Assembly (NCBI GenBank): GCA_035530895.1 | Contig: DATKTW010000106.1 | Coordinates: 1 to 55,361 of the forward strand | Length of the DNA: 55,361 nt | Direction of reading: 5' to 3' | Source of the DNA: Candidatus Nanopelagicaceae bacterium | GTDB taxonomy: Archaea > Asgardarchaeota > Lokiarchaeia > Sigyniarchaeales > SOKP01 | Shown here: positions 1 through 55,361 of the stretch, in pieces | How the letters are laid out: each line of letters opens with the position of its first letter | Numbering within the stretch: the first letter of the stretch is position 1 | Translations under genes and position numbers: made by a program | The notes under the pieces: generated by a model | Told to the model about the DNA's origin: nothing | Database searches by the model: none | What the model saw: only the letters and a program-made list of their open reading frames with translations

Positions 1-373
1 CCATTATGCTTATTAACAAGCCCCCCGCTGCGATTTTAACATCAATGCGATTTTTATACTTTTCTTCAATTTCTCTTACATTGAAAATGAAGTGTAACAC
101 CCATCTTCTTCCTTTTTTGAATAATCCGAAGAAAAATATTAAGAGAAAAAACAACCCTGCTAAAATTCCAGCGATAATTGCGATTTGGTATCCTAAGGTT
201 AATCCTAAGAAAGATTCTAACTTCCCGGTTGGCATGATAAAATCAAATATTGACCAGATACCTCCAGTAATGCAAATTAAACAAGAAATAACGATAAAAA
301 TATAGAATAATTCTCCTACTACTCTTTGTTTTGAATGATAAATTTCGTTAGAACTTGAATATGATTCTTCCAT
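1..373 (-). CDS. hypothetical membrane protein (3' end cut by window edge)
   Basis: ATG at 373-371 opens a minus-strand frame (MEESYSSSNEIYHSKQRVVGELFYIFIVISCLICITGG...) that stays open to position 1. It has hydrophobic helix-length segments. It is absent from the ORF track because no stop lies in the window. Confidence 0.4.
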   Translation of the reverse strand, partial: MEESYSSSNEIYHSKQRVVGELFYIFIVISCLICITGGIWSIFDFIMPTGKLESFLGLTLGYQIAIIAGILAGLFFLLIFFFGLFKKGRRWVLHFIFNVREIEEKYKNRIDVKIAAGGLLISIM

Positions 374-476
374 TTTTTCCACCAATCTATTTTATTTAAA
401 AAATTTATACAATTCTAAATATATAAAATTGAGTATTTTAGCTTAAATTTAAAGTAAAGAACTTGAAGTGAATGCA

Positions 477-2015
477 TTAATTGGTTTCTTTATGTTGGAG
501 CGTTTCGATGTATGTTTTAAAGAAATATTTTTCATCTAAATACGAATATAAATTATTTGACATTTTGTAAATCTCATTATATACCTTCTGATGAGATATA
601 TTAGGAGTCCATTTCTTATCCACCTTACAAATATTCTCAGCAGCTTTAACAACATCAGGAAACAATCCGGCACCTGTTGCTGCTAAAATTGCCGCTCCTA
701 AAGATGTAGCTTCCTCAATTACATTTCTTACACAAGTTATACCTATAACATCAGAGTAGATTTGGTTCCAAAAATCTGAGCGAGACCCACCCCCAGTTAA
801 CTTTAATTCTGTTGGAGCTAACCCTAACTCTCTAAAGATTTCAACATTCTTTCTTACTTCAAATGCCACACCCTCCATAATAGAACGGATAATATCTCTT
901 CTTTTATGACCTAATGATAAACCGTATATTAAACCTCTCGCATACGGATTCCAATGAGGTGCTCCAGCACCAACTAAATGCGGGATGGCTAATAGTGAGT
1001 TAGCTCCAATGGGTGACTTTTCAGCTTCTTCAGTTAAGATAACATACGGATCTTGGTTTTGTTTTTCAGCCTGTTCACACTCTTTTGCCCCAAGTTCGTC
1101 CCTAAACCACCTTAAAAAGGCTCCAGTTGTAAAAATACTAGCTTCTTGAACCCATGCGCCAGGAATTGCATGACAACTGCATAAAACACGCTTTTTCGGA
1201 TCAAGTTTAGGTTGTTCTAAATAAGCTAATATAAAACTTCCAGTTCCAGTAGTGACTTTAATGTTTCCTGGAGAGACAACTCCTACTCCCAGTGCCGCTG
1301 ATTGCTGATCACCTGCTCCGGTTATTACTAAAGTTTTTTTGTCAAATAATGTATCCTCTGTTATGATTTCGCCTATATCGATTCCACTCTCTAAGGGTTC
1401 CGGCATTTTATCCAAGTCAATTTCAAGTTCAGAGGCGATCTCATCTGAATACTTGAATTTATTAATATCAAAAAGCATCGTCCTCGAAGCGTTAGAGTGG
1501 TCTGTATAAAAATTTCCAGTTAATTTATATATAATATAATCTGAAACAAGTAAGAATTTATGGGTTTTTTGATATATCTCTGGTTTTTCATCTTTGAACC
1601 ATAAAATTTTTGTGGCTGAAAAATAAGGATCGATAATTAACCCCGTAGTGTTATATATTTTATCTTCTCCTATCTTTTTCTTAATGAACTCAACTTGGTT
1701 AGTGGTTCTTCGATCTTGCCACACTAACGCATTATGTAAAGGGTTACCTTCTCGATCTACAGGAACTATTGTTTCGCGCTGATTAGTAACAGAAAGACTT
1801 ACAATATCTGATTTATCGATTCCGCTTTTTTTAATAGCTATTTCGATAGTTTTCTTTAGTGATTCCCACCACGAATTAGCGTCTTGCTCCACATAAGAAG
1901 GAACTGGATAAAAACTCTCCCACTCTTGGTAGTCACTTGATATTATTGAACCAGACATATCAAAAATAAATGTTCTACATCCTGTAGTTCCAAGGTCGAG
2001 TGCTGCAACAAACAT
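477..2015 (-). CDS. FGGY-family carbohydrate kinase (glycerol/xylulose kinase-like)
   Basis: 512 aa. N-terminal ALDLGTTGCR phosphate-binding motif, VWQDRRT, and C-terminal GGGSRSDFWNQI are typical of FGGY kinases. The substrate cannot be assigned by eye. Confidence 0.8.
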   Translation of the reverse strand: MFVAALDLGTTGCRTFIFDMSGSIISSDYQEWESFYPVPSYVEQDANSWWESLKKTIEIAIKKSGIDKSDIVSLSVTNQRETIVPVDREGNPLHNALVWQDRRTTNQVEFIKKKIGEDKIYNTTGLIIDPYFSATKILWFKDEKPEIYQKTHKFLLVSDYIIYKLTGNFYTDHSNASRTMLFDINKFKYSDEIASELEIDLDKMPEPLESGIDIGEIITEDTLFDKKTLVITGAGDQQSAALGVGVVSPGNIKVTTGTGSFILAYLEQPKLDPKKRVLCSCHAIPGAWVQEASIFTTGAFLRWFRDELGAKECEQAEKQNQDPYVILTEEAEKSPIGANSLLAIPHLVGAGAPHWNPYARGLIYGLSLGHKRRDIIRSIMEGVAFEVRKNVEIFRELGLAPTELKLTGGGSRSDFWNQIYSDVIGITCVRNVIEEATSLGAAILAATGAGLFPDVVKAAENICKVDKKWTPNISHQKVYNEIYKMSNNLYSYLDEKYFFKTYIETLQHKETN

Positions 2016-2113
2016 AATTACTAAAAATCTTTGTATATTTAGTTTTAATGATATGTAATAGATTGTATTATGAAATAAAAACTATTATTAACGATTATAA
2101 GAAAAAACTTTTT

Positions 2114-2791
2114 TTATTTCACTTTTTTAAACCCACATTGTTGACACACTAATCCAGCTTTAGGAATATAAACTTGTGTAAGGGGACCATTACAAATTGG
2201 GCACTTCACATCAGATGTTGGAAACCAATGTCCTTTAATATTGGGCATTTGTTTCAAAGTATTAACGAATTTCAATCTCTCTAAATCCTGCTTATTTATC
2301 TGCAGCAACTGTTGTTCTTCAGCAATAGATTTTCCTTTTGGAGCTAAAACCATTAAAAATTTCATTTTTTTCGGATTATTTAGTAATGATAACGTTCTTA
2401 ATATAGCTCCTTCTTTATATTGCTCAAATAATTTAGCTAATTCTGGAGGGGCTAAAGCTACTAATATTGCTTGCGAGTCTTTAGATTCTTCTTTAACTTT
2501 TTGGATGAGGAATTGGAAAATTCTTCTTTCATAGTCCATTCCCCAGATAAAATTCCATGGTTTTATATCGTAATCCTCCTTATTAGGTCCGACGATTCTT
2601 TTGATACATTCCACCCATGAATAATGGCTAAAATTATACATATTAGAGAGTAAATCGTCAAAAAATCCTGGTTCAATTACGGGAAAAGTTTTGATTATAT
2701 TTTTTAGTGATAACAATTTAACTTCGGTCAAAACTTTTGCGTTAAGACTATCCCACGGCGTATATGCGAAGACTGAAAAGAAATTGCTCAT
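2114..2791 (-). CDS. hypothetical protein with C-terminal zinc ribbon
   Basis: 225-aa ORF ending in CPIC...CQQC. No family recognised. Confidence 0.5.
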   Translation of the reverse strand: MSNFFSVFAYTPWDSLNAKVLTEVKLLSLKNIIKTFPVIEPGFFDDLLSNMYNFSHYSWVECIKRIVGPNKEDYDIKPWNFIWGMDYERRIFQFLIQKVKEESKDSQAILVALAPPELAKLFEQYKEGAILRTLSLLNNPKKMKFLMVLAPKGKSIAEEQQLLQINKQDLERLKFVNTLKQMPNIKGHWFPTSDVKCPICNGPLTQVYIPKAGLVCQQCGFKKVK

Positions 2792-2923
2792 GATATTTTA
2801 AAACTAATTTATAATATCCTTTTAATTTTAATATTTACTAAAGAATAATGGTTTAAAATATAAAAATAAGATTTAAGAAATATTACTCTTATTCCTTTAT
2901 TAAATACTTAACGAGATTATTAA

Positions 2924-4075
2924 ATGAATGGAATTTGGGATGTAAAAGCCGATGTAATAAAGAAAGGAGATAACCTTAGGGATGTGTCATCTCTTATCGA
3001 TAAAACTCTGAAAGACGAAATGGGTTTTATTCATTACTTCTTTAGTAAAGTTAATTTTAATAATCCTTGGTACACCATACCAGAAGACGATTTCAAATTA
3101 TTTGAAACCTTTATTGAAGGTGGATCTAGAGCGTATCCTTCAGATGGTAGCATCCCCTGTGATATAGTGGCGAGTGAAACGAGAAAAGTTCTCAAGAAAA
3201 TTGAACTATGTTCGCAAGATCCTAATCACCATTATTGTGAAGATGCTCGGTTAGTATTAAAAAACGGGAAATTTTCGTCAGTCAGAGGCACGTTAAAACT
3301 CTATTTAGGCAAATATACCACCCGGGATTGGAGAAGAAAAAGATTTACTGATGATATCGATTTTTGGATGTTTCAGACTAATTTATTGGACTCTTCTTTA
3401 AAGGAGTGCAGTTTTGTAAAAAAAAAAGAAACAGGAGAATGGGAAAAAACCGTAGAATGGAATAAATTTGAAACTAAAGAAAATAGGCGTGAAACTCTTT
3501 TTGCTGCAAATAACCTTAATCAACTACTCGATTTTGGAGCGGGTAGCTATCTTGAAGGCTCAAGTTTAAAGGAGATTTTTGATAAAAAAATTAAAAGAGG
3601 TCACGATGTAGATTTAAGCGATATTATAAATGTAGCAATGGTGAACAATGGCGTTGATGGTATTCACGAAGATGAGTGGATAGATGCATGGAATTCTTTT
3701 GAACAGGCAGCTAATACGCGAAATACTAGAACCACATCTAATTTAATAAGTATTTGCCGCTATTCCTTTGCTATTGCAGACTATCTTGAAAAAGTCGGTG
3801 AGGCTATTAGAAAGTATAAAGGTCTTATTTTTGATAAATCTAAATATCCCGACGAGAAGATAAAATCACTCTGTAGAATCTCTACTCATTGGGAAAAATT
3901 TTATGATGCTAACGGAGTAGATGAAACAAGAAAGATGATTCATGATTTTTTCGATGAACAGGCAGAAGAGAAACCACTGCACGCACAAAACCTAACATTA
4001 TTTGCGAAAAATATTCTAAAATTACTTAATTCCAAATACGAATATCTTAAGGTTATATTCGAAATTGAGCATTAA
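2924..4075 (+). CDS. hypothetical protein, possible nucleotidyltransferase fold (AbiEii/DUF1814-like)
   Basis: 383-aa ORF. RFTDDIDFW and KRGHDVDLSDI resemble the two acidic motifs of AbiEii-type NTases. The resemblance is weak and judged by eye only. Confidence 0.5.
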   Translation: MNGIWDVKADVIKKGDNLRDVSSLIDKTLKDEMGFIHYFFSKVNFNNPWYTIPEDDFKLFETFIEGGSRAYPSDGSIPCDIVASETRKVLKKIELCSQDPNHHYCEDARLVLKNGKFSSVRGTLKLYLGKYTTRDWRRKRFTDDIDFWMFQTNLLDSSLKECSFVKKKETGEWEKTVEWNKFETKENRRETLFAANNLNQLLDFGAGSYLEGSSLKEIFDKKIKRGHDVDLSDIINVAMVNNGVDGIHEDEWIDAWNSFEQAANTRNTRTTSNLISICRYSFAIADYLEKVGEAIRKYKGLIFDKSKYPDEKIKSLCRISTHWEKFYDANGVDETRKMIHDFFDEQAEEKPLHAQNLTLFAKNILKLLNSKYEYLKVIFEIEH

Positions 4076-4283
4076 TTTTCAAATTATAATTTTTTTTTTA
4101 AAAATTTGGGTTTAAATTTTTCAATCATGACCCAATTTAAGATATTTGTTGCACTATTTCGTGAAACTGAACTTTCACGTACTTTAATATATACCTTCAT
4201 ATTAGCTCGATATAGTTCTCTGTATTACCCAAACTACTTTTAAAAATGAGTTTAAAAAAATCTTTCAGTCAAAAGAATTTCTG

Positions 4284-5531
4284 TTAATCACTCAATTCTT
4301 CACTCGAAGGTTCAATTTCATTAGAAAAGCGATCCTTTGCTACGCTATGAAGTAACCAAAATCCAATAATAGAGATCAGACATAGAATTCCAGCTAAATA
4401 CCATACCCAATTCGGTCCAATATAAACCGTGACTAAACCAGCAGCTAAAACTCCAAATAAGGTTGGAATCGCCCAGTGGTAGCCATACACTGCCATATAT
4501 CGCCCTCGTTTATCTTCAGGGGCAAGATATGCAACTGCAGCTTGTGAGACTGGTATCACAATCATCTCCCCCACTGTTAGGATACCCATGGCTACGAAAA
4601 ACAGGTATATTTCGGAGATAAAGCCATACATCCCAAAGCCAATCATATAAAGTAAGGTACCAAAAGCCATCATTTTCATGGGTGCATACTTTGAAATCCT
4701 TTTGGTTATCCAGAATTGAAATAATACTACCATCAACGCATTCATGCTTAACAACAAACCAAAACCCGCTATTGGGAACCCATATACCGTCAGCAGAAAT
4801 ACCGATAACGTACTATTCATTTGCATGTAAACTAACACCGTTATAGCAGACACAGCAAGAAACATTATATAAACTGAATCTTTTAAAACCTCTTTATATC
4901 CTATGAGGGTTTTTATAACTGATTCTTCTGGTTTGTCATCTTGTTTTTCCGGTTTCGTTTCTGGAATGACAATGAATACAATTAAAGCGGTAATTAAGCT
5001 ACTCACAGCGTCCCCAATAAATAACAACATATAGGATTGGCTTGCTAAAAATCCACCAAGCATAGGGCCAATTGTAGCTGAAAGATTTACAGCTACCCGT
5101 AATAATCCAAATCCCTCTGCCTGTTTATCCTTTGGAAGTAAATCTACTACCATTGCTTGTCGTGCTGGACCTCCCAAATCGCCTAAAACTCCTAAAAATG
5201 CTGCTATTATGAAAAAAATATTTAGATCATCAACTAGTCCCATCAAGATACTTCCTATACCGCTTGAAATTAAACCTAAAAGAAGCATCGAGCGACGACC
5301 ATATTTATCAGCTAACGCTCCTCCTATCGTACTACCAATTATACTTCCACCCGAAAACACTGAAAATAAAATTCCTACTTGAATCATCCCTACACCAAAA
5401 TGTTCTATAAGATACACTGAAAAAAAGGGAAATAATAAAAAACTTCCTAACCTATCAATATATGTGGCGAGGATTAACACTTTAAATGTCCCGGGATATT
5501 CTTTATATGAATGTTTAAATTTTGCGAACAT
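4284..5531 (-). CDS. MFS transporter
   Basis: 415 aa with about 12 hydrophobic segments. The GALADKYGRR loop after TM2 matches the MFS signature. Confidence 0.8.
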   Translation of the reverse strand: MFAKFKHSYKEYPGTFKVLILATYIDRLGSFLLFPFFSVYLIEHFGVGMIQVGILFSVFSGGSIIGSTIGGALADKYGRRSMLLLGLISSGIGSILMGLVDDLNIFFIIAAFLGVLGDLGGPARQAMVVDLLPKDKQAEGFGLLRVAVNLSATIGPMLGGFLASQSYMLLFIGDAVSSLITALIVFIVIPETKPEKQDDKPEESVIKTLIGYKEVLKDSVYIMFLAVSAITVLVYMQMNSTLSVFLLTVYGFPIAGFGLLLSMNALMVVLFQFWITKRISKYAPMKMMAFGTLLYMIGFGMYGFISEIYLFFVAMGILTVGEMIVIPVSQAAVAYLAPEDKRGRYMAVYGYHWAIPTLFGVLAAGLVTVYIGPNWVWYLAGILCLISIIGFWLLHSVAKDRFSNEIEPSSEELSD

Positions 5532-5745
5532 GAATTGTCATCGTTTTATAAATTTATCTTAAAAAGAATTAATTATAAAATATGTAAAATAGAATAATCA
5601 ACAAAGATTATGTTAAATTCTAATTATTGTCAACTAATAAACCTAGATCTATTAATATATTTATTAAACCTATCATTAATTATTTGTGGTGTTAATCAAC
5701 CAAGGTGGAACAAAATTGTATGATTATTTGTTAAGCGAAAAAAAT

Positions 5746-6954
5746 ATGAAATTTAGAGATGAAATTCGAGAGTTTGTAAAGAATGCTGTACCTCCTTCTT
5801 TATTAAAAAAAATGGATAAGGATGAAGTACAATACCCAAGTGAATGGTTATACGCCCTAGCCAAACAAAATTTAATAGGTATAAGGTTTCCAAAAGAATA
5901 TGGGGGCCGTGGGTTGAATTGGGAAAGTGAAATAATTGCTCAAGAAGAAATAGGTGTATTAGGAAGTTCTTTAGCTTGTTTATTTTCATTACCAAGCATC
6001 TGTGGAGAGGCTATTAATAAATTTGGTACATTAGAACAAAAGCTTAACTACCTTAAACCCATGTGTGAGGGCAAAAAATTTACAGCTGAAGCACTAACTG
6101 AACCAAGAGGCGGGTCTGATTTTTTTGGAGCTACATCCACAGCTGTAAAAGAAGGAGATTATTATATATTAAACGGAGAAAAGCGATTCGTTGTTGGAGC
6201 TGAAGGTGCTGATTTCTTTTTGGTTTACGCTAAAACCAATCCTAAAGCCCCTACTCGCGATTCTTTAAGCTTATTTATTGTTGATAAAAGTGATGCAGTA
6301 GATGCAGCATATATTTACGGTTTATTAGGCACTAGGGGCGGTGGAGCAGGTAGGATAGTTTTTAAAGACGCAGAAGTCCCTAAGGAGAATTTAATTCTGA
6401 AGGAAGGAGATGGGGGTAAAATATTTTACCACATGATGGTTCCAGAACGATTAACTACAGCGTCTGGTTTTCTCGGATTGGCACGTGCTTGTTTTCAAAT
6501 AGCAACCAAATATAGCACAAAAAGAAAAGCATTTGGACAGATTATAAAGAATTTTCAAGCTGTTCACTTCATGATAGCGGATTGCATTACTTATTTAGAT
6601 GCAACAAGAGCAATTGTATTTAATACAGCGAAATCTATAGATGCAGGAGCGCCACCCGCTCTTCAAAGAAGATTAGTTTCTGAATCCAAAAAATTTTCAA
6701 CTAAAGCATGCTGGAAAGTTATTAACAAATCAATGCAAATAATGGGTGGTATCGGATATACAACCGTATATCCAATAGAACGCCTTTTGAGAGACGCTCG
6801 TATAGGAGAGATTTGGACCGGTACTACAGAAATAATGAATTTAATTATCCAACACGAGTATTACAAGGAAATTTTAAGCGAAAAATGGATTGGTCGCGAC
6901 GTGGAACTAGACGCTATAGACGCTGAACACGAGGAAGAAAAACACTATGGATAA
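5746..6954 (+). CDS. acyl-CoA dehydrogenase
   Basis: Motifs LTEPRGGSDF, GGAGRIVF and YPIERLLRDARIGEIWTGTTEI match the acyl-CoA dehydrogenase family. The ATG at 5746 (MKFRDEIREF) is preferred over the track's GTG at 5686. Confidence 0.85.
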   Translation: MKFRDEIREFVKNAVPPSLLKKMDKDEVQYPSEWLYALAKQNLIGIRFPKEYGGRGLNWESEIIAQEEIGVLGSSLACLFSLPSICGEAINKFGTLEQKLNYLKPMCEGKKFTAEALTEPRGGSDFFGATSTAVKEGDYYILNGEKRFVVGAEGADFFLVYAKTNPKAPTRDSLSLFIVDKSDAVDAAYIYGLLGTRGGGAGRIVFKDAEVPKENLILKEGDGGKIFYHMMVPERLTTASGFLGLARACFQIATKYSTKRKAFGQIIKNFQAVHFMIADCITYLDATRAIVFNTAKSIDAGAPPALQRRLVSESKKFSTKACWKVINKSMQIMGGIGYTTVYPIERLLRDARIGEIWTGTTEIMNLIIQHEYYKEILSEKWIGRDVELDAIDAEHEEEKHYG

Positions 6955-6978
6955 GAAGGATAGTATTTAAACACTACC

Positions 6979-7239
6979 TCATTCTATCTGTTTTACTTTT
7001 GAATAGTCAACAGTAATAGTACTCTTTGTCTCGATTTCTTCTCCGAATATCAACACTTTTTTATTTAAAAATCTATGCAATTCAAGATCTTTTTCCCACG
7101 TGTGAGTTTTTTTCCTAACAAGTATTTCTGACCATCTGTCTTTGTAAACATCCAATGGTTTAATGAAATATTCAGGTCCTTCCGATCCTGTTCCCTTTCC
7201 CTTTATAATGGCAAAAAGAGTTCCTCTAATTTCGTTCAT
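6979..7239 (-). CDS. hypothetical small protein (86 aa), co-directional downstream of two radical SAM genes
   Basis: ORF only. No recognisable motif. Confidence 0.4.
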   Translation of the reverse strand: MNEIRGTLFAIIKGKGTGSEGPEYFIKPLDVYKDRWSEILVRKKTHTWEKDLELHRFLNKKVLIFGEEIETKSTITVDYSKVKQIE

Positions 7240-7323
7240 AGTTTAAATAATTCAATTATATTTTATTATTAAAAGTTTAGCAAAAAAAGTTAATAATGCT
7301 ATAAGCGAATATCAAAAGAGATT

Positions 7324-8793
7324 TCAGCTTTTCTTGAATTCTTTGAATAAACTTCTCACTTTTAAGAAAGAATTGAGAACTGTTAAAAATCTTCTAGGGT
7401 TCAAAAGAAATAACAATCCTCGAGTTTTAATTAGACGATAACCTATATCTTTCAAATTATTAACATATTTTAATTCTCTAAAAGAGAAATATAAGAGATC
7501 ATATAATTGTTTTGGACTTAATTGATGAGTTCTAATAACCGGATAAAAAACTGTATATTTAGACCAATCTTTAGATATTACTAATCCTTGCTCATCCAGT
7601 TCTTTAAAAGTATCGCTTCCGGGAAAAGGAGTTAATAACACAAAACTCACTATATCTACATCCACAGTTTTCATAAATTGAATTTCTTTAATAACTTCTT
7701 CTTCTGTTTCTTTTAAATCAATCCCAATTATCAAATTCCCAATTACAATTATATTATTTTCATGTAAAATTTTAAGCCCTTCAATTACTTTTTTAAATTC
7801 AAATCCCTTTCTCACTTGTTTAAGAGATTCTTCATTTACACTTTCAATCCCTATAAAAACGACCCAAAATCCTGCTTTTCTCATCTTTTTTACCATTTGA
7901 GGTGCGTTTATGATAGAATCGACTCTTATCTGCGCAAAAAATTTAAAATCATTAATTTCTTTTTTTTGTTTACATTCAATTATTTTATCGCACAACTTTT
8001 CAATTCTTGTAGTACTCACAGTTAGATTATCATCTACAAAAAAAATATCTGTAATTTTTCTATTCTGTGAGATCATCTTTAATTCTTTTATTATTTTTTC
8101 AACAGAACGTGGTCTCCATAAATTTTTATTGAAAACATGAGTAGTACAAAATTTACATGTATAAGGACAACCTCTAGAGGTTTCCACCGTTTCTAATCTT
8201 ACTGTAAACATTTTATATTTATTATTTTTTGTGAGTTCTCTTGCGGGAAATCTAATGTTTTCAAAATCTTTTATTAATGGTCTATCAGGATTATGAATTA
8301 CTTTCCCATTAGATTTATACGAAATCCCCTTTACACTTTTAGGTGTACCCTTAATGATTAATTCTCTAAATGTTAACTCTCCTTCACCCCTTACTAGTAT
8401 ATCAACTTCATTAAGATTTATTGTTGAATCTGGTTCGAATGTAGGGTGTCTCCCACCAAATACTACAGTACAATTTGGATTAACTTCTTTTACAATTTTT
8501 GCAATATTATTTGAGTTCTTTAATGCGGCAGATACAAAAACTGAAATACCAACAATATCTGGATTAAATTTTTCAATTTTTTTCCTAATCTGACTAAATG
8601 TTAAGTTTTTCACTTTTGTATCAAGGATTTCTACATTTACATTTAAATCAGTTAAATAGCTAGCTATATAAGTCAGATTAATTGGAGGAAAATCCATATT
8701 ATAATAGTCCCAGCCAGTGGTTCTATAATTTGGTTTAATTAATAATACTTTTTTCCAAGTAAAATCATGATTTTTTGAAATTTGATAATCCAT
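7324..8793 (-). CDS. B12-binding-domain radical SAM protein
   Basis: N-terminal Rossmann-like B12-binding region (VGISV...VFGGRHPT). The radical SAM cluster motif is ETSRGCPYTCKFC (CxxxCxxC). Confidence 0.85.
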   Translation of the reverse strand: MDYQISKNHDFTWKKVLLIKPNYRTTGWDYYNMDFPPINLTYIASYLTDLNVNVEILDTKVKNLTFSQIRKKIEKFNPDIVGISVFVSAALKNSNNIAKIVKEVNPNCTVVFGGRHPTFEPDSTINLNEVDILVRGEGELTFRELIIKGTPKSVKGISYKSNGKVIHNPDRPLIKDFENIRFPARELTKNNKYKMFTVRLETVETSRGCPYTCKFCTTHVFNKNLWRPRSVEKIIKELKMISQNRKITDIFFVDDNLTVSTTRIEKLCDKIIECKQKKEINDFKFFAQIRVDSIINAPQMVKKMRKAGFWVVFIGIESVNEESLKQVRKGFEFKKVIEGLKILHENNIIVIGNLIIGIDLKETEEEVIKEIQFMKTVDVDIVSFVLLTPFPGSDTFKELDEQGLVISKDWSKYTVFYPVIRTHQLSPKQLYDLLYFSFRELKYVNNLKDIGYRLIKTRGLLFLLNPRRFLTVLNSFLKVRSLFKEFKKS

Positions 8794-8797
8794 TTCT

Positions 8798-10339
8798 TTA
8801 GATCCTATAGTTTTTTATAGCATTTTTTAGATCTTTCATATGGTTTAAATTTCCTGTTTTTATTTGTTTTACATCTTTCTTTTTTAATCCACCTAAATTA
8901 TGTATAACAATTTTTTTCCATTTAAAATATGAACTAAATGCTCGATAAAATCTAAAAGGATTGATAATATAGAAAATTCCTCTTGATCTAACAGTTCTAC
9001 GGCATAAATAATATTTATTTCTCGAATTTCCTCCATAATAGCCAATTGAATAAAAACCAAGAAACAGTAGTTTTTTAAGAATTTCTGGGCTAAGATTAGG
9101 GGTTTTTATCACGGGGTTAAGCCAATTAAATTTACTATATTCTTCTGTTAAAAGTAGACCTTTTTCTTTAATTTCATCGTAAAATTTAGTTGATGGGAAT
9201 GGAGTTAACAATGTAAAACTTGGTAAGTCTAAGCTTAACTCTCTTGTTTTATTAATTGTTATAAGAACATCATCTACAGAGTCGTTTAGGTTAGCTCCGA
9301 TAATAACATTTCCCATTACTATTATATCGTTTTCATGTAAAACCTTTATACCCTCTTTAATTTGATTTGTATTACACCCCTTAGCCACTGCTTTGAGTCC
9401 TTTGTCATCAGTTGCTTCGACGCCTACAAGAACAAGCCAAAAACCTGCTTCAGCCATTAACTTAACTACTTTAGGGTGTCTCGCCATCGAATCTAATCGT
9501 CCTTGAAAGAAAAAAAATAAATTTTTTCGTATTCTTCCCATTCTTTTGCCTTTTATAATTTCAAAGCATAATCTTCCAATACGTTTCATATTAACAAGAA
9601 AATTATCATCTACAACAAAAATATCACTAATTTTTTTATTTTTAGAAATTATTTCTAATTCATTTATAACATTTTCAACTGATCTAGATCTCCATGTTTG
9701 ATTATAGACCACATTAGTACTACAGAATTTGCATGCTTGTGGGCACCCACGAGAAGTCTCAATTGCGTCAATATTCATATTAAATATTTTGTATTTATAA
9801 TTTCCTACCAAATGGCGAGACGGAGGCCTTAACTCATCCAAGTTTTTTAAAAATGGTCTATCCGGATTATGTATTAATTTTCCATTCATTTTATAGGATA
9901 GACCACATATATTTAGTGGAGACCCCTTTTCAATTAATTCACGGAAAGTAAATTCACCCTCACCTCTAACCAAAATATCTATCCATGGAGAAGATAAAGT
10001 TTGCTCAATAGCTAATGTTGGATGCCACCCCCCAATAACAGTTGTTGAGCCATATAATTTAGCAATTTTTGCATGTTGTAAAACAGTATCAATGGCACTT
10101 GTAACTGGAACTGTTAATCCTACTAAATCAGGCTGATAATTTTCAATTTCCTTCTTAACTTGAGAAAAATTTAATTTAGCAGCTTTTGAATCTAATATTC
10201 TCACTTCTACCAGATCTTCTACATAAGCCGCAATATATTCAAAGGCTAGAGGCGGGAAGGCAGAATCATAAAAATCATAACCAGTTGTCTTGTAATTTGC
10301 AACTAATAATAAAATTTTCTTCCATTTCATAATTTTCAT
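8798..10339 (-). CDS. B12-binding-domain radical SAM protein (paralogue of 7324-8793)
   Basis: Same architecture, with cluster motif ETSRGCPQACKFC. It aligns with its neighbour along the whole length (LVRGEGEFTFRELIEKG / LVRGEGELTFRELIIKG). Confidence 0.85.
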   Translation of the reverse strand: MKIMKWKKILLLVANYKTTGYDFYDSAFPPLAFEYIAAYVEDLVEVRILDSKAAKLNFSQVKKEIENYQPDLVGLTVPVTSAIDTVLQHAKIAKLYGSTTVIGGWHPTLAIEQTLSSPWIDILVRGEGEFTFRELIEKGSPLNICGLSYKMNGKLIHNPDRPFLKNLDELRPPSRHLVGNYKYKIFNMNIDAIETSRGCPQACKFCSTNVVYNQTWRSRSVENVINELEIISKNKKISDIFVVDDNFLVNMKRIGRLCFEIIKGKRMGRIRKNLFFFFQGRLDSMARHPKVVKLMAEAGFWLVLVGVEATDDKGLKAVAKGCNTNQIKEGIKVLHENDIIVMGNVIIGANLNDSVDDVLITINKTRELSLDLPSFTLLTPFPSTKFYDEIKEKGLLLTEEYSKFNWLNPVIKTPNLSPEILKKLLFLGFYSIGYYGGNSRNKYYLCRRTVRSRGIFYIINPFRFYRAFSSYFKWKKIVIHNLGGLKKKDVKQIKTGNLNHMKDLKNAIKNYRI

Positions 10340-10485
10340 TTAATTTAGATTAATAATTAAATTCTAAGAAAATTTTGCTTTTATTATACTTGATTTTATA
10401 TTATCAAGAAGCTTAATACAAAAACATTGGGTTAGAAAAATTCCTTTTTTAAACTAAAAATATATAAAAAAAGAAACTCACCTAT

Positions 10486-11634
10486 TTATTTCTGTTTTGA
10501 TAGATATCTAATTTTCACTAATAGGTCTCGTAATTCCATTTTATCACTATCCGAAGTAATGTATTTCTTTTTTACCCCTTCTGAAAGTGGTATCGTTTCA
10601 ATTTTATTTCCTTGAAGCGAAACCATGCTTCCAAATTTACCTTCCAAAACAAGATTCATAGCTGCTAAACCAAATCTCAATCCTAAAATTCTATCGAAGG
10701 AATTAGGAGTTCCTGCTCGCATTGTGTGGCCCAGGACTACGCTTCTACACTCAAAATCCACCCCATTATTCTCAAATTCCTTTTTCAAATCTTCTCTTAA
10801 ATTGAGTTCGTCAACAATTATTTTGGATATATTCAATTTTACAAGCAAAGGGTTTCCATATGTATCTTTAGGTAATTTATCTATCGTTTCTTCTGATATT
10901 GTTTTAAAATCCTTTTTCAACGACTCAGAATTTGGATAAGCTCCTTCTGAGGTGGCAATTATGTGATATTTGTACCCTGCATTGACTCTTTTTTTAAGCA
11001 CATCAATAATGTCCTTTTCTAAACTAAACGGTGATTCAGGAACTAATATTATATCGGCACCAGCAGAAATTCCACTATACAATGTAAGAAATCCTGCGTC
11101 TCTTCCCATAACTTCTACTACAAATACCCTTTGATGAGATCTTGCGGTAGTCGTTAAGTTATCCATCGCATTAGAAGCTAGTTGTACAGCACTCCAAAAC
11201 CCAAATGTGTAATGCGTTCCCGCTAGATCGTTGTCGATCGTTTTTGGGCATCCTATTACATTTGCCTTTGCGTATTTACACATAGCATCAGCAACGCTCA
11301 AAGTGTCATCCCCCCCAATTGCGATTAACGCATCAATACCTAATTCCTCTAATTTATTTACCAAATCCTTAGCAACTTCTTTTTTAGATTCTACTCCCTT
11401 GAAAGGATTAGTTCTGCTTGTGTACAAAATTGTGCCTCCTATTGTATGTAAATCATCATGTTCTGCTATTTTAAGAGGGATTGTTAGATTTTCTATAAGA
11501 CCTTTCCAACCTTTGAGGATTCCAACGCATTCTATGCCTGCATCGTAAGCTTTTAGCATAATTCCGTAAATAACTGAGTTTAAACCTGGGCAATCACCAC
11601 CCCCTGTGAGGATTCCGATTTTCTTAATTGTCAT
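10486..11634 (-). CDS. pfp: PfkA-family 6-phosphofructokinase, predicted pyrophosphate-dependent
   Basis: Motifs GILTGGGDCPGLN, IGGDDT, PKTIDND and MGR. Asp in GGDDT and Lys in PKTIDND occupy the positions that are Gly/Gly in ATP-dependent PFKs. Confidence 0.8.
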   Translation of the reverse strand: MTIKKIGILTGGGDCPGLNSVIYGIMLKAYDAGIECVGILKGWKGLIENLTIPLKIAEHDDLHTIGGTILYTSRTNPFKGVESKKEVAKDLVNKLEELGIDALIAIGGDDTLSVADAMCKYAKANVIGCPKTIDNDLAGTHYTFGFWSAVQLASNAMDNLTTTARSHQRVFVVEVMGRDAGFLTLYSGISAGADIILVPESPFSLEKDIIDVLKKRVNAGYKYHIIATSEGAYPNSESLKKDFKTISEETIDKLPKDTYGNPLLVKLNISKIIVDELNLREDLKKEFENNGVDFECRSVVLGHTMRAGTPNSFDRILGLRFGLAAMNLVLEGKFGSMVSLQGNKIETIPLSEGVKKKYITSDSDKMELRDLLVKIRYLSKQK

Positions 11635-11712
11635 TTGATTTCACACATATTTTAAATCTATATTTTAGGTTTTATATCTATTTATAAATTATGATAATTT
11701 CATTTATTACTT

Positions 11713-12282
11713 TTAATTTAGTTCTTTATTTTCTAATTTTTCAAACGAATATTTTGATTCATCTTCAGGAATGATATAACTTCCTCCTCCTGTGTCAGTA
11801 ACAATTAAAGTAAATGCAAATTCTCCCTTTACCGCCTGATGTAGATCATGTAAAATTTTATCAATTTCTTCTATTTGAACATCGTCCTTTTCTAGATTTT
11901 TACGATATATGGATACGGCATTCTCAAATCGGTATAATATTCCTTCAACATTGGTGTAATAAAAATCGGCCTTTGGACCAGGCACTACGAATAATTCCAA
12001 CTCCGGAATTTCTAATTTTCCAACGGGGGAACGATAGATTTTTGATTTTAAATCTTTTTCATTTGAAACTCTTAAAGTCATTATTCCTGGAGTATTGTTG
12101 GTAGTCAAAGGAATTATATCATTGTTAGTAAAATTACAAATGTTACATTCGAATTTAATAATTAACATTTTATCTCCGTCAGGTACGTCATAAGTTGTTT
12201 TATGAATTTTTATTTTACCCTTTTTACATGAAGGACATTTGAATGAAAATTCTTCTTCCTCATTTTTTGATTTTTCTGACAA
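11713..12282 (-). CDS. ZPR1-type zinc-finger protein
   Basis: 189 aa. CPSC...CNIC flank the YDVPDGDKMLIIKFEC segment, as in archaeal ZPR1-like C4 zinc-finger proteins. TTG start. Confidence 0.6.
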   Translation of the reverse strand: MSEKSKNEEEEFSFKCPSCKKGKIKIHKTTYDVPDGDKMLIIKFECNICNFTNNDIIPLTTNNTPGIMTLRVSNEKDLKSKIYRSPVGKLEIPELELFVVPGPKADFYYTNVEGILYRFENAVSIYRKNLEKDDVQIEEIDKILHDLHQAVKGEFAFTLIVTDTGGGSYIIPEDESKYSFEKLENKELN

Positions 12283-12441
12283 AATTAATCACAGTCTACA
12301 TTACTAGATTTTAGGTAATCATTATTATTAATTTTCAACAATTTCAGTGGCTTACTTATAAATTTTATCCAGAAATTTTTAATTTATTGCTAGTTACTTT
12401 ACCTTAGTAGTTCTATTTAAGATAATTTTATAAGTTATCCA

Positions 12442-12466
12442 AAAACAATAACAATATTATTGTTTT
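12442..12466. promoter_or_regulatory. perfect 10-bp inverted repeat upstream of the oxidoreductase operon
   Basis: AAAACAATAA-caata-TTATTGTTTT lies about 57-81 nt upstream of the porG TTG start. Confidence 0.3.
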
Positions 12467-12522
12467 ACGGCTTGTGTAATAATCAAAATTATAAGATCGA
12501 ATAAATTGAAGGTTGGAAAAAA

Positions 12523-13107
12523 TTGACGGATAATGGTAAAATAGAAATTACCTTTCACGGTCGAGGAGGACAAACCGCTATAACTGCTAGTCAACTTCTA
12601 GCTCAATTGGCTTATGAAGAAAGTTTTAAAGACGCAATTGCGATACCTATTATTGGAGCAGAGAGGAGAGGGGCACCTATCCAAGCATTTACTAAGTTAT
12701 CAAGGAACAAAACGATAAAAACTTACGATAGTGTAATAAATCCAGATTACATGTTAATTTTTGACCCCTCACTATTAGATATTCCTAGAGTTTTGGAGAC
12801 GATAAAAAGTGGAGTCACATTATTAATTAATACAAAAAATCCGATTGATACTTGTGAATTTCCCGAAAACATAAAAATTTATATTGTTGATGCTACAGGA
12901 ATCTGTATAAAATTAGGATTTATGCATTCGAGTGGACCCATTTTGAACATTCCAATGCTGGGGGCATTTGGCCAATTAACTGGCTTCTATAATTTAGACA
13001 CTATGAAAAAAGTGATCTATAGCGAATATGGAGAAGCTAGGGGTAAGAAAAATTTAGAAGTTGCTGTCGAAGCTTACAATAGTGTTAAGGAGGTTGAATT
13101 TGAATGA
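12523..13107 (+). CDS. porG: 2-oxoacid (pyruvate):ferredoxin oxidoreductase gamma subunit
   Basis: 194 aa with HGRGGQ...AERRGAP, typical of the gamma subunit. It is the first gene of a G-D-A-B order operon. Confidence 0.85.
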   Translation: MTDNGKIEITFHGRGGQTAITASQLLAQLAYEESFKDAIAIPIIGAERRGAPIQAFTKLSRNKTIKTYDSVINPDYMLIFDPSLLDIPRVLETIKSGVTLLINTKNPIDTCEFPENIKIYIVDATGICIKLGFMHSSGPILNIPMLGAFGQLTGFYNLDTMKKVIYSEYGEARGKKNLEVAVEAYNSVKEVEFE

Positions 13108-13442
13108 ATAAGGTGAAATGGAAGAATATATGCGAAGACAAAGATAAGCGACCTGAAGTTCAAGAATATAAAAATTGGAAAGAACTACCTCCAATCCCAA
13201 TATCCTTTCCTATTAAAGGAAGTATAGGAAACACAGGAGATTGGAGAACGTTTAAACCTGTTGTAGATCGGGATACTTGTACTAAATGTGGTATTTGCTG
13301 GATGTATTGCCCCGAAGGTACAATAATCAGAAATGAAGAAGGAGAATTTGAAGTTGATTATAAATATTGCAAGGGTTGTGGTATATGCGCTAAAGAATGC
13401 CCCACAAAAAGTATAGAAATGGTTAGAGAGAGTGAAGTTTAA
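13104..13442 (+). CDS. porD: 2-oxoacid:ferredoxin oxidoreductase delta subunit (2x[4Fe-4S])
   Basis: CTKCGICWMYCP and CKGCGICAKECP cluster motifs. Overlaps porG by 4 nt. Confidence 0.85.
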   Translation: MNKVKWKNICEDKDKRPEVQEYKNWKELPPIPISFPIKGSIGNTGDWRTFKPVVDRDTCTKCGICWMYCPEGTIIRNEEGEFEVDYKYCKGCGICAKECPTKSIEMVRESEV

Positions 13443-13443
13443 T

Positions 13444-14700
13444 ATGGTTAAAGCACAAGAAGATTTTACACAGAAAAGAGAAACTAAGATAATAAAGGGT
13501 AATGTAGCAGCAGCCTACGCCGCGAAATCTGCACGAGTCCAAGTGATAAGTGCTTATCCCATTACACCACAAACAACTGTAGTAGAAAAATTATCAGAGT
13601 TCGCAGATAACGGTGAGATGCCGGGAACTCAATATATTAACGTTGAATCAGAACACTCCGTAATGGCATCGATTATTGGTGCAAGTACCGCAGGGACTCG
13701 TACTTTCACTGCTACATCTGGACAAGGATTATTTTATATGTATGAGATGGTCCATTGGGCAGCAGGTGCGCGTCTACCTATAGTTACTACGATTGCTTCA
13801 AGAGCTCCTGCTCCTCCGTGGAATATTTGGGCAGACTTCACAGATGTAATTAGTTGTAGAGATACTGGTTGGATGATTTCATTTGCTTCAGGGCACCAAG
13901 AAATTTATGATGATATATTAATGTCATATAAAATTAGCGAAGATTACGATATTTTATTACCTAAATTTGTAGCTTATGGGGGATTTACTCTATCTCATAC
14001 ATCTAAGCCTGTAACCATCGAGGATCAAGATGAAGTGGATGATTTTTTACCACCACTTCCAGATGAGAGAGGATGGCCCCATATTTTTCTCGATCCTGAA
14101 AGACCAATGATGCACGGGAATCTAATCATGCCATCTGGTTTTTACAATGAATTTAGATTAAAAATTCATTATACTCATACTATAGCAAAGCAAAAAATCA
14201 AGGATGTTGCTGCAGAATTTGAGAAAAAGTTTGGTAGATCTTATGGAAATGGATTAATTGAAGAATATAAAATGAAAGATGCGGAAGTTGCTATACTTAA
14301 TTATGGTGAACTTGCCATGCAGATGGAAGATGCGGTTGATGAACTTAGGATTGAAGGATATAAAGTGGGATGTGTAAAATTAAGATATTTCCGACCGTTT
14401 CCAGTCGAAGATATAATACAAATTGCTAATAAAGTTAAGGTTCTTGGCGTAGCAGACAGAGCTACAGCGTTTGGATCTCCGACTGGAGGGCCCGTAAGTA
14501 GTGAAGTAAAAGCAGCTCTATATGGTTCTGGAGTAACTACAAAAGTTTTACCAATTGTAATGGGTTTAGGTGGTAGAGAAGTTGGATTAGAACAACAGAA
14601 AAATCAATTAAAAGTATTGACTAAATTAAATGAAACTGGAGAGTTTCCAAAAGATATGATTGAAGGAACTTTCTGGGATGGATTATTGGAGGTCGATTAA
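13444..14700 (+). CDS. porA: 2-oxoacid:ferredoxin oxidoreductase alpha subunit
   Basis: GNVAAAYAA...YPITPQT...ESEHS motifs. The ATG at 13444 is preferred over the overlapping GTG at 13432. Confidence 0.85.
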   Translation: MVKAQEDFTQKRETKIIKGNVAAAYAAKSARVQVISAYPITPQTTVVEKLSEFADNGEMPGTQYINVESEHSVMASIIGASTAGTRTFTATSGQGLFYMYEMVHWAAGARLPIVTTIASRAPAPPWNIWADFTDVISCRDTGWMISFASGHQEIYDDILMSYKISEDYDILLPKFVAYGGFTLSHTSKPVTIEDQDEVDDFLPPLPDERGWPHIFLDPERPMMHGNLIMPSGFYNEFRLKIHYTHTIAKQKIKDVAAEFEKKFGRSYGNGLIEEYKMKDAEVAILNYGELAMQMEDAVDELRIEGYKVGCVKLRYFRPFPVEDIIQIANKVKVLGVADRATAFGSPTGGPVSSEVKAALYGSGVTTKVLPIVMGLGGREVGLEQQKNQLKVLTKLNETGEFPKDMIEGTFWDGLLEVD

Positions 14701-14702
14701 AA

Positions 14703-15641
14703 ATGGTATCCATAAAAGAAGCATTAGAAATTGGACAAGAAGAATATTTTTTAGCAGGGAATTCTACATGTGCAGGTTGCGGTCTTGAAATAGCTATAAG
14801 GTGGGCTATGAAAGCTCTTGGTCCAAATACATCCCTAGTTACGCCTGCTAGTTGTTTAAATGTTGTTGTTGGATTATGGCCTAAGACAGCACCAAATTTT
14901 CCGTTTATGAATATGGCATTTGCTGCAGGAGCTGCAGCAGCAACAGGAGTATCTGCAGCTTTTAAAGCAAAATCGTATAGATTTCCAGGCAAAGTATGGG
15001 AAAAAATGACATCTTTAGTTTTTGCTGGTGATGGAGGAACAACAGATATAGGGATTCAAGGTTTAAGTGGTGCAGCTGAAAGAAATTCTAATATCATTTA
15101 TTGTTGTTACGATAACGAAGCATACATGAATACTGGAATTCAACGATCATCTAGCACTCCACATGGAGCAATAACGACTACAACCACATTAGGAAAAGAA
15201 CGATATAAGAAAAATCTACCGCGAATAATGGCGGCACATGAAATCCCTTATGTTGCTACTTGTTCTGTAAGCGAACCTCTTGATATCTATGAGAAATTTA
15301 AAAAAGCAAAATCAATTGATGGGTGCAAGTACATTCATATTTTAGCTTCTTGTCCTCCTGGATGGGGCATTGCATCCGAAGATTCTATTGAAATACCTCG
15401 TTTAGCAGTTAAAACAGGTTCATGGATTTTATATGAAATCGAAAACGGTGTTTTAACATTATCAAAAAAAAGCAAACCACTATTAGATCCCTCAAAAAGA
15501 GCTCCACTAATTGAATACTTATCAAGACAAAAACGGTTCTCGAAAATATCTGAAAAAGATTTAATTGAACTTCAAGAAATACTCGATCTTCAGTGGTTTA
15601 AAATCGCTGATGAATTATCCTGCCAAGAAAATCATCAGTGA
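14703..15641 (+). CDS. porB: 2-oxoacid:ferredoxin oxidoreductase beta subunit (TPP-binding)
   Basis: CAGCG cluster ligands and the GDGGTxDIG...NEAYMNTG TPP-binding motif. Confidence 0.85.
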   Translation: MVSIKEALEIGQEEYFLAGNSTCAGCGLEIAIRWAMKALGPNTSLVTPASCLNVVVGLWPKTAPNFPFMNMAFAAGAAAATGVSAAFKAKSYRFPGKVWEKMTSLVFAGDGGTTDIGIQGLSGAAERNSNIIYCCYDNEAYMNTGIQRSSSTPHGAITTTTTLGKERYKKNLPRIMAAHEIPYVATCSVSEPLDIYEKFKKAKSIDGCKYIHILASCPPGWGIASEDSIEIPRLAVKTGSWILYEIENGVLTLSKKSKPLLDPSKRAPLIEYLSRQKRFSKISEKDLIELQEILDLQWFKIADELSCQENHQ

Positions 15642-15686
15642 AGCCTTTTTTATTATATAATAAACTTATAATCCAAATGAATCCAA

Positions 15687-16349
15687 ATGGGTTTTTTAAT
15701 AAAACTTAAAGGAAAAAAAATTCAAGATTTAGAATTTGTTCTCGAAATCGCAGTGGAGAACATTATCGAAGGTAAACTTATTGCTTTTCCGACTAATTCA
15801 GTTTATGGTCTAGGGGGAGATCCTCTCAATCTTGAAGTAATAAATAGAATTTACGATATTAAGTATCGAGATCGTTCAAAGGGATTATTACTATTAGTTG
15901 CAGATACTGAAGAAGCAGAAAAAGTTGCAGATTTTAACAAAATAAGTTATAGATTAGCTGAACGCTTCTGGCCTGGTCAACTGACATTAATATTAAAAAA
16001 AAAAGAACTTAACATTATTCCTCCGGAAGTTACAGCTTTTAAAAATACGATTGGTATTCGCGTACCAGAAAACGAGATAATCTTAACCATTTTAAAAAAA
16101 TTAAAATTAAAAGGATACTTTGGCGGAATAATTGGAACTTCAGCTAACTATTCTGGAGAACCCCCATCAATTAGTGGAGATGAAGTGGCGAAGAAATTTT
16201 TAACACCGATAGATTTAATACTTGACGGAGGAAAAACCCAAACGAAAATTTCCACAACAATTCTTGATTGCACCTCAGAAGAGTTAAAGCTATTGAGGAT
16301 TGGGATTATAAAAGAAGAGGAAATTGAAGATTATATTGAATCAAATTAA
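15687..16349 (+). CDS. tsaC: L-threonylcarbamoyladenylate synthase (Sua5/TsaC/YrdC domain only)
   Basis: Motifs PTNSVYGLGGDP, KYRDRSKGLLLLV and SANYSGEP are typical of YrdC/Sua5. Confidence 0.8.
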   Translation: MGFLIKLKGKKIQDLEFVLEIAVENIIEGKLIAFPTNSVYGLGGDPLNLEVINRIYDIKYRDRSKGLLLLVADTEEAEKVADFNKISYRLAERFWPGQLTLILKKKELNIIPPEVTAFKNTIGIRVPENEIILTILKKLKLKGYFGGIIGTSANYSGEPPSISGDEVAKKFLTPIDLILDGGKTQTKISTTILDCTSEELKLLRIGIIKEEEIEDYIESN

Positions 16350-16371
16350 GATTAACTATTTGGAGTAAATA

Positions 16372-16902
16372 TTGAATAACTTTAATTTATTAGTCTCAAC
16401 TTCGAGATTTAACGAAGTGAATGCAAAAGCAGAAATTTGGTTTACTCTGTTAATGTGTGGGGATAAATATCCCATTATATTAGGGATCAAATATCCCGGA
16501 TTAATAACTGCTACAACCAATATTGGTAATAAAGAAGTGATACTAAAGATTAAAAAAATCCTTGAAAAAGATTCTCGTTTTTTTCAATTCATCCTTAAAA
16601 TTGTCCCTATTAATTATGTGTGTGAAACCAAACTAAATGTAATAAAAGATTTTGTAGAAAAATATTACCCTCTTTATTTAAACAAAGAAGATTCTTATAA
16701 GATCGAATTGAAACGCAGAAAAAATGAGATCATAGAACGAGATACCATTATTGAATCAGTGGCAAAAATTATTAATAATAGAGTCGATTTGGATAATCCA
16801 GATAAAATTCTAAGGATTGAAATTCTGGGAAATGTTAGTGGGATATCATTTCTAAATCCAGATGATATCATTATTATCCATAATAAGTATAATCAGTTCT
16901 AA
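16372..16902 (+). CDS. THUMP-domain-like RNA-binding protein (tentative)
   Basis: 176 aa. The N-terminal FNLLVSTSRFNEVNAKAEIW pattern resembles small archaeal THUMP proteins. TTG start. Confidence 0.45.
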   Translation: MNNFNLLVSTSRFNEVNAKAEIWFTLLMCGDKYPIILGIKYPGLITATTNIGNKEVILKIKKILEKDSRFFQFILKIVPINYVCETKLNVIKDFVEKYYPLYLNKEDSYKIELKRRKNEIIERDTIIESVAKIINNRVDLDNPDKILRIEILGNVSGISFLNPDDIIIIHNKYNQF

Positions 16903-17570
16903 AAAGATATCCTTTTCTCTAAACTTAATAAAGCCATTTTTTCACATATTAAATCATTCAACGCTCCATACAAGCTTTCTAAATTTAAAGAAGTTATATC
17001 TATTATGTCGTTTTTATATCCGTAAGACTTCAAGACGGTTAAAATCTGATTGTCAGAAAATTCAAAATAATTTTTGACGATTTTATACTTATCAATAGAT
17101 AAATCTCCTAAATTTAAACTTATATCCTTGGAAAGCAAATAGTTATTTATTTCGATATTTACTTGCTGAATATTATCCTCCAGAGAGATAATACAAAAGC
17201 TTATTCTTCTATTTTGTAAATTATAACTTTTTACCCCAAAACATTCGAGGCTTAGCTTTATTTGTCTTTTAGCAGCTAAGTATAGAAGTAATTCAAGATT
17301 CTTTTTATTTGAAATATTATTTTTAGTATAGAAGGCTTTTTGGACGAAATAACAAGCATGTATTATATGTTCTGGGTTTAGAATATATCTATCGTTGAAG
17401 AATTGTAAAATAGTATCTTCATAATGACTTTGGATAACCTCAATTAATTCCACTAATTTGGTTATTTGAACTTCTTTGGGATCAATCTCAATCTGGTTAA
17501 TTCCAATGTAGTAATTAGAAACTCCATTTGAATTTGTAATAGAATAGATTTTCATAAAGGTAAACTCCAT
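16899..17570 (-). CDS. cgi121: KEOPS subunit Cgi121-like
   Basis: HIIHACYFVQKAF...NLELLLYLAAKRQIKLSLECFGVK matches the conserved Cgi121 core (compare ...EILVRASGQRQIHEAIKIIG in the methanogen protein, recalled from memory). Confidence 0.6.
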   Translation of the reverse strand: MEFTFMKIYSITNSNGVSNYYIGINQIEIDPKEVQITKLVELIEVIQSHYEDTILQFFNDRYILNPEHIIHACYFVQKAFYTKNNISNKKNLELLLYLAAKRQIKLSLECFGVKSYNLQNRRISFCIISLEDNIQQVNIEINNYLLSKDISLNLGDLSIDKYKIVKNYFEFSDNQILTVLKSYGYKNDIIDITSLNLESLYGALNDLICEKMALLSLEKRISF

Positions 17571-18328
17571 CTAAACCATAATGGCATTAAAATAAAGTTA
17601 ATTTTAACATATATTGAAAAAGTCAATAAAAAAATCAAGTATAGCGAAAATATCCAATCTTTTAAGGAATATCTAATCGTATAATAAAATGTCCGACCTT
17701 TTTTACTACCAAAAGATCGTGATTCTAAGGCTTCTGCTACGTTAAAGGCTCTTTTTATAGAACTAACTATAAGAGGAACTAAGAGAGGAAATAGGTTTCT
17801 TATTTGATTTATTATCCCTTTTTTTTGCATTTCATAACCTCGACTCTGTTGAGCATCGATGATATTTTGTGTTTCTATAGCAATAGTTGGAACAAACCTA
17901 AATGCTAACGAGAAAGAAAATGCATACTCGTATGGAATTTTCATACTAATTAGGGAAAGAGCTAAATCGTTTGGATCTACAGTTAAAAAAAATAAAGAAA
18001 ATGCTGAAATCATTATTGAAATTCTTAAAATCATAGCAATCGCAAATGATAATCCATTTTCATTAATAAATAGAGTATTAAGAACAATAATAAAAATATA
18101 GAGAAAAGACATTCCCTTGACGCTCTCTAACCATTTTTTAAATAACCTTCCTATAATTATTACTGGGAGTAGGGTTATTAAAAGTAGTAATAAGGGGATT
18201 ATTTCTTGAAATAATAGAGCGCTAATAGTGTATGTTATCGCTAGTAATAATTTAGCTCTTGGATCTAAATTGTGGAGAAAAGTCTCTTTTTTCAAGAATT
18301 TGAACGCACTCAGAAATTCTAAAGACAT
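17552..18328 (-). CDS. ecfT: ECF transporter transmembrane (T) component
   Basis: 258 aa and polytopic. The FRFVPTI...QQSRG motif is typical of EcfT/CbiQ. It sits downstream of two EcfA genes. Confidence 0.75.
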   Translation of the reverse strand: MSLEFLSAFKFLKKETFLHNLDPRAKLLLAITYTISALLFQEIIPLLLLLITLLPVIIIGRLFKKWLESVKGMSFLYIFIIVLNTLFINENGLSFAIAMILRISIMISAFSLFFLTVDPNDLALSLISMKIPYEYAFSFSLAFRFVPTIAIETQNIIDAQQSRGYEMQKKGIINQIRNLFPLLVPLIVSSIKRAFNVAEALESRSFGSKKGRTFYYTIRYSLKDWIFSLYLIFLLTFSIYVKINFILMPLWFRWSLPL

Positions 18329-18345
18329 TTATTAATTTTCCTCCT

Positions 18346-19203
18346 TTAAATTGTGGATTTGCTTTCCAAATAATTATCCAGAAAACTAATTATTTCGCTT
18401 TCTCTAATAACTTCTTTAGGAATAGTAATTCCTATTTTTTGAAGTTCTTTTTTGAATAGATATATTTGCGGCATAATTAATGAAGATTTTGATATTAAAA
18501 ACTCGTTAGTAAAAATACTCTGTGTTGGACCATCTGCAATAATTTGTCCTCCACCCATCAAGATTATCCTTGGAGCATGTTCTATTGTAAACTCTATGTT
18601 ATGTGTCACCATTATTATTGTTTTTCCTCTTTTTAGCTCGTTTTTTATTAATCCAAGGAAGAAATTAATCTCTTTTGCATCTTGCCCTAATGTTGGTTCA
18701 TCAAAAACTAGAATGTCAGGGTCACGACAAATAATAGAAGCTATAGCTAATTTTTTTGATTCTCCACCAGATAAGTTTAATGGGGATCTTTTTCGATATT
18801 TTTCGAGATCAAATTCCTTTAGTATTTGATCAACTTTTATTTGAATTTCTTCTTTATCTAAATTTAGACTTTTCAAGGAAAATTTAATTTCGTCCTCTAA
18901 TGTATTAGAAAATAGTTGATGCATAGGATTTTGGAAGATAACACCAACTTTTTTCGATATTGTAGCAATAGTTTTTGAATCAATATTTTCTCCTTCTAAA
19001 TAAATACTTCCTTTTGTTGGTCGGATTAATCCATTAAAAGTACGAATCAAAGTCGTTTTTCCCGCTCCATTTTGCCCCATTATTGCAATAAATTCGCCTT
19101 TTTTAATATTTAATGAAACTTGCTTTAACGCAATTGTTCCGTTTGAGTATACATAATCAACATCGTGTACCATTATTAAAGGGAGCGAATTTTTATCCTT
19201 CAT
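18346..19203 (-). CDS. ecfA: ECF transporter ATPase
   Basis: Walker A GQNGAGKTT, signature LSGGESKK, Walker B ILVFDEPT. Confidence 0.85.
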   Translation of the reverse strand: MKDKNSLPLIMVHDVDYVYSNGTIALKQVSLNIKKGEFIAIMGQNGAGKTTLIRTFNGLIRPTKGSIYLEGENIDSKTIATISKKVGVIFQNPMHQLFSNTLEDEIKFSLKSLNLDKEEIQIKVDQILKEFDLEKYRKRSPLNLSGGESKKLAIASIICRDPDILVFDEPTLGQDAKEINFFLGLIKNELKRGKTIIMVTHNIEFTIEHAPRIILMGGGQIIADGPTQSIFTNEFLISKSSLIMPQIYLFKKELQKIGITIPKEVIRESEIISFLDNYLESKSTI

Positions 19204-19215
19204 GAGTATTTCAAG

Positions 19216-20055
19216 TTATTTAATCATTTTTAATGAACTTATGGCATCTTGAATAGAAACTGGAATATCGTGTTGAAATTTATTTCTCTTTTTTAATTCA
19301 TTAAAAATTGAATATATTTTTGGTTTATTAATATTCGAATTCTCAAATGTGCTAGAATTTATGACTTTGTCCTTAGCACCATAAGCTATAATCTCACTTT
19401 CTTTCATTAAAATTATATCGTCTACTAATGGTAGAATTAAATCCATTCGGTGTTCACTAATTATAACAGTTATCTTCTTTTCGACTTGTATTTTTTTTAA
19501 TAGGTTTAAAATTTTTCTTGCAAATAATGGGTCCAAGTTTGCTGTTGGTTCGTCCAGAACGATAACCCTAGGTTCTAATACTAAAATTGAAGCAATAGCA
19601 ACTCGTTGTTGTTCACCACCACTTATCTCGAAAGGTGCTTTATCTATTATACTTTCAATTTCAGTTATTTCTACAACTTCCTTAATTTTTTCTTTTATTT
19701 CATCCCTTGGAATTCCTAAATTTTCCAAACCGAAAGCTATCTCATGTTCTACATTCATTGTAATTAGTTGATTTTCAGGATTTTGGAATACGATTCCAAC
19801 TTCACTAGATAATTCTGATATTGTTGTTTCAGTGGTATTTTTTCCTGAAATTTCTACATCTCCTTTATAATAGCCAGCATAAAATTGGGGGATTAATCCA
19901 TTCATACATCTAATTAATGTGGTTTTCCCAGATCCCGTCTCCCCAGCTAATAAAATAAATTTATTTGATCCTATTTCCAAATTAATTTTTTTAAGCGCAT
20001 ATTCGTCGTTTCCTTTATATCGAAAATGAAAATTATTAAATTTAATCAAGCTCAT
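19216..20055 (-). CDS. ecfA: ECF transporter ATPase
   Basis: Walker A GETGSGKTT, signature ISGGEQQR, Walker B VIVLDEPT. Confidence 0.85.
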   Translation of the reverse strand: MSLIKFNNFHFRYKGNDEYALKKINLEIGSNKFILLAGETGSGKTTLIRCMNGLIPQFYAGYYKGDVEISGKNTTETTISELSSEVGIVFQNPENQLITMNVEHEIAFGLENLGIPRDEIKEKIKEVVEITEIESIIDKAPFEISGGEQQRVAIASILVLEPRVIVLDEPTANLDPLFARKILNLLKKIQVEKKITVIISEHRMDLILPLVDDIILMKESEIIAYGAKDKVINSSTFENSNINKPKIYSIFNELKKRNKFQHDIPVSIQDAISSLKMIK

Positions 20056-20096
20056 GAAATGGGTTCTCCATAATTCTTTTTGCTTTATAAAGATAG

Positions 20097-21092
20097 TTAA
20101 TTAATTAAAGTTTCTTTTATTTTATCGATTAATTGATTGAGACTTTCCTCTACATCATTCTTACCATTCAAAGTAGCAGCACCATCATGTCCACCACCAT
20201 TCACATTATTTATTTCACTTATAATTTTCCCAAGATGTAAGCCTGTTTTTAGGCAAACTTGTTTTTTTGCTCGAGTAGAGATTCTATAATCAGATTTATC
20301 TTCAGATACGACAATTCCAATATCAAAACCCACATTTGTTAAGATTGAAGCAGCAGAAGCGCTAAAGCTACTAAGATGTGATATTCCTATTAACCAATTG
20401 TTAATTCGAATTAATTTAACTCTTTGAAGCGCTTTAATTCGTGCAATTTTCTCTGAGATGTCTTTTTCATTTTTTAGTAAGGGGATTATATCTTGAATTT
20501 CTAACTGACCCTGTAAGATATTATTTAAACTTTTTATGGTTCTGGTATTTCCATACTTGAGAAATCCAGAATCGGTCAAGATTGCTGATACAAGAAGATA
20601 TTTATATGGTATTGGAAGCTTTATGGTGCAATCATCAAATAATTCTAACACTATTTCTGATGTCGAAGAATAATTATCAAAAATCAAATTAAGTGACGAA
20701 ACATTACCTAGATAATCCTTCTGTAAATTTAAATGATGATCTATAAAGATATAAGGAATATCCAAATCTAAATTATTAAATAGCTTTATTTGGTCTAGAT
20801 TATTAGAGTCAACTATCGCGATAACATCGATATCTGATAATTCAACATGTTCTTGAAAGGTAAAGTTAAAGTTTGGAAATTTTGTACTAAATTTGTTTAT
20901 AAAACTTTTTGTATGCTTAGATAGTCCTGAAAAAGTTAAATGTATGTTTTGGTTAGGGAAATAATAATCAAAACAATATTTTAAGACAATCCCTGAGATA
21001 AAACCATCAAGGTCTGCTAAATCATGGGTGGTAATTAAGAGATTTTTTCCTTTTAAAAAGTTTAAAAAATCCTCTTTTTTAGAATTAAGCAT
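20097..21092 (-). CDS. DHH/DHHA1 phosphoesterase (NrnA/RecJ-like)
   Basis: Motifs HDLADLDG, DSNN, IDHH and C-terminal GGGHDGAA. Confidence 0.75.
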   Translation of the reverse strand: MLNSKKEDFLNFLKGKNLLITTHDLADLDGFISGIVLKYCFDYYFPNQNIHLTFSGLSKHTKSFINKFSTKFPNFNFTFQEHVELSDIDVIAIVDSNNLDQIKLFNNLDLDIPYIFIDHHLNLQKDYLGNVSSLNLIFDNYSSTSEIVLELFDDCTIKLPIPYKYLLVSAILTDSGFLKYGNTRTIKSLNNILQGQLEIQDIIPLLKNEKDISEKIARIKALQRVKLIRINNWLIGISHLSSFSASAASILTNVGFDIGIVVSEDKSDYRISTRAKKQVCLKTGLHLGKIISEINNVNGGGHDGAATLNGKNDVEESLNQLIDKIKETLIN

Positions 21093-21107
21093 GAATATTT
21101 CATTAAA

Positions 21108-21464
21108 TTATTGATTTTGAAGATCTGCTTGAAGAGATTTTTGCATATTTTCAAAAGTGCTCTTTGTTCTTTCTATTTTTTGAGCAAGCGTGGTTGAACG
21201 CATATTTAAGGTTTCTTTATCCGATTTTTTTTCTGCCAGAAGCTTATCTCTTTCGCTTCTAACCATTATACCACCGATTTGCTTATAAACTGTTGTATCG
21301 TGGCTTGCTCTTTCTAACTCTTCTAATGCAAGTTCTGTTTCTCTGATAGAACTATCAATTTGAATCTTCTGTTGTGTTAGGAGTTCTAAAGTCTGCCCAA
21401 CCTGAGTTAAATTTTGAAATTTTTTTTTTGTTTCTTCATCTAATTGGTCCAAATTAATCGTCAA
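21108..21464 (-). CDS. pfdB: prefoldin beta subunit
   Basis: 118 aa coiled-coil / beta-hairpin / coiled-coil (VYKQIGGIMVRSERDKL). Conserved superoperon position. TTG start. Confidence 0.8.
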   Translation of the reverse strand: MTINLDQLDEETKKKFQNLTQVGQTLELLTQQKIQIDSSIRETELALEELERASHDTTVYKQIGGIMVRSERDKLLAEKKSDKETLNMRSTTLAQKIERTKSTFENMQKSLQADLQNQ

Positions 21465-21540
21465 CGAAAATCACAAAATTTGTTTTATAATATCAAATGA
21501 AATGTGGAATATGAAATTTACGAATAATTTAATCTAAGAC

Positions 21541-21813
21541 TTATTGCGTTTTATTTACAATATTCAAAACGCCTTCAAATATACGACCAAAACTGATGAT
21601 TTCATTAATTGTTGCCCTGAATGCAGTAATATCTTTACTTTCTATTGAAAAGATTAAGGAATTTTCTTCTTTTTTTAAAGTTATAGTAGCTCTTTTTGAT
21701 TTTTGAACTTTAAATTCAGGTAAAAAAGAGTTATACGAATAATTACATAATTCAGGCGTTTTAAATTGAAACTCTAAAGTAGATTTAATAGTAAGTAAGT
21801 TATTATTATTCAT
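21541..21813 (-). CDS. pcc1: KEOPS subunit Pcc1-like
   Basis: 90 aa. LEFQFKTPELCNYSYNSFLPE...IESKDITAFRATINEIISF parallels archaeal Pcc1 (...IKATDSSALRGTVNSYLRW, recalled from memory). It lies between eL43 and prefoldin, as in other archaea. Confidence 0.65.
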   Translation of the reverse strand: MNNNNLLTIKSTLEFQFKTPELCNYSYNSFLPEFKVQKSKRATITLKKEENSLIFSIESKDITAFRATINEIISFGRIFEGVLNIVNKTQ

Positions 21814-22103
21814 TATTCTTCTATAGCATCTAACTCTCGTTGTTTTTGCTTCGCTATTCTAAAAGATTCCGCACCTCGAGGAGTTTGGGTGTAATAAGCA
21901 CCACCAGTAAATTTAGCATCGCATTTTTTACAATGCCATACACCTGTGGAGATTCTATTAATAGATCCTTTTGTTTCGCATCGTGGACATTTTAAATTGC
22001 CACCTTTTTGTTTCTCCATTACTAATCGCCATTTCTTTCGAACATTACCACCATAACGCGCACCAAAGGTTGCAGAAATTCCTGTTTTTTTTGTTTTACC
22101 CAT
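21813..22103 (-). CDS. rpl37ae: ribosomal protein eL43 (L37Ae)
   Basis: GISATFGARYGGNVRK plus the CPRC...CKKC zinc ribbon. The ATG at 22103 is preferred over the GTG at 22112. Confidence 0.9.
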   Translation of the reverse strand: MGKTKKTGISATFGARYGGNVRKKWRLVMEKQKGGNLKCPRCETKGSINRISTGVWHCKKCDAKFTGGAYYTQTPRGAESFRIAKQKQRELDAIEE

Positions 22104-22301
22104 ATTGATCACTAGTTTCTTTTATAATAATGTGTTTAAATAAAAACTATTATAAACTTTAAATTTTTCCAATGAAGAAACGATGTGGAACTTTTGAAAC
22201 TCTGAGAAGAGTAAGAAAAGTAACTTAAATTAAGAAATGAATTGGTCCTGTTTCTTATAAATGAAAAATAAAAAAAATTAAATTAACTAAAAATTTTAAT
22301 C

Positions 22302-23120
22302 CTAACGCTTGTATTGCCAAAGATTTAAATCTTTTCTGATCTTCTTGCCAATCTCCATAGATTTTTTACCTAACATCTCTATTTCCTTTATAGATAAAGT
22401 AGCATATCCACTTTTTTGAATAGATGTTATTTTATCTTCGGTTACCGAAATTGAAATATTTCCATCGCATACTAATTCTTCTGGTAAACTCGGATCTAAG
22501 AAAATAATATCACCAATTTTTCCATATGTTAAAATTATAGGTAATTCGTTCACAAGTGTATCTCCGCTCAAATATTTACCCGTCCATGTAACTTCGTTGT
22601 TCTCCCATATTCCTTCAGGGATTTTGCTTGAAATTAACGTAGTTAAAGCGCTAATGCCACCAGCATCAATTAAATTCCCTGAATAATTAATAACATAAAT
22701 ATCCACGAATAGAATATAGACTGCTGCATTTTCCTTTATACACAACTTTTTCGTTTGAACACAGTCTGCATGGCGAATTCCCCTATCAACAACGCGTGCT
22801 AATTCTATAGATTGTTCGTCAGGAGGACCTCTTTCAAACAAAGGAGATGCTAAAGGTAATAGTTCAGCCATAAATGTACAAACTCCCTCGTTAGGAAGAT
22901 CTGGAAATGGTGCACCTACATCGTACTTCAATCCAGTGATCACCCGTGTTTTTCCTAAAGAAACTTCAGCAGATCCCTCCGCTGAAGCTATTACATTACT
23001 TTTAACACTCCAGTCTCTATGCTGCCAAAGATCTCTGCCATCTATTCTTTCTCCTTTTTTCAGATTTGAAAGAATATAATTCTTTTCTATAGTCGATATT
23101 ACTCGCTTTATATTCATCAT
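22302..23120 (-). CDS. rrp42: exosome complex component Rrp42
   Basis: RNase PH-like fold without the Rrp41-type phosphate site. RIDGRD motif. Overlaps rrp41 by 4 nt. Confidence 0.85.
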   Translation of the reverse strand: MMNIKRVISTIEKNYILSNLKKGERIDGRDLWQHRDWSVKSNVIASAEGSAEVSLGKTRVITGLKYDVGAPFPDLPNEGVCTFMAELLPLASPLFERGPPDEQSIELARVVDRGIRHADCVQTKKLCIKENAAVYILFVDIYVINYSGNLIDAGGISALTTLISSKIPEGIWENNEVTWTGKYLSGDTLVNELPIILTYGKIGDIIFLDPSLPEELVCDGNISISVTEDKITSIQKSGYATLSIKEIEMLGKKSMEIGKKIRKDLNLWQYKR

Positions 23121-23884
23121 TCTTTTTTCTCTCCTCCACTGTATTCTTCTTGAATTTCGATGTATTTCTTTTTCAACGCGTCCAGCTGAATTTCATAGAT
23201 TTTAGAGATTGCGTCTTTAGCAAGGCTTAAGTACTTGCTAAATTCATCTAAATCCATACTACCATCAAATTGAAGTAATGAGAGTTCTTCGTTAAACCAT
23301 GTCATTGCACAAGGTAAATCTGCTTCACCTGCTTTATCCTCTATCCCTGATAGATCAGTAATTAATTCTCCATCAATTTTTCCCACAGCAACGGCGGTTA
23401 CTAAACTTTTCATAGGAACACCTGCATCTGCAAGTGCTAATGCTGCAACCGTGGTACAAGCACATCGTGTTCCACCATCGGCATCCATAACGTTGATAAA
23501 AACCTCAAAAGCTGTTCCAGGATAAAGTTCTAAAAAGAGAACGGGTTCCAGGCAGTCAGTTATTACCATTGAAACTTCTTTTTCTCGGCGACCAGGAGCA
23601 GGGCGTTTTCTTTCAAACACCGAAAAAGTTGCCATCCGATAAAAAACGCGTAAAATTCCTCTGTCTGGTTTTGCTAAATGGTGAGGATGTACTTCTCTCG
23701 GTCCATAAACGGCAGCATATATTTTGTTGTTACCCCATTCGATGTAAGCTGAACCGTCAGCATTTTCTAAGACTCCTACTTCCATTTTAATAGGTCTCAG
23801 CTCGTATTTATCTCGGCCGTCTAACCTCTTACCGTCTTCACGAAATAACTTCTCCGGATACTCATCTTTAATAATTAACGGCAT
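23117..23884 (-). CDS. rrp41: exosome complex exonuclease Rrp41
   Basis: RNase PH domain with RLDGRDKYELRP, DADGGTRCA and GEADL motifs. Confidence 0.9.
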   Translation of the reverse strand: MPLIIKDEYPEKLFREDGKRLDGRDKYELRPIKMEVGVLENADGSAYIEWGNNKIYAAVYGPREVHPHHLAKPDRGILRVFYRMATFSVFERKRPAPGRREKEVSMVITDCLEPVLFLELYPGTAFEVFINVMDADGGTRCACTTVAALALADAGVPMKSLVTAVAVGKIDGELITDLSGIEDKAGEADLPCAMTWFNEELSLLQFDGSMDLDEFSKYLSLAKDAISKIYEIQLDALKKKYIEIQEEYSGGEKKE

Positions 23885-24694
23885 TTAATTCATACCTCTT
23901 ATCTTTTTTTCATTCTCAATATATTCAGACATTCGGTCTGTTAACCCAACAGTATGGGCTTCTTCTTCTATTTTTCGTATCGCATCTATTAATAATCTTT
24001 CATGAGCCAAATCTTCGCCTTTTAACCAAATACGACCATTTTGAGTCACAAATATATTACTTTTAGTCAGGTTTTTTAACATTTTAATCATCGAACCACT
24101 ACGCCCTATAACGCGGGGTATTTTTGGAGGGTCAATTGTGATTACTAATCCATCCCTTCTTTTACCTAAGTATTTACCCACGGTTGTTAATTCCGGTTTA
24201 TTTAACCTATCTGCCGAAAGTACTTTAACTATTAAAATGTCTCCGATTTCATACTTTTCCGTAGAATTATCCTGATCATCAGATGCTCCGCCTCTGTAAC
24301 CTCTCGGTTTTCCTCTTGTTACTGTGTTCTTAGGTTTTAAAACTCCGTTGTCTTTCGAGTTTATATCGCATATGTATTTAACGGGATTTTTATCAGTAAC
24401 TAACGCAATTATTTTGTCTCCTGGACGGGGTGTATAAAATCCTCTAAGGGGAATTACATTAATGTAATTTCTCTTAACTTGTTTTAATCCAATATTTAAG
24501 GAAATAATTTTAGATCTATCTTTATTAAATATCGTTCCACGTCCCGGTAGGAAATTTTTTGTATCCTCTGATAAAATTTCTCCAGGTACTACAAGATCGC
24601 GGGAAGTTTCCTCGTCATCAAACTCATCGATATCTACGTCCTCAGAAGTATCTACTGTAGGATCTTCAATAGGTTCATCTTTCTCGTGTTCCAT
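23885..24694 (-). CDS. rrp4: exosome RNA-binding subunit Rrp4 (S1 + KH)
   Basis: VVPGE N-terminal domain, an S1 region, and KH motif VIGRSGSMIKMLK. It has an acidic N-terminal extension and a Gly/Arg-rich insert (GKPRGYRGGASDD). Confidence 0.85.
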   Translation of the reverse strand: MEHEKDEPIEDPTVDTSEDVDIDEFDDEETSRDLVVPGEILSEDTKNFLPGRGTIFNKDRSKIISLNIGLKQVKRNYINVIPLRGFYTPRPGDKIIALVTDKNPVKYICDINSKDNGVLKPKNTVTRGKPRGYRGGASDDQDNSTEKYEIGDILIVKVLSADRLNKPELTTVGKYLGKRRDGLVITIDPPKIPRVIGRSGSMIKMLKNLTKSNIFVTQNGRIWLKGEDLAHERLLIDAIRKIEEEAHTVGLTDRMSEYIENEKKIRGMN

Positions 24695-24787
24695 TTCTTA
24701 AACTCACTTTTTCTTATTATTTATACTTTTACTTAACCAATGTCGTAAAAAAAAAATCTAAACAAAAATTAGTTAAAAATTATTCGG

Positions 24788-25579
24788 CTAAGATTTCATA
24801 ATTTTAGTTTGAACTCTTCCATGAGTAAGTTTATTTAACTTGTCTACTAATTCCATCTGCAAACCTGCTGGCAAACTAACAACTGATACCCAAGATCCAT
24901 CCGATTGCCACTCCTCGTTCTTAATTTGCGCTATTTGCGCTACTATATTATAACCTTTCGCTGTAAATGCAGAAGGTATCTTAAGCGCAAGTTCTACCTG
25001 TTCCATTCGAATAGGTATGATTGCCCGTATTTGTTTGATAACATCATCAACCTGTTCTTCTGCATTTCTCATTAAGTCAACTTTAACTTTAGCTTCTTCT
25101 ATAGCTTTCTCGATTCTCTGATAAGGATGTGGCTTCTTATTTTGAGGATTTATCGCATTTTTGGTAATTATTGTTATAATTTGTTTTAATTTCTTTTCCC
25201 TCTCTTCATCTCTTTGAGAGCGAGTCCATTGAATCTCCCCATCAAGTAAAATATAGCCCGCTATAATTCTCCCTTCTGTAGTGTTAAATACAGCCTCCAT
25301 ATCACCATCAGTAGCTTTTTTTCCTCGCCTTAAATCCTCAAATACAATGAAACTTTCGAAAATTAATTCAATTGCTATCTTAGGATTCTTTAGAAGTTCG
25401 TCCACAGAAACACGTGATTTATCCTTTCCATCTACAAAACGCTTCTTGATTTCGTCTCGAATCATTTTTTTCGCTTCCCAAGCCTGATCTGGGGCTATTA
25501 GCATTTCAAATGTTCGACCCTCTTTTTCAATGCGTCCGATTATAAAATCGCCTAAATCTATCCGCGCTCTTTCTATCAT
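24788..25579 (-). CDS. sdo1: SBDS/Sdo1 ribosome maturation protein
   Basis: 263 aa with an FYSH-domain-like N-terminus (RIEKEGRTFEMLIAPDQAW). Conserved position between psmA and rrp4. Confidence 0.85.
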   Translation of the reverse strand: MIERARIDLGDFIIGRIEKEGRTFEMLIAPDQAWEAKKMIRDEIKKRFVDGKDKSRVSVDELLKNPKIAIELIFESFIVFEDLRRGKKATDGDMEAVFNTTEGRIIAGYILLDGEIQWTRSQRDEEREKKLKQIITIITKNAINPQNKKPHPYQRIEKAIEEAKVKVDLMRNAEEQVDDVIKQIRAIIPIRMEQVELALKIPSAFTAKGYNIVAQIAQIKNEEWQSDGSWVSVVSLPAGLQMELVDKLNKLTHGRVQTKIMKS

Positions 25580-25696
25580 TGAAACTTATCTCGATTTGCT
25601 TTATGGAAATATTTCGTTTCTGTATGTTTTTTGCCTTCTATTATTAGATAAACGTTAATTTGAGATAACCTTGAATTAGATATAATTGTAAGAAGA

Positions 25697-26413
25697 TTAT
25701 ATTTTAGCTAATAATTCATCTTTTTCTTGATCATTTAATAGTTTAAATTTTAAATCGTCTTTCATAATGAAAGCTACATCACAAGTATCCTTATTTAAAT
25801 TTTCACCCATTAATTCCTTCAAGGTCCTTAAAGGTAATAATTTTAGGTCCTCATCATTTATATCTTCTTTATAATTTTCTTCAAGGTAAGCTCTTGCTTC
25901 AGTCGCTCCTGACCCAATCGCAAAGGCTTTATAACCCCACATAGCTCCACTTGGATCAGTTAAGTACAAGGAAGCTTCTCCATTGGAATCAATTCCAGCT
26001 ATAAGAAAACTTACTCCAAAAGGTCTTACGCCCGCATTCTGAGTAAACAATTGGAGGTATTCGCAAATGTTTAAGGTGCTATCTTTTACAGAAATTTTTT
26101 CATCATAATTTAAAATATTAACCTGTGCTTGGACGCGAGCTTTATCAACTAAAACTCTTGCGTCAGCTGTTAAACCGGCAATGGCTACTCCAATATGGTC
26201 GTCAACTTTAAAAATTTTCTCAGAGCCAATAATCTCTTGAAGCTCGGAACTCTTTTTCTCAACGGTAAATACAACAGAATTATTATTTCTACATACAATA
26301 GCCGTTGTTCCTCTTCTCACAGCTTCTATGGCGTACTCAACTTGAAAAAGACGACCCTCAGGGGAAAACTGAGTTATAGCCATATCATAGCCCCTTCCTG
26401 CTTGCTGAAACAT
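25697..26413 (-). CDS. psmA: proteasome alpha subunit
   Basis: YDMAITQFSPEGRLFQVEYA N-terminal signature. Confidence 0.9.
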   Translation of the reverse strand: MFQQAGRGYDMAITQFSPEGRLFQVEYAIEAVRRGTTAIVCRNNNSVVFTVEKKSSELQEIIGSEKIFKVDDHIGVAIAGLTADARVLVDKARVQAQVNILNYDEKISVKDSTLNICEYLQLFTQNAGVRPFGVSFLIAGIDSNGEASLYLTDPSGAMWGYKAFAIGSGATEARAYLEENYKEDINDEDLKLLPLRTLKELMGENLNKDTCDVAFIMKDDLKFKLLNDQEKDELLAKI

Positions 26414-26677
26414 GATTCTCTCCTAATAGAATTTTTAATTAATTTTTATTATGTATTTTTTTTTACTATTAATAATCATATAATGAATAAAATTTATATT
26501 TTGTCTAAATAAAGTATAACCTTTAATGTAATTTGTATCCGAAAATCCAGATAAAAATCTTAAAAGAAAATAGTAAAAAAATATGAAAGATATGAAATCT
26601 CAATCCTTAAAAAAGTAAATCAATTTTTTGAATTAGTAAATTCTATGCCATTCTTTTATTTTTTACTTTTTATTTAG

Positions 26678-27871
26678 TTAAGTTCTCAATTCAAATTTGT
26701 CTTTAATTCCTAAGTTAGTTAGTAAAGTTTGCATTTCACTGATATCTGGCTCTGAACCTACGGGTAACCCTAATTCTTGTCTCCTATGTTCGATAGCTGG
26801 CTGAGAAGGTATAGCTTTCGCACTGTCAAAAATTGTTTTGGCTTGTTTAACAATAAAGTCTGGTCCTTTACCCAGAGCAATACTCTGGTTCTTCAAAAAT
26901 GTGAATAAATCTGTTAGTTTGATATCTTGAGGACATACTTCATCACACGTATGACATGTTGTACAACCCCAGATTACTATATTGTCTCCTTTTAAGAGCA
27001 AATCTTTATACCCTAAAAGAGTGGCTAAGATATTCCTTCTTGGGTTATAGTTTCCCTGTGTAACATTGGAAACAGGACATTCAGATGTACAAATTCCACA
27101 TTGCAAACATGGATAAAGCGAAGGGTTTTGCTTTAATAAATTTATTGCCCACTTTCTATCCTTACTTGAGACGCCATCCGAACTTACATCGTCCCTAGAA
27201 CTTTTACGATATACGTAAGGGTCACTTGTTGATCGAAACTTTCGAATCAACTTGTGATAAAACCATCCGATAAACGCAATACCAAAGAAAAAGTAGTATA
27301 AGCCAAGCATGTATAACGAACTTGCCGACGTGAACGATATTATTGAGTGGAAAAAAATGAGAACCAATCCTGCCATGGAAACATTATGGAGGATTTTATT
27401 GATGCTATATCTATATCCCTTTTTAAATGCGGTCGCTCTAAGTTTTCTGATTGCTTTATGCTTCACTAGACTATTTGACATGAAGATTTTTGCCAGTACC
27501 ATCACAATAACGATAGAAGCCCATCCAAAGGTTCCTGTACTTAATTGAATAGGGTCAAGGCTTCCTCCTATGCGCAATAATGGAAAATGGAGAGAACCGA
27601 GAATTAATGCAATAACAGCCGTCCACATGTGGAAATTAAGTAACCAATCCAAACTAAAATTTGTTTCTATAACTTTTATCTTTGTCATGATGATGATGTT
27701 AAAACTCATCCAAATAAAAGAGAAAATGCCAAATAAACTTCCAATTCTATGAATTATATCATAAGATCCTAGATAAGTATATGGTTCTTCAATCAAGTAG
27801 ACTATTGAAGCAATTATAGGAAAAATTGCATATATCAGTAACAAGTAAATCTTATTTGTTTTAGTTTCCAT
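26678..27871 (-). CDS. fusion protein: ferric-reductase-type (NOX/FRD-like) bis-heme membrane domain + HdrC-like 2x[4Fe-4S] domain
   Basis: The N-terminal half has about six TM segments and two His pairs spaced 13 and 12 residues apart (HMWTAVIALILGSLH; HNVSMAGLVLIFFH). The C-terminal half has CLQCGICTSECP and CTTCHTCDEVCP, with HdrC-like flanks. Confidence 0.7.
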   Translation of the reverse strand: METKTNKIYLLLIYAIFPIIASIVYLIEEPYTYLGSYDIIHRIGSLFGIFSFIWMSFNIIIMTKIKVIETNFSLDWLLNFHMWTAVIALILGSLHFPLLRIGGSLDPIQLSTGTFGWASIVIVMVLAKIFMSNSLVKHKAIRKLRATAFKKGYRYSINKILHNVSMAGLVLIFFHSIISFTSASSLYMLGLYYFFFGIAFIGWFYHKLIRKFRSTSDPYVYRKSSRDDVSSDGVSSKDRKWAINLLKQNPSLYPCLQCGICTSECPVSNVTQGNYNPRRNILATLLGYKDLLLKGDNIVIWGCTTCHTCDEVCPQDIKLTDLFTFLKNQSIALGKGPDFIVKQAKTIFDSAKAIPSQPAIEHRRQELGLPVGSEPDISEMQTLLTNLGIKDKFELRT

Positions 27872-28126
27872 CTTTTTTTTCCTTTGTACCCTATTTTTAG
27901 AATCAATTTGGACATTCCAGAGAAAAATGTGTAAGTAGATTATATTTGATTTATATCGTTATTAAATTTCATTATCAATCTCTGAAACTTTGTAAAATAA
28001 TTATATTAAATGTTATAAAAGGATTATTTTTATAAAAAGTTTAAATTAAATTTGAGCTAAATTGATCACCAATTAATATATATTAAGTTAGATCGGGTTT
28101 ATAATATAAAAAAAAGTGTTACTAAA

Positions 28127-28549
28127 CTAACTCCAAGCAACCTTATTGATAAAAATCGACCACTCAAGCAAGATAAGTCCCATATCTTGCGTATGGGCTA
28201 TTATGTATTCTCCTTCTTTCGTAACGGACCCAACTATATTGCCTTTTCCTCCAACGATATTTTTTGCCGCTAGTTGTATCTCATCGTTTTTTAAAATGGC
28301 ATATCTATAACTCTGGAACATTAAAGCAGGTTCATTTTCTTTCCACGCTTTTAAGATGGCTTTCGCTTCTTCATCAGATAATTGGAATTCTTCAGATTTA
28401 AAAAGGATTTCACTTTCAGGACTCAACACGAAAATCTCTTCCATACCGTCATATTCCCTTAATTCTTCTACTAAATAATTAAACCGTTGTAGTTCCATAT
28501 CTCCACCATAATTTTCTAATATTGTATTTAATGAATCATAAAACCACAA
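28127..28549 (-). CDS. profilin-like protein
   Basis: 140 aa. N-terminal W-x2-Y-x3-L pattern (MWFYDSLNTIL). Core YRYAILKNDEIQLAAKN..GGKGNIVGSVTKEGEYIIAHT parallels the profilin segment xKYxxLRxDxxxIxGKKGxxGxxxxKT. TTG start. Confidence 0.6.
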   Translation of the reverse strand: MWFYDSLNTILENYGGDMELQRFNYLVEELREYDGMEEIFVLSPESEILFKSEEFQLSDEEAKAILKAWKENEPALMFQSYRYAILKNDEIQLAAKNIVGGKGNIVGSVTKEGEYIIAHTQDMGLILLEWSIFINKVAWS

Positions 28550-28682
28550 GAATATAAATTTTGTTAGAATGAAAGAAAGTCAGAATTAAATACGTTCTTG
28601 ATATAATGTGAGAAAAAGAGAAATTTTAGATTTAAGCAATTCTTTCTAATATTATTCATAATACTAATTTTTGAGAATTTTT

Positions 28683-29477
28683 ATGGTAAAAACACTGGTT
28701 CTATACGATCAAATATATAATATCCCAAAAAAAGGCAATATCAAAGATATATCGATAAGATACCTTAAATATTTAAAAGAATTAACCCAGAGCTTTCCGG
28801 ACACCAAAATACATATTAAGAAATTAAGGAAATTTGATAATAGGTTTGAAATTCTCATATCAGGTTCCGAAGAAGTATTCATTTTAAACATACTAAAAAA
28901 AAAGATTGGGGCTATCCATGAATTTGATACTGTTAAGACAAACGATATCTTTAAAGGAGTCTTACTGGATGTAGGAAAAGTAGGCTTTGGAATTTTTGTA
29001 GACTGTGCCATTGTAAACCCTAAGGTAGATGTATTATTAAACCTCTATGACATACGAACTCAACTGTGTAATGGAAAAAATGTTTCATTGCCAGAAATTA
29101 TTAAGGCTTATGATTTTATTAATAAATTCCCTGTTTATATGAAAGTAGTTACGATAAATAAAGAAAAACAACAAATCCAAGGCATTTTGGATCAAAAAAC
29201 TTTAGACTTTTACGAAAAACTGATTTCAGAGAATCTCGAGGCGGTTTTTGTCAGTGGTGAAACTAAAGGTCAATTTAAAAAAGCACTTGTGAACACCGGT
29301 CATTTTCGAGACATTGTTTCAATAGAGCGATTCGGATTTTTAGAAAACATTGTAATATTAAGAGAATCTACTACTGCTCCAGGAATTATCGCAGATATAG
29401 GAAAACATCTTAAAAACTGCAAATTAAATGCAATTCGGCCCGAAAGAATTAAGAAATTATATAAATCGAAATTATAA
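28683..29477 (+). CDS. hypothetical protein
   Basis: 264-aa ORF from the ATG at 28683 (the track starts at the TTG at 28671). No family recognised. Confidence 0.5.
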   Translation: MVKTLVLYDQIYNIPKKGNIKDISIRYLKYLKELTQSFPDTKIHIKKLRKFDNRFEILISGSEEVFILNILKKKIGAIHEFDTVKTNDIFKGVLLDVGKVGFGIFVDCAIVNPKVDVLLNLYDIRTQLCNGKNVSLPEIIKAYDFINKFPVYMKVVTINKEKQQIQGILDQKTLDFYEKLISENLEAVFVSGETKGQFKKALVNTGHFRDIVSIERFGFLENIVILRESTTAPGIIADIGKHLKNCKLNAIRPERIKKLYKSKL

Positions 29478-29478
29478 A

Positions 29479-29642
29479 TGGTGGGCCCAGGGAGGTTTTC
29501 GATTAAGCGATACATTCGCTTAAAAATCGAACTCCCGAGCTTCTCGGTGTATTCTCGAATAAAGTATGTATTATACCATATTAGCGAGACGTATTTTATT
29601 CAATTTCTAAAAATTGAATCATAACCACTAGACCATGGGCCC
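29479..29642 (-). tRNA. tRNA-Val (anticodon UAC after splicing), three introns, CCA encoded
   Basis: - Acceptor GGGCCCA/TGGGCCC, followed by ACCA.
- D arm GTCT-AGTGGTTA-TGAC.
- T arm GGGAG/CTCCC.
- Removing three BHB-consistent inserts leaves a 76-nt cloverleaf with anticodon loop CTTACAC.
- The inserts are at plus coordinates 29593-29619 (D arm), 29552-29582 (anticodon loop after U33) and 29495-29525 (T loop 59/60). Confidence 0.8.
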
Positions 29643-29792
29643 TTTTTTTGGGTTATTTAAAATAATTATTTTACATTTTATTAATTTTTTTAATTAGTTT
29701 AACCTTTTGATTATTAGATGTTAAAACATAAGTATTTAAAGAAAAAAGCAATTCGTTCTCGATTTTAAAGTATTAACCTTTTAAACAATAAG

Positions 29793-29894
29793 CGCAATCG
29801 GAGGGATTCGAACCCTCGAGTCCATTGGACACCGGATTAGCAATCCGGCGCTTTTGACACGCTTAAGCGTTCTACCAAGCTAAGCGACGATTGC
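29793..29894 (-). tRNA. tRNA-Ser (GCU) with short D-loop intron
   Basis: - Acceptor GCAATCG/CGATTGC.
- Anticodon arm CCGGA-TTGCTAA-TCCGG.
- Long variable arm.
- T arm GAGGG-TTCGAAT-CCCTC.
- An 18-nt insert (29854-29871) with the ACGC-TTAA-GCGT hairpin interrupts the D loop. Confidence 0.8.
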
Positions 29895-30078
29895 TTAATG
29901 TTAGTATAAATTCCAAACGATATATTTTGTATATAAAAATTTAAAATTTTAATACTTTTTCATTGTATTGAGGAGATTATGTGAAAGGAAATTAATTCTT
30001 TAAATAAAAAAAAAGCTTAGATAATTCTAATAATAGAAGGAAAAAAAAGAAAAAAGAAAGTCGCTAACGAGAAATCAT

Positions 30079-30561
30079 TTATTCTTGGATGATCTCAAAA
30101 ACCATTTTCTCGATCATAGGTTTTTTTGTATACCGCTTATCGTAATACCAACCCACCATATGCCCCTCTAACTCCTTTTCTGGCATATGAGGAATTATAA
30201 TAATCATAACCCCGTTTGAAAGATATTTAAGTATCCTCTTATCAATTTGGTGCAGTTTATCGTTTCCAGATGGATGTGTGTGTGCCTGCCAGACTATATC
30301 TACGTTAAGTTCCTGTTTAAACTTACGCATGTTATAAATTTTTGACTTTTTATACCTCATCCAACTTCTTGGTTTTACGTGGGTTTTTGATTTTCTTAAA
30401 TCTGGATTAATGATAAATTTCTTAACAATTCCAAAGTTTTCTTTACGATCAGCAAAAATCCAATAGTGTTCGATATTTGGATAAACCTCTGCGGCTTTCT
30501 GGGTAATTTCTTTAAATAATCGATCTGGTATCAAATACCTAAAATTTTTTGCAGCACTCAT
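30079..30561 (-). CDS. JAB1/MPN/JAMM-like metalloprotease (variant motif)
   Basis: 160 aa. HTHPSGNDKLHQID fits HxHx7(S)xxD, but with His in the Ser position. An upstream Glu is present (NIEHYW). Confidence 0.5.
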   Translation of the reverse strand: MSAAKNFRYLIPDRLFKEITQKAAEVYPNIEHYWIFADRKENFGIVKKFIINPDLRKSKTHVKPRSWMRYKKSKIYNMRKFKQELNVDIVWQAHTHPSGNDKLHQIDKRILKYLSNGVMIIIIPHMPEKELEGHMVGWYYDKRYTKKPMIEKMVFEIIQE

Positions 30562-30808
30562 TTTTACATCATCTCAACTATGAGTCAATGTAACATAAAA
30601 TTTATATTTTTTCTTTAATGTCATCATAAAGGTTAGGAATTACGAGATTAAAATAAAAAGAAATTTATTTTATTAAAAATAAACTATTTTTATACCTATA
30701 ATACAATAATAAAAATAAAAAATTTCTACATATAGGCTAAAACTATATGCAGATAATTTTTAGGAATATTTTTCCATAATTATTCTGCGTAGAATTAAAA
30801 TAATTAGA

Positions 30809-30909
30809 GCACCTGTAGCCTAGTGGTAAGACGCTGGCCTTGAGTAGATAATACGATCAAGTAAGCCAGTGCGCGTAAGCGCTCGGGGGTTCAAATCCCT
30901 CCAGGTGCG
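30809..30909 (+). tRNA. tRNA-Ser (UGA) with canonical 37/38 intron
   Basis: - Acceptor GCACCTG/CAGGTGC.
- Anticodon stem CTGGC/GCCAG.
- Loop CTTGAG|intron|A.
- The 19-nt intron (30845-30863) forms a textbook BHB: CTTG pairs CAAG, with bulges AGT and TAA.
- Long variable arm GCGC-GTAA-GCGC. Confidence 0.85.
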
Positions 30910-30934
30910 TTTTCAATGGCAACCAATACTAAAT

Positions 30935-31038
30935 GGGCTATTAGCGCAGTCAGGTAGCGCATCCGGCTCTTAACCGGCAGGTCGGGGGTTCGATACCTCC
31001 ATTCAGAAAGCATGGAGGCGAAATTCCCTCATAGCCCG
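30935..31038 (+). tRNA. tRNA-Lys (CUU) with T-loop intron at 59/60
   Basis: - Acceptor GGGCTAT/ATAGCCC.
- D arm GCGC-AGTCAGGTA-GCGC.
- Anticodon loop CTCTTAA.
- The T arm GGGGG...CCCTC is interrupted by a 30-nt insert (30995-31024) with a perfect BHB: TTCG pairs CGAA, bulges ATA and ATT, inner hairpin CCTCCAT/ATGGAGG.
- The spliced T loop is TTCGATT. Confidence 0.85.
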
Positions 31039-31070
31039 CTTGTTCTTTAATAAAAAGTGATAATACCTTA

Positions 31071-32024
31071 TTATAAATATTGGAATATTACTTCAAAATC
31101 AGAGAAATCAAAAGGTTTTAAAATGTAACCATCAGCATTACTTTCTTCGAGATGCTTTTCTACTTCTGAACCTGGTATAGCAGTTAACAAATAAACCGAA
31201 ATGTTTTGATGCTCTTTACTTGATTTAATCTGTTTGCAGATATCATAACCACTATAATCAGGTAAAATAATATCAAGCAATACCAACTTAGGTGGGTTAT
31301 TTGCTAGCTCTTCCAATCCTTTTGTTCCACTTACTACCCCCTTACAGGAAAAACCTTTGCTTTCAAAATAGCTTGTTAATAAACGAATAGTAGCTAAATC
31401 ATCTTCAATTAATAATATATCGTATTGAAGAGTTTCTGTTTTTATATTGTCCAGAATGTTGATAATTTTCTTCTCTAAAAGTAGAGATTGATTAAATATA
31501 TTTTGAATGGTATTAAAAACACTTTCGTCCATTTCATCACGATAATTTTCAATCAATAGCTGAGAAAATCCTTTGATTGACGTTAACGGTTCCTTTAGAG
31601 CATGCGATATGTTTGTGAGAGTTTGATTGTTTATTTTATGCAAATCTTCATTGATTAGAGTGGATTCTTGCTTAATAAAATAGTTAACACTCTCCCGTAT
31701 AAGTTTGGAAATGGTGTTATATTTATTTTTATGAGTTTTTATAAACTTGCTCCACTCTTCTTTGGTTTTGTCAGTTACATACAAGGAAATGCGCTCCTTT
31801 TCTCTGTCGTATATTTTTTCTCCTTTAAGCCATTTCATAAAACCTTCTGTTATGTTTCCACGCCATTTAGCATACTTATCCGTTGTGTCCTCATACTCCC
31901 TCATTAGTTTTTTCGCTTGTTCGCTATTCAAATCCAGATTATTTATTTCTTCGTCAGTCATATTTGGACTTGTGTGATTTTCCTTACCATTAGAATTACT
32001 ATCGTTCTTTTTTTCGTTAGGCAT
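31071..32024 (-). CDS. RHH-like domain + HisKA (H-box) + receiver domain protein, no HATPase domain
   Basis: - H-box ISHALKEPLTSIKGFSQLL.
- Complete REC domain (LIEDD, VLLDIILPD, LLTA, ILKPF) directly after the dimerisation helices.
- N-terminal ERISLYVTDKTKEEWSKFI...ISKLIRESVNYFI looks like a ribbon-helix-helix. Confidence 0.7.
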   Translation of the reverse strand: MPNEKKNDSNSNGKENHTSPNMTDEEINNLDLNSEQAKKLMREYEDTTDKYAKWRGNITEGFMKWLKGEKIYDREKERISLYVTDKTKEEWSKFIKTHKNKYNTISKLIRESVNYFIKQESTLINEDLHKINNQTLTNISHALKEPLTSIKGFSQLLIENYRDEMDESVFNTIQNIFNQSLLLEKKIINILDNIKTETLQYDILLIEDDLATIRLLTSYFESKGFSCKGVVSGTKGLEELANNPPKLVLLDIILPDYSGYDICKQIKSSKEHQNISVYLLTAIPGSEVEKHLEESNADGYILKPFDFSDFEVIFQYL

Positions 32025-32275
32025 TTTTTACACCAAATACATTTTCATTTGATTTATATCTGAGTAATATTACGCTTAAAAATCTAATTTTATTATATTG
32101 TTTATTATAAAAAATTTTATTTTTGGTAAACTAATCTTTTACTTAATAGTAATTATTCACAAAAAATAAATTTAATCTAATTAAGTTTTATCATATTTCT
32201 TTAAAAGTTAACAAATCCAAAGAAAAATCATCATTCTTCTCTTGATGGGGATAATTTATTTAATTATTACTCAGA

Positions 32276-33184
32276 TTATTTCACTTTTCCATTTAAAATT
32301 TCAAAAATAACTCCAAAATCAGAAAAATTAAATGGTTTAAGAATGTATCCATCAGCGAGTGTCGCATTTAAACGTTTTTTTATTTCTGATGCGGATATCG
32401 CTGTTAAAAAGTAAACTGGTATCTTTTTGTAAGTATTATCAGTTTTTATAGTCTGACATATATCATACCCACTTAAATCAGGTAAAATTATGTCTAGCAA
32501 TATAACTTTTGGGACCATCCTTCTTAATTCCTCTAAACCCTTTGTCCCACTTACAACTCCCTTACAGATGTAATGTTTACTTTCAAAATAGCTTGTTATT
32601 AACCGGATTGTTGCCAAATCATCTTCAATTAATAAAATGTCGTAGGGAGTACCTTCAGGTTGAATATTGTCTAAGAAATTTTTTATAATGTTTTCTAGCA
32701 GATTACTCTGATCGAAAATATTTTTTATTGTTTCCTCAACATGCTCACTTAAGTTAGCTTTATATTCATCGCTTTCAAGAAGTAATTGGGAATAACCTTT
32801 AATAGATGTAAGGGGTTCTTTTAAGGCGTGAGAGATGTTGGATATGGTACTCGGGTTCAATTTAGACAGTTCATTTGAAACTCTACTCGAATCTTCTATA
32901 AATGACTTAACACTTTGTCTTATTAACTCTGAAAAACTAGGAAAGGACTCTTTGTTTTTATTTATAAATTTTTGCCATTCTCCTTTAATCTTATCGTCAA
33001 CATATAAAGATATTCTTTCCTTGTCTCGCGTATAAATTTTTTCGCCTTTTAACCATTTTTTAAAACCTTCAGTTATCGCTCCTCTCCAAACTGCGTACTT
33101 ATCGTTCTCTTCTTTGTATTTTTTCATGTATTGCTTTATTTTTTCGTCGTTAAGATTAATATTTTCTATTTCTTTTTCGCTCAT
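32276..33184 (-). CDS. RHH-like domain + HisKA (H-box) + receiver domain protein (paralogue of 31071-32024)
   Basis: Same architecture: ERISLYVDDKIKGEWQKFI...FSELIRQSVKSFI, ISHALKEPLTSIKGYSQLL, and REC with LIEDD / ILLDIILPD / ILKPF. Confidence 0.7.
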   Translation of the reverse strand: MSEKEIENINLNDEKIKQYMKKYKEENDKYAVWRGAITEGFKKWLKGEKIYTRDKERISLYVDDKIKGEWQKFINKNKESFPSFSELIRQSVKSFIEDSSRVSNELSKLNPSTISNISHALKEPLTSIKGYSQLLLESDEYKANLSEHVEETIKNIFDQSNLLENIIKNFLDNIQPEGTPYDILLIEDDLATIRLITSYFESKHYICKGVVSGTKGLEELRRMVPKVILLDIILPDLSGYDICQTIKTDNTYKKIPVYFLTAISASEIKKRLNATLADGYILKPFNFSDFGVIFEILNGKVK

Positions 33185-33812
33185 ACTTAGTTTATCTTCT
33201 GATTCATCCTTACTCGAACTCTTTTCATTCTTAGTGGATGGAATTTCTTTCTTATTTGATTTTTCCGGTTCTTGCGATATCTGTATTTCACCTTAAAAGA
33301 AAATTTTTCTTTGAAAAAGACGATAATAAATCCAAAAAATTAGTGGTAAAAGTTTTATTTAAGATTATGTAAAAAGATAGCACGATAACTAATTACTAAT
33401 TTTAACGCGATTAAGAAAACAGTCGCAATTTTCAAGAAGCAAAATCAAGGAAATTATTTCACCCAAGGTTCTAAAGGTGTCATATTTTTATTCAAATATA
33501 TATCCTAATCATACATCTATTATTAATTCAAAAAAAAATAGTTATATTCAAATTCCTTTTATTCATAGGAAATTAGGTAAAAAAAAAAAAAGTTACTACT
33601 AAAAGTAATTTTTGTTTAAAAAAACATAATATTTAAATACAAAATTATCATTGTTTGTTATAACAATATGTGTGTTCAAAAACTGGTTCAAATATATATT
33701 GTGTGTGAAAAGAAAAAAAAGTTGTCCTATTATTCCCTTGAAAAACGAGAATAGTAAAAAAATAGGAACGACAAAAAAAATTTTAAAACTGTAAGCAAAG
33801 TGGTATTTTATT

Positions 33813-34706
33813 ATGATTGTTGAATTAGATGTATCATCAAGTTTGTGCCCCGAATGCCGTGGGAATACTGTTATTATACAGGAAAGAGGAGAAACTGTCT
33901 GTCAACAATGTGGACTAGTTGTTGGAGAGAGAGGATTGGATATTACCCATAGTGGGATAAGGGCTTATTCGAAACACGAAAAAGATAGAAAGGAGCGGAC
34001 AGGGTCTCCTATGTCTATCTTGATGCCAGATATAGGTCTGAGTACTGTTATCGATAGAACCAAAATCAAAAATCCTGATTTACGAAGAGCTGCTAAATGG
34101 AATACACATCTGTCTTGGGAAAAGAGAAACATGTTAATGGCCATTACCGAACTGAAAAGAATAGGCGGTAATCTAAATTTTCCCGAAAGAGTGAAAAAAT
34201 CTGCTGTTAGATTATATAAAGAAGTTTTTAAAAGACAACTTTTGCGAGGAAGATCGATAAACGGGATGGTTGCAGCATGCGCGTACTACGCGTGCAAAGA
34301 CGAAAAAGTGCCTATAACGCTTCAAGAAATACTAGAAGAAGCTTCTATTAACGACAATATCGTAAAGAAGTGCTATAAGATTTTAGTTCGGGAGTTAAAT
34401 TTAAAAATATCACATATTGATCCCGTAACTCTTATCCCGCGTTACTGTGCTGATCTAAATTTAGGAATTGAAGTGGAAAAAGAAGCAATGAAAGTGCTTC
34501 ACAACTTTATAGTAAGAACCTCTATTTCTGGAAAAGATCCTAAAGGATTATGTGCTGGTGCGATATATCTTGTAGCGAAGTTGAGGAATGTAAAAGTGTC
34601 TCAAAAAGACATATCTCGTGTTATTTCAGTCACTGAAGTAACTTTACGTTCAAGATATAAAGAACTTCTAAGGAATGTTAGTATTAATTTTAATTCATTG
34701 AATTAA
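33813..34706 (+). CDS. tfb: transcription initiation factor TFB (TFIIB homologue)
   Basis: N-terminal zinc ribbon CPEC...CQQCG, then a B-reader/linker and two cyclin-like repeats (RGRSINGMVAACAYYACK; KGLCAGAIYLVAK). Confidence 0.9.
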   Translation: MIVELDVSSSLCPECRGNTVIIQERGETVCQQCGLVVGERGLDITHSGIRAYSKHEKDRKERTGSPMSILMPDIGLSTVIDRTKIKNPDLRRAAKWNTHLSWEKRNMLMAITELKRIGGNLNFPERVKKSAVRLYKEVFKRQLLRGRSINGMVAACAYYACKDEKVPITLQEILEEASINDNIVKKCYKILVRELNLKISHIDPVTLIPRYCADLNLGIEVEKEAMKVLHNFIVRTSISGKDPKGLCAGAIYLVAKLRNVKVSQKDISRVISVTEVTLRSRYKELLRNVSINFNSLN

Positions 34707-34810
34707 AAGCATTAAAATTTTCAATATTTCCCTTTTTTTTTAAAAGAATTAACACATTTTACTTAAATATTAATAAATTTTAATAAGCTATCTTTCCTAA
34801 ACATTCTACT

Positions 34811-35494
34811 CTAAAGCACACTGGAACTTGTAAGAAGAACTATTATATAGTCGGCAACGCCTTCAATAGAATCGGATATTGCTTCCAAAATGTCGAATAT
34901 ATTGCCAACAGTGAAAATTGTAAAGAAATTAACATTATATTCTGTTTTCTGAAGACTTTCTCTTAGTTTAATATTTAAAAGGTCTACTTCGTGTTCAAGT
35001 TGATTTATCTTTTTAGCATACTCTACCACACTTTTCCTTTCGCCCACTAAATCAATAACAAGCTTATCTAAATTGTTTACCGCTTCTACGGTTGTTTCAC
35101 TTATTTTTAATATTAGTTTTATAGTTTCTTCACTACTTTGCTCCCAAAATCTTATAGGTACGGTAGTAATTCTACGAGCAACGCCCGTACTACAATTTGC
35201 TACATCATCTAATCTTTTTATAAGATGTGATAAATTTTCTCTAATGCTTGGATTTAATTCTCCTTTTGAAACATCTTTTGATATTTCTCTTCTTAACTTG
35301 TCTGCTTCGTCCTCTAAAAAATCAACTTTGTCAAAGTTTTCGCGAGATTGTTCAAGATTCTTTTCCTCTAGCAATACTTTTAGCCCAACTTCTAATTCTC
35401 TTACACATTGTTGAACGACCTCAGCATGTTTAATCGTTTTTTCTAAAACATTCAATGCCGTTTTTCTTTTCAAATATTCTATTAATGAACCCAT
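34811..35494 (-). CDS. DUF47/PhoU-like phosphate-transport accessory protein
   Basis: Helical protein with FLEDEADKLRREI and LIKRLDDVANC motifs, as in DUF47 (PhoU-related). Adjacent to PiT. The ATG at 35494 is preferred. Confidence 0.6.
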   Translation of the reverse strand: MGSLIEYLKRKTALNVLEKTIKHAEVVQQCVRELEVGLKVLLEEKNLEQSRENFDKVDFLEDEADKLRREISKDVSKGELNPSIRENLSHLIKRLDDVANCSTGVARRITTVPIRFWEQSSEETIKLILKISETTVEAVNNLDKLVIDLVGERKSVVEYAKKINQLEHEVDLLNIKLRESLQKTEYNVNFFTIFTVGNIFDILEAISDSIEGVADYIIVLLTSSSVL

Positions 35495-35563
35495 TTTTAT
35501 CACACATTTTCTTTTCTTTATTAGTGCTATATATTACAATTACTCAGTATTTTTTATAGTTTA

Positions 35564-36595
35564 TTAGACTAATCCAAATAAATTAAATCCAAAATAAATC
35601 AACCCTGCGAGAATCGCAGCAACTGGAAAAGTAAGAATCCAGTATATAGCCATTTTTCCTAAGCCTTTGTAGTCAACTTCCTTTTTTTGAGCCACACTCA
35701 TTCCAATTATGCAAAATACTATTACATGACTATGGGAAATAGGTAAGCTTAATAAGGTAGCAATCATAAGAATCAAGGCTGAACTTATTTGAGTAATGAG
35801 ACTTTCGCTAGGTCGAGAATCTATCATCTGAGATGCTAGATTTCTAACAACATACCGTGCTGCAATATAAATCCCAAGACAAGAGAAAACACCACAAAGA
35901 AATGCAAAGAATAAATATTGCTCCAAGTTCAACGTACCTCCATCCAATAATCCATAAAGTATACCTACCGCCTCACCAGAATTTGCCCCCACCCATATCT
36001 CAGCAAAAATTACTGCAATTAACAATAACCATTTGAAAAATTTCTCAGATTTCTCGATTTGATTTAGACCTTTTAATTTGGATAGATAAGTTTTTGCAAG
36101 TAATTTAAAAAGCACATATGTTATGATCAATCCGAACGCTGGAGAAAAGAACCAACCCAGAATTACATTATTTAATTTTACCCAATTAAATACTGTTTCA
36201 GGATTAACTGTTTCATGTGTTATTGAGTATACAAATACTACTCCGAATATACTTCCTACTAATGAATGAGTGCTACTTAAGGGAATTCCTGCGAAACTAC
36301 CAATTACTAACCACAAGATACTACTTATTAATACAGTTAACAACATAAATTCTGTATAAGTTATTGCCTCACCTAATAAATCAGCACCAACGGTTTTTGC
36401 TACAAACGCAAAGCTAAAGGAGAACATCCCTACTCCAACTGCTAAACCACCAATTAGTAAGGCTACTTTGAATTTAATAACTCCAGCTCCAACTAAAGTG
36501 GATAGAGTTTCATCATTTGCACCTATAGAAAATGCAAGGGCGATTGCCAAGGCAATTAAAACTACTACTACCATTGAAATAATGTCAACTGCCAT
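35564..36595 (-). CDS. pit: inorganic phosphate transporter, PiT family
   Basis: Polytopic. GANDETLSTLVG near the N-terminus and a second PHO4-type repeat near the C-terminus. Confidence 0.85.
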   Translation of the reverse strand: MAVDIISMVVVVLIALAIALAFSIGANDETLSTLVGAGVIKFKVALLIGGLAVGVGMFSFSFAFVAKTVGADLLGEAITYTEFMLLTVLISSILWLVIGSFAGIPLSSTHSLVGSIFGVVFVYSITHETVNPETVFNWVKLNNVILGWFFSPAFGLIITYVLFKLLAKTYLSKLKGLNQIEKSEKFFKWLLLIAVIFAEIWVGANSGEAVGILYGLLDGGTLNLEQYLFFAFLCGVFSCLGIYIAARYVVRNLASQMIDSRPSESLITQISSALILMIATLLSLPISHSHVIVFCIIGMSVAQKKEVDYKGLGKMAIYWILTFPVAAILAGLIYFGFNLFGLV

Positions 36596-36609
36596 GGTTA
36601 ATCAATTTT

Positions 36610-37272
36610 TTACTCAAAGATTAAATATTTAGTCGCTAAAAATTGAATATACTCAGAAAAGCTCTTAATGTGGTCAGCCAACATCATAATATTTTCTATT
36701 AATTCTTTCAAGTATAGGAAAGTTTTTGATAAGTAATCCATATCATAATTATATAATTGATTAAGTAATTTCCATTCCGCTTCTCTCATTTTTCGTCTTT
36801 CATCTTTTACTTCTTCACATATATCATGAGCTTTACTCAAATCTGATCCAATTGTTTTTACTGCTTCTGCTAAGTCATTAGAAATTGTTTTTAATGATTT
36901 TAGAATACTTAAGATTTGGAGTTTAAACTCTTTGTCAGGAAATATAACTTGATAGAGAAGCATTTTATGGGCGAAAAATTCTCCTATATTTTTGATATCA
37001 TTAATTTTATTGAATAATTTTAATCTGTCTGCTTTTGAAAACATTAATTTAGATTTAAATATTTTAAATTCAAAAGCTTTCTTGATTCGAACTTCAGTAT
37101 TTGTTTCAATGACAATATTTAGATTTTGATTGAATTTTTCAAATTCTTCGTCAACAAGAAATTCAATGCCTTCAATTAATTTCAAATTTTGTTCATTTAT
37201 ATTTTCTACAAATAAGTGCGTTAATTCGTTAATATTCATCTTTTTTAACTCGTCATCACTTATTTCTCTCAC
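36610..37272 (-). CDS. helical protein, possibly a second DUF47/PhoU-like accessory protein
   Basis: 220 aa, all-helical by composition. It sits immediately upstream of PiT in the same orientation. The motif match is weak. Confidence 0.4.
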   Translation of the reverse strand: MREISDDELKKMNINELTHLFVENINEQNLKLIEGIEFLVDEEFEKFNQNLNIVIETNTEVRIKKAFEFKIFKSKLMFSKADRLKLFNKINDIKNIGEFFAHKMLLYQVIFPDKEFKLQILSILKSLKTISNDLAEAVKTIGSDLSKAHDICEEVKDERRKMREAEWKLLNQLYNYDMDYLSKTFLYLKELIENIMMLADHIKSFSEYIQFLATKYLIFE

Positions 37273-37461
37273 TGTGAACCATAACTCCTTAAAATTTTTA
37301 AGTTTTGATAAATTTGATATTGACTCTATTAAGGAATAATAATATCTTTGGCAAAAATAACTTTACTTTTTGGTTATTAACCTCAAAACATATATGTCAC
37401 GGGTTAGAAAACTTTTAGTCTTATTGGAATTATAAATCTTTCTTTTTTATATTACCTTACG

Positions 37462-37692
37462 ATGCGTAATGTCCAAAAATTTTACTTTTTTCGTTGTTAC
37501 CATTGTGGTGAATGGTTTTATAGTAATAAAATAATAAAAACGAAAAAATGTTGGAAATGTAATCGGTCTTTCCAGTTCAAAAACTCAACTAAATTTTCCA
37601 AAACGGCAACGCTTCAAGGAGCGATTAAAATTATTAAGGATTTGAAAATGAAAGGAGAAACAGAGTCACTTTTTAAATTTCTGAACATGTAA
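37462..37692 (+). CDS. small zinc-ribbon protein
   Basis: 76 aa with CYHC...CWKC. Confidence 0.4.
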   Translation: MRNVQKFYFFRCYHCGEWFYSNKIIKTKKCWKCNRSFQFKNSTKFSKTATLQGAIKIIKDLKMKGETESLFKFLNM

Positions 37693-37818
37693 AATGAATG
37701 GAATAACTAATAAGTTCAAAAAATAAAATTATTTAACCCTCTCTTCTTCAATCTTTTAAAGCTCTCAATTTTTTTGATGAATTGATATTTATACTTATAT
37801 TGTGATTTGACGAGTTTT

Positions 37819-39270
37819 ATGGAGACAGATGATGAATTAAGCCTATTTGACAATGCGTTTTTTGCAGATTTATTACGAGAGGCGGGGAATAAAGTAGAAT
37901 ATTGGGATATTAGAGCAACGCTCAGTGAAGGGACGACTTTAGATTTCACAGATCAAAGGAGCACGGAGATTTCTTCTTATGAGATGACAAATTGTGGAAT
38001 AAGAGCTTTTATAAATGGAGGATGGGGTTTTAGCGTTCTCAAGGATCTTAACAAGGATAGTATTAGATCTAGCTTCTTAAAATCAATAAAGCTAGCGAAA
38101 TTAACAAAATCGTTATTAAAAAATGAGTTTAAAATAATTGAAAGGGATCCCATAGAGAAAAGCTTCAAAATTGATAGTAAACTACCCTTATCGGATGTAA
38201 ATATAGAAGAAAAAATAAAATTAGTAAAAAATCATGAAAAAATAGCAGCAAGTTCTTCTAAGTTAGTAACAAATACGCGAACAATTTATATGGATGGCGT
38301 TAGCAATTATATCTTTATTAATTCATTTGGAAGTAAAATTAAACAAAAACTTTCATATTTGCGATTACTAAACATGGTGTATTCCCAGAAAGCAGGAATA
38401 ATCCAGAGATCCCTTAATTCTGTAGGAGGTTTAGGTGGATTTGAGATATTATTAACAGAAAAGGCAGAAAAAATAAGCGAAAAAACGGCTCAGGAATCGA
38501 TTAAATTACTAGATGCGAAATCTCCAATAGGTGGACAATTTACTATTATTGCTGATCCTAAACTAGCCGGAACCTTAATTCACGAAGCCCTTGGACATGC
38601 ATGTGAGGCAGATTTGGTCTTAAGCAAAGAAAGTATTTTGAAAGAAAAAATAGGTAAAGAGATAGCTTTAACAGATATTAATGTCATTGATGATCCTTCA
38701 ATGGGACAAGGTAAAAAACTTGGACTTCCTTATGAGTTATTTGGGAGCTATTTTATAGATGACGAAGGAATTCCATCACAAAAAACAACGATAATTGAAA
38801 ATGGAGTACTAAAAAACTACTTGCATAACTTAGAAACATCATCAAGAATGAATTTACCCCCAAACGGTCACGGGAGAGCTTCATCTAGTTCCGCTAAACC
38901 TCAAGTCCGAATGGGGTTCACTTACATTGAACCAAAAGATTGGAACATCGAAGAATTAATACAAGACACAAAAAATGGAATTCTTTGCGAAGATTTTTTG
39001 TACGGTTATACTAATCCGACTACTGGAAACTTTCAATTTAAGTGTAAGTTCTCGTATAAAATCGAAAACGGAGAAAAAAAAGAATTAATGAGGGATGTTG
39101 CGTTATCGGGAATGATTCTAGAGGTTTTAAAAAGAGTTTCAGCGATAGGTGATCAAAAATCGTTTAGCTATTCTGACGGCATTTGCGGAAAAGGTGGTCA
39201 AAGCGTTAGAGTTTGCGATGGTGGACCTTATATCAGAGTTGAAGACATCACAGTGGGTGGATTGAATTAA
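37819..39270 (+). CDS. tldD: TldD-family metalloprotease
   Basis: HEALGHACE (HExxxH) motif, and a C-terminal GxC...GGQ region typical of TldD. The ATG at 37819 is preferred over the TTG at 37807. Confidence 0.85.
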   Translation: METDDELSLFDNAFFADLLREAGNKVEYWDIRATLSEGTTLDFTDQRSTEISSYEMTNCGIRAFINGGWGFSVLKDLNKDSIRSSFLKSIKLAKLTKSLLKNEFKIIERDPIEKSFKIDSKLPLSDVNIEEKIKLVKNHEKIAASSSKLVTNTRTIYMDGVSNYIFINSFGSKIKQKLSYLRLLNMVYSQKAGIIQRSLNSVGGLGGFEILLTEKAEKISEKTAQESIKLLDAKSPIGGQFTIIADPKLAGTLIHEALGHACEADLVLSKESILKEKIGKEIALTDINVIDDPSMGQGKKLGLPYELFGSYFIDDEGIPSQKTTIIENGVLKNYLHNLETSSRMNLPPNGHGRASSSSAKPQVRMGFTYIEPKDWNIEELIQDTKNGILCEDFLYGYTNPTTGNFQFKCKFSYKIENGEKKELMRDVALSGMILEVLKRVSAIGDQKSFSYSDGICGKGGQSVRVCDGGPYIRVEDITVGGLN

Positions 39271-40656
39271 ATGTATGAGGATATAGACATATTTGAGCTT
39301 GCTAAATTTGCTATTAGGACTGCAGAAAAAAATTATCCAAATTATAAATGTGCTGAAATTTTTGTAGGAAAAAGCGAATATCTTAATATCGAAGTAGAGG
39401 AAAATTCGGTAAAATATAGCGAAACCGGGAGAAATCATGGAATTTCAATTAGGATTTATCGAAAGAATGGGTCCATTGGGTTCGCATTTACAAACAAATT
39501 GAATAAAAATGTTGTAGAAAAAATTGTTAAAAATGCCATCAAAATGATGCGTGTTGGAACTCCTGATCCAAACTTTAAAAATTTGCCTGAAAAATTAAAA
39601 CCCTACCCAGTGGTTGAAGATTTATACGATAAAAGCATAAAGAGCTTATTAATCGAAGATGCAATAGATCATGTTAAAGACTTGATTAATGTTTGTACTG
39701 AGGATGACCAAGCAATATCGCAATCTGGGGATTTTACAGCTAATAGCAATCTTTCTTATATTTTCAACTCGAACGGGATTGAGGTAAGTGGAGAGGAGAC
39801 TATATTCGATATCTCGTCAAATATGATAGTGAAAGATACGATTAATGGAGAAGTTTCAAATGGCTACGAATCTCAAATGAAAAGAAAGCTAGCTGACATT
39901 GATGGGACAAAAACTGCAGAGGAAGCGCTAAAAAATGCTAAGAGAAATCTACATAGAAAAAAGATTAAAACAAAAAAAATGCCTGTAATACTATCTCCTA
40001 AGGGGACAATAAATCTAATATTAAATCCAATTGCATCTGCAATTAATGCAGAAATGTACCAATATAAACGAAGTTTTTTAGTTGGCAAAAGAGAAAAAAA
40101 AATCGGTTCAGATTTGATAAATATAGATGATAACGCTATAATTAATGGTAGAGTTGGCTCTAATATTTTTGATGGTGAAGGTTTTCCTTGTAGAAATAAA
40201 AAAATTATAGAACGTGGATATTTTCTGCAATCAGGATTGTTGCACAACAGCTATACCGCCGGAAAGGAGGGAGTTGAAAGTACTGGAAATGCATCAAGAA
40301 GCTCATTTAGCTCCGTTCCTTCTATAGGAATATCGAATTTAATTCTTCATCCTGGAACAGCTCAAAAAGATGATTTAATAGAAAATGTTAAAGAAGGTAT
40401 TTTGTTAAACTCAACCGCAGATTCACCAAATATTGCAACTGGTGATTTTTCCGGTTTGATTTCACAAGGTAATTTGATACAAAACGGAGAAATAAAACAT
40501 GCCTTAAATGAAACTATGTTCGGCATAAACCTATTAGACTTATTTGAAAATATTACTTCTATATCAAAGGAATATAAGATTTACGGTCCTTACTCCGCAC
40601 CCTATGTAAAAATTGATAATGTTCAAATAATAGGAGCACAGAGTTTAAAAAATTGA
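39271..40656 (+). CDS. pmbA: PmbA/TldE-family protein (TldD partner)
   Basis: 461-aa paralogue lacking HExxxH. It abuts tldD, starting at the next nucleotide. Confidence 0.8.
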   Translation: MYEDIDIFELAKFAIRTAEKNYPNYKCAEIFVGKSEYLNIEVEENSVKYSETGRNHGISIRIYRKNGSIGFAFTNKLNKNVVEKIVKNAIKMMRVGTPDPNFKNLPEKLKPYPVVEDLYDKSIKSLLIEDAIDHVKDLINVCTEDDQAISQSGDFTANSNLSYIFNSNGIEVSGEETIFDISSNMIVKDTINGEVSNGYESQMKRKLADIDGTKTAEEALKNAKRNLHRKKIKTKKMPVILSPKGTINLILNPIASAINAEMYQYKRSFLVGKREKKIGSDLINIDDNAIINGRVGSNIFDGEGFPCRNKKIIERGYFLQSGLLHNSYTAGKEGVESTGNASRSSFSSVPSIGISNLILHPGTAQKDDLIENVKEGILLNSTADSPNIATGDFSGLISQGNLIQNGEIKHALNETMFGINLLDLFENITSISKEYKIYGPYSAPYVKIDNVQIIGAQSLKN

Positions 40657-40804
40657 ACAATTCTAAGTAGCAATTTTTATAGAATTATAGTCTTAGAAGA
40701 AGATCCAAATGACAACAAATAATAATCCCAAAAACAATGATTTAAATAATTTATTTTAAAATGTAATAGTTACTCCAATACCAATAATTTAAGGATTAAA
40801 AAGA

Positions 40805-41725
40805 ATGGATAAAATTTTAATCATTGACCAAGATTATTCAATAATATTCTCTAGAGGATTAATTGCCAATAGTTTACTAAAAACAGGAATATCATTTCTC
40901 GAAGCACATAAGATTGCCGAGGAGATAAAAAATGACTTGCTGAAAAGGAATATACAAGAGATATCAAAGCAGGAAATGGATAACAAAATTTACAAGATTT
41001 TAGCAGATAAAAAAGATGCACAATACGCCGAAAATTTTCTTGTGTTTAAGAAGATTACTAAATTGGATCAACCCATTATTATCTTAATTAGTGGAACGAC
41101 GGGAATTGGAAAATCAACAGTTGCTCTAACGCTAGCCCATCGATTAGACTTTCGTAGTATGATTGGGACTGACTCAATCCGGGAAATAATGAGAAAAATA
41201 TTGAGTAATGATTTAATACCTGAATTACACCAGAGTTCTTACGAAGCGGGTAAATTCTCGAAGCATTATAGGTCATCAAGGTTTAACTCCACAATTTTAG
41301 GGTATAGTGAACAAGTCAAAATTGTGATAGTAGGCGTTGAAGCTCTGATCAAAAGAGCCCTTTATGAAGGAACTAACATGATCATCGAAGGTGTTCACTT
41401 GTCCCCTGAATTCCTTTCCATTGACATTTTAGAACATCCAAATATAGTATTTGTGATGTTAAATTTATCCAACGAAATACAACACAAGAATAGATTCTCT
41501 CTTCGAGCATATAATGTTTCTATGAGGAGCCCTGTTCACAAGTATTATGATAATTTCGAACAAATCAGAATAATTCAAGAATATTTAAAAGAGCAAGCAA
41601 AAATTGTGGGGGTTCCTATCGTTGAAAATATTAACCGTGATGATACAGTGAAAAAACTGACCGAAATTGTAACTACACGAATCAAAAAAATAGTAGAAGC
41701 TAAAGATATGAATGTAAACCTCTAA
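40805..41725 (+). CDS. 2-phosphoglycerate kinase-like P-loop kinase with N-terminal ATP-cone
   Basis: ATP-cone-like N-terminus (FSRGLIANSLLKTGISFLEAHKIAEEI). Walker A is GTTGIGKST. The length and layout match archaeal 2PGK-family proteins. Confidence 0.6.
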   Translation: MDKILIIDQDYSIIFSRGLIANSLLKTGISFLEAHKIAEEIKNDLLKRNIQEISKQEMDNKIYKILADKKDAQYAENFLVFKKITKLDQPIIILISGTTGIGKSTVALTLAHRLDFRSMIGTDSIREIMRKILSNDLIPELHQSSYEAGKFSKHYRSSRFNSTILGYSEQVKIVIVGVEALIKRALYEGTNMIIEGVHLSPEFLSIDILEHPNIVFVMLNLSNEIQHKNRFSLRAYNVSMRSPVHKYYDNFEQIRIIQEYLKEQAKIVGVPIVENINRDDTVKKLTEIVTTRIKKIVEAKDMNVNL

Positions 41726-41760
41726 TTACTTAAATATTGGTTAATGTTGGACTTTGCGCC

Positions 41761-41868
41761 ATGAATAATTTATTTCTTATCATATTATTGCTAATTGTTT
41801 TAATAGTTGCTATAATTTTAATTGCGAAAATAATAAGCGAAGAATTAAGAAATCCCTCCAAATCATAG
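41761..41868 (+). CDS. possible 35-aa single-TM micro-ORF
   Basis: ATG...TAG encoding MNNLFLIILLLIVLIVAIILIAKIISEELRNPSKS. It is hydrophobic, but it lies in AT-rich DNA where such ORFs arise by chance. Confidence 0.2.
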   Translation: MNNLFLIILLLIVLIVAIILIAKIISEELRNPSKS

Positions 41869-41878
41869 GAGTAAATAA

Positions 41879-42412
41879 CTAAGAAGTAATATTTAATCGC
41901 ATATCTACCACATCATAAAATCTTCTAATACCTACAGAAGGGATTTCCCATAATTCCGCAATTATAATTTGATTTGTTCCCGCCTGTGAAAAAGAAACAT
42001 TGAATGCACTTGAAATCCATTCTGCTCTATGTGGTAAAGTAATTGTAGACGAATTTACAAAAGAAGTTGCGTTTAACGAGGGGTATGGGCCTAGTACAGT
42101 ATCATTGTTTCCCTTCAAAATTTCTATTTGGAATGAAAAATCCCGATTTAAAAAATTTCCAATAGAAATATAAAAAGTTATATTTTCATCAACTGCAGCA
42201 TTTTTAGGGTATTTTTCTGCTTTTTTGTCAGAATTCAAAATACCAATATACCAATAACCAGGTTTAGGAGTTATAAAGGCGTAAATTATGAACCCAGATA
42301 TAATGATTATACCAATAATTAAGAGAATTTTAAGAATTCTATCAAATTCTTTATAATTTCTGTCAATTTTATTTGAATGTTGACTCTCATTCACTCTGGA
42401 CATTTTCTTCAA
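41879..42412 (-). CDS. hypothetical membrane-anchored protein
   Basis: 177 aa with one N-terminal TM segment (ILLIIGIIIISGFIIYAFI) followed by an Asn-rich extracytoplasmic-looking domain. Its start overlaps the upstream epimerase gene by 26 nt. Confidence 0.45.
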   Translation of the reverse strand: MKKMSRVNESQHSNKIDRNYKEFDRILKILLIIGIIIISGFIIYAFITPKPGYWYIGILNSDKKAEKYPKNAAVDENITFYISIGNFLNRDFSFQIEILKGNNDTVLGPYPSLNATSFVNSSTITLPHRAEWISSAFNVSFSQAGTNQIIIAELWEIPSVGIRRFYDVVDMRLNITS

Positions 42413-43457
42413 ACCAAGTTATAGTTTTCGACAATCCCTCTTTCAGAGGAGTCGTGGGTTGCCAATTTAAAATTCTTTTTGCTTTTTTTAAATCAGCACA
42501 TCTTCTTATTGGATCATCAATAGGTAAGGGTTTAAATACAATATCTGACTTAGAGTTTGCTAGCTCTTTAATTATTTTGGCTAATTCTAAGATAGTATAT
42601 TCCTTATTATTACCTAAATTAATAACCTCTCCAATCGCTTCGTCTTTATGAACAATTCTTAAAAGTCCTTCAATTTCATCAACAACATAAATAAATGATC
42701 TTGTTTGTGAACCGTCACCAAAAATAGTTATATCTCCGTTATTCAACGCTTGATGGATAAAGTTAGGTATAACTCTTCCAAATTCAGGACCGAATCGGAT
42801 CCTGGGACCAGATGTATTAAAAATTCGAACTATTTTTGTTTTAATTCCATGTTGGAGTTCGTATGCTTTAACGAAAGCTTCTCCAGCTCTTTTAGATTCA
42901 TCGTAACAACTTCTTGGACCTACAGGGTTAACATGTCCAAAATATTCTTCAGATGTTGGGATAACATCATCGGGAGGATTCCCATAAACCTCAGAGGTGC
43001 TCGTATAAAAAAATATAGCATTGTGAGCTTTTGCAATTCCCAAAGCATTCATCGTCCCTAAAGTATTACTTTTTAAGATGGGTATTGGAAATTTACTAAA
43101 CTCAAACGGAGATGCTCTACTTGCCATATGCATCACGATGTCGATTCTTTTAATATCGCCGATACATATTCCATTTGGATGATGTGTGAACCCAAAAAAT
43201 ACTGGATTAGAAATATCGTGATTTATAAAGCGAAAGTTATCTTTCTCCATTAAATGTGAGATATTTTCAAATCTTCCTGAAGAAAGATTATCTAAACAAA
43301 TACAATACGCTCCCTGTTTTACTAGTACATCACAAACCCATGAACCTAAGAAGCCCGCTCCTCCTGTAACTAAAATTGTTTTACCATGAAAAGAAATTCC
43401 ATCATCTTTTAAACGCTTTAAGATTTCGTTGAGATCATCGTTTAAATCGTATTTCAA
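42387..43457 (-). CDS. NAD-dependent epimerase/dehydratase (UDP-glucuronate decarboxylase-like)
   Basis: VTGGAGFLGS Rossmann motif and the YDESKRAGE catalytic YxxxK. Confidence 0.8.
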   Translation of the reverse strand: MKYDLNDDLNEILKRLKDDGISFHGKTILVTGGAGFLGSWVCDVLVKQGAYCICLDNLSSGRFENISHLMEKDNFRFINHDISNPVFFGFTHHPNGICIGDIKRIDIVMHMASRASPFEFSKFPIPILKSNTLGTMNALGIAKAHNAIFFYTSTSEVYGNPPDDVIPTSEEYFGHVNPVGPRSCYDESKRAGEAFVKAYELQHGIKTKIVRIFNTSGPRIRFGPEFGRVIPNFIHQALNNGDITIFGDGSQTRSFIYVVDEIEGLLRIVHKDEAIGEVINLGNNKEYTILELAKIIKELANSKSDIVFKPLPIDDPIRRCADLKKAKRILNWQPTTPLKEGLSKTITWFEENVQSE

Positions 43458-43562
43458 GTTAAAATACCTATTTTTTAGAATATTATTTTTGATAAGAGTT
43501 TTATTTTTTAAAAAGATATAGATTCTTTATTCCTCATGTTCGAGAATAAGCAATTAACAGAA

Positions 43563-44153
43563 TTAACGTGTTTTCTGACCACAAAACTGACAATACTTAA
43601 GCTCTAGAGGGTAAAATTTTTCACAACTTGTACATTTTTTTAAGGAATTCTTGATTATCTCCCTTCCAAGCGTTTCAAATACGGATTCAACATTTTCTCC
43701 TGTTTTTGATGACACACCATGGATATCTCCCTGAAATTTGTATTTATTGAAAAATTCTTTAACATCATCTTTATTTACTTCTCTTTGGTTTTCTAAGTCA
43801 ATTTTTGCCTCAATCAATAGCTTAGTTTTAGGATAGTTAGGAACAGAACTAATAGTTTTTACCCAATCATGAAGGTCTTCTAGAGATTCTTTATTTGTTA
43901 TATCATAAAGAAATAAAGCCCCAGAAGCTCCCGATACATATGAGGGAAATAGAACTCGAAACTTTTTCTCTCCAGCGAAATCCCAAATATTTAAAAGAAT
44001 CTCAGTATCATCAACAACTACCTTCTTTGTTTCAAAATCTACTCCAATCGTTGATAAAGTTGATTTATCAAATTTCCCCGTTGCATACCGTCTTATTAGA
44101 GATGTTTTTCCGACATTTTTAGCCCCGGCTACGATTACTTTAAATTTGATTAT
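43563..44153 (-). CDS. Rab/Ras-like small GTPase with C-terminal zinc ribbon (no canonical start codon)
   Basis: - The frame is open from 44159.
- G1 is GAKNVGKTS, switch I is STIGVDF, G3 is WDFAGE, G4-like is EAKID, and G5 is SSKTG.
- It ends in CTSC...CQFC.
- The track reports only the last 84 aa (internal TTG).
- The conserved N-terminus begins at ATA 44153-44151. Confidence 0.7.
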   Translation of the reverse strand: MIKFKVIVAGAKNVGKTSLIRRYATGKFDKSTLSTIGVDFETKKVVVDDTEILLNIWDFAGEKKFRVLFPSYVSGASGALFLYDITNKESLEDLHDWVKTISSVPNYPKTKLLIEAKIDLENQREVNKDDVKEFFNKYKFQGDIHGVSSKTGENVESVFETLGREIIKNSLKKCTSCEKFYPLELKYCQFCGQKTR

Positions 44154-44359
44154 GGTAAATCACATCAAGTTTTTTAATAACATTCTAATTATATTACTAC
44201 TAAAATAAAAATATTAATCTTTAATGATAAAAGTTTTGTTATTAATATTAACTAATTGTTTTAGGGGTTAACTCCATCACTTTATTCATAAGGAAAATGC
44301 TTTTAGTCATCGATTAAATATTATAAATATTTTAATGTAAAAAATAATTCTGTAAAATC

Positions 44360-45667
44360 ATGAAAAATGTTTCAAATAAGAAGTTTTTTGGAACTTTATC
44401 GCAGAAAGAACTACTGAAGTTATACGCAAAGCATGTGAATTCACCAAAAGTTCATCTTTTTAAAGGATTTGGCCTTGGAGTTATCCTTGGTGAGAGGGGG
44501 GGTGTTAAGATTAAAACATTGGAAGGACCAAAACCCACCGATCCACCAATGGAACTTTATAATTGCCACACGTGCGGAGGTGTTTATAATTTAGGTCATG
44601 GTAACCAAAAAATTGTGCAAATCCTGAAAGATGCTTTGGATAGTGGATTGGACATAGGTGACCACTTATTACTCTCAGAATGGAGAGCTATTTTAGGGAA
44701 AAAATTAGCAGAACTTATGCCGCCAGGAATTACAAAGACCACATTTGGAGTTAGTGGAGGTGAAGCAGTTGATGCAGCTATTAAATTTTCAAGGGCTTAT
44801 ACTAAACGGAATAAATGTATCTCCGCAATTGGAGGATATCATGGTCATACCGGATTTGCACTAGCAACTGGAGATTCTGGTTTTAAAGAGAATTTTCTTT
44901 GGAACCTCTCGGATTTTAAGCAAGTTCCTTTTGGTGATGTTGATAGCTTGAAAAAAATCATTTCGGATGATGTTGCTTGCGTCATTCTGGAAACAATCCC
45001 CGCTACTGCTGGAGTATTGATTGCTCAAGATGGGTACTTTTCTGAGGTCCGACGATTATGCGATGATCATGGTGTTATGATGATAATTGACGAAGTTCAA
45101 ACAGGACTTGGGCGAACTGGTCATTTTTGGGCGATTTATGGAGGGCTCTATCAACATGAGAAGGTTATACCTGATTTTATTGTACTAGGAAAGGGTATGA
45201 GCGGGGGAATTTATCCAATATCAAGTTGTAGTTATAAACCATTCATAGAAAAGGCAGTTTTTAAAGATGATCCGTTTATTCATATTTCTACAACAGGAGG
45301 TTCTGATTTAGGTTGTGTCGTGACATGTGAGATGTTAGATATTCAATCAAATCCTGAGTTTTTAAATCATGTCAGGGAGATGGGTAAACTATTTGGTAAG
45401 GGTTTAGAAGAAATCGCAGACGATAATTCTGAATTAATAAAAGAAGTGAGAGGAAGAGGACTTATGTGGGGCGTGGAGTTTAATAGCGAAACACTCGGAC
45501 AACTAGCGATGCTTTCCATAATAAAAGAAGGTGTTCTTCAAAATTATTGCGGAAATAAAAAGGATACGCTGATAATGATGCCACCATTAGTCGTGAAAGA
45601 GGAAGAAATCGAAGAGATCTTAAAAAGAGTCGGTGAAGGTGTTAAAAAGATTAAACGCTTAGTTTAA
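44360..45667 (+). CDS. class-III PLP-dependent aminotransferase
   Basis: Motifs GGEAVDAAIK, DEVQTGLGRTG and the GKGMSGG Lys region. Confidence 0.85.
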   Translation: MKNVSNKKFFGTLSQKELLKLYAKHVNSPKVHLFKGFGLGVILGERGGVKIKTLEGPKPTDPPMELYNCHTCGGVYNLGHGNQKIVQILKDALDSGLDIGDHLLLSEWRAILGKKLAELMPPGITKTTFGVSGGEAVDAAIKFSRAYTKRNKCISAIGGYHGHTGFALATGDSGFKENFLWNLSDFKQVPFGDVDSLKKIISDDVACVILETIPATAGVLIAQDGYFSEVRRLCDDHGVMMIIDEVQTGLGRTGHFWAIYGGLYQHEKVIPDFIVLGKGMSGGIYPISSCSYKPFIEKAVFKDDPFIHISTTGGSDLGCVVTCEMLDIQSNPEFLNHVREMGKLFGKGLEEIADDNSELIKEVRGRGLMWGVEFNSETLGQLAMLSIIKEGVLQNYCGNKKDTLIMMPPLVVKEEEIEEILKRVGEGVKKIKRLV

Positions 45668-45685
45668 ATATTAATTATACCCAAT

Positions 45686-48001
45686 TTAGGAGTTATCTTG
45701 GTATTTAAATCTACTTAACTTATAAATTTCTTGAGCAATTTTCTTTCCAACATTTTCAACTTTCATTAAATCCCCGATATCTGCGTTAAAAATCTCTTGG
45801 AGCGATTTTAATTCTTTAAGCAAGTTTTTAGCTCTAAGAGCATTTATGCCCGGAATACCTGCAACGATGTATTCTAATAAACTTGAAATTTCTATCGGTT
45901 TTTTATCAAACCTTAACTTTAATTCCATTTTAGAGTCTGATTGTTCCTTTTTCGCAAGCTGAAAAATAAACATCGCAGAGTCAGACGGATCGTTTGTTTT
46001 ATATATTGTAATTCCTAAATTCAAAATTATTGATGTGATCGCACCGTAAAGTGCGTTTTGGCTAATATTTGAATTCATAAAAGGGTCTCCTTCTAAAATT
46101 AATATGGGTCTAATAAAATTGTTTTTTAACTCAAATAATTCGTTAAATAATCTCCCATCTTTGATTGAATCGCTAAAGTCTTGAGCTGATTTTCTTTCAA
46201 TCCCAACTCTTTCTGAGAGTATATAGTCTGCAACAGTTAATTGTTTTAGTTCTAAACCAACTCCCAATAGGGATAATGCTCTAACGACAGCAGAAGCTGT
46301 TTCTCTAACATCACAAATTACTATGTAATCCTCAGCACCCTCAATCCTCTGGCTAAACGAGATATCTGAAGTATTTTCAATATTACTAGAATCCTTACTG
46401 TCTTCGCCTTCTTTTATAAAATTTAAAAGGTTTGATTGTCCTGCTTTAGAACTCAAATCAGTTTCTTTCATGGTTTTTAAACTTTGATTCATAACACGTT
46501 CCTTAGCCTTTTCAGCCCAATAATAACCTTCATCACGAGTACCTTCAGCCATCAATATGAAAACCTTTCCTTCCTTTTTTCTCCCAGTCCTTCCACGACG
46601 TTGAATAGAACGTACAGCACTTGGTACAACGTCATAAAATATTACTAAATCACATTCCGCTATATCTAAACCTTCTTCTCCAACACTTGTAGCTACTAAT
46701 GTGTTAAAAATTCCTTCTTTGAAGTCTTCAAGTAGTTGTATTTGTTCTTTTTGAGTTAGACCTTTATCTAGAGATTTAGTAACTTGTCCTACAAATTTAT
46801 GAGCCTTTATAACCTCATCTCTTTCAATAAATTTAACTATATTATTGACGGAGTCTCTAAAATGACAAAATACTAAAATTCTCGAGTCTCTATTTGCGGT
46901 GATCTGATTATGTAAAATTCCAGCAAGTTTTTCTAGTTTAGGATGGACAACACCTTTTTGTTTGTTAGTTTCAATTATCTCAAGAATACGCTTTATGCCA
47001 GAATCTCCAAAAAGTTCTTTTAGTGACTTATTTGCTGTGTTTTGTTTTATTTTTTTAATGCTTTTTTTCATGTAATCATCTAATGCGCTTACTCCTTGAG
47101 TCTCAATAAGCTCATCCATATGGGATAGTCTTATCGCATTTGCTACAGACTTTTTCGCATTAAATAGTTGAGATTTCTCCTCATCTGTTCTTGAAGATGA
47201 AATTCTTCCATTAATTACTCTGTCTAACCCAAGCAAATCTTTTCTAGTAACTCTAGTAATATCTGATGAATTTAATAATTCCTGTTGTTTTAACCATTTA
47301 TATATTGTTCTTAATTTCTCTGTTATTATTATTTTGATATCCATAAATTCACTTGGGAGCTTAACTTTTATCCATTCGTTATCGACCTTATAGATGTAAG
47401 GTTTTACATCCAAATCTTGTTCTGTTCTGATTTCGACACGGTCGATATACAAATTCTTCCTTATTTCGTTAATCTTCCCTTCCGTAGATCCTGGACTTGC
47501 GGTAAGCCCTAAAATTTGATGGTTCTTAGCGGTTTCCACATATTTCTTAGCAATAAAACAATAAGCGTAATCTCCTACACTCCGATGGCATTCATCAAAA
47601 ATTATTAATGATACATCGTTTAACGAATAAAGATTGGAAATGATATCATTTTGAAGTACTTGCGGTGTCATAAAAGCAATTTTTAAGTCCTTCCATATCT
47701 CTCTCCTTTTTTCTGGTAAGGTGGTTCCAGTAATTGCTTTTAAGTTTTCCTCAGGAATAACCGTTAAATCTAAAAAAGATTTATAATGCTGATTTACGAG
47801 TGGCTTGGTTGGAGCTAAGAAAATTATTTTAGAATTAGGTGTTTCTGATAATCTGTGGACTGCTAACATTAAAGCAATTATAGTTTTTCCCAATCCCGTT
47901 GGAATGACAACTAAGCAGTTTGTATTAAGACAATTTATAAAAATATTTTCTTGGTATGCTCTCCTCAGAACAAAGTTTTCCTTTAAAAGCGGGTGGGATA
48001 T
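45686..48001 (-). CDS. hef: Hef (helicase + ERCC4/XPF nuclease + HhH2), FANCM/XPF homologue
   Basis: - Motifs PTGLGKT, DECH and QRRGRTGR.
- ERCC4 core VDVRE-like ICDVRE...ERKS..DF.
- C-terminal HhH (GIPGINALRAKNLL).
- The frame is open to 48022.
- The conserved N-terminus (SHPLLKENFVLRRAYQ...NCLVVIPTGLGKT) lies upstream of the first canonical start (TTG 47893).
- The start shown is the ATA at 48001. Confidence 0.8.
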   Translation of the reverse strand: MSHPLLKENFVLRRAYQENIFINCLNTNCLVVIPTGLGKTIIALMLAVHRLSETPNSKIIFLAPTKPLVNQHYKSFLDLTVIPEENLKAITGTTLPEKRREIWKDLKIAFMTPQVLQNDIISNLYSLNDVSLIIFDECHRSVGDYAYCFIAKKYVETAKNHQILGLTASPGSTEGKINEIRKNLYIDRVEIRTEQDLDVKPYIYKVDNEWIKVKLPSEFMDIKIIITEKLRTIYKWLKQQELLNSSDITRVTRKDLLGLDRVINGRISSSRTDEEKSQLFNAKKSVANAIRLSHMDELIETQGVSALDDYMKKSIKKIKQNTANKSLKELFGDSGIKRILEIIETNKQKGVVHPKLEKLAGILHNQITANRDSRILVFCHFRDSVNNIVKFIERDEVIKAHKFVGQVTKSLDKGLTQKEQIQLLEDFKEGIFNTLVATSVGEEGLDIAECDLVIFYDVVPSAVRSIQRRGRTGRKKEGKVFILMAEGTRDEGYYWAEKAKERVMNQSLKTMKETDLSSKAGQSNLLNFIKEGEDSKDSSNIENTSDISFSQRIEGAEDYIVICDVRETASAVVRALSLLGVGLELKQLTVADYILSERVGIERKSAQDFSDSIKDGRLFNELFELKNNFIRPILILEGDPFMNSNISQNALYGAITSIILNLGITIYKTNDPSDSAMFIFQLAKKEQSDSKMELKLRFDKKPIEISSLLEYIVAGIPGINALRAKNLLKELKSLQEIFNADIGDLMKVENVGKKIAQEIYKLSRFKYQDNS

Positions 48002-48167
48002 AAAATCTTCTTTATTTGATACTCAAATCACCAGTAAATATCATAACGAAACTCTTTCAAAGAGATATAGCTTAGAAATTTATTAAAGTTACAGAGTCTA
48101 TAGAATCTCTTAAATTATATTAATACCTTTTTAATAATTAATCTATAGTATTTATTCACAATAGGCT

Positions 48168-48333
48168 GCGCGAGTGGTTTAGACGTATAACGACACTTTC
48201 TAACGTGTTATTTTGGAAAGCGTTAAACGCTCACACCGTGTAAATTTTCGCTAATTCAAGGCGTCAATCTCGACGGTCGGGGGTTCAAAAGTCTGAAAAA
48301 TTCTTTTAAACTGAAAAATTCCCCCCTTGCGCA
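48168..48333 (+). tRNA. tRNA-like gene with multiple inserts, possibly tRNA-Val (CAC); exon structure unresolved
   Basis: - Acceptor GCGCGAG/CTTGCGC (one G-U pair).
- TGGTTTAG resembles the Val gene's TGGTCTAG.
- Candidate anticodon arm AAACG-CTCACAC-CGTGT.
- The T arm GGGGG-TTCAA...TT-CCCCC is split by about 30 nt (about 48290-48319).
- I could not derive a fully canonical D arm. Confidence 0.5.
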
Positions 48334-48445
48334 CTTTCACTAACAACGTAAAAACAATCGTTCTAATTGATATCGGAAGAAAACCAAAAAAGTTTTATTT
48401 TAAAATACATTTTTAAAGACAGTTACTAATTCTTAGGTTTATGCT

Positions 48446-48748
48446 ATGTCTTCTTTTTTAGAATCTCGTGAATTGAGGAAGTTATATAAAGAAGTTCGAA
48501 AAACAATTAAAGTTGGTTCTATATTTCTTACAAGATATGAAAAAGCCCGAATTACTGGCGCTAGGGCTTTACAAATCTCGTTCGGAGCTCCTATCCTAAT
48601 ACAGAAGCCAAAAAATGTTATAGATCCAATTAAAATCGCATTATTAGAATTAAAAGCAAAAATCTTACCTTTAACTATAAGGCGTAAATATCCAAGCGGA
48701 GAATACCAAGATATTTCCATTAATAGCTTGATTCTTAAGAAGGATTGA
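48446..48748 (+). CDS. rpoK: RNA polymerase subunit Rpo6 (RpoK/RPB6 homologue)
   Basis: LTRYEKARITGARALQISFGAP...DPIKIALLELKAKILPLTIRRKYPSGE matches the Rpo6/omega core. Confidence 0.8.
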   Translation: MSSFLESRELRKLYKEVRKTIKVGSIFLTRYEKARITGARALQISFGAPILIQKPKNVIDPIKIALLELKAKILPLTIRRKYPSGEYQDISINSLILKKD

Positions 48749-48759
48749 GAGTTACGGTT

Positions 48760-49221
48760 CTATTGAAGTCTATATTTACCCCTCTCTGTTAAAATGTACA
48801 CATTTTTCCCTTCGACCAGTTCAACTTCTAAATAACCTTTCGTTACTAAAGAATCTAAAAATTTTTCCAAATCTGCTTTTTTGAATGGTTCAAAACCTAA
48901 AGGAAGCCTACTCTGATTAGCGATAATCGCGATTCGCGTTAGGAACATTCTTTTACTAGTAAAAGATTCAAGCACCGTAAGCTCATCATTTGTAAGGCGT
49001 TCAAACTGATCGTGTTCTAAATATCGTTCTTTAAGAGCGTTTGCTAGGTTTTGTGTCTGAGGACTTATTTCTTGTTTCTTTACTTCGACATGTTTTAATT
49101 GGACGAGGTCTTTTGCAACTGGAGTTTTCTTAGACAGAGCCATTTGTTCTATGTAATTGCGAATTTTTTCTTTATCCCCCGAGTCTTTTTTCACCTTATC
49201 GTGTTCGTTTTTCTTTTCCAT
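48760..49221 (-). CDS. hypothetical protein with C-terminal winged-helix-like domain
   Basis: 153 aa. The C-terminus FLDSLVTKGYLEVELVEGKNVYILTERG resembles a wHTH recognition helix plus wing. Confidence 0.45.
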   Translation of the reverse strand: MEKKNEHDKVKKDSGDKEKIRNYIEQMALSKKTPVAKDLVQLKHVEVKKQEISPQTQNLANALKERYLEHDQFERLTNDELTVLESFTSKRMFLTRIAIIANQSRLPLGFEPFKKADLEKFLDSLVTKGYLEVELVEGKNVYILTERGKYRLQ

Positions 49222-49266
49222 AATAATACGATAAGAAATTTAATTATAAAAATTTATATTTAATTA

Positions 49267-49833
49267 ATGAAAGAAGTCGTCAAACTAAAGAACGGAGAAA
49301 AAATTCTCATCAGACATGTCATTGAATCCGATATTGATGGTATTTGGAATAATTTTAATGAAGTTGTTGATGAAGGAATCTATCTTCCGGTGTTATTTCC
49401 TGTGAGATCAAAATTTGAAAAACGATCATGGTTTCATAATATTGAAAAAGAAAGAGAAATATGTATCGTAGCATTCCAACCAACAATGATAAGTCCACAC
49501 AATATTTTAGGCCAATGTGAGATATCGAATCTCGAATGGGACGCTGCTACTCATGTTGGTAGCTTAGGCATAATTGTTCAGAAAAACTTCCGAGATTTAG
49601 GCATTGGCTTTAATTTAATCGATAAAGCTATCCGCGAATCAAAAAGATTATACAATAAGGAGAAAATAATTCTAAGCTGTTTTTTAGATAATGAGAGAGC
49701 TCTCTATCTTTACAAGAGAATTGGTTTTAAAACGGCCGGAATAAGGAAAAAGCAATTTTACATGGACTCGAGTTACTATGATGAAGTTATGATGGAACTT
49801 TGGATCGACGATTATCTAAATAAGAATCCATGA
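49267..49833 (+). CDS. GNAT-family N-acetyltransferase
   Basis: Acetyl-CoA-binding motif QKNFRDLGIGFNLI, with the beta-bulge region NERALYLYKRIGF. Confidence 0.75.
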   Translation: MKEVVKLKNGEKILIRHVIESDIDGIWNNFNEVVDEGIYLPVLFPVRSKFEKRSWFHNIEKEREICIVAFQPTMISPHNILGQCEISNLEWDAATHVGSLGIIVQKNFRDLGIGFNLIDKAIRESKRLYNKEKIILSCFLDNERALYLYKRIGFKTAGIRKKQFYMDSSYYDEVMMELWIDDYLNKNP

Positions 49834-50202
49834 TGATTGGAGTTATTCGGAAAATTCGTATTTTTCCATTATTTCCTTTAATTAAAATCTTCTGTATACA
49901 CAAATGATTTTTTGAGGTCTCAATAGCAAATATTTTGTTTACACAAATTAATGTAAGAAAAAAAAAAAAGAAAACAATATATGCATTTGTTTACTTCGAT
50001 CTCATAGATAAAAAATTAATTCTTCGAAAGAAACACTCTAAGACATCTCATTTTTTTTGTAATAAAAAAAATTTATATATACCAAATTTATTATTATGAT
50101 AATTTGAATTTGTTATAATTTATCGATATTATTATATCTACTAAAAAAATAATATGGATAAACATTAAAAAATTTAAAAACCGTTTTGAATAAGAAATAA
50201 AG

Positions 50203-50216
50203 TTTTTATAAATATA
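50203..50216 (+). promoter_or_regulatory. candidate TATA box for the actin gene
   Basis: TTTTTATAAATATA lies about 20-33 nt upstream of the ATG at 50236. This spacing would fit a leaderless or very short-leader archaeal transcript. Confidence 0.35.
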
Positions 50217-50235
50217 AATTAAAAAGCTGAATATT

Positions 50236-51381
50236 ATGGCAGAAGAAGAAAGTTTTTTAAACGCGAAAGCCTTGGTGGTTGATAACGGAACTGGAATCTC
50301 CAAGAATGGCTTCGCTGGTGAAGACCAACCTCGTTCTGTATTTCCAACTCTTATTGGCTATCCAAAATATGAATCGATAATGACTGATGTTGAGCATTAC
50401 ACTCGTGAATACTATATCGGAGAAGAAGCAATGCAATTAAAAGGTGTTCTTAAGTTAATGTTTCCCGTAGAACATGGTATTATCGAAGATTGGACCGCAA
50501 TGGAAAAGATTTGGCATTACACTTTTTATACAGACTTGAGAATCGATCCTAGCGAACACCCGGTTCTATTAACTGAAGCTCCATTAAACCCTAGACCAAA
50601 CCGAGAAAAAATGGCTGAAATTATGTTTGAAACCTTTAATGTTCCAGCCCTTTATGTAGCAATGCAAGCAGTTTTGTCGCTATATGCTTCTGGTCGTACA
50701 ACGGGATGCGTCATAGATATTGGGGATGGAGTCTCTCACGTAGTACCTATTTTCGAAGGCTTTGCTCTAAGTCATGCAATCCAAAGAATCGATCTTGCTG
50801 GCCGTGATATCACAACGTACCTACAAAGATTACTCCGACAAAAAGGATACTCCTTTACAACTTCTGCAGAGAAAGAAATTGTTAGAGATATCAAAGAAAA
50901 ACTCTGCTATGTAGCAATCGATCCAGAGAAAGAAATGATGCTTTCAAAGAAAGTTGCTGGAATGGAAAAAAGCTACATGCTTCCTGACGGAGAAACTATA
51001 AATGTAGGTGTCGAACGATTTTTAGCACCTGAATGCTTCTTCAATCCATCAGTAATCGGGAAAGAATTAGAACCTCTCGATGATGTAATTGTCGGTGCTA
51101 TTTCAGAATGTGATGTCGACCTTCGTAGAGACCTTTATGGCAATATTGTACTTTCTGGTGGTTCAACAATGTTCCCTGGAATCAAGGAAAGATTAACAAA
51201 AGAAATTAAAGAACAGATTCCAGAATCAGTTGATGTCAAGATTATAGCCCCTCCAGAACGTATGTATTCCGTATGGATTGGTGGTTCAATCTTAAGTTCC
51301 TTGAAAACATTCCACAGAATGTGGGTAACTAGAAGGGAATATAAAGAAATGGGACCACAAGTCATTCACAGATGCTTCTAA
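50236..51381 (+). CDS. actin homologue (lokiactin-like)
   Basis: 381 aa, colinear with eukaryotic actin. Matching segments: [88 protein letters not shown], and GGSTMFPG...[16 protein letters not shown]. Confidence 0.9.
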
Positions 51382-51403
51382 GCCCATTAGGGCAAATTCT
51401 TAA

Positions 51404-51440
51404 TTTTTTTGAATTTTTTTATTTTTCTTTTTTAATTTTT
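51404..51440 (+). terminator. T-rich tract downstream of actin (candidate archaeal terminator)
   Basis: Several T5-T7 runs lie within 60 nt of the stop codon. Confidence 0.35.
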
Positions 51441-51582
51441 ACTACTTGTTTTAAACAATAACTTTTAAATATCTCAAATATAATCATAAATTTGATTGTA
51501 TTATTGAATTTAAAATATCTCTAAGGATATTTTAGGGTTTAGTCCAAAAATTTTCAAGCAGCAACAATGAAGTGATAATAAT

Positions 51583-52557
51583 ATGCCTGAAAGTAGTATT
51601 ATTTTAAATGATCTCAACAAGGTCTTTATACCTTGTAGAACGATTTTGGAGATGGAAGCATTAACTTCCTTGTTCTTAGAATACTATAATTATGATCTTA
51701 TTAGAGAAATACCAAAAAGTCAACCTTCAAGTCAAAAAATCATTGAAATTTTCCAAATTTTAGACTGCCGACCTCTTGAAAATATTATTAAATATTTTGT
51801 CGATGGCGTTGTCCAAAAACTCAAACCCATTGTAATGTATGAAAGGGATCATCACGATCGATTTAGAATGGGAAATATTGTAGCCTATACGAAAACACGA
51901 GTTTGTCTTTATGTAGCATTACATAGATTGAAGTTAAAATTTTTGTTCATTAAGCATTTTATGGATATTTTTAAAGACAACGAATTTAAATTAAATAAAC
52001 CAGAAGAACAAGTAGATTTAGGTCCTCACTTGTTTATATCTTCCTTATATAAGGACTATACTCATAAGAATAATATGAATCTTAAATTAATGCTTTCTTC
52101 GAAAAGAGTCTCAGATAGAGTTAGTAAATTACTAGATCTTAAAGATATAATAACTAACGAGGATATAATCAATGCAATAACCTTTAAGAAATATTTAGAC
52201 GATAATAATCGAATAAAGTTTATAATGAGAGAGATTAAAGCTTCAATTTTCGTATGTAAAGTAATGTTCGCACAAATTGATGTATTTAATCCTTTTTCTG
52301 TAGGAACAGAAACCATGATTAATGCTGAAGAAATTATGTTAAACCAAGATTTTATTCCAGTATTAATCCCTGCAATTTCAAGTGCTTATTCTGAAAATAA
52401 AAAGGTTCAGCTAGAAGATTTATTCCGAGCGTATGAATTTATGATGAGAAGAGTATTAGAGGGTATTAATTACGCTATAGAAATAGCTTCAGGTGGACAA
52501 ATTCTTCTGGATTTAGAGGATACAATATACAACTCCGGTAATATCTTCGACATCTAA
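51583..52557 (+). CDS. hypothetical protein (324 aa) downstream of actin
   Basis: Long ORF with no recognisable motif. Confidence 0.5.
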   Translation: MPESSIILNDLNKVFIPCRTILEMEALTSLFLEYYNYDLIREIPKSQPSSQKIIEIFQILDCRPLENIIKYFVDGVVQKLKPIVMYERDHHDRFRMGNIVAYTKTRVCLYVALHRLKLKFLFIKHFMDIFKDNEFKLNKPEEQVDLGPHLFISSLYKDYTHKNNMNLKLMLSSKRVSDRVSKLLDLKDIITNEDIINAITFKKYLDDNNRIKFIMREIKASIFVCKVMFAQIDVFNPFSVGTETMINAEEIMLNQDFIPVLIPAISSAYSENKKVQLEDLFRAYEFMMRRVLEGINYAIEIASGGQILLDLEDTIYNSGNIFDI

Positions 52558-52684
52558 GTCAGAATTTTTAAAAAAACTCAATTTTACCTCCAACTCATTC
52601 ATTTTTAATGCATTATAAGAAACATTAAAAATTAAATTAGATAAATTATTACAGAATGCAAGAATACACACTTTTCAATGATCC

Positions 52685-53995
52685 ATGTTAAACAAAGAAA
52701 TTGATTCAAATCGATTCACACCAGATTTTACCCATATGTTAAAAATCGTAATTCTTAATAGCTTAGGCTTTTTTTTTATAGGCTTTTTGGTCCCTATTAT
52801 TGCTCGATTAAATATGTCAGCAACTGCCATACAAATAAGTTTAATTGTTTCTATTCAAGTATTAGGTCGAACTATTAGCGGTACAATTACGGGATTTTTA
52901 ACTGATCGGGTGAAATCAAAGAAGAAACTCGTATTAATAGGATCAATTGGTAGAGGAACTTCTTATTTCATAATCTATACCGCCATAATTTTAAATTCTG
53001 TAATATTGTTAGGAATTGGAACATTTACTCTAGGCTTTATGGCGGGTGTTTTTTGGGTTCCATTTAATACCCTGATAGCAGAAAAATCAAATAAAAATAA
53101 CCGTTCTGAAGCCTATGGAAAAAGAAATTCTGCTAATGCCATAGGTCAAATGATTGGAGGTGTTATAGGTTTTATTCTTCTTACTTCACTCAGTTTTTTC
53201 ACTAGTAATCCCTTTCTTTTATACGCTAGTATTCCATTGTTTGGATTTGCTAACTTTTATGCGGGCTTTAAATTCAATCGAGAAGTGGACGAATCAATTA
53301 AATTTAACGAACCCTTAGATAACCTTACTAATCCCCTCATTAAAGAAAATAAGGAAAAACACCCTAAACTTGCTGGACCTATTATATTAGGATCATTTTT
53401 CTTGATGTTAGTCTTATTTCTTAGTAATATTAACGGTTCAATCGCAAAACCTTTTTTAAATATATATGCTATTGAAAATATCGAAGAAAATGTTCAATTA
53501 GTTACTTGGGCTTATTTACCTGCTGGGATTGTAGCTACTCTTCTCGCTCCAAAATTAGGCATTATAGTAGATAAGTTCCGCCCTGCTTTAGGTATAACTA
53601 TAACGAGTTTATTGGGGGCAATGGTTACTTGGTTGCTTGTCAACGCAGCAAATATTTGGGTTTTCTCGTTTCTTCTATTGATAGATATGACTATAATGAT
53701 TGCTTCTGGACTAATTTTTCAAAATTTATTAAGTAGAATTTCTTTAAAGAATCGTGGAAAAATGTTAGGATCAGGTGAGTTCTTTCAGTTTTTAGGAAGC
53801 GTCATAGGTCCAATTTTAGGAGGAGTTGTCTGGGATTTTTACGGTCCAAGCTATCCTTTCATTATTTCAATATTTGTTGAATTATCGCTAATTCCTCTTT
53901 ACCTAGTGGTAGTTTATTACTTAATACCGCATTTAGCTGAAAATTATAGTATAGAAAATGAAAAAAAGAGTAATAAGAAAATTAATAATACTTAA
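52685..53995 (+). CDS. MFS transporter
   Basis: 436 aa and polytopic. The GFLTDRVKSKKK loop after TM2 is MFS-like. Confidence 0.75.
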   Translation: MLNKEIDSNRFTPDFTHMLKIVILNSLGFFFIGFLVPIIARLNMSATAIQISLIVSIQVLGRTISGTITGFLTDRVKSKKKLVLIGSIGRGTSYFIIYTAIILNSVILLGIGTFTLGFMAGVFWVPFNTLIAEKSNKNNRSEAYGKRNSANAIGQMIGGVIGFILLTSLSFFTSNPFLLYASIPLFGFANFYAGFKFNREVDESIKFNEPLDNLTNPLIKENKEKHPKLAGPIILGSFFLMLVLFLSNINGSIAKPFLNIYAIENIEENVQLVTWAYLPAGIVATLLAPKLGIIVDKFRPALGITITSLLGAMVTWLLVNAANIWVFSFLLLIDMTIMIASGLIFQNLLSRISLKNRGKMLGSGEFFQFLGSVIGPILGGVVWDFYGPSYPFIISIFVELSLIPLYLVVVYYLIPHLAENYSIENEKKSNKKINNT

Positions 53996-54006
53996 ATATT
54001 AACTAT

Positions 54007-55122
54007 TTAAGGTCTTTTACCTTTTAATGTGGTTTCTGCTCGTTCAATTTTCTTTTTACTGAATTCTTTAACTTTTGCCAGTATTTCATCCTTTTTATTT
54101 GGTTTATTTAATTCTTTTGGCTCTTTGATATATCCTTTATTTATAGCGTTTTTATAGAGTTCTTCCCCAATCTTAGTTCGTATAATCGCTGTAGTTAATT
54201 TCTCTTCTGATCCGAGACCTCCAAAAGAGATATCTGCATATATATTGGAAAAATCAGGGCATGCAAAGCAAGCAGGTCGTCCAATTTCGTGTAAATCGGA
54301 AAAAGATATATGTAATACCTCATTATTTTTGAGATACAGGATAAGATCTTCCCTAATATTCATACTGTCAACATCCTCAAATGAAAACTTAAATTTCTCT
54401 TCAAGCATTTTTCTATCCTCATCGCTAAATGAAAAATTTAAATAACAGAATAAACCTAATGTGTATTTGACGATGTGTGCCGGAAGTATGCTTAATTCTT
54501 GCATTTTTCTAATTGAATTAATCTGACAAGGAGTTCCAACAATAGCTATATTTAACAAATCTGGACTCATAACTTTTTTCAAGGTAATATTGGTAGCAAT
54601 AAATGTATTATACTTTTCCAAACCAACAACTTGACTGGAAAGATCATAATGAGACCCAGCAGCTTCTATTAAATCTTCTTTCGTTGTAGCAAAAAATGGA
54701 ACTCTGTTAAATGGTCCTTTTCTTTTACAAACAATTGCTCCATCTATTAACTTATTTTCTAATAAATAGCTTAAAATCGCGGTAATAGCACCACCATCAG
54801 TAGCTTGTTTTCTAATTTCTTCAGAAGTAGCATGACACGAAGCAACTTTTATCTGATTTCCAATTGGAGCTTTATATTTAAATTTGGCATTTAATTGATC
54901 GTTTAAGACATGAGTTTGAGGACATACAAAATAACAAATACCACATTTAAGACAATTATCTTTATTTACATATTTTGGAGGTCCTGACTCTGACATCTCA
55001 ATAGCTTTTATTTCCCCAGCTGTACAAAAACTAACGCATCCCCCACACTCTCCACATAATCCTGGTTCATGAACTTCTTTTATTAAATCTTCAAATGATT
55101 TTGAACTTGCATTATCAATCAA
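54007..55122 (-). CDS. FrhB/FdhB-family (F420-type flavin-binding) oxidoreductase subunit with N-terminal 2x[4Fe-4S]
   Basis: CGECGGCVSFC and CLKCGICYFVCP motifs, then GGAITAILSYLLENKLIDGAIV and VGTPCQINSIRK, which are typical of FrhB_FdhB N/C domains. Confidence 0.75.
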   Translation of the reverse strand: MIDNASSKSFEDLIKEVHEPGLCGECGGCVSFCTAGEIKAIEMSESGPPKYVNKDNCLKCGICYFVCPQTHVLNDQLNAKFKYKAPIGNQIKVASCHATSEEIRKQATDGGAITAILSYLLENKLIDGAIVCKRKGPFNRVPFFATTKEDLIEAAGSHYDLSSQVVGLEKYNTFIATNITLKKVMSPDLLNIAIVGTPCQINSIRKMQELSILPAHIVKYTLGLFCYLNFSFSDEDRKMLEEKFKFSFEDVDSMNIREDLILYLKNNEVLHISFSDLHEIGRPACFACPDFSNIYADISFGGLGSEEKLTTAIIRTKIGEELYKNAINKGYIKEPKELNKPNKKDEILAKVKEFSKKKIERAETTLKGKRP

Positions 55123-55171
55123 TTATTTTCACCTATTTTCTATTAATTTTTAAAATTATTTTTATTTTAAT

Positions 55172-55361
55172 TTAATATTCATTTGGCATTTTTTTAAGTT
55201 CTGCCAGTGAAAAAACGGGGCCATCAATGCACACAAATTTCTCACCAATATTACATCGTCCGCATTTTCCGATCCCGCATTTCATTCGCATTTCTAAAGA
55301 ATTAAGAATCTGTTCGTCTTTCCAACCGATCTTAACTAACTCATCTACGGCAGTTCTTATC
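55172..55361 (-). CDS. C-terminus of a PyrK/AsrB/hydrogenase-gamma-type FAD/NAD(P) oxidoreductase with [2Fe-2S] (5' end outside window)
   Basis: The minus frame reads ...[40 protein letters not shown]. The MxCGxGxCGxC...C..GPVF motif marks the DHODB-type Fe-S domain. It is not in the ORF track because no start lies in the window. Confidence 0.6.

Follow-up and report, generated by a model that had tools for sequence, protein, structure and literature searches.

A ferric-reductase-type membrane domain fused to an HdrC-like iron–sulfur domain in Asgard archaea, a predicted transmembrane electron conduit

Results

Gene and domain layout of the fusion protein

The window analyzed here is a stretch of DNA of 55,361 nucleotides. 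On its reverse strand, an ORF at 26678-27871, which starts with ATG and has its stop codon within those coordinates, encodes a protein of 397 aa in which a membrane domain of the ferric reductase domain (FRD) type is followed by an HdrC-like domain. Homologues of this protein formed 134 clusters, almost all of them full-length. Current database labels of the fusion protein are only "4Fe-4S dicluster domain-containing protein" or "heterodisulfide reductase subunit C". The features of the gene are as follows.

26678..27871, reverse strand: whole gene of the FRD-HdrC fusion protein, 397 aa (ORF listing; stop codon 26678-26680)
27233..27871, reverse strand: ferric-reductase-type (NOX-like) six-TM membrane domain, aa 1-213 (hydropathy, AF2 model, Foldseek, family profile)
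27572..27640, reverse strand: TM3, in which H81 near the inner and H95 near the outer face are the predicted heme ligands, separated by 13 residues (conservation; alignment with DUOX1 and SpNOX)
27338..27394, reverse strand: TM5, in which H162 near the inner and H175 near the outer face are the predicted heme ligands, separated by 12 residues (both unchanged throughout the family and in 38/38 NOX-type relatives)
27122..27232, reverse strand: cytoplasmic linker from TM6 to the Fe-S domain, aa 214-250 (alignment; low pLDDT in the full-length model)
26681..27121, reverse strand: HdrC-like domain including the C-terminal arm, aa 251-397 (5odc_C, family profile, TIGR03290, Foldseek)
27074..27109, reverse strand: first predicted [4Fe-4S] motif, C255-x2-C258-x2-C261-x3-C265-P (all four Cys invariant)
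26930..26965, reverse strand: second predicted [4Fe-4S] motif, C303-x2-C306-x2-C309-x3-C313-P (all four Cys invariant)

The sequence-only reading of this locus had described two His pairs spaced by 13 and 12 residues and a C-terminal HdrC-like domain with two CxxCxxCxxxCP motifs. Both His peptides were found, HMWTAVIALILGSLH in TM3 (aa 81-95, nt 27587-27631, 13 residues between the His) and HNVSMAGLVLIFFH in TM5 (aa 162-175, nt 27347-27388, 12 residues between the His), and so were both Cys motifs, CLQCGICTSECP (aa 255-266, nt 27074-27109) and CTTCHTCDEVCP (aa 303-314, nt 26930-26965). In the alignment, the linker (aa 214-250) carried a conserved stretch, SDPYxYRKxSWD, and D217, P218, and R222 were invariant. 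Two 151-nt metatranscriptome contigs mapped to 26968-27296, a weak indication that the fusion gene is transcribed.

Hydropathy analysis gave six hydrophobic segments, of which the third and the fifth carry the His pairs, and K+R residues numbered 19 on the predicted cytoplasmic segments versus 1 on the outer loops. Because of this charge bias, H81 and H162 are placed toward the inner side of the membrane and H95 and H175 toward its outer side. The pairs thus lie inside TM3 and TM5, each with a His close to either face of the membrane, which agrees with the earlier placement of the pairs on separate helices. These results support a predicted N-in/C-in membrane module of six helices, and the location of the HdrC-like domain has to be cytoplasmic.

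Homology of the membrane half to ferric reductase domains

The window protein matched Pfam PF01794 (Ferric_reduct) over profile positions 1-119 of 121 with 16.8 bits (E=0.007), below the gathering score of 28. Direct scores lay at 16.8-18.4 bits against the same gathering score, and across the family 9/23 members were matched, with a best E of 1.2e-5. Since the direct match was sub-threshold, the homology of the membrane half was tested by transitive searches with a profile built from the membrane half of family members only. This profile matched 296 representatives, and beyond the family it reached proteins of ~445 aa (E 1e-28 to 1e-9) with the NOX-type domain set Ferric_reduct, FAD_binding_8, and NAD_binding_1/6. 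Two of these relatives, P0127 (1.3e-27 with the family-only profile) and P0128 (9.3e-27), themselves scored 36.8 and 32.9 bits on PF01794, above the gathering score. A profile match to the ferric reductase family was therefore obtained transitively through these two proteins, although not directly.

All four His were aligned and conserved in 38/38 NOX-type relatives and were conserved across an 83-sequence alignment. The TM3 pair aligned with H1130/H1144 of DUOX1 and with TM3 of SpNOX. The heme ligands of SpNOX are H69/H83 and H129/H142, and their 14- and 13-residue offsets are those of the window protein (PMC11564096). Judged from these profiles and alignments, the homology of the membrane half to FRD proteins is secure.

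The domain had previously been assigned to the NOX/FRE/STEAP type. The FRD homology stood, but the closest proteins were prokaryotic and SpNOX-type rather than eukaryotic NOX, FRE, or STEAP: a combined profile matched bacterial SpNOX at 1e-53, versus 3e-27 to 1e-18 for DUOX1, NOX5, and NOX2. Some of the nearest NOX-type relatives occurred on contigs that look archaeal and others on contigs that look bacterial. Direct descent of eukaryotic NOX from the Asgard FRD was rejected as unsupported, as bacterial SpNOX scored far above the three eukaryotic proteins. The window protein had no FAD_binding or NAD_binding match and ended in the HdrC-like domain instead; without a FAD/NADPH dehydrogenase domain, it is a member of the FRD superfamily but not a NOX. 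Pfam TRP (PF06011) also matched 13/23 members (best E 1.5e-7; window protein 22.9 bits versus a cut-off of 28.5). This match covered only ~98/426 profile positions, over TM4-TM6, other TRP features were absent, and it most likely reflects hydrophobic-helix similarity.

An AF2 model of the membrane domain, built on the 83-sequence alignment, had a pLDDT of 91.5 and six long helices. The best Foldseek match of this model was SpNOX 8qt6 (TM 0.59, rmsd 4.3), and NOX5, DUOX1, STEAP1, and cytochrome b561 were further top matches, with other convincing folds absent. For SpNOX, NOX5, DUOX1, and STEAP1, the probability was 0.97-1.00 (best chain of each), but the E-values were weak (~0.05-0.5), and b561 (4o6y) and Dcytb (5zle) scored about as well as NOX. 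NarI/HdrE was rejected as the membrane fold, since matches to NarI, HdrE, or the membrane part of QmoC were absent from the Pfam, PDB-sequence, and Foldseek searches. The full-length AF2 model had a pLDDT of 68.9, with the Fe-S half at ~50 and the linker also poor, and its Foldseek result was blurry.

The C-terminal domain is HdrC-like

The PDB HdrC chain 5odc_C was matched at 1e-19, with aa 251-390 aligned to chain residues 30-170 of 184. The family profile matched HdrC at 4.5e-28, and the alignment continued through the C-terminal arm. In Foldseek, the full-length model matched 5odc_C at 1.7e-3. QmoC was matched at 2e-13, only over its HdrC-like N-terminal part. By sequence, the assignment of an HdrC-like domain with both motifs and a helical C-terminal extension is solid. 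TIGR03290 was matched at 2.6e-22, with 79.3 bits against an equivalog cut-off of 160, so that the domain classifies as HdrC-like and not as an HdrC equivalog. With the HdrC of soluble HdrABC (5odc chain C), it shares the pair of CxxCxxCxxxCP motifs and a helical arm at the C-terminus, with ~32% identity over ~140-170 residues; unlike that subunit, it is fused to a membrane heme domain, and hdrB and hdrA are not adjacent in the window.

Conservation of the fusion family

Among the proteins found, full-length family members occurred only in Asgard MAGs, at 44-100% identity. In an alignment of 28 such members, H95, H162, H175, and all eight Cys were invariant, and H81 was kept in at least 90%, the sole exception seen being P0108, which has Ser. 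Orthologues thus keep the His residues on which the earlier assignment was built, and such a His/Cys pattern is not expected by chance. In the C-terminal arm, Q357, R363, R364, L369, and P370 were invariant whether or not a clade has a linked HdrB gene. The family has its own invariant outer-face residues, E28, E29, and H41, which were not conserved in NOX-type relatives. Position 99 is Leu in the window protein and varied across the family.

Gene neighborhoods and candidate partners

The earlier statement that no HdrB or HdrA gene is adjacent was correct for this window: tblastn with queries from a relative detected no HdrA, HdrB, or MvhD in the whole 55 kb, and an HdrC query matched only the fusion gene. 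Pfam scans of 20 other large window ORFs found no heme-biosynthesis or CCG (non-cubane cluster) genes. No CCG gene was found near the fusion gene in the window or in its close relatives L001 and L002, where the neighbors were a profilin-like gene, DUF2110, and a proteasome/exosome operon, nor was one found near it in L004 and L005.

A different arrangement was seen in a divergent clade (L003, L016, L017, and L061), where an HdrB-type gene with two CCG domains starts 0-95 nt after the stop codon of the fusion gene; the two genes are predicted to be translationally coupled. All ten CCG cysteines were visible in the HdrB-like sequence of L003. Ordinary Asgard hdrB genes lie behind a soluble hdrC whose stop codon overlaps their start codon, so the fusion gene occupies the hdrC slot of an hdrCB pair. 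The neighborhoods in this clade were rich in thiol and oxidative-stress genes, namely those for AhpC, a flavodiiron protein, a thioredoxin-like protein, glutaredoxin, a CoA-disulfide-reductase-like/rhodanese/TusA protein, and ferredoxin-thioredoxin reductase B. In L014, hdrC-hdrB-hdrA-mvhD lay ~300 nt downstream of the fusion gene. In Thor- and Hermodarchaeota, an FAD-oxidase/HdrD-like pair, consisting of an FAD_binding_4 oxidase and a Fer4_8+2xCCG protein, was found upstream, directly adjoining the fusion gene in L018 and ~2.6 kb away in L019.

A homology search for HdrB of the coupled type returned one tier at ≥57% identity, which was of the coupled type, and another at 45-51%, of which the two members checked both lay in ordinary soluble hdrC-hdrB operons; the search identified no dedicated unlinked HdrB partner for the window clade. 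The sequence-only reading had called the redox partner unknown. This holds for the window clade and no longer for relatives with adjoining HdrB-type or HdrD-type CCG genes.

Discussion

A predicted electron conduit with an HdrC-like input

We consider it likely that this gene encodes a single-chain transmembrane electron conduit, in which a NOX-type di-heme module is combined with an HdrC-like input that would be served by a CCG partner. By homology, H81 and H162 would hold an inner heme b, and H95 and H175 an outer heme b; both the heme and the cluster cofactors are predicted. The HdrC-like domain, with its two [4Fe-4S] cluster motifs, replaces the FAD/NADPH dehydrogenase of NOX enzymes, and its clusters would take over from FAD as the feeder of the inner heme. 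Electrons would then pass from the CCG partner through the two [4Fe-4S] clusters to the inner heme and on to the outer heme. That the cytoplasmic partner is a CCG protein is suggested by the gene neighborhoods of relatives, in which it may be an HdrB-type subunit (divergent clade) or an FAD-oxidase/HdrD-like pair (Thor- and Hermodarchaeota). For the window lineage, which has no CCG gene nearby, the partner is extrapolated. The whole assembly would resemble HdrDE, EMO, or QmoC as an Hdr-like complex bound to the membrane.

Outward flow would carry cytoplasmic reducing equivalents, derived from thiol/disulfide or 2-hydroxyacid chemistry, to an extracytoplasmic acceptor. The direction is the least certain part of the model. 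It is proposed by analogy, because, to our knowledge, all characterized FRD proteins move electrons from the cytoplasm to the outside.

Alternative explanations

Heme auxotrophy is predicted for a substantial part of the Asgardarchaeota (10.1101/2021.01.11.426183), which counts against the conduit model, and the lineage singled out for heme biosynthesis is Heimdallarchaeia, not Lokiarchaeia (10.1101/2024.07.04.601786). Frequent auxotrophy would suit a membrane half that is a mere anchor, a heme-less relic tethering the HdrC-like ferredoxin domain in heme-auxotrophic archaea, as would the loss of H81 in P0108. We regard this as very improbable: the near-complete retention of the four His over so wide a range of identity is hard to explain without a ligand role, and the fold and ligand spacing are the same as in heme-binding relatives. 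Assigning the membrane domain to cytochrome b561 instead of the FRDs is hardly credible, even though the Foldseek scores of 4o6y and 5zle were comparable to those of NOX, a fold resemblance common to FRDs. In b561, the helices TM2-TM5 each contribute a single heme-ligating His. Here that pattern was not found; conserved in-membrane His occurred only on TM3 and TM5, two on each with the 13/12 FRD spacing, Pfam b561 was unmatched where Ferric_reduct matched part of the family, and the significant sequence links all led to FRD-FAD-NAD proteins.

The remaining alternatives keep the architecture and concern the use of the electrons. If flow were inward, as it is in HdrDE or DsrMK, the heme module would be reduced by an external donor or by one dissolved in the membrane, and electrons would run through the HdrC clusters and an HdrB-type subunit to a cytoplasmic disulfide, which could serve energy conservation or the repair of oxidized thiols. 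The coupled HdrB-type genes of the divergent clade, the complete set of CCG cysteines in L003, and the many thiol and oxidative-stress genes nearby fit this direction, and so does the behavior of the closest functional analogues, HdrDE and EMO, which exchange electrons with a membrane carrier; EMO is able to run in either direction (10.64898/2026.08.18.745454). We nevertheless judge inward flow unlikely, though it is the strongest of the alternatives, given that no characterized FRD protein is known to work inward. Further, no quinone or methanophenazine site is evident in the fusion protein, a membrane electron carrier of Lokiarchaeia was not found in the literature examined, and the window lineage has no linked HdrB. 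A special case of outward flow is an oxygen-directed NOX-like enzyme, in which the outer heme would hand low-potential electrons from the Fe-S clusters to O2 or a different oxidant for detoxification or signaling in an anaerobe meeting traces of O2. The proximity of the membrane module to SpNOX-type NOX proteins and the oxidative-stress genes adjoining the divergent-clade gene are consistent with this role. Eukaryotic NOX enzymes have a His four residues after the outer TM3 ligand, and here that residue is the family-variable Leu99. Superoxide production would also be an odd strategy for a strict anaerobe, and the SpNOX authors themselves doubt that O2 is the physiological acceptor (PMC11564096), so we consider an oxygen-directed function improbable.

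Relation to known systems

SpNOX-type prokaryotic NADPH oxidases (8qt6) share with the fusion family the six-TM FRD and the TM3/TM5 His pairs with identical 13/12 spacing, and they are both its best structural match and its nearest sequence relatives outside the family. They differ in that the fusion family has the HdrC-like di-[4Fe-4S] domain wholly in place of the flavin/NADPH dehydrogenase. The membrane-bound Hdr-like complexes HdrDE, EMO/EtfD (9ojn), QmoC, and DsrMK follow the design predicted for the fusion family, in which a membrane module holding heme b is connected to cubane clusters of the HdrC type and, in relatives of the window protein, also to HdrB-type CCG domains. In these complexes, the membrane module is a five-TM cytochrome b of the NarI/HdrE type with quinone or methanophenazine as its partner, whereas the fusion family has a six-TM NOX-type FRD. 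EMO carries its membrane domain, then HdrC, and then HdrB in one chain (10.64898/2026.08.18.745454).

FRD proteins such as NOX, FRE, STEAP, and MsrQ are classic one-electron conduits across membranes. Like the conduit proposed here, MsrQ/YedZ and STEAP are FRD modules that pass electrons to non-O2 extracytoplasmic acceptors, and STEAP1 is among the fold matches; their inputs are FMN/quinone or an F420-type NADPH domain, some hold a single heme, and none is fed by Fe-S (PMC3591440). The catalogued FRD input modules comprise flavin/NADPH, FMN, Fer2, Rieske, DOMON, and others, with an HdrC-type di-cluster domain absent, and the same survey considered archaea to be without ancient FRDs (PMC3591440). 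A 2017 screen contained a single archaeal NOX (PMC5676040). Within the literature that could be searched, the combination of a NOX-type FRD with HdrC is undescribed. The architecture, together with the coupling to HdrB-type CCG proteins in some lineages, links NOX-type heme conduits with Hdr Fe-S chemistry.

Implications for Asgard archaea

Lokiarchaeia and other Asgard archaea are usually modeled as cytochrome-free fermenters and syntrophs. It is a tentative and rather doubtful extension of our model that they possess a heme-based transmembrane electron outlet, in which a NOX-type di-heme module fed by HdrC/HdrB-type Fe-S would deliver electrons to external acceptors or directly to syntrophic partners. 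Current schemes of lokiarchaeial energy metabolism contain Mvh-Hdr, hydrogenases, and an ATPase (10.1101/2024.07.04.601786); if the protein does hold heme and conducts electrons from one side of the membrane to the other, these schemes would need an added membrane redox component. It would then also be a concrete target that can be cloned, with which models of Asgard syntrophy could be tested for electron transfer to the cell exterior or between species. Were the outlet real, membrane-bound complexes resembling heterodisulfide reductase would gain a new class, and the lineage closest to eukaryotes would have a route of interspecies electron transfer that had not been considered before.

The FRD-HdrC gene and its family

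An ORF of 397 aa was located exactly at window positions 26678-27871 on the minus strand, as the sequence-only reading had placed it, and both His peptides that it quoted and both CxxCxxCxxxCP motifs were found at verified coordinates. The homology search returned 134 clusters, nearly all of ~390-417 aa and 44-100% identical to the window protein. The taxon-bearing source names among these clusters were all Asgard (Loki/Promethearchaeota, Hermod-, Hod-, and Thorarchaeota), and the closest relatives were named Lokiarchaeota or Promethearchaeota. The source databases call these proteins "4Fe-4S dicluster domain-containing protein" or "heterodisulfide reductase subunit C". Two peptide patterns, which very divergent members could escape, were run against a single genome for each GTDB species; full-length members occurred in Asgard MAGs only, and the bacterial loci matched the HdrC-like part only. 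Among 28 diverse members that were aligned, H95, H162, H175, and the eight cluster Cys residues showed no variation and H81 was kept in at least 90%, indicating that the architecture is more than chance. Expression evidence was limited to two short metatranscriptome contigs.

The sole exception seen at H81 was the relative P0108 (locus L003, 10001-11221; family alignment A1), whose HdrB gene is translationally coupled. It has Ser for this predicted inner-heme ligand and keeps the other three His residues; the protein may bind a single heme, or the Ser may stem from a sequencing error. Another member, P0121, has 534 aa, ~135 aa more than the others, and matches the membrane-domain profile in two stretches, which suggests an insertion or partial duplication within the ferric reductase domain (FRD).

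The membrane half is a prokaryotic-type FRD

The direct match of the window protein to PF01794 was weak (E = 0.007; 16.8 bits, gathering score 28) but covered profile positions 1-119 of 121, and 9 of 23 family members matched this profile (best E 1.2e-5). Against PDB sequences, the membrane-half profile gave one match, DUOX1 (E = 0.09); counting along this alignment places H81 and H95 at DUOX1 H1130 and H1144. Decisive evidence came from an exhaustive HMMER search of 1.84 billion representatives with the same family-only membrane-half profile, which yielded 296 matches at E ≤ 0.001. Beyond the family, these were mostly proteins of 440-455 aa aligned over their N-terminal ~220 residues (E 1e-28 to 1e-9), with the Pfam composition Ferric_reduct, FAD_binding_8, and NAD_binding_1/6, i.e., the NOX/FRE architecture; two individual proteins, P0127 (36.8 bits) and P0128 (32.9 bits), exceeded the PF01794 threshold. 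The four His residues were aligned and conserved in all 38 NOX-type relatives (local alignment). In an alignment of 83 sequences, H95, H162, and H175 were invariant and H81 nearly so, and the NOX-type rows carried the HPFS, GPYG, GGIGITP, and CGP motifs.

The AlphaFold2 model of residues 1-228 built from this 83-sequence alignment was confident (pLDDT 91.5, pTM 0.88) and contained six long helices. Its best Foldseek match was the Streptococcus pneumoniae NADPH oxidase (SpNOX; 8qt6; TM 0.59, rmsd 4.3 Å), and the other high-probability matches were only cytochrome b561, NOX5, DUOX1, Dcytb, and STEAP1, all with weak E-values (~0.05). In the SpNOX structure, H69/H129 bind the inner heme and H83/H142 the outer heme (PMC11564096), and these 14- and 13-residue offsets are identical to those of the window protein. 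The combined profile matched SpNOX at 1e-53 (5e-9 for the TM stretch alone), far better than it matched eukaryotic NOX proteins, indicating a membrane module of prokaryotic type. The family profile, the His conservation, the model, and the fold match thus support the ferric-reductase-type domain first read from the sequence; its broader NOX/FRE/STEAP label is narrowed to a prokaryotic, SpNOX-type FRD.

Weak matches to Pfam TRP (PF06011) were obtained for 13 of 23 members (best E 1.5e-7, alignment A2), spanning aa 118-215 (TM4-TM6); the window protein lies below the TRP gathering cut-off, and the matches were judged compositional. Classic FRD-FAD-NAD (NOX-type) proteins are encoded at L062 (6001-7359), L063, and L064. 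An archaeal-looking contig named Promethearchaeota carries such proteins, adjoining an intein-containing MCM, and other close members lie on bacterial-looking contigs, one beside a cytochrome b5-like gene.

Hydropathy gave six hydrophobic segments (~aa 8-27, 43-63, 78-100, 113-133, 160-178, and 187-206). Basic residues (K+R) total 19 across the N-terminus, loops 2-3 and 4-5, and the region after TM6, versus 1 across loops 1-2, 3-4, and 5-6, a strong positive-inside signal that indicates an N-in/C-in topology. This topology places H81 and H162 near the inner face, H95 and H175 near the outer face, and the Fe-S domain in the cytoplasm, where [4Fe-4S]-type clusters are assembled. In outer loop 1-2 (aa 28-42; window 27746-27790), alignment A1 shows E28, E29, and P30 as invariant or almost so and H41 as almost invariant. 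Conservation of E28, E29, and H41 is confined to the HdrC-fused family and does not extend to NOX-type relatives; speculatively, on the predicted outer face, these residues might form a site for an acceptor or a metal close to the outer heme.

The C-terminal half is HdrC-like

Residues 251-390 aligned at 1e-19 to the HdrC subunit from the HdrABC-Mvh complex of M. thermolithotrophicus (E = 4.5e-28 with the family profile; ~32% identity in the Foldseek alignment), in agreement with the HdrC-like, two-motif C-terminus originally proposed. HdrC (TIGR03290) ranked first in NCBIfam at 2.6e-22, below its equivalog cut-off, so the domain is HdrC-like rather than an orthodox HdrC; QmoC, with its HdrC-like N-terminus, ranked third. 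The alignment extends through the C-terminal arm, in which Q357, R363, R364, L369, and P370 are invariant in the family; in HdrABC, this arm of HdrC clasps HdrB. In the full-length AF2 model, the Fe-S half and the linker were poorly modelled.

Gene setting and candidate redox partners

The window comes from a Loki-type Asgard archaeon, has a G+C content of ~31%, and includes an archaeal proteasome-alpha/SBDS/Rrp4/Rrp41/Rrp42 operon and the following features.

26678-27871 (-), FRD-HdrC gene
28127-28549 (-), profilin-like gene immediately upstream, 140 aa (Pfam Profilin E = 0.0016, below threshold)
50236-51381 (+), eukaryote-like actin, 381 aa (Pfam Actin E = 8.8e-133)
31071-32024 (-) and 32276-33184 (-), tandem paralogues of ~300 aa with a common N-terminal KYAxWRGxITEGFxKWLKGEKIY region
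7324-8793 (-) and 8798-10339 (-), adjoining pair of B12-binding radical SAM genes
12523-15641 (+) and 54007-55122 (-), 2-oxoacid:ferredoxin oxidoreductase subunits (POR, POR_N/PFOR_II, TPP_enzyme_C) and an FrhB/FdhB-like Fe-S flavoprotein

The actin and the profilin-like gene mark the window as Asgard. At L001, the counterparts of the tandem paralogues match HisKA and Response_reg, an uncommon combination that lacks an evident sensor domain. The oxidoreductase and FrhB/FdhB-like genes represent low-potential electron sources or sinks in the same genome region, not adjoining the FRD-HdrC gene. The latter is solitary, with spacers of 255 and 264 nt on its two sides, and is flanked by the profilin-like gene and the proteasome-alpha/exosome operon, an arrangement shared by a 78%-identical relative. 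The pairing with the profilin-like gene is kept in L001 and L002, with no functional link apparent.

No homologue of HdrA, HdrB, or MvhD was found in the whole 55-kb window, which bears out the earlier statement that no HdrB or HdrA gene adjoins. The redox partner, then given as unknown, can be described further from relatives, which have neighbours with CCG domains (the non-cubane cluster domains of HdrB/HdrD-type proteins); the window lineage itself is without one. Members of the clade that diverges most (42-48% identity) are followed directly downstream by an HdrB-type gene (302-303 aa, two CCG domains) in L003, L016, L017, and L061; in L003 and L061, this gene overlaps or abuts the FRD-HdrC stop codon. 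Because ordinary Asgard hdrB genes trail soluble hdrC in this same manner, the fusion gene takes the hdrC slot of an hdrCB pair. Thiol and oxidative-stress genes abound in the wider neighbourhood of this HdrB-coupled clade. At L014 (61% identity), a full hdrC-hdrB-hdrA-mvhD cluster begins ~300 nt downstream. In the Thor-/Hermodarchaeota loci L018 and L019, a FAD_binding_4 oxidase and a Fer4_8+2xCCG (HdrD/GlcF-like) protein are encoded upstream, directly adjoining in L018. Neither L004 nor L005 has a CCG neighbour. A CCG-type partner is therefore a recurring, not universal, theme across the family loci, and proposing one for the window's own lineage is an extrapolation.

Just upstream of the L018 gene string, in a Thorarchaeota MAG, lies a gene pair (2887-4433, +) encoding a UbiA-family prenyltransferase (Pfam E = 4e-41) and a 186-aa multi-TM protein without a Pfam match; the UbiA protein may be a heme O synthase or, alternatively, a lipid/quinone enzyme.

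Proposed electron path and novelty

Sequence and model point to a predicted NOX-type di-heme TM module that forms one chain with a cytoplasmic HdrC-like domain predicted to hold two [4Fe-4S] clusters; these clusters would take over the role of FAD in supplying the inner heme with electrons. Electrons would pass from a CCG partner through two cubane clusters to the inner heme (H81/H162), the outer heme (H95/H175), and an outer-face acceptor. To our knowledge, characterised FRDs send electrons outward to extracytoplasmic acceptors, and by this analogy outward flow is favoured, with a likelihood near even. Its main rival is inward, HdrDE-like flow toward disulfide reduction. HdrDE, DsrMK, QmoC, and EMO/EtfD share the wiring logic of FRD-HdrC, but their membrane module is a five-TM, quinone-linked NarI/HdrE-type cytochrome b, whereas that of FRD-HdrC is a six-TM FRD. 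In the recently solved EMO/EtfD, a single chain carries a membrane heme domain and, after it, HdrC- and HdrB-like domains (10.64898/2026.08.18.745454). Heme supply is uncertain: many Asgardarchaeota are predicted heme auxotrophs (10.1101/2021.01.11.426183), and Heimdallarchaeia, not Lokiarchaeia, are the group for which heme biosynthesis has been stressed (10.1101/2024.07.04.601786).

A 2013 survey of FRD architectures (PMC3591440) listed FAD/NADPH, FMN, Fer2, Rieske, DOMON, peroxidase, EF-hand, SH3, and MFS partners; neither 4Fe-4S nor HdrC domains were among them, and archaea were inferred to be probably without ancient FRD copies. In 2017, a screen recovered a single archaeal NOX (PMC5676040). 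The NOX-type proteins on the Promethearchaeota-named contig contrast with this near absence of archaeal NOX from earlier surveys. Full-text literature searches found no description of an FRD-HdrC fusion. The original observation is confirmed, and its interpretation is supported in amended form, as a prokaryotic SpNOX-type FRD with CCG partners in relatives. Each half is already known, as is the general concept of wiring heme to HdrC; the combination of FRD and HdrC and its restriction to Asgard archaea are new.

What the first reader, a model, noticed from the sequence alone, without database searches (positions are those of the whole stretch)
29479..29642. tRNA-Val gene interrupted by three introns, two at non-canonical positions
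- The 164-nt gene folds into a canonical 76-nt tRNA-Val(UAC) only after three inserts of 27, 31 and 30 nt are removed.
- Each insert is flanked by a 4-bp helix plus 3-nt bulges, the BHB geometry used by the archaeal splicing endonuclease.
- The helices are GTTA/TAAA (one mismatch), CTCG/CGAG and TTCG/CGAA.
- Applying the cleavage register seen in the canonical Ser(UGA) intron of this window restores loops of exactly 7 nt.
- The anticodon-loop intron sits after U33, not at 37/38, so the anticodon is assembled by splicing.
- Triple-intron tRNAs are known mainly from Thermoproteales. Finding one here is notable.
Basis: partly seen in the sequence, partly recalled or inferred. Interest (0 to 1): 0.65.

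Follow-up and report, generated by a model that had tools for sequence, protein, structure and literature searches.

The report
Three-intron tRNA-Val gene, Asgard archaeon
This is a real valine tRNA gene of an Asgard archaeon, cut into four pieces by three short introns; such multi-intron tRNA genes are already reported in Asgard archaea, so it is a good new example rather than a new kind of thing.

Summary
On the minus strand, 29642→29479 is a 164-nt gene. Removing 27, 31 and 30 nt leaves a perfect 76-nt tRNA-Val(UAC) (ARAGORN). The unspliced gene is invisible to ARAGORN and to the Rfam tRNA model.

The three junctions (23/24, 33/34, 59/60) are confirmed by comparison. Syntenic tRNA-Val(UAC) genes were found in 62 Asgard MAG loci. 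They carry 0, 1, 2 or 3 of these inserts, and the intron-less genes join exactly at the predicted junctions. Each insert sits in a bulge-helix-bulge motif. The helices show compensatory changes: at 59/60, G-C versus A-U in the central helix, with 0 of 500 shuffles reaching the observed pairing.

Five soil metagenomes reproduce the three-intron allele exactly. Strains about 99.7% identical in three other metagenomes lack precisely intron 1.

No spliced RNA could be found, so splicing is inferred.

The organism is an Asgard archaeon (31.7% GC, actin homologue in the window). tRNA genes with 3-4 introns in Asgard archaea were published in 2024. Verdict: correct, new member of a known kind, moderate-to-low interest.

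The parts
29479..29642 (-). Complete tRNA-Val(UAC) gene: 164 nt, four exons, three introns, CCA encoded
   Evidence: The spliced 76-mer is ARAGORN tRNA-Val(tac). Contigs in 5 soil metagenomes are identical.
29620..29642 (-). Exon 1, tRNA nt 1-23: acceptor 5' strand, D-stem 5' strand, D-loop, U22 and G23
   Evidence: Contiguous with exon 2 in orthologues L001, L002, L007, L008, L017 and L031 and in strains in X7, X9 and X12.
29593..29619 (-). Intron 1, 27 nt, at 23/24 inside the 3' strand of the D-stem. BHB: central helix GUUA/UAAA (G.A mismatch), bulges UG|A and AU|A, 8-bp inner hairpin
   Evidence: Exactly these 27 nt are missing in otherwise ~99.7% identical DNA contigs of X7, X9 and X12.
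29583..29592 (-). Exon 2, tRNA nt 24-33: A24, C25, G26, anticodon-stem 5' strand, C32, U33
29552..29582 (-). Intron 2, 31 nt, at 33/34 in the anticodon loop. BHB: central helix CUCG/CGAG (4/4), bulges CU|A and AA|U, 2-bp outer helix, interrupted inner helix
   Evidence: Absent at exactly this junction in L002, L007, L012, L015, L031 and others.
29526..29551 (-). Exon 3, tRNA nt 34-59: anticodon UAC, anticodon-stem 3' strand, variable loop, T-stem 5' strand, T-loop nt 54-59
29496..29525 (-). Intron 3, 30 nt, at 59/60 in the T-loop. BHB: central helix UUCG/CGAA (4/4), bulges AU|U and AA|C, outer helix is the 5-bp T-stem, 8-bp inner hairpin after a U.U mismatch
   Evidence: Absent at exactly this junction in L005, L010-L017, L031 and others.
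29479..29495 (-). Exon 4, tRNA nt 60-76: C60, T-stem 3' strand, acceptor 3' strand, A73, CCA
   Evidence: Some orthologues read ACTA or ATTA, so an encoded CCA is not universal.
29793..29894 (-). Neighbouring tRNA-Ser(GCU) gene upstream on the same strand, with a 17-nt BHB-like intron (29854-29870) at the D-loop/D-stem border
   Evidence: Rfam gives only a partial hit of 32 bits. The spliced form is ARAGORN tRNA-Ser(gct). The insert is conserved with compensatory hairpin changes.
30935..31038 (+). Neighbouring tRNA-Lys(CUU) gene with a 30-nt 59/60 intron (30995-31024). It uses the same UUCG/CGAA BHB as Val intron 3
   Evidence: The spliced form is identical to the intron-less L009 gene, which scores 66.6 bits with the Rfam tRNA model.
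30809..30909 (+). Neighbouring tRNA-Ser(UGA) gene with a canonical 37/38 intron of 19 nt (30845-30863).
   Evidence: Rfam 47 bits. The spliced form is ARAGORN tRNA-Ser(tga).

Best explanation
This is the functional tRNA-Val(UAC) gene of an Asgard archaeon, probably of the class Promethearchaeia (Lokiarchaeia-like).

Proposed pathway (the gene structure and junctions are shown; every processing step below is inferred):
1. The gene is transcribed as a precursor of about 164 nt that cannot form a cloverleaf. Three inserts sit in the D-stem (23/24), the anticodon loop (33/34) and the T-loop (59/60).
2. Each insert and its flanks fold into a bulge-helix-bulge motif: two 3-nt bulges separated by a 4-bp helix. 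The 5' strand of that helix is exon sequence and the 3' strand is the 3' end of the intron.
3. The archaeal splicing endonuclease EndA cuts after the second nucleotide of each bulge.
4. An RtcB-type ligase joins the four exons and probably circularises the introns.
5. The product is a 76-nt tRNA with 7-nt anticodon and T loops and anticodon UAC.

The introns are old, homologous, fast-evolving elements. They are kept only for their BHB shape, and they are gained or lost precisely and often, even between strains.
For: Product:
- The spliced 76-mer is a perfect tRNA-Val(tac). Of the 8 combinations of removed inserts, only removal of all three gives anticodon UAC.
- Intron-less orthologues L031 and L017 differ by 2-3 nt and score 67.9 and 64.9 bits with Rfam tRNA.

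Junctions:
- 62 syntenic Asgard loci carry the orthologue with 0 (29 loci), 1 (21), 2 (9) or 3 (3) introns.
- All 63 spliced forms, window included, are ARAGORN Val(tac).
- Orthologues lacking an intron are contiguous exactly at the predicted junctions.
- DNA contigs in X7, X9 and X12 lack exactly 29593-29619.

BHB motifs:
- Every intron at sites 23/24, 33/34 and 59/60 fits the same BHB register.
- Site 59/60: 94% of cells paired, 9 pairs with changes on both sides, 0 of 500 shuffles as good. Sliding the partner drops pairing to 45-63%. The central pair is G57-C in 7 sequences and A57-U in 6.
- Site 23/24: 98% paired, 4 pairs with double changes.
- Site 33/34: central pair 2 is U-A in 5, G-C in 2 and G-U in 1.

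Selection: exons are 94% identical and introns 74% identical over the same comparisons.

Not an artefact: contigs in five soil metagenomes are identical to the window.

Context:
- All four tRNA genes in the window carry BHB introns.
- Asgard archaea are reported to encode (alpha-beta)2 EndA with the L1 loop, the loop that gives crenarchaeal enzymes broad substrate specificity (PMC5829648).
- They are also reported to have tRNA genes with up to 3-4 introns (PMC11291895).
Against: - No spliced RNA was observed. The only RNA-derived contigs matching this gene family (X24, X25, X26) come from relatives, retain an intron and run into the flanks. They are precursors or DNA carry-over.
- Intron 1 in this window has a G.A mismatch in the central helix where 11 of 14 orthologues have G.U.
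- The inner helix of intron 2 is interrupted next to the bulge.
- The thermodynamic MFE does not adopt the exact BHB registers. Imposing them costs 1.8-4.3 kcal/mol each and 9 kcal/mol together.
- The outer helices of introns 1 and 2 compete for G26 and U27 (my reading of the sequence).
- EndA and RtcB genes are not in the window, so their presence in this genome rests on the literature for other Asgard genomes.
Confidence: 0.9

Rival explanations
1. A decaying pseudogene. A former tRNA-Val gene was broken by three insertions and is no longer used, and another intact copy serves the cell.
For: Standard finders see no tRNA here. Intron 1 has a mismatched central helix. The rest of the genome is not available to check for a second copy.
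Against: The exons are 100% identical to those of L007 and 94% identical on average across relatives, while the introns diverge to 74%. The same syntenic locus holds the Val(UAC) gene in 62 other genomes, with or without introns. The BHB helices keep pairing through compensatory changes, which a dead gene would not do.
Confidence: 0.04
2. The gene is real but the splice register is different. For example, a one-nucleotide shift of intron 2 would give anticodon AAC, or a different T-loop cut would follow the 6-bp helix seen in the MFE.
For: With introns 1 and 3 removed, ARAGORN's canonical-intron model calls Val(aac) with a 31-nt intron shifted by one. The MFE extends the UUCG/CGAA helix to 6 bp and places a UUU bulge.
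Against: Orthologues without intron 2 read CGCTTACACCG, giving U34 A35 C36. Orthologues without intron 3 read TTCGATCCTCCC. The shifted cuts would give a 9-nt T-loop or an A34 anticodon. An A34 tRNA-Val is not expected in archaea (my own knowledge, not tested). The BHB rule of 4 bp between bulges and a cut after the second bulge nucleotide gives the orthologue sequence at all six sites.
Confidence: 0.02
3. The inserts are kept in the mature RNA as extra arms, or the molecule is a non-tRNA structured RNA.
For: The 164-nt RNA folds much better than shuffles (z = -5.8). RNA contigs from relatives retain an intron.
Against: The inserts split the D-stem, enlarge the anticodon loop to 38 nt and break the T-loop, which is incompatible with tRNA function. 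Close relatives do without each insert. The RNA contigs extend into the flanks, so they are not mature molecules.
Confidence: 0.02
4. An assembly or binning artefact, that is, a chimera of alleles.
For: Alleles with and without intron 1 exist in nature, so mixed assemblies are conceivable.
Against: Contigs covering the whole gene with zero differences are present in five independent soil metagenome runs, X1-X5. L009, L035 and L051 independently show three-intron genes at the same sites.
Confidence: 0.01

Closest known systems
Multi-intron tRNA genes of Asgard archaea (Atabeyarchaeia and Freyarchaeia; Valentin-Alvarado et al. 2024, PMC11291895)
   Same: Same superphylum. 92-95% of their tRNA genes carry introns, often at non-canonical positions. 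More than half have several introns, and individual genes have 3-4. In this window 4 of 4 tRNA genes have introns and 5 of 6 introns are non-canonical.
   Different: Different lineage: 31.7% GC, and the nearest named MAGs are Promethearchaeia (Lokiarchaeia-like). In their tables Val(UAC) has a single intron, whereas here it has three at 23/24, 33/34 and 59/60. The text and supplement passages I read report predictions from tRNAscan-SE and R2DT, and I saw no intron presence/absence comparison across orthologues there.
Multiple-intron tRNA genes of Thermoproteales and other Crenarchaeota (Sugahara et al. 2008; reviewed in PMC4090602)
   Same: Up to three BHB introns per gene. Non-canonical sites include 22/23, 53/54, 56/57 and 59/60. 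Processing is by (alpha-beta)2 EndA carrying the specific loop.
   Different: Different phylum and habitat: mesophilic, AT-rich sediment and soil archaeon versus hyperthermophiles. No sign here of the same intron sequence copied into different tRNA genes, as described for Thermoproteales intron transposition (only about 1.3 Mb was searched).
tRNA-Thr(GGU) locus heterogeneity in a Caldiarchaeum subterraneum population (Sugahara et al. 2012, PMC3293823)
   Same: tRNA alleles with different intron numbers at strain or sub-strain level, accompanied by replacement of adjacent sequence and attributed to recombination at the tRNA gene. Here the allele without intron 1 is also linked to a replaced 143-nt spacer.
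   Different: No integrase-bearing insertion or tRNA fragment is seen next to this gene. The difference is a 27-nt intron plus a 143-nt versus 17-nt spacer.
Ectopic and multiple tRNA introns in Cyanidioschyzon merolae and in nucleomorphs (PMC3728597, PMC4090602)
   Same: Introns in D and T arms, up to three per gene, with BHB-dependent recognition proposed.
   Different: These are eukaryotic nuclear or nucleomorph genes, with no evidence of direct descent. This window is archaeal.

Membership tests
Archaeal BHB (hBHBh') tRNA intron | Two 3-nt bulges on opposite strands separated by a 4-bp helix, with the splice sites after the second nucleotide of each bulge | tested here: met
   I2 is CUCG/CGAG (4/4) and I3 is UUCG/CGAA (4/4). 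I1 is GUUA/UAAA (3/4, G.A mismatch), i.e. slightly relaxed. The register gives the orthologue sequence at all six sites.
Archaeal BHB (hBHBh') tRNA intron | Flanking helices h and h' of at least 2 bp on both sides | tested here: inconclusive
   Outer helices: I1 3 bp (1 G-C, 2 G.U), I2 2 bp, I3 5 bp (the T-stem). Inner helices: I1 8 bp; I3 8 bp after a U.U mismatch; I2 1 bp, then an internal loop, then 5 bp. I2, and I3 next to the bulge, are relaxed rather than strict.
Archaeal BHB (hBHBh') tRNA intron | Removal restores a canonical cloverleaf tRNA | tested here: met
   ARAGORN Val(tac), 76 nt. Near-identical intron-less orthologues score 65-68 bits with Rfam tRNA.
Archaeal BHB (hBHBh') tRNA intron | Structure, not sequence, is conserved (covariation in the BHB helices) | tested here: met
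   0 of 500 shuffles reach the observed pairing or covariation score, and slid-partner controls fall to 38-63% paired. One search covers site 33/34.
Archaeal BHB (hBHBh') tRNA intron | Cut by EndA and joined by RtcB in vivo; introns released, often as circles | not testable with these tools
   No spliced or circular-intron reads were found. RNA contigs X24, X25 and X26 are unspliced and come from relatives.
Archaeal BHB (hBHBh') tRNA intron | Host encodes a broad-specificity endonuclease ((alpha-beta)2 with the L1 loop, or epsilon2) able to cut non-canonical or relaxed motifs | not tested
   No EndA gene in the 55-kb window. The literature reports (alpha-beta)2 EndA with the L1 loop in Asgard archaea (PMC5829648).
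Multiple-intron tRNA gene (three or more introns) | Three separate, non-overlapping introns in one contiguous gene, not a split or permuted gene | tested here: met
   Four collinear exons on one strand within 164 nt. The same architecture is seen in L009, L035 and L051.

The most novel reading that the evidence does not exclude
The BHB introns of this gene may be cassettes in active turnover rather than mere relics. Strains about 99.7% identical differ by the exact 27-nt intron 1, together with a swapped block in the Ser-Val spacer (143 nt versus 17 nt). Across 63 orthologues, five insertion sites are filled in almost every combination. This would mean that in the closest archaeal relatives of eukaryotes, tRNA introns are moved between alleles or erased precisely and frequently. 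Possible routes are recombination with break points in tRNA exons, or copying back from spliced RNA. If so, rates and mechanisms of intron gain and loss could be measured from existing metagenomes.
Probability: 0.3. Interest if true: 0.55.

Novelty: new member of a known kind. Interest (0 to 1): 0.32.

Why it matters
It confirms that standard tRNA finders miss essential tRNA genes in Asgard genomes. ARAGORN and the Rfam tRNA model both find nothing at this gene, so tRNA counts, and any gene-content or completeness judgements that lean on them, can be too low. It extends the published picture of intron-rich Asgard tRNA genes to a Lokiarchaeia-like lineage. It also provides one orthologous locus with 63 alleles in which three to five intron sites are present or absent in many combinations, including a strain-level polymorphism. 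That is a convenient natural data set for studying how BHB introns are gained and lost in the lineage nearest to eukaryotes. It does not reveal a new mechanism.

Tried and rejected
- ARAGORN on the window and on the unspliced gene found nothing. Rfam at E<=10 on 29300-31200 gave no hit on the gene. Neither argues against a tRNA, because neither handles non-canonical introns.
- Looking up the neighbouring 397-aa protein by exact sequence found nothing on record.
- RNA evidence, run X24 (seawater metatranscriptome): one contig from a relative that has intron 1 but not introns 2 and 3, and that runs into foreign flanks. It says nothing about splicing of this gene.
- RNA evidence, runs X25 and X26 (estuary metatranscriptomes): nothing lays on the window. 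On L007 the contigs cover the spacer, the gene with intron 3 retained, and downstream sequence. This is precursor or DNA carry-over.
- I searched for copies of the six window introns elsewhere in the window and the 80 loci to test intron transposition. Hits fell only in orthologous positions, plus one weak 15-nt chance match.
- Free-energy folding was tried as a test of the BHBs. The MFE forms the intron hairpins and the central helices of introns 2 and 3, but shifts the bulges. The enforced BHB conformer is 9 kcal/mol less stable. I judged this uninformative because bulges are penalised by the energy model and the enzyme stabilises them.
- The ARAGORN alternative Val(aac) was rejected by the orthologues.
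- A crude scan for further hidden tRNAs (GC islands, T-loop motif) found none outside the 29.5-31.0 kb cluster.

Full report
**What is in the sequence**

The stretch 29479-29642 read on the minus strand begins GGGCCCAUGGUCUAGUGGUUAUG and ends CCUCCCUGGGCCCACCA. These are a typical archaeal tRNA 5' part and a T-stem/acceptor 3' part with CCA.

Between them lie three inserts. Removing 27 nt (29619-29593), 31 nt (29582-29552) and 30 nt (29525-29496) leaves 23+10+26+17 = 76 nt. ARAGORN draws this as a perfect tRNA-Val(tac) cloverleaf with a 7-bp acceptor stem, 7-nt anticodon loop CUUACAC and 7-nt T-loop UUCGAUC.

The unspliced gene is not detected by ARAGORN. The Rfam tRNA model does not detect it even at E<=10. 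Of the eight combinations of removed inserts, only removal of all three gives anticodon UAC.

In standard numbering the introns lie at 23/24 (inside the 3' strand of the D-stem), 33/34 (anticodon loop) and 59/60 (T-loop). All three are therefore non-canonical. The anticodon triplet itself sits intact at the start of exon 3.

**The BHB motifs**

All three inserts use the same topology. Four exon nucleotides just upstream of the 5' bulge pair with the four intron nucleotides just upstream of the 3' bulge. Both bulges are 3 nt, and the cut falls after the second bulge nucleotide.

| Intron | Central helix | Bulges | Outer helix | Inner helix |
|---|---|---|---|---|
| I1 | GUUA/UAAA (3 pairs + G.A) | UG\|A, AU\|A | 3 weak pairs | 8 bp |
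| I2 | CUCG/CGAG (4/4) | CU\|A, AA\|U | 2 bp | interrupted |
| I3 | UUCG/CGAA (4/4) | AU\|U, AA\|C | T-stem, 5 bp | 8 bp after a U.U mismatch |

Random pairs of coordinates in the window meet comparable criteria at 4e-4 to 4e-3.

Plain energy minimisation forms the intron hairpins but shifts the bulges. Enforcing the exact BHBs costs 1.8-4.3 kcal/mol each. I regard that as uninformative.

**Whose gene it is**

The window is 31.7% G+C. It encodes archaeal informational proteins: proteasome alpha, SBDS, TFB, exosome subunits, RpoK, and Hef (an ERCC4-domain helicase-nuclease). It also encodes an actin homologue scoring 443 bits against Pfam Actin.

The proteasome alpha subunit finds 80 loci in GTDB genomes, all Asgard MAGs. 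The best match is 98% identical. The nearest class-level names are Promethearchaeia, isolates ABR11 and ABR04.

The region occurs in soil, aquatic and marine-sediment metagenomes.

**Comparative test of the junctions**

The tRNA-Val(UAC) gene is syntenic with the proteasome gene in 62 of the 80 loci. A spliced alignment to the 76-mer shows a mosaic:

- 29 loci have no intron.
- 21 have one.
- 9 have two.
- 3 (L009, L035, L051) have three, at the same sites as the window.

Examples are GGTTATGACGTC, CGCTTACACCG and TTCGATCCTCCC.

After intron removal, all 63 genes are called Val(tac) by ARAGORN. Intron-less orthologues L031 and L017 differ from the window's spliced product by 2-3 nt. They score 67.9 and 64.9 bits with Rfam tRNA.

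ARAGORN's alternative for intron 2 is a one-nucleotide shift giving anticodon AAC. These orthologues rule it out.

Two further sites, 17/18 and 53/54, are used in other MAGs.

**Covariation**

- Site 59/60: the central pair with position 57 is G-C in 7 sequences and A-U in 6. Over 18 pairs, 94.4% of cells are paired. Nine pairs show changes on both sides. No shuffle out of 500 reaches the observed pairing or covariation score. Sliding the partner by 1-3 columns drops pairing to 45-63%.
- Site 23/24: 98.1% paired, four pairs with double changes, slid controls 38-50%. Eleven of 14 sequences have G.U where the window and L014 have G.A.
- Site 33/34: the second central pair is U-A (5), G-C (2), G-U (1) or U.C (3), following the exon change U29/G29.

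Inner hairpins can be entirely different in sequence but are kept as hairpins.

Over the same comparisons, exons are 94% identical and introns 74%. L007 has 73 of 73 identical exon positions but only 22 of 30 in intron 3. This is the pattern expected for a used gene whose introns are constrained only in shape.

**Reality of the allele, and a polymorphism**

Contigs from five soil metagenome runs (X1-X5) match the whole gene with zero differences.

In X7, X9 and X12 the contigs show very few differences from the window. The X7 contig has 4 differing letters over 28339-29644. These contigs lack exactly 29593-29619, which is intron 1.

In X12 one contig links this allele to a different Ser(GCU)-Val spacer, where 143 nt (29650-29792) are replaced by 17 nt. 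The short-spacer arrangement, with Ser(GCU) about 22 nt upstream of Val, is also seen in many MAGs. The long spacer is shared with L005 and L009, both of which have intron 1.

One recombinational replacement spanning spacer, exon 1 and intron 1 would explain both differences. Two independent events cannot be excluded. A comparable situation was described for tRNA-Thr in a Caldiarchaeum population (PMC3293823).

**RNA evidence**

None is decisive.
- The one RNA run holding words of the gene (X24) has a contig from a relative that carries only intron 1 and has foreign flanks.
- Two estuary metatranscriptomes hold contigs of an L007-like organism. These span the spacer, the gene with intron 3 retained, and downstream sequence.
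- These are precursors or DNA carry-over, not mature tRNA. Ordinary libraries do not capture mature tRNAs well.

Splicing is therefore inferred, not shown.

**Mechanism**

- Shown: the gene structure, the BHB geometry, its conservation through compensatory change, and the exact junctions.
- Inferred from established knowledge of archaeal tRNA splicing: cleavage by EndA after the second bulge nucleotide, ligation by RtcB, and release of (probably circular) introns.
- Asgard archaea are reported to have (alpha-beta)2 EndA with the L1 loop. In Crenarchaeota that loop allows cleavage of non-canonical and relaxed motifs (PMC5829648). This fits the slightly relaxed I1 and I2 motifs.
- EndA and RtcB are not in this window.
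- From the sequence, the outer helices of I1 and I2 both need G26 and U27. The two BHBs may therefore not be fully formed at the same time, and an order of removal is possible. This is speculation.

**Comparison with what is known**

- Multi-intron tRNA genes were first catalogued in Thermoproteales. Non-canonical sites such as 22/23, 53/54 and 59/60 are listed in reviews (PMC4090602).
- For Asgard archaea, Valentin-Alvarado et al. 2024 reported that 92-95% of tRNA genes of Atabeyarchaeia and Freyarchaeia have introns. More than half have several, and individual genes have 3-4. Val(UAC) has one intron in their tables.
- Kaneta et al. 2018 had already mapped disrupted tRNA gene types, including a multiple-intron category, across Asgard representatives that included a Lokiarchaeote.
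- My literature searches found no paper specifically on Lokiarchaeia tRNA introns beyond these.

The finding is therefore a correct identification and a new member of a known kind. It is not a first for its group in any broad sense.

**Verdict**

- Observation: confirmed.
- Interpretation: supported, with small corrections.
- Novelty: low to moderate.
- Most useful by-product: the 63-allele presence/absence series and the strain-level intron-1 polymorphism.

Noticed in passing
window 29793-29894 (-), insert 29854-29870: tRNA-Ser(GCU) has a 17-nt insert at the D-loop/D-stem border, with a GGUA/UGUC helix and GA|A and AA|A bulges. Rfam matches only model positions 10-63 at 32 bits. The spliced form is ARAGORN Ser(gct). 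The insert is present in L031, L017 and L009 with compensatory changes in its small hairpin.
   Followed up: partly
window 30935-31038 (+), intron 30995-31024: tRNA-Lys(CUU) carries a 30-nt intron at 59/60 with a textbook hBHBh' motif (UUCG/CGAA, AU|A, AU|U, 7-bp inner helix). The spliced sequence is identical to the intron-less Lys gene of L009. Together with the other genes, all four tRNA genes in the window have introns: six introns, five of them non-canonical.
   Followed up: yes
window 29650-29792, and runs X6, X7, X9, X12: The spacer between Ser(GCU) and Val is polymorphic. In near-identical strains, 143 nt are replaced by the 17 nt ATGAAAGATTATTACAA. In X12 the short spacer is on the same contig as the allele lacking intron 1. 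X6 holds the window allele plus a minor short-spacer contig.
   Followed up: partly
L020, L026, L039, L074, L080 (tRNA-Val orthologues): The same tRNA-Val gene has further intron sites in other Asgard MAGs: 17/18 (L020, 29 nt) and 53/54 (31-33 nt, CGGG/CCCG or CGGG/CUCG central helix). One orthologous gene therefore uses at least five insertion sites across the clade.
   Followed up: partly
L010, L013, L015, L016, about 25-70 nt upstream of tRNA-Val: The 3' part of the upstream tRNA-Ser(GCU) appears to carry its own T-loop (59/60) insert: TTCGAAT|ATCCCATTGATTGCAATAGGATCGAGAC|TCCCAC. The window's copy lacks it. Only the last 70 nt were inspected.
   Followed up: no
window 50236-51381 (+): A 381-aa protein scores 443 bits against Pfam Actin over its full length. 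This is an Asgard-type actin homologue and supports the taxonomic assignment.
   Followed up: no
L007 189-370, runs X25 and X26: Estuary metatranscriptome contigs run from the Ser-Val spacer through the Val gene (intron 3 retained) into the downstream region of an L007-like organism. This is compatible with a Ser-Val co-transcript precursor, but DNA carry-over cannot be excluded.
   Followed up: partly
window 29793-29840 (+): An Rfam sub-threshold hit to 'Plastid-psbl-rps4 3UTR' (36 bits, gathering score 68) is simply the antisense of the tRNA-Ser(GCU) T-arm. It is a false lead.
   Followed up: yes

Follow-up and report, generated by a model that had tools for sequence, protein, structure and literature searches.

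The window, by which we mean the whole 55,361-nt stretch of DNA analysed here, contains five tRNA genes interrupted by nine inserts, and the best explanation of these as a whole is that they are ordinary archaeal bulge-helix-bulge (BHB) tRNA introns in a Lokiarchaeial genome (probability about 85%). The structures of the inserts, their covariation, the alleles of relatives that have or lack an insert exactly, and the regularity of the lengths are shown by the analysis; that the inserts are excised in vivo, and the enzyme involved, we infer. Nothing in these results amounts to a novel kind of element or mechanism. Position 59/60, tRNAs with multiple introns, and intron-rich Asgard tRNA genes are already published, and we found no published description of the regularity in 30-nt length and architecture.

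The interrupted tRNA genes of the window

The source of the window is a Lokiarchaeial (Promethearchaeota) genome. A neighbouring DUF2110 gene has homologues, 47–96% identical, in 69 Promethearchaeota and other Asgard assemblies, and the window also encodes a lokiactin. ARAGORN found no tRNA in the raw 55-kb window, where Rfam gave three tRNA matches, whole or partial. Given the five predicted spliced sequences, ARAGORN called them all, as Val(tac), Ser(gct), Ser(tga), Lys(ctt), and Val(cac), each of them a clean cloverleaf. Its intron mode miscalled Ser-GCU as Asp and Ser-UGA as Ile and was left out of the survey because it mis-assigns disrupted genes. A scan for GC islands and T arms and a permissive Rfam search showed no further tRNA genes in the window, which bears out the claim of the first-pass annotation that every tRNA gene here has an intron. 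That annotation had also recognised a cluster of four interrupted genes (Val-UAC, Ser-GCU, Ser-UGA, Lys-CUU) and a distant one at 48168–48333, now identified as tRNA-Val(CAC), and had placed a single intron at the canonical 37/38 site; both points agree with our results (one of the nine introns is canonical, that of Ser-UGA).

The tRNA-Val(UAC) gene (29479–29642, minus strand, with an encoded CCA at 29479–29481) has three introns on that strand. The first (29593–29619, 27 nt) lies at 23/24 in the D arm and has a BHB with a 9-bp inner stem, in which the central helix H (GTTA/TAAA) forms 3 of 4 pairs. The second (29552–29582, 31 nt) lies at 33/34, a non-canonical site of the anticodon loop, with a fully paired H in its BHB (CTCG/CGAG, 4/4). 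The third (29496–29525, 30 nt) lies at 59/60 in the T loop, with the H TTCG/CGAA, the 5-bp T stem as outer helix, and an inner stem in which 8 of 9 positions pair around a 5-nt loop. The tRNA-Ser(GCU) gene (29793–29894, minus strand), matched in part by Rfam, has a single 19-nt intron at 22/23 in the D arm (29853–29871, minus strand), with four pairs in H (TGGT/GTCA), two of them G–U, and the inner hairpin ACGC-TTAA-GCGT. On the plus strand, the tRNA-Ser(UGA) gene (30809–30909; Rfam tRNA match of 47 bits) has one 19-nt intron at 37/38 (30845–30863, plus strand), with the H CTTG/CAAG and the anticodon stem as outer helix. The tRNA-Lys(CUU) gene (30935–31038, plus strand), in which the partial Rfam match ends at the T loop, has one 30-nt intron at 59/60 (30995–31024, plus strand). 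The latter is a perfect hBHBh′ motif, made of the 5-bp T stem, the H TTCG/CGAA, and two 3-nt bulges; its inner stem has 7 consecutive base pairs, with 8 of 9 stem positions paired and one mismatch at 9:17. The first-pass annotation had described the Val and Lys introns correctly as 30 nt at 59/60 with the same TTCG/CGAA helix and differing interiors, except that its Val coordinates (29495–29525) were off by one.

The tRNA-Val(CAC) gene (48168–48333, plus strand) also has three introns, all on the plus strand. The first (48195–48226, 32 nt, at 28/29) has a fully paired H (AACG/CGTT, 4/4) and an 8-bp inner stem and is without the outer helix, i.e., of the HBh′ type. The second (48243–48274, 32 nt, at 44/45 in the variable loop) has 3/4 pairs in H (CGTG/CTCG), and its splicing restores an AGGTC variable loop. 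The third (48289–48318) lies in the T loop and is 30 nt long, close to the earlier estimate of about 30 nt, at 58/59 rather than at 59/60. Its H (GTTC/GAAA) has 3/4 pairs and a G·A mismatch, where relatives have GAAT or GAAC instead of GAAA; it has a 9-bp inner stem and a 5-nt loop, and this register leaves a 7-nt T loop, TTCAATT. The alternative register TTCA/TGAA would form a perfect BHB with an intron of 28 nt, at the cost of a T loop of 9 nt, and was rejected because the T loops of orthologues have 7 nt and the relatives pair GAAT or GAAC in the 58/59 register. We also considered the gene as a class II (Leu-like) tRNA, as CGTC-AATCTC-GACG resembled a long variable arm. This was ruled out by the 32-nt BHB intron at 44/45, whose removal restores AGGTC, and by the intron-less orthologues in L103 and L153, which are Val-CAC, with matches of 95% and 92% to the mature sequence predicted here. 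The D loop of this gene is aberrant, without G18G19.

Several introns had been noted to contain short GC palindromes around TTAA or TAA. These are present but do not constitute a shared motif, since each is either the stem of a hairpin or an artefact at a junction, and their sequence is not conserved in relatives. The inner hairpin of the Ser-GCU intron has ACGCTTAAGCGT as its stem, that of the Val-UAC 59/60 intron has TTAAGCGA...TCGCTTAA, and AGCGTTAA|ACGCT runs across the point where the Val-CAC 28/29 intron ends on its 3′ side.

BHB geometry, covariation, and alleles without introns

In the splicing reaction that we propose, a 4-nt exon stretch would pair with a 4-nt stretch near the 3′ end of the intron to form H, the endonuclease would cut after the second nucleotide of each of the two 3-nt bulges flanking this helix, and the exons would then be joined by an RNA ligase. 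The corresponding geometry (a 4-bp central helix, two 3-nt bulges on opposite strands, cuts after the second bulge nucleotide) fits all nine sites. H has 4/4 pairs at six of them and 3/4 at Val-UAC 23/24, Val-CAC 44/45, and Val-CAC 58/59. The MFE fold, unprompted, recovered the BHB of Ser-UGA and, exactly, that of Lys-CUU. Pfam and NCBIfam scans of the 55-kb window revealed no gene for the splicing endonuclease (EndA) or the RNA ligase (RtcB); Asgard archaea, including a Lokiarchaeote, have an (alpha-beta)2 EndA with an L1 loop, which gives the enzyme broad specificity (PMC5829648).

We compared the genes with their orthologues in about 150 related Lokiarchaeial contigs (given labels such as L013), covering the five tRNA families. 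Among homologous introns it is the structure, rather than the sequence, that is conserved, with covariation in the helices. In a set of 42 distinct 59/60 introns from the five families, 93.8% of the cells are paired, against 68.6% in shuffles (none of 500 reaches the observed value), and the score for covariation is likewise higher (0.714 against 0.226). All nine pairs of the inner stem have changed on both sides, and position 57 of the T loop covaries with the intron (G:C in 26 introns, A:U in 11).

The first-pass annotation had suggested aligning orthologous genes, and this alignment gave alleles without each of the introns, breaking exactly at the predicted junction. The clearest case is Lys-CUU, whose exons are 100% identical in contigs with the intron (L012) and without it (L013–L015 and L035). 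The orthologues of Val-UAC have 0, 1, 2, or 3 of its introns: that at 23/24 is precisely absent in L006 and L011–L015, that at 33/34 in L013–L016, L018, and L021, and that at 59/60 is absent in L016–L020. Many orthologues lack the Ser-GCU 22/23 intron, the Val-CAC 28/29 intron is absent in L093–L095, and orthologues of Val-CAC occur both with and without the 44/45 intron. Introns are gained and, above all, precisely lost often, leaving a mosaic among close relatives. Such near-identical alleles with and without an intron are snapshots of gain and loss of the kind that the field has requested (PMC4033280).

These data also bear on whether the inserts are spliced at all. If they were not, the five loci would be disrupted pseudogenes or would encode tRNA-like RNAs with expanded loops, and such a reading could call upon the failure of ARAGORN and Rfam on the raw genes, which they miss or detect only in part, upon the Val-CAC D loop lacking G18G19, and upon the mismatch in the T-loop BHB of the same gene. 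We consider it very improbable: in over 10 contigs the exons are 100% conserved and the introns differ from one another through compensatory changes, the loci are syntenic orthologues of intron-less genes in relatives, the BHB geometry covaries, down to the intron bases that track position 57 of the T loop, and splicing gives perfect cloverleaves.

The T-loop site and the 30-nt design

Introns at 58/59 or 59/60 were found in each of the five tRNA families examined in the ~150 contigs, and the T loop (58/59–59/60) is the only non-canonical site common to all five. The recurrence of T-loop introns in independent genes, noticed earlier in the window, is thus real and far wider than the window. 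Position 59/60 itself is a listed non-canonical intron site (PMC4090602). Among the distinct T-loop introns of the five families, 67 out of 83 are exactly 30 nt long, the range being 28–32 nt. The 176 distinct non-canonical introns, a set from which the 36/37 and Ser-GCU 22/23 classes were left out, are all 27–34 nt long, and most canonical 37/38 introns have 19–23 nt. A scan permitting lengths of 12–89 nt gave the same sharp peak; matches at ‘57/58’ in a regular-expression scan were false positives. The 30-nt design consists of 1 bulge nucleotide, a 9-bp stem (strands of 9 nt each) closed by a 5-nt loop, the 4-nt H3 strand, and 2 bulge nucleotides. The data strongly support that it is kept by compensatory substitution, and the lengths are equal because the lineage has one common intron architecture, not because of recent sequence identity. 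Across families, the first position of the 5-nt loop is A in 56 of 67 cases, and C or A occupies the fifth in 66 of 67. A window-wide scan for the hairpin-BHB design outside tRNA genes gave 36 matches, compared with 26–32 in shuffles, and hence no enrichment.

The first-pass annotation had proposed that identical lengths could result from a constraint imposed by the endonuclease. Such a constraint accounts for a helix of 4 bp and bulges of 3 nt, but it does not obviously explain the fixed hairpin, and we know of nothing about EndA that accounts for a 9-bp inner stem with a 5-nt loop. The splicing machinery could nevertheless impose the 30 nt on its own, if independent insertions converged on 9 bp plus 5 nt as the sole geometry that is efficiently cut and ligated at non-anticodon sites. 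The same architecture does occur at 23/24, 33/34, 58/59, and 59/60, in different tRNAs and with unrelated sequences, and the non-canonical introns of Atabeyarchaeia and Freyarchaeia also peak at this size (median 28 nt, mode 28–30 nt), many of them near mature position 59–61 (PMC11291895 Supplementary Data 4). However, the same genomes, presumably with the same enzyme, have Ser-GCU 22/23 introns of 19–22 nt and 36/37 and 37/38 introns of 15–25 nt. Furthermore, archaeal EndA takes the BHB itself as its target and accepts introns with any interior. We therefore regard a length set by the machinery alone as rather improbable.

The T loop may owe its introns to the portability of their splice sites. 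At 59/60, the exon strand of H is the near-universal T54-T55-C56-R57, to which the intron contributes YGAA; at 58/59, it is G53-T54-T55-C56, paired with GAAY from the intron. Because this strand hardly varies from one tRNA to the next, an intron in the T loop would remain spliceable after being copied to a different tRNA gene, as might happen through gene conversion between T arms that are almost identical. We infer that portability of this kind would make the T loop a hot spot. Against this, similarity between the T-loop introns of different genes is rarer than predicted, and only Lys/Ser-UGA and a few AT-rich pairs stand out.

Copying between genes and comparison with known systems

The shared site and length of the window's Val-UAC and Lys-CUU introns had also been taken to suggest transposition. 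The two have nothing in common beyond the structurally forced CGAAA tail, and they are outside the top eight scores among the 36 intron pairs of the window, none of which shows significant similarity (best uncorrected p = 0.01). That they are recent copies of each other, transposed within the genome, is highly unlikely, even if they share the 59/60 site, the 30-nt length, and the TTCG/CGAA helix, and even if such copying is seen in relatives and in Thermoproteales (Fujishima 2010, cited in PMC4090602). Besides the lack of similarity, both have orthologues at the same site in genomes with ~73% identity of neighbouring proteins (Val in L021; Lys in L018, L019, and L021) and are therefore old and separately evolved.

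The evidence for copying comes from the relatives. In L037, L027, and L038, the 59/60 introns of Lys-CUU and Ser-UGA are identical at up to 24 of 30 positions (24/30 in L037, with a score of 15, where none of 20,000 shuffled comparisons exceeded 11). The Val-CAC introns at 58/59 and 44/45 are also more similar than the shuffled null. Judging from the Lys/Ser-UGA pairs, copying of T-loop introns between different tRNA genes does happen in the Lokiarchaeial lineage, so the transposition proposed earlier fits Lys-CUU and Ser-UGA in relatives and not the Val/Lys pair of the window. Highly similar introns in different tRNAs or positions, by which Fujishima et al. 2010 define transposed introns, were found only in the related genomes and not in the window.

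The ~30-nt introns might even form one family of mobile mini-introns that inherited their length and the A-W-W-W-C/A loop, possibly functional, from a common ancestor, while the stems diverged by compensatory change. The loop signature across families (A in 56/67; C/A in 66/67), the Lys/Ser-UGA and Val-CAC 58/59–44/45 similarities that exceed the shuffled null, and the mosaic distribution in close relatives are consistent with such an origin, which we see as possible but doubtful. Most pairs from different families lack similarity, in an AT-rich genome such as this, hairpins more often look alike by chance, and the window showed neither a candidate mobilising enzyme nor copies of the nine introns outside tRNA genes. 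A broader proposal, which we make as a speculation and think unlikely as it stands, is that Lokiarchaeia, perhaps Asgard archaea generally, have a single mobile family of 30-nt hairpin mini-introns (9-bp stem, 5-nt A-W-W-W-C/A loop, 4-nt docking strand) that moves from one tRNA gene to another, with the universally conserved T loop as its main target. In this case, the constant size and loop would stem from recognition by a dedicated factor, or from a role that the (circular) RNA has once excised, and what the endonuclease requires would be only part of the cause.

A close parallel to these introns is found in Thermoproteales, whose tRNA genes have multiple and non-canonical BHB introns (Sugahara 2008; Fujishima 2010; reviewed in PMC4090602, PMC4033280). 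In both, a tRNA gene may have as many as three BHB introns, the non-canonical sites include 59/60 and 22/23, relaxed variants of the BHB occur, introns that resemble each other in different tRNAs are read as evidence of transposition, and gain and loss between relatives are fast. Thermoproteales are hyperthermophilic crenarchaea, whereas the host here belongs to a low-GC Asgard lineage. The window has 1.8 introns per gene, in a small sample of five genes, against a mean of 0.84 in Thermoproteales (PMC8450103), and we found no description of the tight 30-nt design with its 9-bp/5-nt hairpin in the latter. Among Asgard hosts, Valentin-Alvarado et al. 2024 (PMC11291895) report introns in 92–95% of the tRNA genes of Atabeyarchaeia and Freyarchaeia, with more than half of the genes having several, mostly at non-canonical positions. 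These are other Asgard classes than Lokiarchaeia, with a broader range of intron lengths (10–67 nt; PMC11291895), and the text consulted takes up neither a hot spot in the T loop nor a fixed architecture nor alleles with and without an intron.

The ectopic BHB introns of Cyanidioschyzon merolae and of nucleomorphs (PMC3728597, PMC4090602) resemble those described here in their D- and T-arm sites, their occurrence several per gene, and their BHB-dependent recognition, but host and endonuclease are eukaryotic, lengths and positions differ, and homology is not implied. In Nanoarchaeum, Caldivirga, and Desulfurococcales, split and permuted tRNA genes are processed by the same BHB logic and are broken at sites where introns are frequent (PMC3218864, PMC4033280). 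In contrast, the five genes of the window are all contiguous and collinear, and we saw no trans-splicing or permutation among them.

Standard tRNA finders miss or miscall all five genes of the window, and automatically annotated Lokiarchaeial genomes will thus seem short of tRNAs. The fixed 30-nt design, in turn, leads to a testable question: what limits or propagates these introns in the archaeal lineage closest to eukaryotes.

Interrupted tRNA genes and their surroundings

In default mode ARAGORN found no tRNA gene in the whole 55-kb window, and Rfam gave one complete and two truncated matches, all within 29.8-31.0 kb. A search for the archaeal bulge-helix-bulge (BHB) motif, in which a 4-bp central helix (H) lies between two 3-nt bulges, each cut after its second nucleotide, combined with reading of the sequence, gave five genes with nine predicted introns, whose coordinates we verified. 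Four genes are clustered: Val-UAC (29479-29642, minus strand, encoded CCA included; introns of 27 nt at 23/24, 31 nt at 33/34 and 30 nt at 59/60), Ser-GCU (29793-29894, minus; 19 nt at 22/23), Ser-UGA (30809-30909, plus; 19 nt at 37/38) and Lys-CUU (30935-31038, plus; 30 nt at 59/60). The fifth, Val-CAC (48168-48333, plus), has introns of 32 nt at 28/29, 32 nt at 44/45 and 30 nt at 58/59. Once the nine introns were deleted, ARAGORN called all five sequences as tRNAs with these anticodons. Unconstrained minimum-free-energy folding reproduced the BHB motifs of the Lys-CUU and Ser-UGA precursors. Neither a scan for GC islands and T arms nor a permissive Rfam search revealed further tRNA genes in the window. 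The first-pass annotation was therefore correct in finding an interruption in every tRNA gene of the window and a single intron at the canonical 37/38 site. In its intron mode ARAGORN wrongly assigned Ser-GCU to Asp(gtc) and Ser-UGA to Ile(aat), an example of how automatic annotation of such genomes may fail.

The host is a Lokiarchaeial Asgard archaeon. The window (GC ~32%) encodes a lokiactin of 381 aa (50236-51381, plus; Pfam Actin, E = 9e-133), an Asgard signature protein that supports the taxonomic assignment, together with an archaeal exosome/proteasome cluster and Hef. The DUF2110 gene adjoining Val-UAC (28671-29477) has homologues 47-96% identical in 69 assemblies, nearly all titled Promethearchaeota/Promethearchaeia, with a few Thor-, Hermod- or Hodarchaeota. 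We found no splicing endonuclease or ligase gene within the 55 kb.

Related loci are designated here by L numbers. The spacer between Ser-GCU and Val-UAC (29643-29792) is AT-rich and ~150 bp long in the window and L035, and only ~25 nt in L006 and L012-L016. The genomically encoded CCA (29479-29481), lacking in the other four genes, may be coincidental, since the close relatives L013, L015 and L035 have TTA in its place. Between Ser-GCU and Ser-UGA, a 160-aa ORF (30079-30561, minus) without Pfam or NCBIfam match is found in identical form on 13 metagenome contigs that stem from several samples. Beyond the cluster lie two adjacent paralogues (31071-32024 and 32276-33184, minus), each with a HisKA and a receiver domain and neither with a detected HATPase domain.

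Length and architecture of the T-loop introns

Our survey of the five tRNA families drew on two loci of conserved synteny: the cluster beside DUF2110, in 69 assemblies and 10 near-identical metagenome contigs, and the Val-CAC gene, which lies upstream of Hef on 80 metagenome contigs. Splice-aware dynamic programming, in which any insertion of at least 10 nt was allowed, served to align the predicted mature tRNAs with each locus, and BHB scores were then used to refine the intron junctions. The introns at 59/60 of Val-UAC (29496-29525) and Lys-CUU (30995-31024) do both have exactly 30 nt, as had been noted, and this pair is a single case of a lineage-wide rule. In the five families, T-loop introns (58/59 and 59/60) are all 28-32 nt long and exactly 30 nt in 67 of 83 distinct sequences, which are not independent events because many contigs are closely related. 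When the 36/37 and Ser-GCU 22/23 classes are set aside, the 176 distinct non-canonical introns all fall within 27-34 nt; the distribution peaks at 30 nt, with 91 sequences, and at 32 nt, with 40. Most introns at the canonical 37/38 site measure 19, 22 or 23 nt, and those at 22/23 of Ser-GCU 19-22 nt. A separate regular-expression scan, which needed only the T stem, TTCRA, a 4-bp H and the acceptor stem and permitted 12-89 nt, placed 49 of 52 matches of the 59/60 register at 29-30 nt and 20 of 24 of the 58/59 register at 30-32 nt; the remainder was scattered noise.

Position 1 of the 30-nt intron is the third bulge nucleotide, positions 2-10 pair with 24-16 in a 9-bp stem closed by a 5-nt loop (11-15), positions 25-28 are the H3 strand of the central helix, and 29-30 are bulge nucleotides. 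The structure was checked on 42 distinct T arms with 59/60 introns, drawn from five families and aligned without gaps: 93.8% of the cells are paired, whereas shuffling left 68.6% paired (none of 500 shuffles reached the observed value) and sliding the partner strand by 1-3 positions left 40-62%. The covariation score was 0.714 versus 0.226, and each of the nine pairs of the inner stem has changed on both sides. Position 57 of the T loop and the intron base with which it pairs also covary (G:C 26, A:U 11). The loop of the 30-nt T-loop introns is non-random, with A as first base in 56 of 67 and C or A as last base in 66 of 67. Val-UAC introns of 30 nt at 23/24 and 33/34 also have the 9 + 5 + 9 layout.

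Over 48284-48322, the T-loop intron of Val-CAC allows two overlapping BHB registers: a perfect one (TTCA/TGAA, 28 nt), leaving a 9-nt T loop, and the productive one (GTTC/GAAA, 30 nt, 58/59), with a G.A mismatch in the window lineage. This ambiguity, over the 5 bp GTTCA/TGAAC, is common to all 58/59 introns of relatives. The D loop of mature tRNA-Val(CAC) (~48181-48187) reads AGACGTA in the window lineage, without the near-universal G18G19, AGCCGTA in L093-L095 and AGTGGCTA in the intron-less L103 and L153. The D stem of tRNA-Ser(UGA) has a C11.A24 mismatch (GCCT...AGAC) in the window and in the L011-L079 orthologues, and its AAGACGC sequence is unchanged in every relative inspected.

Turnover and copying of introns

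In orthologues of Lys-CUU, Val-UAC and Val-CAC that lack an intron, the break falls precisely at the predicted junctions. Lys-CUU has its intron in L012 and lacks it in L013, L014, L015 and L035, with exons 100% identical. Val-UAC has all three introns in the window and L035, two in L011, L012, L017, L019, L020 and L022, one in L013-L015, L016, L018, L021 and L023, and none in many loci. These patterns do not follow relatedness as measured by neighbour-protein identity: the 23/24 intron is kept in L035 (90%) and absent from the closer L011 and L012 (94-96%). To judge from these comparisons, precise loss, or allele exchange, must be frequent. Val-CAC lacks introns in L103 and L153, where it agrees with the predicted mature tRNA to 95% and 92%. 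Selection appears to act on this gene, since its introns vary among 12 related contigs whose exons, together with those of the window (13 sequences in all), are 100% identical. In five loci (L049, L052, L061, L066, L067) Val-UAC has, instead of a 59/60 intron, one of 31-33 nt at 53/54, where the T stem meets the T loop; the H of this intron uses T-stem bases (GGAG with CCCG or CTCG).

The recurrence of site and length with differing sequence had been taken to suggest transposition or a constraint imposed by the endonuclease, a reading that is partly supported, the observation itself being confirmed. Within the window no two of the nine introns are significantly similar (best of 36 pairs, uncorrected p = 0.01), and the 59/60 introns of Val-UAC and Lys-CUU are outside the eight best-scoring pairs. 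Both are recognisable in genomes at ~73% neighbour-protein identity (Val in L021; Lys in L018, L019 and L021), which indicates that they are old and separate. Copying between genes is visible in relatives, however, as judged by intron similarity: in L037 the 59/60 introns of Lys-CUU and Ser-UGA are identical at 24 of 30 positions, with an alignment score of 15 where 20,000 shuffled comparisons never exceeded 11, and related pairs occur in L027, L038 and L055. These genes are neighbours with nearly identical T arms in the genomes concerned, which fits gene conversion as the route. L037 (JAHQWK/NJBH-type loci) has a 30-nt T-loop intron in all four cluster tRNAs, which resembles a burst of intron copying inside a single genome. 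Between 58/59 and 44/45 of Val-CAC, a few cross-site similarities also exceed the null, though these are AT-rich hairpins. As for the endonuclease, the same enzyme presumably also handles the 19-nt introns at other sites of the same genomes, and this speaks against a simple length rule.

Non-canonical BHB introns are well known in Thermoproteales, including the 59/60 site and up to three per gene, and like introns in different tRNAs were interpreted there as transposition (PMC4090602, PMC4033280, PMC8450103). Asgard archaea are reported to have an (alpha-beta)2 endonuclease with an L1 loop conferring broad specificity, and it was remarked that prediction of their tRNA sets is incomplete owing to disrupted genes (PMC5829648). 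Introns interrupt 92-95% of tRNA genes in Atabeyarchaeia and Freyarchaeia, often non-canonically and multiply (PMC11291895). By our recomputation from Supplementary Data 4 of that study, the non-canonical introns have a median length of 28 nt and modal lengths of 28-30 nt, and many of them are near mature position 59-61; as far as this table goes, the ~30-nt T-loop intron is probably Asgard-wide and implicit in published tables. Our literature search found no text on a fixed intron architecture or a T-loop hot spot. The intron type is already known, and the extra regularity is neat but modest. The T loop may be a hot spot since almost all tRNAs offer H the same exon strand there (TTCR or GTTC), so that an intron docking on it would be spliceable in any tRNA.

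Follow-up and report, generated by a model that had tools for sequence, protein, structure and literature searches.

The closest described relatives of the two proteins analysed here are the "RibbonHH-HisKA-REC" proteins of Lokiarchaeum, which were listed by Galperin et al. 2018 (J Bacteriol 200:e00681-17) without functional study (Table S3: Lokiarch_05110/KKK46010, Lokiarch_07240/KKK45742 and others from Lokiarchaeum GC14_75). That census gives them one sentence and table entries, and it contains no N-terminal module, tandem pair, TFB linkage, HxLKE H-box variant, MCP or PAS-kinase neighbourhoods, or experiments. Proteins A and B of the present locus share the lineage, domain order and size (~300 aa) of this class, are members of it and do not differ from it in architecture. 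The same census describes archaeal proteins with HisKA but no HATPase, together with REC-(PAS/GAF)n-HisKA regulators (A. fulgidus AF_1472), which likewise consist of two-component modules and carry a DHp with a conserved His and no ATPase domain; a phospho-acceptor or phosphatase role was suggested for the HisKA-without-HATPase proteins. In the REC-(PAS/GAF)n-HisKA regulators, however, the receiver is N-terminal and HisKA C-terminal, PAS/GAF domains are present and a DNA-binding domain is missing, whereas A and B are ordered RHH-HisKA-REC.

OmpR/PhoB-type regulators, a class absent from complete archaeal genomes (Galperin et al. 2018), resemble the model proposed for A and B in that receiver phosphorylation, acting through a Thr/Tyr switch, governs a DNA-binding domain; their order is the opposite, with an N-terminal receiver, a winged-helix output and no DHp. 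Like A and B, Spo0B of Bacillus and ChpT of Caulobacter have a DHp-like hairpin with a His and no ATP-dependent autokinase; their hairpin forms a dimer, and its phosphorylatable His moves phosphoryl groups between receivers, as may happen in A and B. They are stand-alone proteins with a C-terminal pseudo-ATPase domain and neither receiver nor DNA-binding domain, whereas in A and B the DHp leads into a receiver instead of a pseudo-ATPase domain, and some paralogues do without the His. The Bacteroides hybrid two-component systems place a His site, an Asp site and a DNA-binding domain on one polypeptide, as A and B are predicted to do, but these are bacterial membrane proteins with a periplasmic sensor, a working ATPase domain and a C-terminal AraC HTH (sensor-HisKA-HATPase-REC-AraC HTH). 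Regulators of the NikR/CopG/Arc/MetJ type begin with a ribbon-helix-helix (RHH), and a C-terminal domain holds the RHH dimer together and regulates it, an arrangement also proposed for A and B; in these regulators the domain is either missing or a binder of a metal or small molecule, and none of them is known to signal through a DHp and a receiver. To our knowledge, few archaeal response regulators bind DNA, and no member with an RHH output has yet been the subject of a study.

Four-part chains of an ancient tandem pair

Gene A (32276–33184, 302 aa) and gene B (31071–32024, 317 aa) lie in tandem on the minus strand of the analysed window, a contig of 55,361 nt. Both open reading frames were located where the preliminary description had placed them. 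Each chain comprises the same four parts: a ~50-aa lineage-specific N-terminal module (N-module), a CopG/Arc-type RHH, a HisKA-type DHp hairpin without an ATPase domain, and a complete receiver of the response-regulator type. The paralogues are 62% identical across 298 aa (E = 2e-129). RHH-HisKA-REC order, a length of ~300 aa and lokiarchaeial origin all agree with the RibbonHH-HisKA-REC class. The combination, which the preliminary description had not recognised as a described family, is thus already in the literature (Galperin et al. 2018), and the domain combination itself is no discovery. New here are the ancient tandem pair, its linkage to a TFB gene, the conservation pattern of the H-box, the palindromes beside TFB, and the MCP and PAS-kinase neighbourhoods of paralogues.

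Of 76 species-level genome loci from Asgard archaea, 67 keep the tandem pair, A being the first-placed gene in all of them. Orthology by position was favoured in 1762 of 2211 genome pairs and contradicted in 7, and overall identity among A/B orthologues is 53–74%. The pair represents an ancient tandem duplication retained beside the TFB gene across Lokiarchaeia. The wider RHH-HisKA-REC family, with more than 1500 homologues, occurs in Asgard archaea alone. In Lokiarchaeia the pair belongs to the core genes, and such strong conservation of duplicated genes makes it probable that they serve a central regulatory signal.

DHp hairpin, receiver and possible phosphoryl transfer

The DHp hairpin spans residues 105–175 in A (32660–32872, minus strand) and 127–195 in B (31440–31646, minus strand), with the H-box His encoded at 32828–32830 (His119) and 31602–31604 (His141), respectively. 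Pfam HisKA (PF00512, cutoff 26.9 bits) matched both proteins above the gathering score (A, E = 4.3e-12, 46.3 bits; B, E = 7.4e-8, 32.8 bits), and phmmer aligned A residues 106–178 to the HK853 chain 4jas_A. The near-consensus H-box ISHALKEPLTSIKG occurs in both proteins (A residues 117–130, B residues 139–152), and its His is invariant in 145/145 syntenic orthologues, contrary to what would be expected of a generic coiled coil. In HisKA proteins, an acidic H+1 residue is kinase-specific and Thr/Asn at H+4 is required for phosphatase activity (Willett & Kirby 2012). H+1 is Ala in A and B and Ala/Thr in 142/145 orthologues, while H+4 is Glu in A, B and 144/145 orthologues, so that the kinase-specific and the phosphatase-specific residues are both gone. 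Among paralogues H+4 is E, Q or D nearly throughout (Asn once among 27 representatives). Of 25 divergent representative clusters, 10 have another residue in place of the His itself (F, V, L, Y, R, E, K or N), and the same is true of 9 among 85 metagenomic paralogues.

No HATPase_c match was returned by Pfam at E ≤ 1 in A or B. In the AF2 secondary structure of A, DHp helix 2 ends (~172) only some 10 residues before the first receiver strand (183), a gap that leaves no room for a hidden ~150-aa ATPase domain. Judged from their sequences, A and B are not sensor histidine kinases, HATPase_c with its N, G1 and G2 boxes being absent.

The receiver occupies residues 181–297 in A (32294–32644, minus strand; AF2 pLDDT 84–93) and 201–314 in B (31083–31424, minus strand), with the phospho-acceptor codons at 32492–32494 (Asp231) and 31272–31274 (Asp251). 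Both match Pfam Response_reg (PF00072, cutoff 30.2 bits; A, E = 1e-18, 68.0 bits; B, E = 2.2e-18, 66.9 bits). In A numbering, the functional residues are D188/D189, D231, T261 and K283, with Tyr280 as the switch residue; apart from one D189N, the acidic pair, D231, T261 and K283 are invariant among the 145 orthologues. The phospho-Asp and the Lys are kept in 27/27 and 26/27 divergent representatives and in 83/85 and 81/85 metagenomic paralogues. By its motifs the receiver is response-regulator-like, with LTA at β4, Tyr280 at β5 and no FATGUY motif as found in shuttle receivers (PMC9981736). It is 30–35% similar to RpaA, MtrA and PhoB, and the best NCBIfam receiver matches include the hybrid-kinase receivers HrmK, ArcB and BarA. 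The H-box, the complete receiver and the missing ATPase domain thus agree with the preliminary description, and its further proposal that the proteins are charged in trans would go along with this domain reading.

The balance of evidence tilts towards A and B being orphan DNA-binding two-component response regulators, dimeric and possibly A/B heterodimeric, that are controlled by phosphorylation and charged by kinases encoded elsewhere. No kinase was found in the conserved block or among the ten largest open reading frames of the window. A PAS-HisKA-HATPase kinase lies within two genes of 24/99 paralogues; these kinases are multi-PAS, ordinary and non-hybrid-looking. In Lokiarchaeum, the accession KKK46010 stands next to the PAS kinase KKK46009, which suggests adjacent genes, and 65 kinases against 27 regulators make orphan kinases plentiful.

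The preliminary description had also offered a phosphorelay node. In its strict form, the DHp His would be the obligatory entry point, charged in trans by a hybrid-kinase or shuttle receiver as in Spo0B and ChpT, and would pass the phosphoryl group to its own receiver to switch the RHH, uniting steps 3 and 4 of a His-Asp-His-Asp relay and the output on one chain. The His is kept in every orthologue despite the lack of an ATPase domain and the lost H+1 acid, the receiver is tethered ~10 residues from the DHp, its best NCBIfam matches include hybrid-kinase receivers, and hybrid kinases do exist in Lokiarchaeota (Galperin et al. 2018, Table S3). This arrangement is nevertheless unlikely: some distant paralogues have lost the His, while nearly all retain the Asp and Lys of the receiver, which weakens an obligatory relay, the kinases flanking paralogues do not look hybrid, and the pseudo-ATPase domain that docks receivers in Spo0B and ChpT is not present.

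N-terminal domains and spacer palindromes

The preliminary description had assigned the N-terminal segment to a CopG/Arc-type RHH. That assignment holds, on profile and model evidence, for A residues ~56–100, while the first ~52 residues constitute a separate conserved module. The N-module comprises residues 1–52 in A (33029–33184, minus strand) and, by alignment to A, residues 22–73 in B (31806–31961, minus strand), where it follows a 21-aa low-complexity extension. It is built as helix, β-hairpin and helix (AF2 pLDDT > 90) around the core DKYAxWRGxITEGFKKWLKGEKIY. The module is rare, a set of 1.84 billion representatives yielding no more than 83 clusters, and is also seen fused to small GTPases (Arf/Ras), to LRR repeats or to a bare receiver.

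The RHH follows at residues 53–100 in A (32885–33028, minus strand), with strand ERISLYV, a helix at 64–76 and a second helix from 84, and at residues 74–122 in B (31659–31805, minus strand), placed by alignment to A and the family-wide RHH evidence. Pfam RHH_1 matched A over its full profile length (residues 57–97; 13.6 bits, E = 0.067), but below the gathering cutoff of 20.5 bits. At the family level, full-length RHH_1 matches were obtained in 17 of 35 diverse members (best E = 3.9e-5; representative P0130, E = 0.0013). Five of the 13 PDB matches of the N-terminal profile are RHH proteins, including the top three and all in one register (ORF56, 56B, NikR, ArtA and a CopG/Arc/MetJ antidote). 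An AF2 model of A residues 1–112 (pLDDT 93) agrees with the strand ISLYV and the helices, and the best low-rmsd Foldseek match, which was not significant, is the PrpA RHH. The full-length AF2 monomer of A has low confidence across the RHH and DHp regions and is too uncertain for receiver packing. The conserved β-strand residues (K/R-x-R-I-S-L-Y) would fit a DNA-reading ribbon.

The spacers were studied by phylogenetic footprinting. Between gene A and the divergent TFB (TFIIB) gene (33813–34706, plus strand; Pfam TFIIB and Zn_Ribbon_TF, NCBIfam PRK00423), a TATA-like element ATTTAAATA on the plus strand (33631–33639) lies at a distance of 111–173 nt from the start codon of TFB in 60/60 loci. 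It is probably directed towards TFB, as an A-rich BRE-like AAAAC is located on the TFB side. A conserved column block over the predicted transcription start of this promoter contains the perfect 12-bp palindrome TTGTTATAACAA (33655–33666), a candidate operator whose exact copy occurs only once in the window. Conserved TGTTATAACA-like palindromes stand on both sides of the promoter-like element. With at most one mismatch, TGTTATAACA was found in 36/60 TFB–A spacers versus 7.5 (maximum 14) in shuffles, and its placement is position-specific (33/60 versus 3/60 in a control window).

On the gene A side, conservation marks the TATA-like element CTTAAATAAAAC (33352–33363, minus strand) as the probable gene A promoter, with a leader of ~170 nt, and an RNA contig extends to 33286, at least 100 nt upstream of the gene A ATG. 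A BRE/TATA-like block upstream of gene B (32148–32177, minus strand), conserved in the alignment of 67 A–B spacers, suggests that gene B may have its own promoter; in two loci (L031 and L033) the same palindrome occurs there. Palindromes were not enriched in the A–B spacer or upstream of paralogues, so a family-wide operator is not supported, and a different factor might be the one that uses the palindromes.

These results bear on a reading without DNA binding, in which the RHH-like segment and the N-module would be protein–protein elements of signalling adaptors, for example as a link between two-component kinases and either MCP-type receptors or small-GTPase modules. Such a function would suit the recurrence of the N-module with Arf/Ras GTPases, LRR repeats and the bare receiver, the MCP chemoreceptor gene found directly upstream on the same strand in 25/75 paralogues, and the sub-threshold RHH scores of A and B themselves. 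We consider it doubtful, given the full-length RHH_1 matches in the family, the PDB profile matches to DNA-binding RHH proteins in one register, the fit of the strand to a DNA-reading ribbon and the operator-like palindromes beside the genes.

The phosphatase-type factor entertained in the preliminary description fares worse. As a phosphatase or phosphate sink, the DHp would dephosphorylate the receiver of its own chain or those of other proteins, or the chain's receiver would drain kinases, tuning other pathways with the RHH secondary. Galperin et al. 2018 raised the phosphatase possibility for archaeal proteins of this kind, and kinases exceed regulators in Lokiarchaeum; yet the Thr/Asn required at H+4 is replaced by Glu in nearly every orthologue, almost all paralogues have E, Q or D there, and the N-module and RHH are as conserved as the receiver, which makes this role highly improbable. 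That the genes are decayed hybrid histidine kinases without current function, as the DHp–receiver order of a hybrid kinase with its ATPase domain deleted might suggest, is effectively refuted by the conservation pattern, with essentially invariant active-site residues, both paralogues kept in 67 lineages, the large number of homologues and detected transcripts.

Proposed switch and genomic setting

For the favoured orphan response regulators, the DHp hairpin would serve as a constitutive dimer spine of an A homodimer, a B homodimer or an A/B heterodimer, which the RHH requires because its DNA-reading β-ribbon is made of two chains. Asp231 (A) or Asp251 (B) would be phosphorylated by histidine kinases encoded elsewhere, perhaps of the multi-PAS kind that flanks many paralogues. 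Phosphorylation may then alter receiver–DHp packing through the Thr/Tyr switch, and the altered packing may change RHH geometry or oligomerisation and, with it, operator binding. Rather than being a catalytic centre, the invariant His is most likely an internal phospho-acceptor and donor; by exchange with the receiver on the same chain (His↔Asp) it would buffer phosphoryl groups or give them a second point of entry. Its strict conservation in orthologues counts against a secondary role, and it could instead be the primary phospho-entry site. Probable DNA targets are the TGTTATAACA-like palindromes by the TFB promoter-like element and the pair's own promoters. If His and Asp on one chain do exchange phosphoryl groups, this would be a compact new two-component wiring.

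A more ambitious combination of these elements is a long shot. Here A and B would form an obligate heterodimeric, self-contained His–Asp phospho-switch that recognises the palindromes on either side of the TFB promoter, so that a two-component signal sets the level of a general initiation factor; the wider family would be a CheA-independent transcriptional output of MCP-type chemoreceptors through the N-module, an adaptor shared with Asgard small GTPases. Were it true, a general initiation factor would be under two-component control in the closest archaeal relatives of eukaryotes. Control of the adjacent TFB gene by the pair, if real, would by itself tie environmental sensing directly to the basal transcription machinery. 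The MCP links, and an N-module common to Arf/Ras-like GTPases and LRR proteins, offer a concrete handle on connections in the Asgard signalling network.

The pair lies between the divergent TFB gene, a possible regulatory target that is adjacent in 74/85 loci, and a 160-aa gene (30079–30561, minus strand) found downstream in 67/85 loci; the outer flanks vary among loci. Its surroundings are housekeeping genes (exosome, proteasome, uL2 and GatDE), and the TFB linkage may therefore be plain synteny. Phosphate-transport neighbours (PiT/PhoU_div) had prompted a Pho-like role, which was rejected as they are adjacent in only ~20/85 loci. The 160-aa protein carries an invariant HxHx7Hx2D, the sole basis of the JAMM-like label given in the preliminary description, which found no backing: searches of Pfam, NCBIfam and PDB profiles gave no match.

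Upstream gap lengths of family genes were not distinctive, a simple repeat search of the AT-rich spacers turned up nothing beyond weak repeats that allowed no interpretation, and an Rfam search of the spacers returned nothing. A sigma-70 promoter and terminator scan showed no enrichment, the sigma-70 model being irrelevant to an archaeon. Metatranscriptome contigs cover gene A at 32349–32646 and 33043–33286, and TFB transcripts were found too; the RNA runs are sparse, and the contigs give no map of transcription starts. The tRNA cluster noted earlier beside the genes is present. Rfam placed three tRNAs at 30809–30909 and 30940–31002 (plus strand, opposite to and between the 160-aa gene and gene B) and at 29801–29868 (minus strand), in view of which the negative ARAGORN tRNA result was set aside.

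Domain organization of the tandem regulators

Genes A (32276–33184, minus strand) and B (31071–32024, minus strand) encode proteins of 302 and 317 aa with 62% identity across 298 residues. Both match Pfam HisKA (E = 4.3e-12 in A and 7.4e-8 in B) and Response_reg (E = 1e-18 and 2.2e-18) above the curated cutoffs, and both carry the H-box ISHALKEPLTSIKG. Residues 106–178 match the helical hairpin (DHp) of HK853 (4jas_A), and the receiver matches RpaA, MtrA, PleD and CheY-like chains (phmmer vs PDB). The receiver is modeled confidently in the full-length AF2 prediction (pLDDT 84–93), with D188/D189, D231, T261, Tyr280 and K283 (A numbering) in place. HATPase_c gave no Pfam match in A or B, even at E <= 1, and because the model leaves only ~10 residues between the second DHp helix and the first strand of the receiver, an ATPase domain would not fit. 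Each regulator has a four-part architecture with a complete response-regulator-type receiver. The preliminary description, which had read both proteins as an RHH-like N-terminus, an H-box and a complete receiver without a kinase ATPase domain, was essentially right.

Many A orthologues begin 16 codons farther upstream (318 aa, MNDKSSSKD...). In the compared region of the window (33185–33232) their ATG reads AAG, so A begins at an internal Met, like several other lineages (301–302 aa).

The N-terminus splits into an N-module (residues 1–52) and a probable ribbon-helix-helix (RHH) segment (residues ~56–100). A profile built from 26 divergent N-termini matched PDB RHH proteins in one register, namely ORF56 (2k9i, E = 0.059), 56B (2kel), NikR (2bj1), ArtA (3gxq) and a CopG/Arc/MetJ antidote (5ceg). 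Pfam RHH_1 matched 17/35 diverse family segments (best E = 3.9e-5); it gave E = 0.0013 on representative protein P0130 and spanned its whole profile on protein A at E = 0.067. AF2 modeling of residues 1–112 (pLDDT 93) yielded an extended segment, a helix at 64–76 and a long helix starting at 84.

The N-module (33029–33184 in A; 31806–31961 in B) is modeled confidently as a separate helix/hairpin/helix with the core ETGKxAIWxGxITxxFKKWxKGEKIY, and has no model in Pfam or NCBIfam. When 1.84 billion representatives were searched exhaustively with HMMER, using the first 112 residues (N-module and RHH together), only 83 clusters came up. The N-module is a mobile, Asgard-specific element, fused elsewhere to Arf/Ras-type GTPases (P0167, Arf-GTPase + N-module + receiver; P0186, Ras + N-module; P0170, N-module + Ras), LRR repeats (locus L002, 4985–6139) or a bare receiver.

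Phospho-site conservation and signaling models

Among 145 syntenic orthologues, the H-box His and the Pro at H+5 are kept in 145/145 and Glu occupies H+4 in 144/145, while H+1 is Ala or Thr, with Asp in 3; the receiver residues are unchanged except for one D189N. In HisKA domains, an H+1 acid is required for kinase activity only and Thr/Asn at H+4 for phosphatase activity only (Willett & Kirby 2012). The window proteins read H-A-L-K-E, without either, and their His is invariant but "helper-less". Of 27 representatives sharing less than ~50% identity, all keep the phospho-Asp and nearly all the Lys, but 10 of the 25 with the full architecture have another residue in place of the His. Metagenomic paralogues retain the His in 76/85; they mostly have Asp/Glu at H+1, and H+4 is once more Glu. 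Unlike pure shuttle receivers, which carry a FATGUY motif, the receiver of A/B lacks it and retains LTA at β4 and the β5 Tyr.

We propose that PAS kinases would phosphorylate the receiver in trans, and that the DHp would provide the dimer required by the RHH and relay phosphorylation state to it; the His could act as an internal phospho-acceptor/donor, and A/B heterodimers may form. Alternatives are taken by descending weight. A His-first relay terminus is rather unlikely. A non-DNA-binding adaptor is less probable still, and a phosphatase or sink quite improbable. A decayed remnant is scarcely credible beside such conserved phospho-sites.

Retention of the pair, its predicted promoters and neighbors

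Scanning a single genome for each GTDB species gave 95 coding stretches, 80 of which (76 loci) were kept, all in Asgard-labelled MAGs or unclassified "uncultured archaeon" assemblies; named MAGs are mostly Promethearchaeota, a few being labelled Hermod-, Odin-, Hod- or Thorarchaeota. The window has a G+C of about 31%, and named homologues all come from Lokiarchaeota/Promethearchaeota MAGs. Tandem same-strand copies occur in 67/76 species-level loci, and place in the tandem agrees with orthology for the first and second proteins in 1762 of 2211 genome comparisons (7 contrary); the A/B pair is ancient and retained. The conserved order is TFB (TFIIB gene, 33813–34706, plus strand, divergent; 74/85 loci), A, B, a 160-aa gene (67/85) and DUF2110 (50/85). 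No kinase belongs to this block, and the window's ten largest ORFs include no histidine kinase.

The TFB–A spacer is long (445–737 nt in 52/60 loci). Footprinting placed a TATA-like element, block 1 (33631–33639), 111–173 nt from the TFB ATG in 60/60 loci. Its flanks carry TGTTATAACA-like palindromes, a perfect TTGTTATAACAA on the TFB side (33655–33666) and, in many genomes, a second just past the opposite side. Palindromes with <=2 mismatches occur at two fixed offsets in 33/60 and 24/60 loci versus 3/60 in a control window, and those at the TFB-side promoter are operator-like. The far side of block 1 carries an A-rich, BRE-like AAAAC, an arrangement resembling the A and B promoters, so the block 1 promoter probably faces TFB and would have its start site under the first palindrome. 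Block 2, a conserved TATA-like element (33352–33363), probably serves as the promoter of A; a contig from a metatranscriptome spans 33043–33286 and so extends some 100 nt upstream of the start codon of A. A separate conserved BRE/TATA-like block (32148–32177) is the putative promoter of B, and the palindrome also occurs there in two loci (L031 and L033); neither A–B spacers as a whole nor the regions upstream of paralogues are enriched in it.

The outer left flank is variable, holding PiT/PhoU_div (~20 loci) or GatD/GatE-like/uL2 (~40 loci). In the window, PhoU_div (DUF47), a PiT (PHO4) phosphate transporter and a second DUF47-like gene (34811–37272, minus strand) lie just beyond TFB, a cluster that adjoins the pair in only ~20/85 loci. 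A classical archaeal exosome superoperon segment (Rrp42/Rrp41-like RNase PH pair, Rrp4-like, SBDS and proteasome alpha; 22302–26413, minus strand) places the pair in a housekeeping core-genome neighborhood. Two tandem B12-binding radical SAM genes (489 and 513 aa) occupy 7324–10339 (minus strand).

The 160-aa protein downstream of the pair (30079–30561, minus strand) has an invariant E41 and an H94-x-H96-x7-H104-x2-D107 string. The JAMM likeness proposed earlier holds for this string in part, as JAMM has Ser where one His stands, and Pfam, NCBIfam and PDB profile searches returned nothing for the protein. The tRNA genes described beside the pair were recovered by Rfam at 30809–30909 (plus strand), 30940–31002 (plus strand, partial model match) and 29801–29868 (minus strand, partial model match); ARAGORN missed all three. 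The first probably contains an intron, as it spans 101 nt.

Precedent and paralogue neighborhoods

The preliminary description had not recognized the domain combination as a known family; Lokiarchaeum members are already entered as "RibbonHH-HisKA-REC" in a table that gives 65 kinases and 27 regulators for that genome (Galperin et al. 2018, Table S3), which means that the observation, as first worded, is not novel. The literature searched contained no experiments on this class. Still of interest are the class itself, which is wholly uncharacterized, and several features that appear unreported: the N-module, the HxLKE form of the H-box, the linkage of an ancient pair to TFB together with the palindromes there, and the neighborhoods of paralogues, with their MCP and PAS-kinase genes.

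These neighborhoods were surveyed at 79 metagenome loci. A same-strand MCP gene (MCPsignal with dCache, 4HB or HAMP domains in Pfam) lies directly upstream in 25 of the 75 family genes having an upstream neighbor. The MCP–regulator gaps of ~300–780 nt indicate a link by neighborhood rather than tight operon coupling. A multi-PAS HisKA-HATPase kinase occurs within two genes in 24/99, 17 of these being convergent and immediately downstream. The arrangement kinase< MCP> regulator> <kinase recurs as a cassette; loci with the MCP cassette or a kinase neighbor include L089, L092, L095, L097, L104, L127, L129, L132, L151 and L156. In a 2023 survey list, KKK46010 (HisKA; REC) directly precedes the nine-PAS kinase KKK46009, its adjacent accession number.
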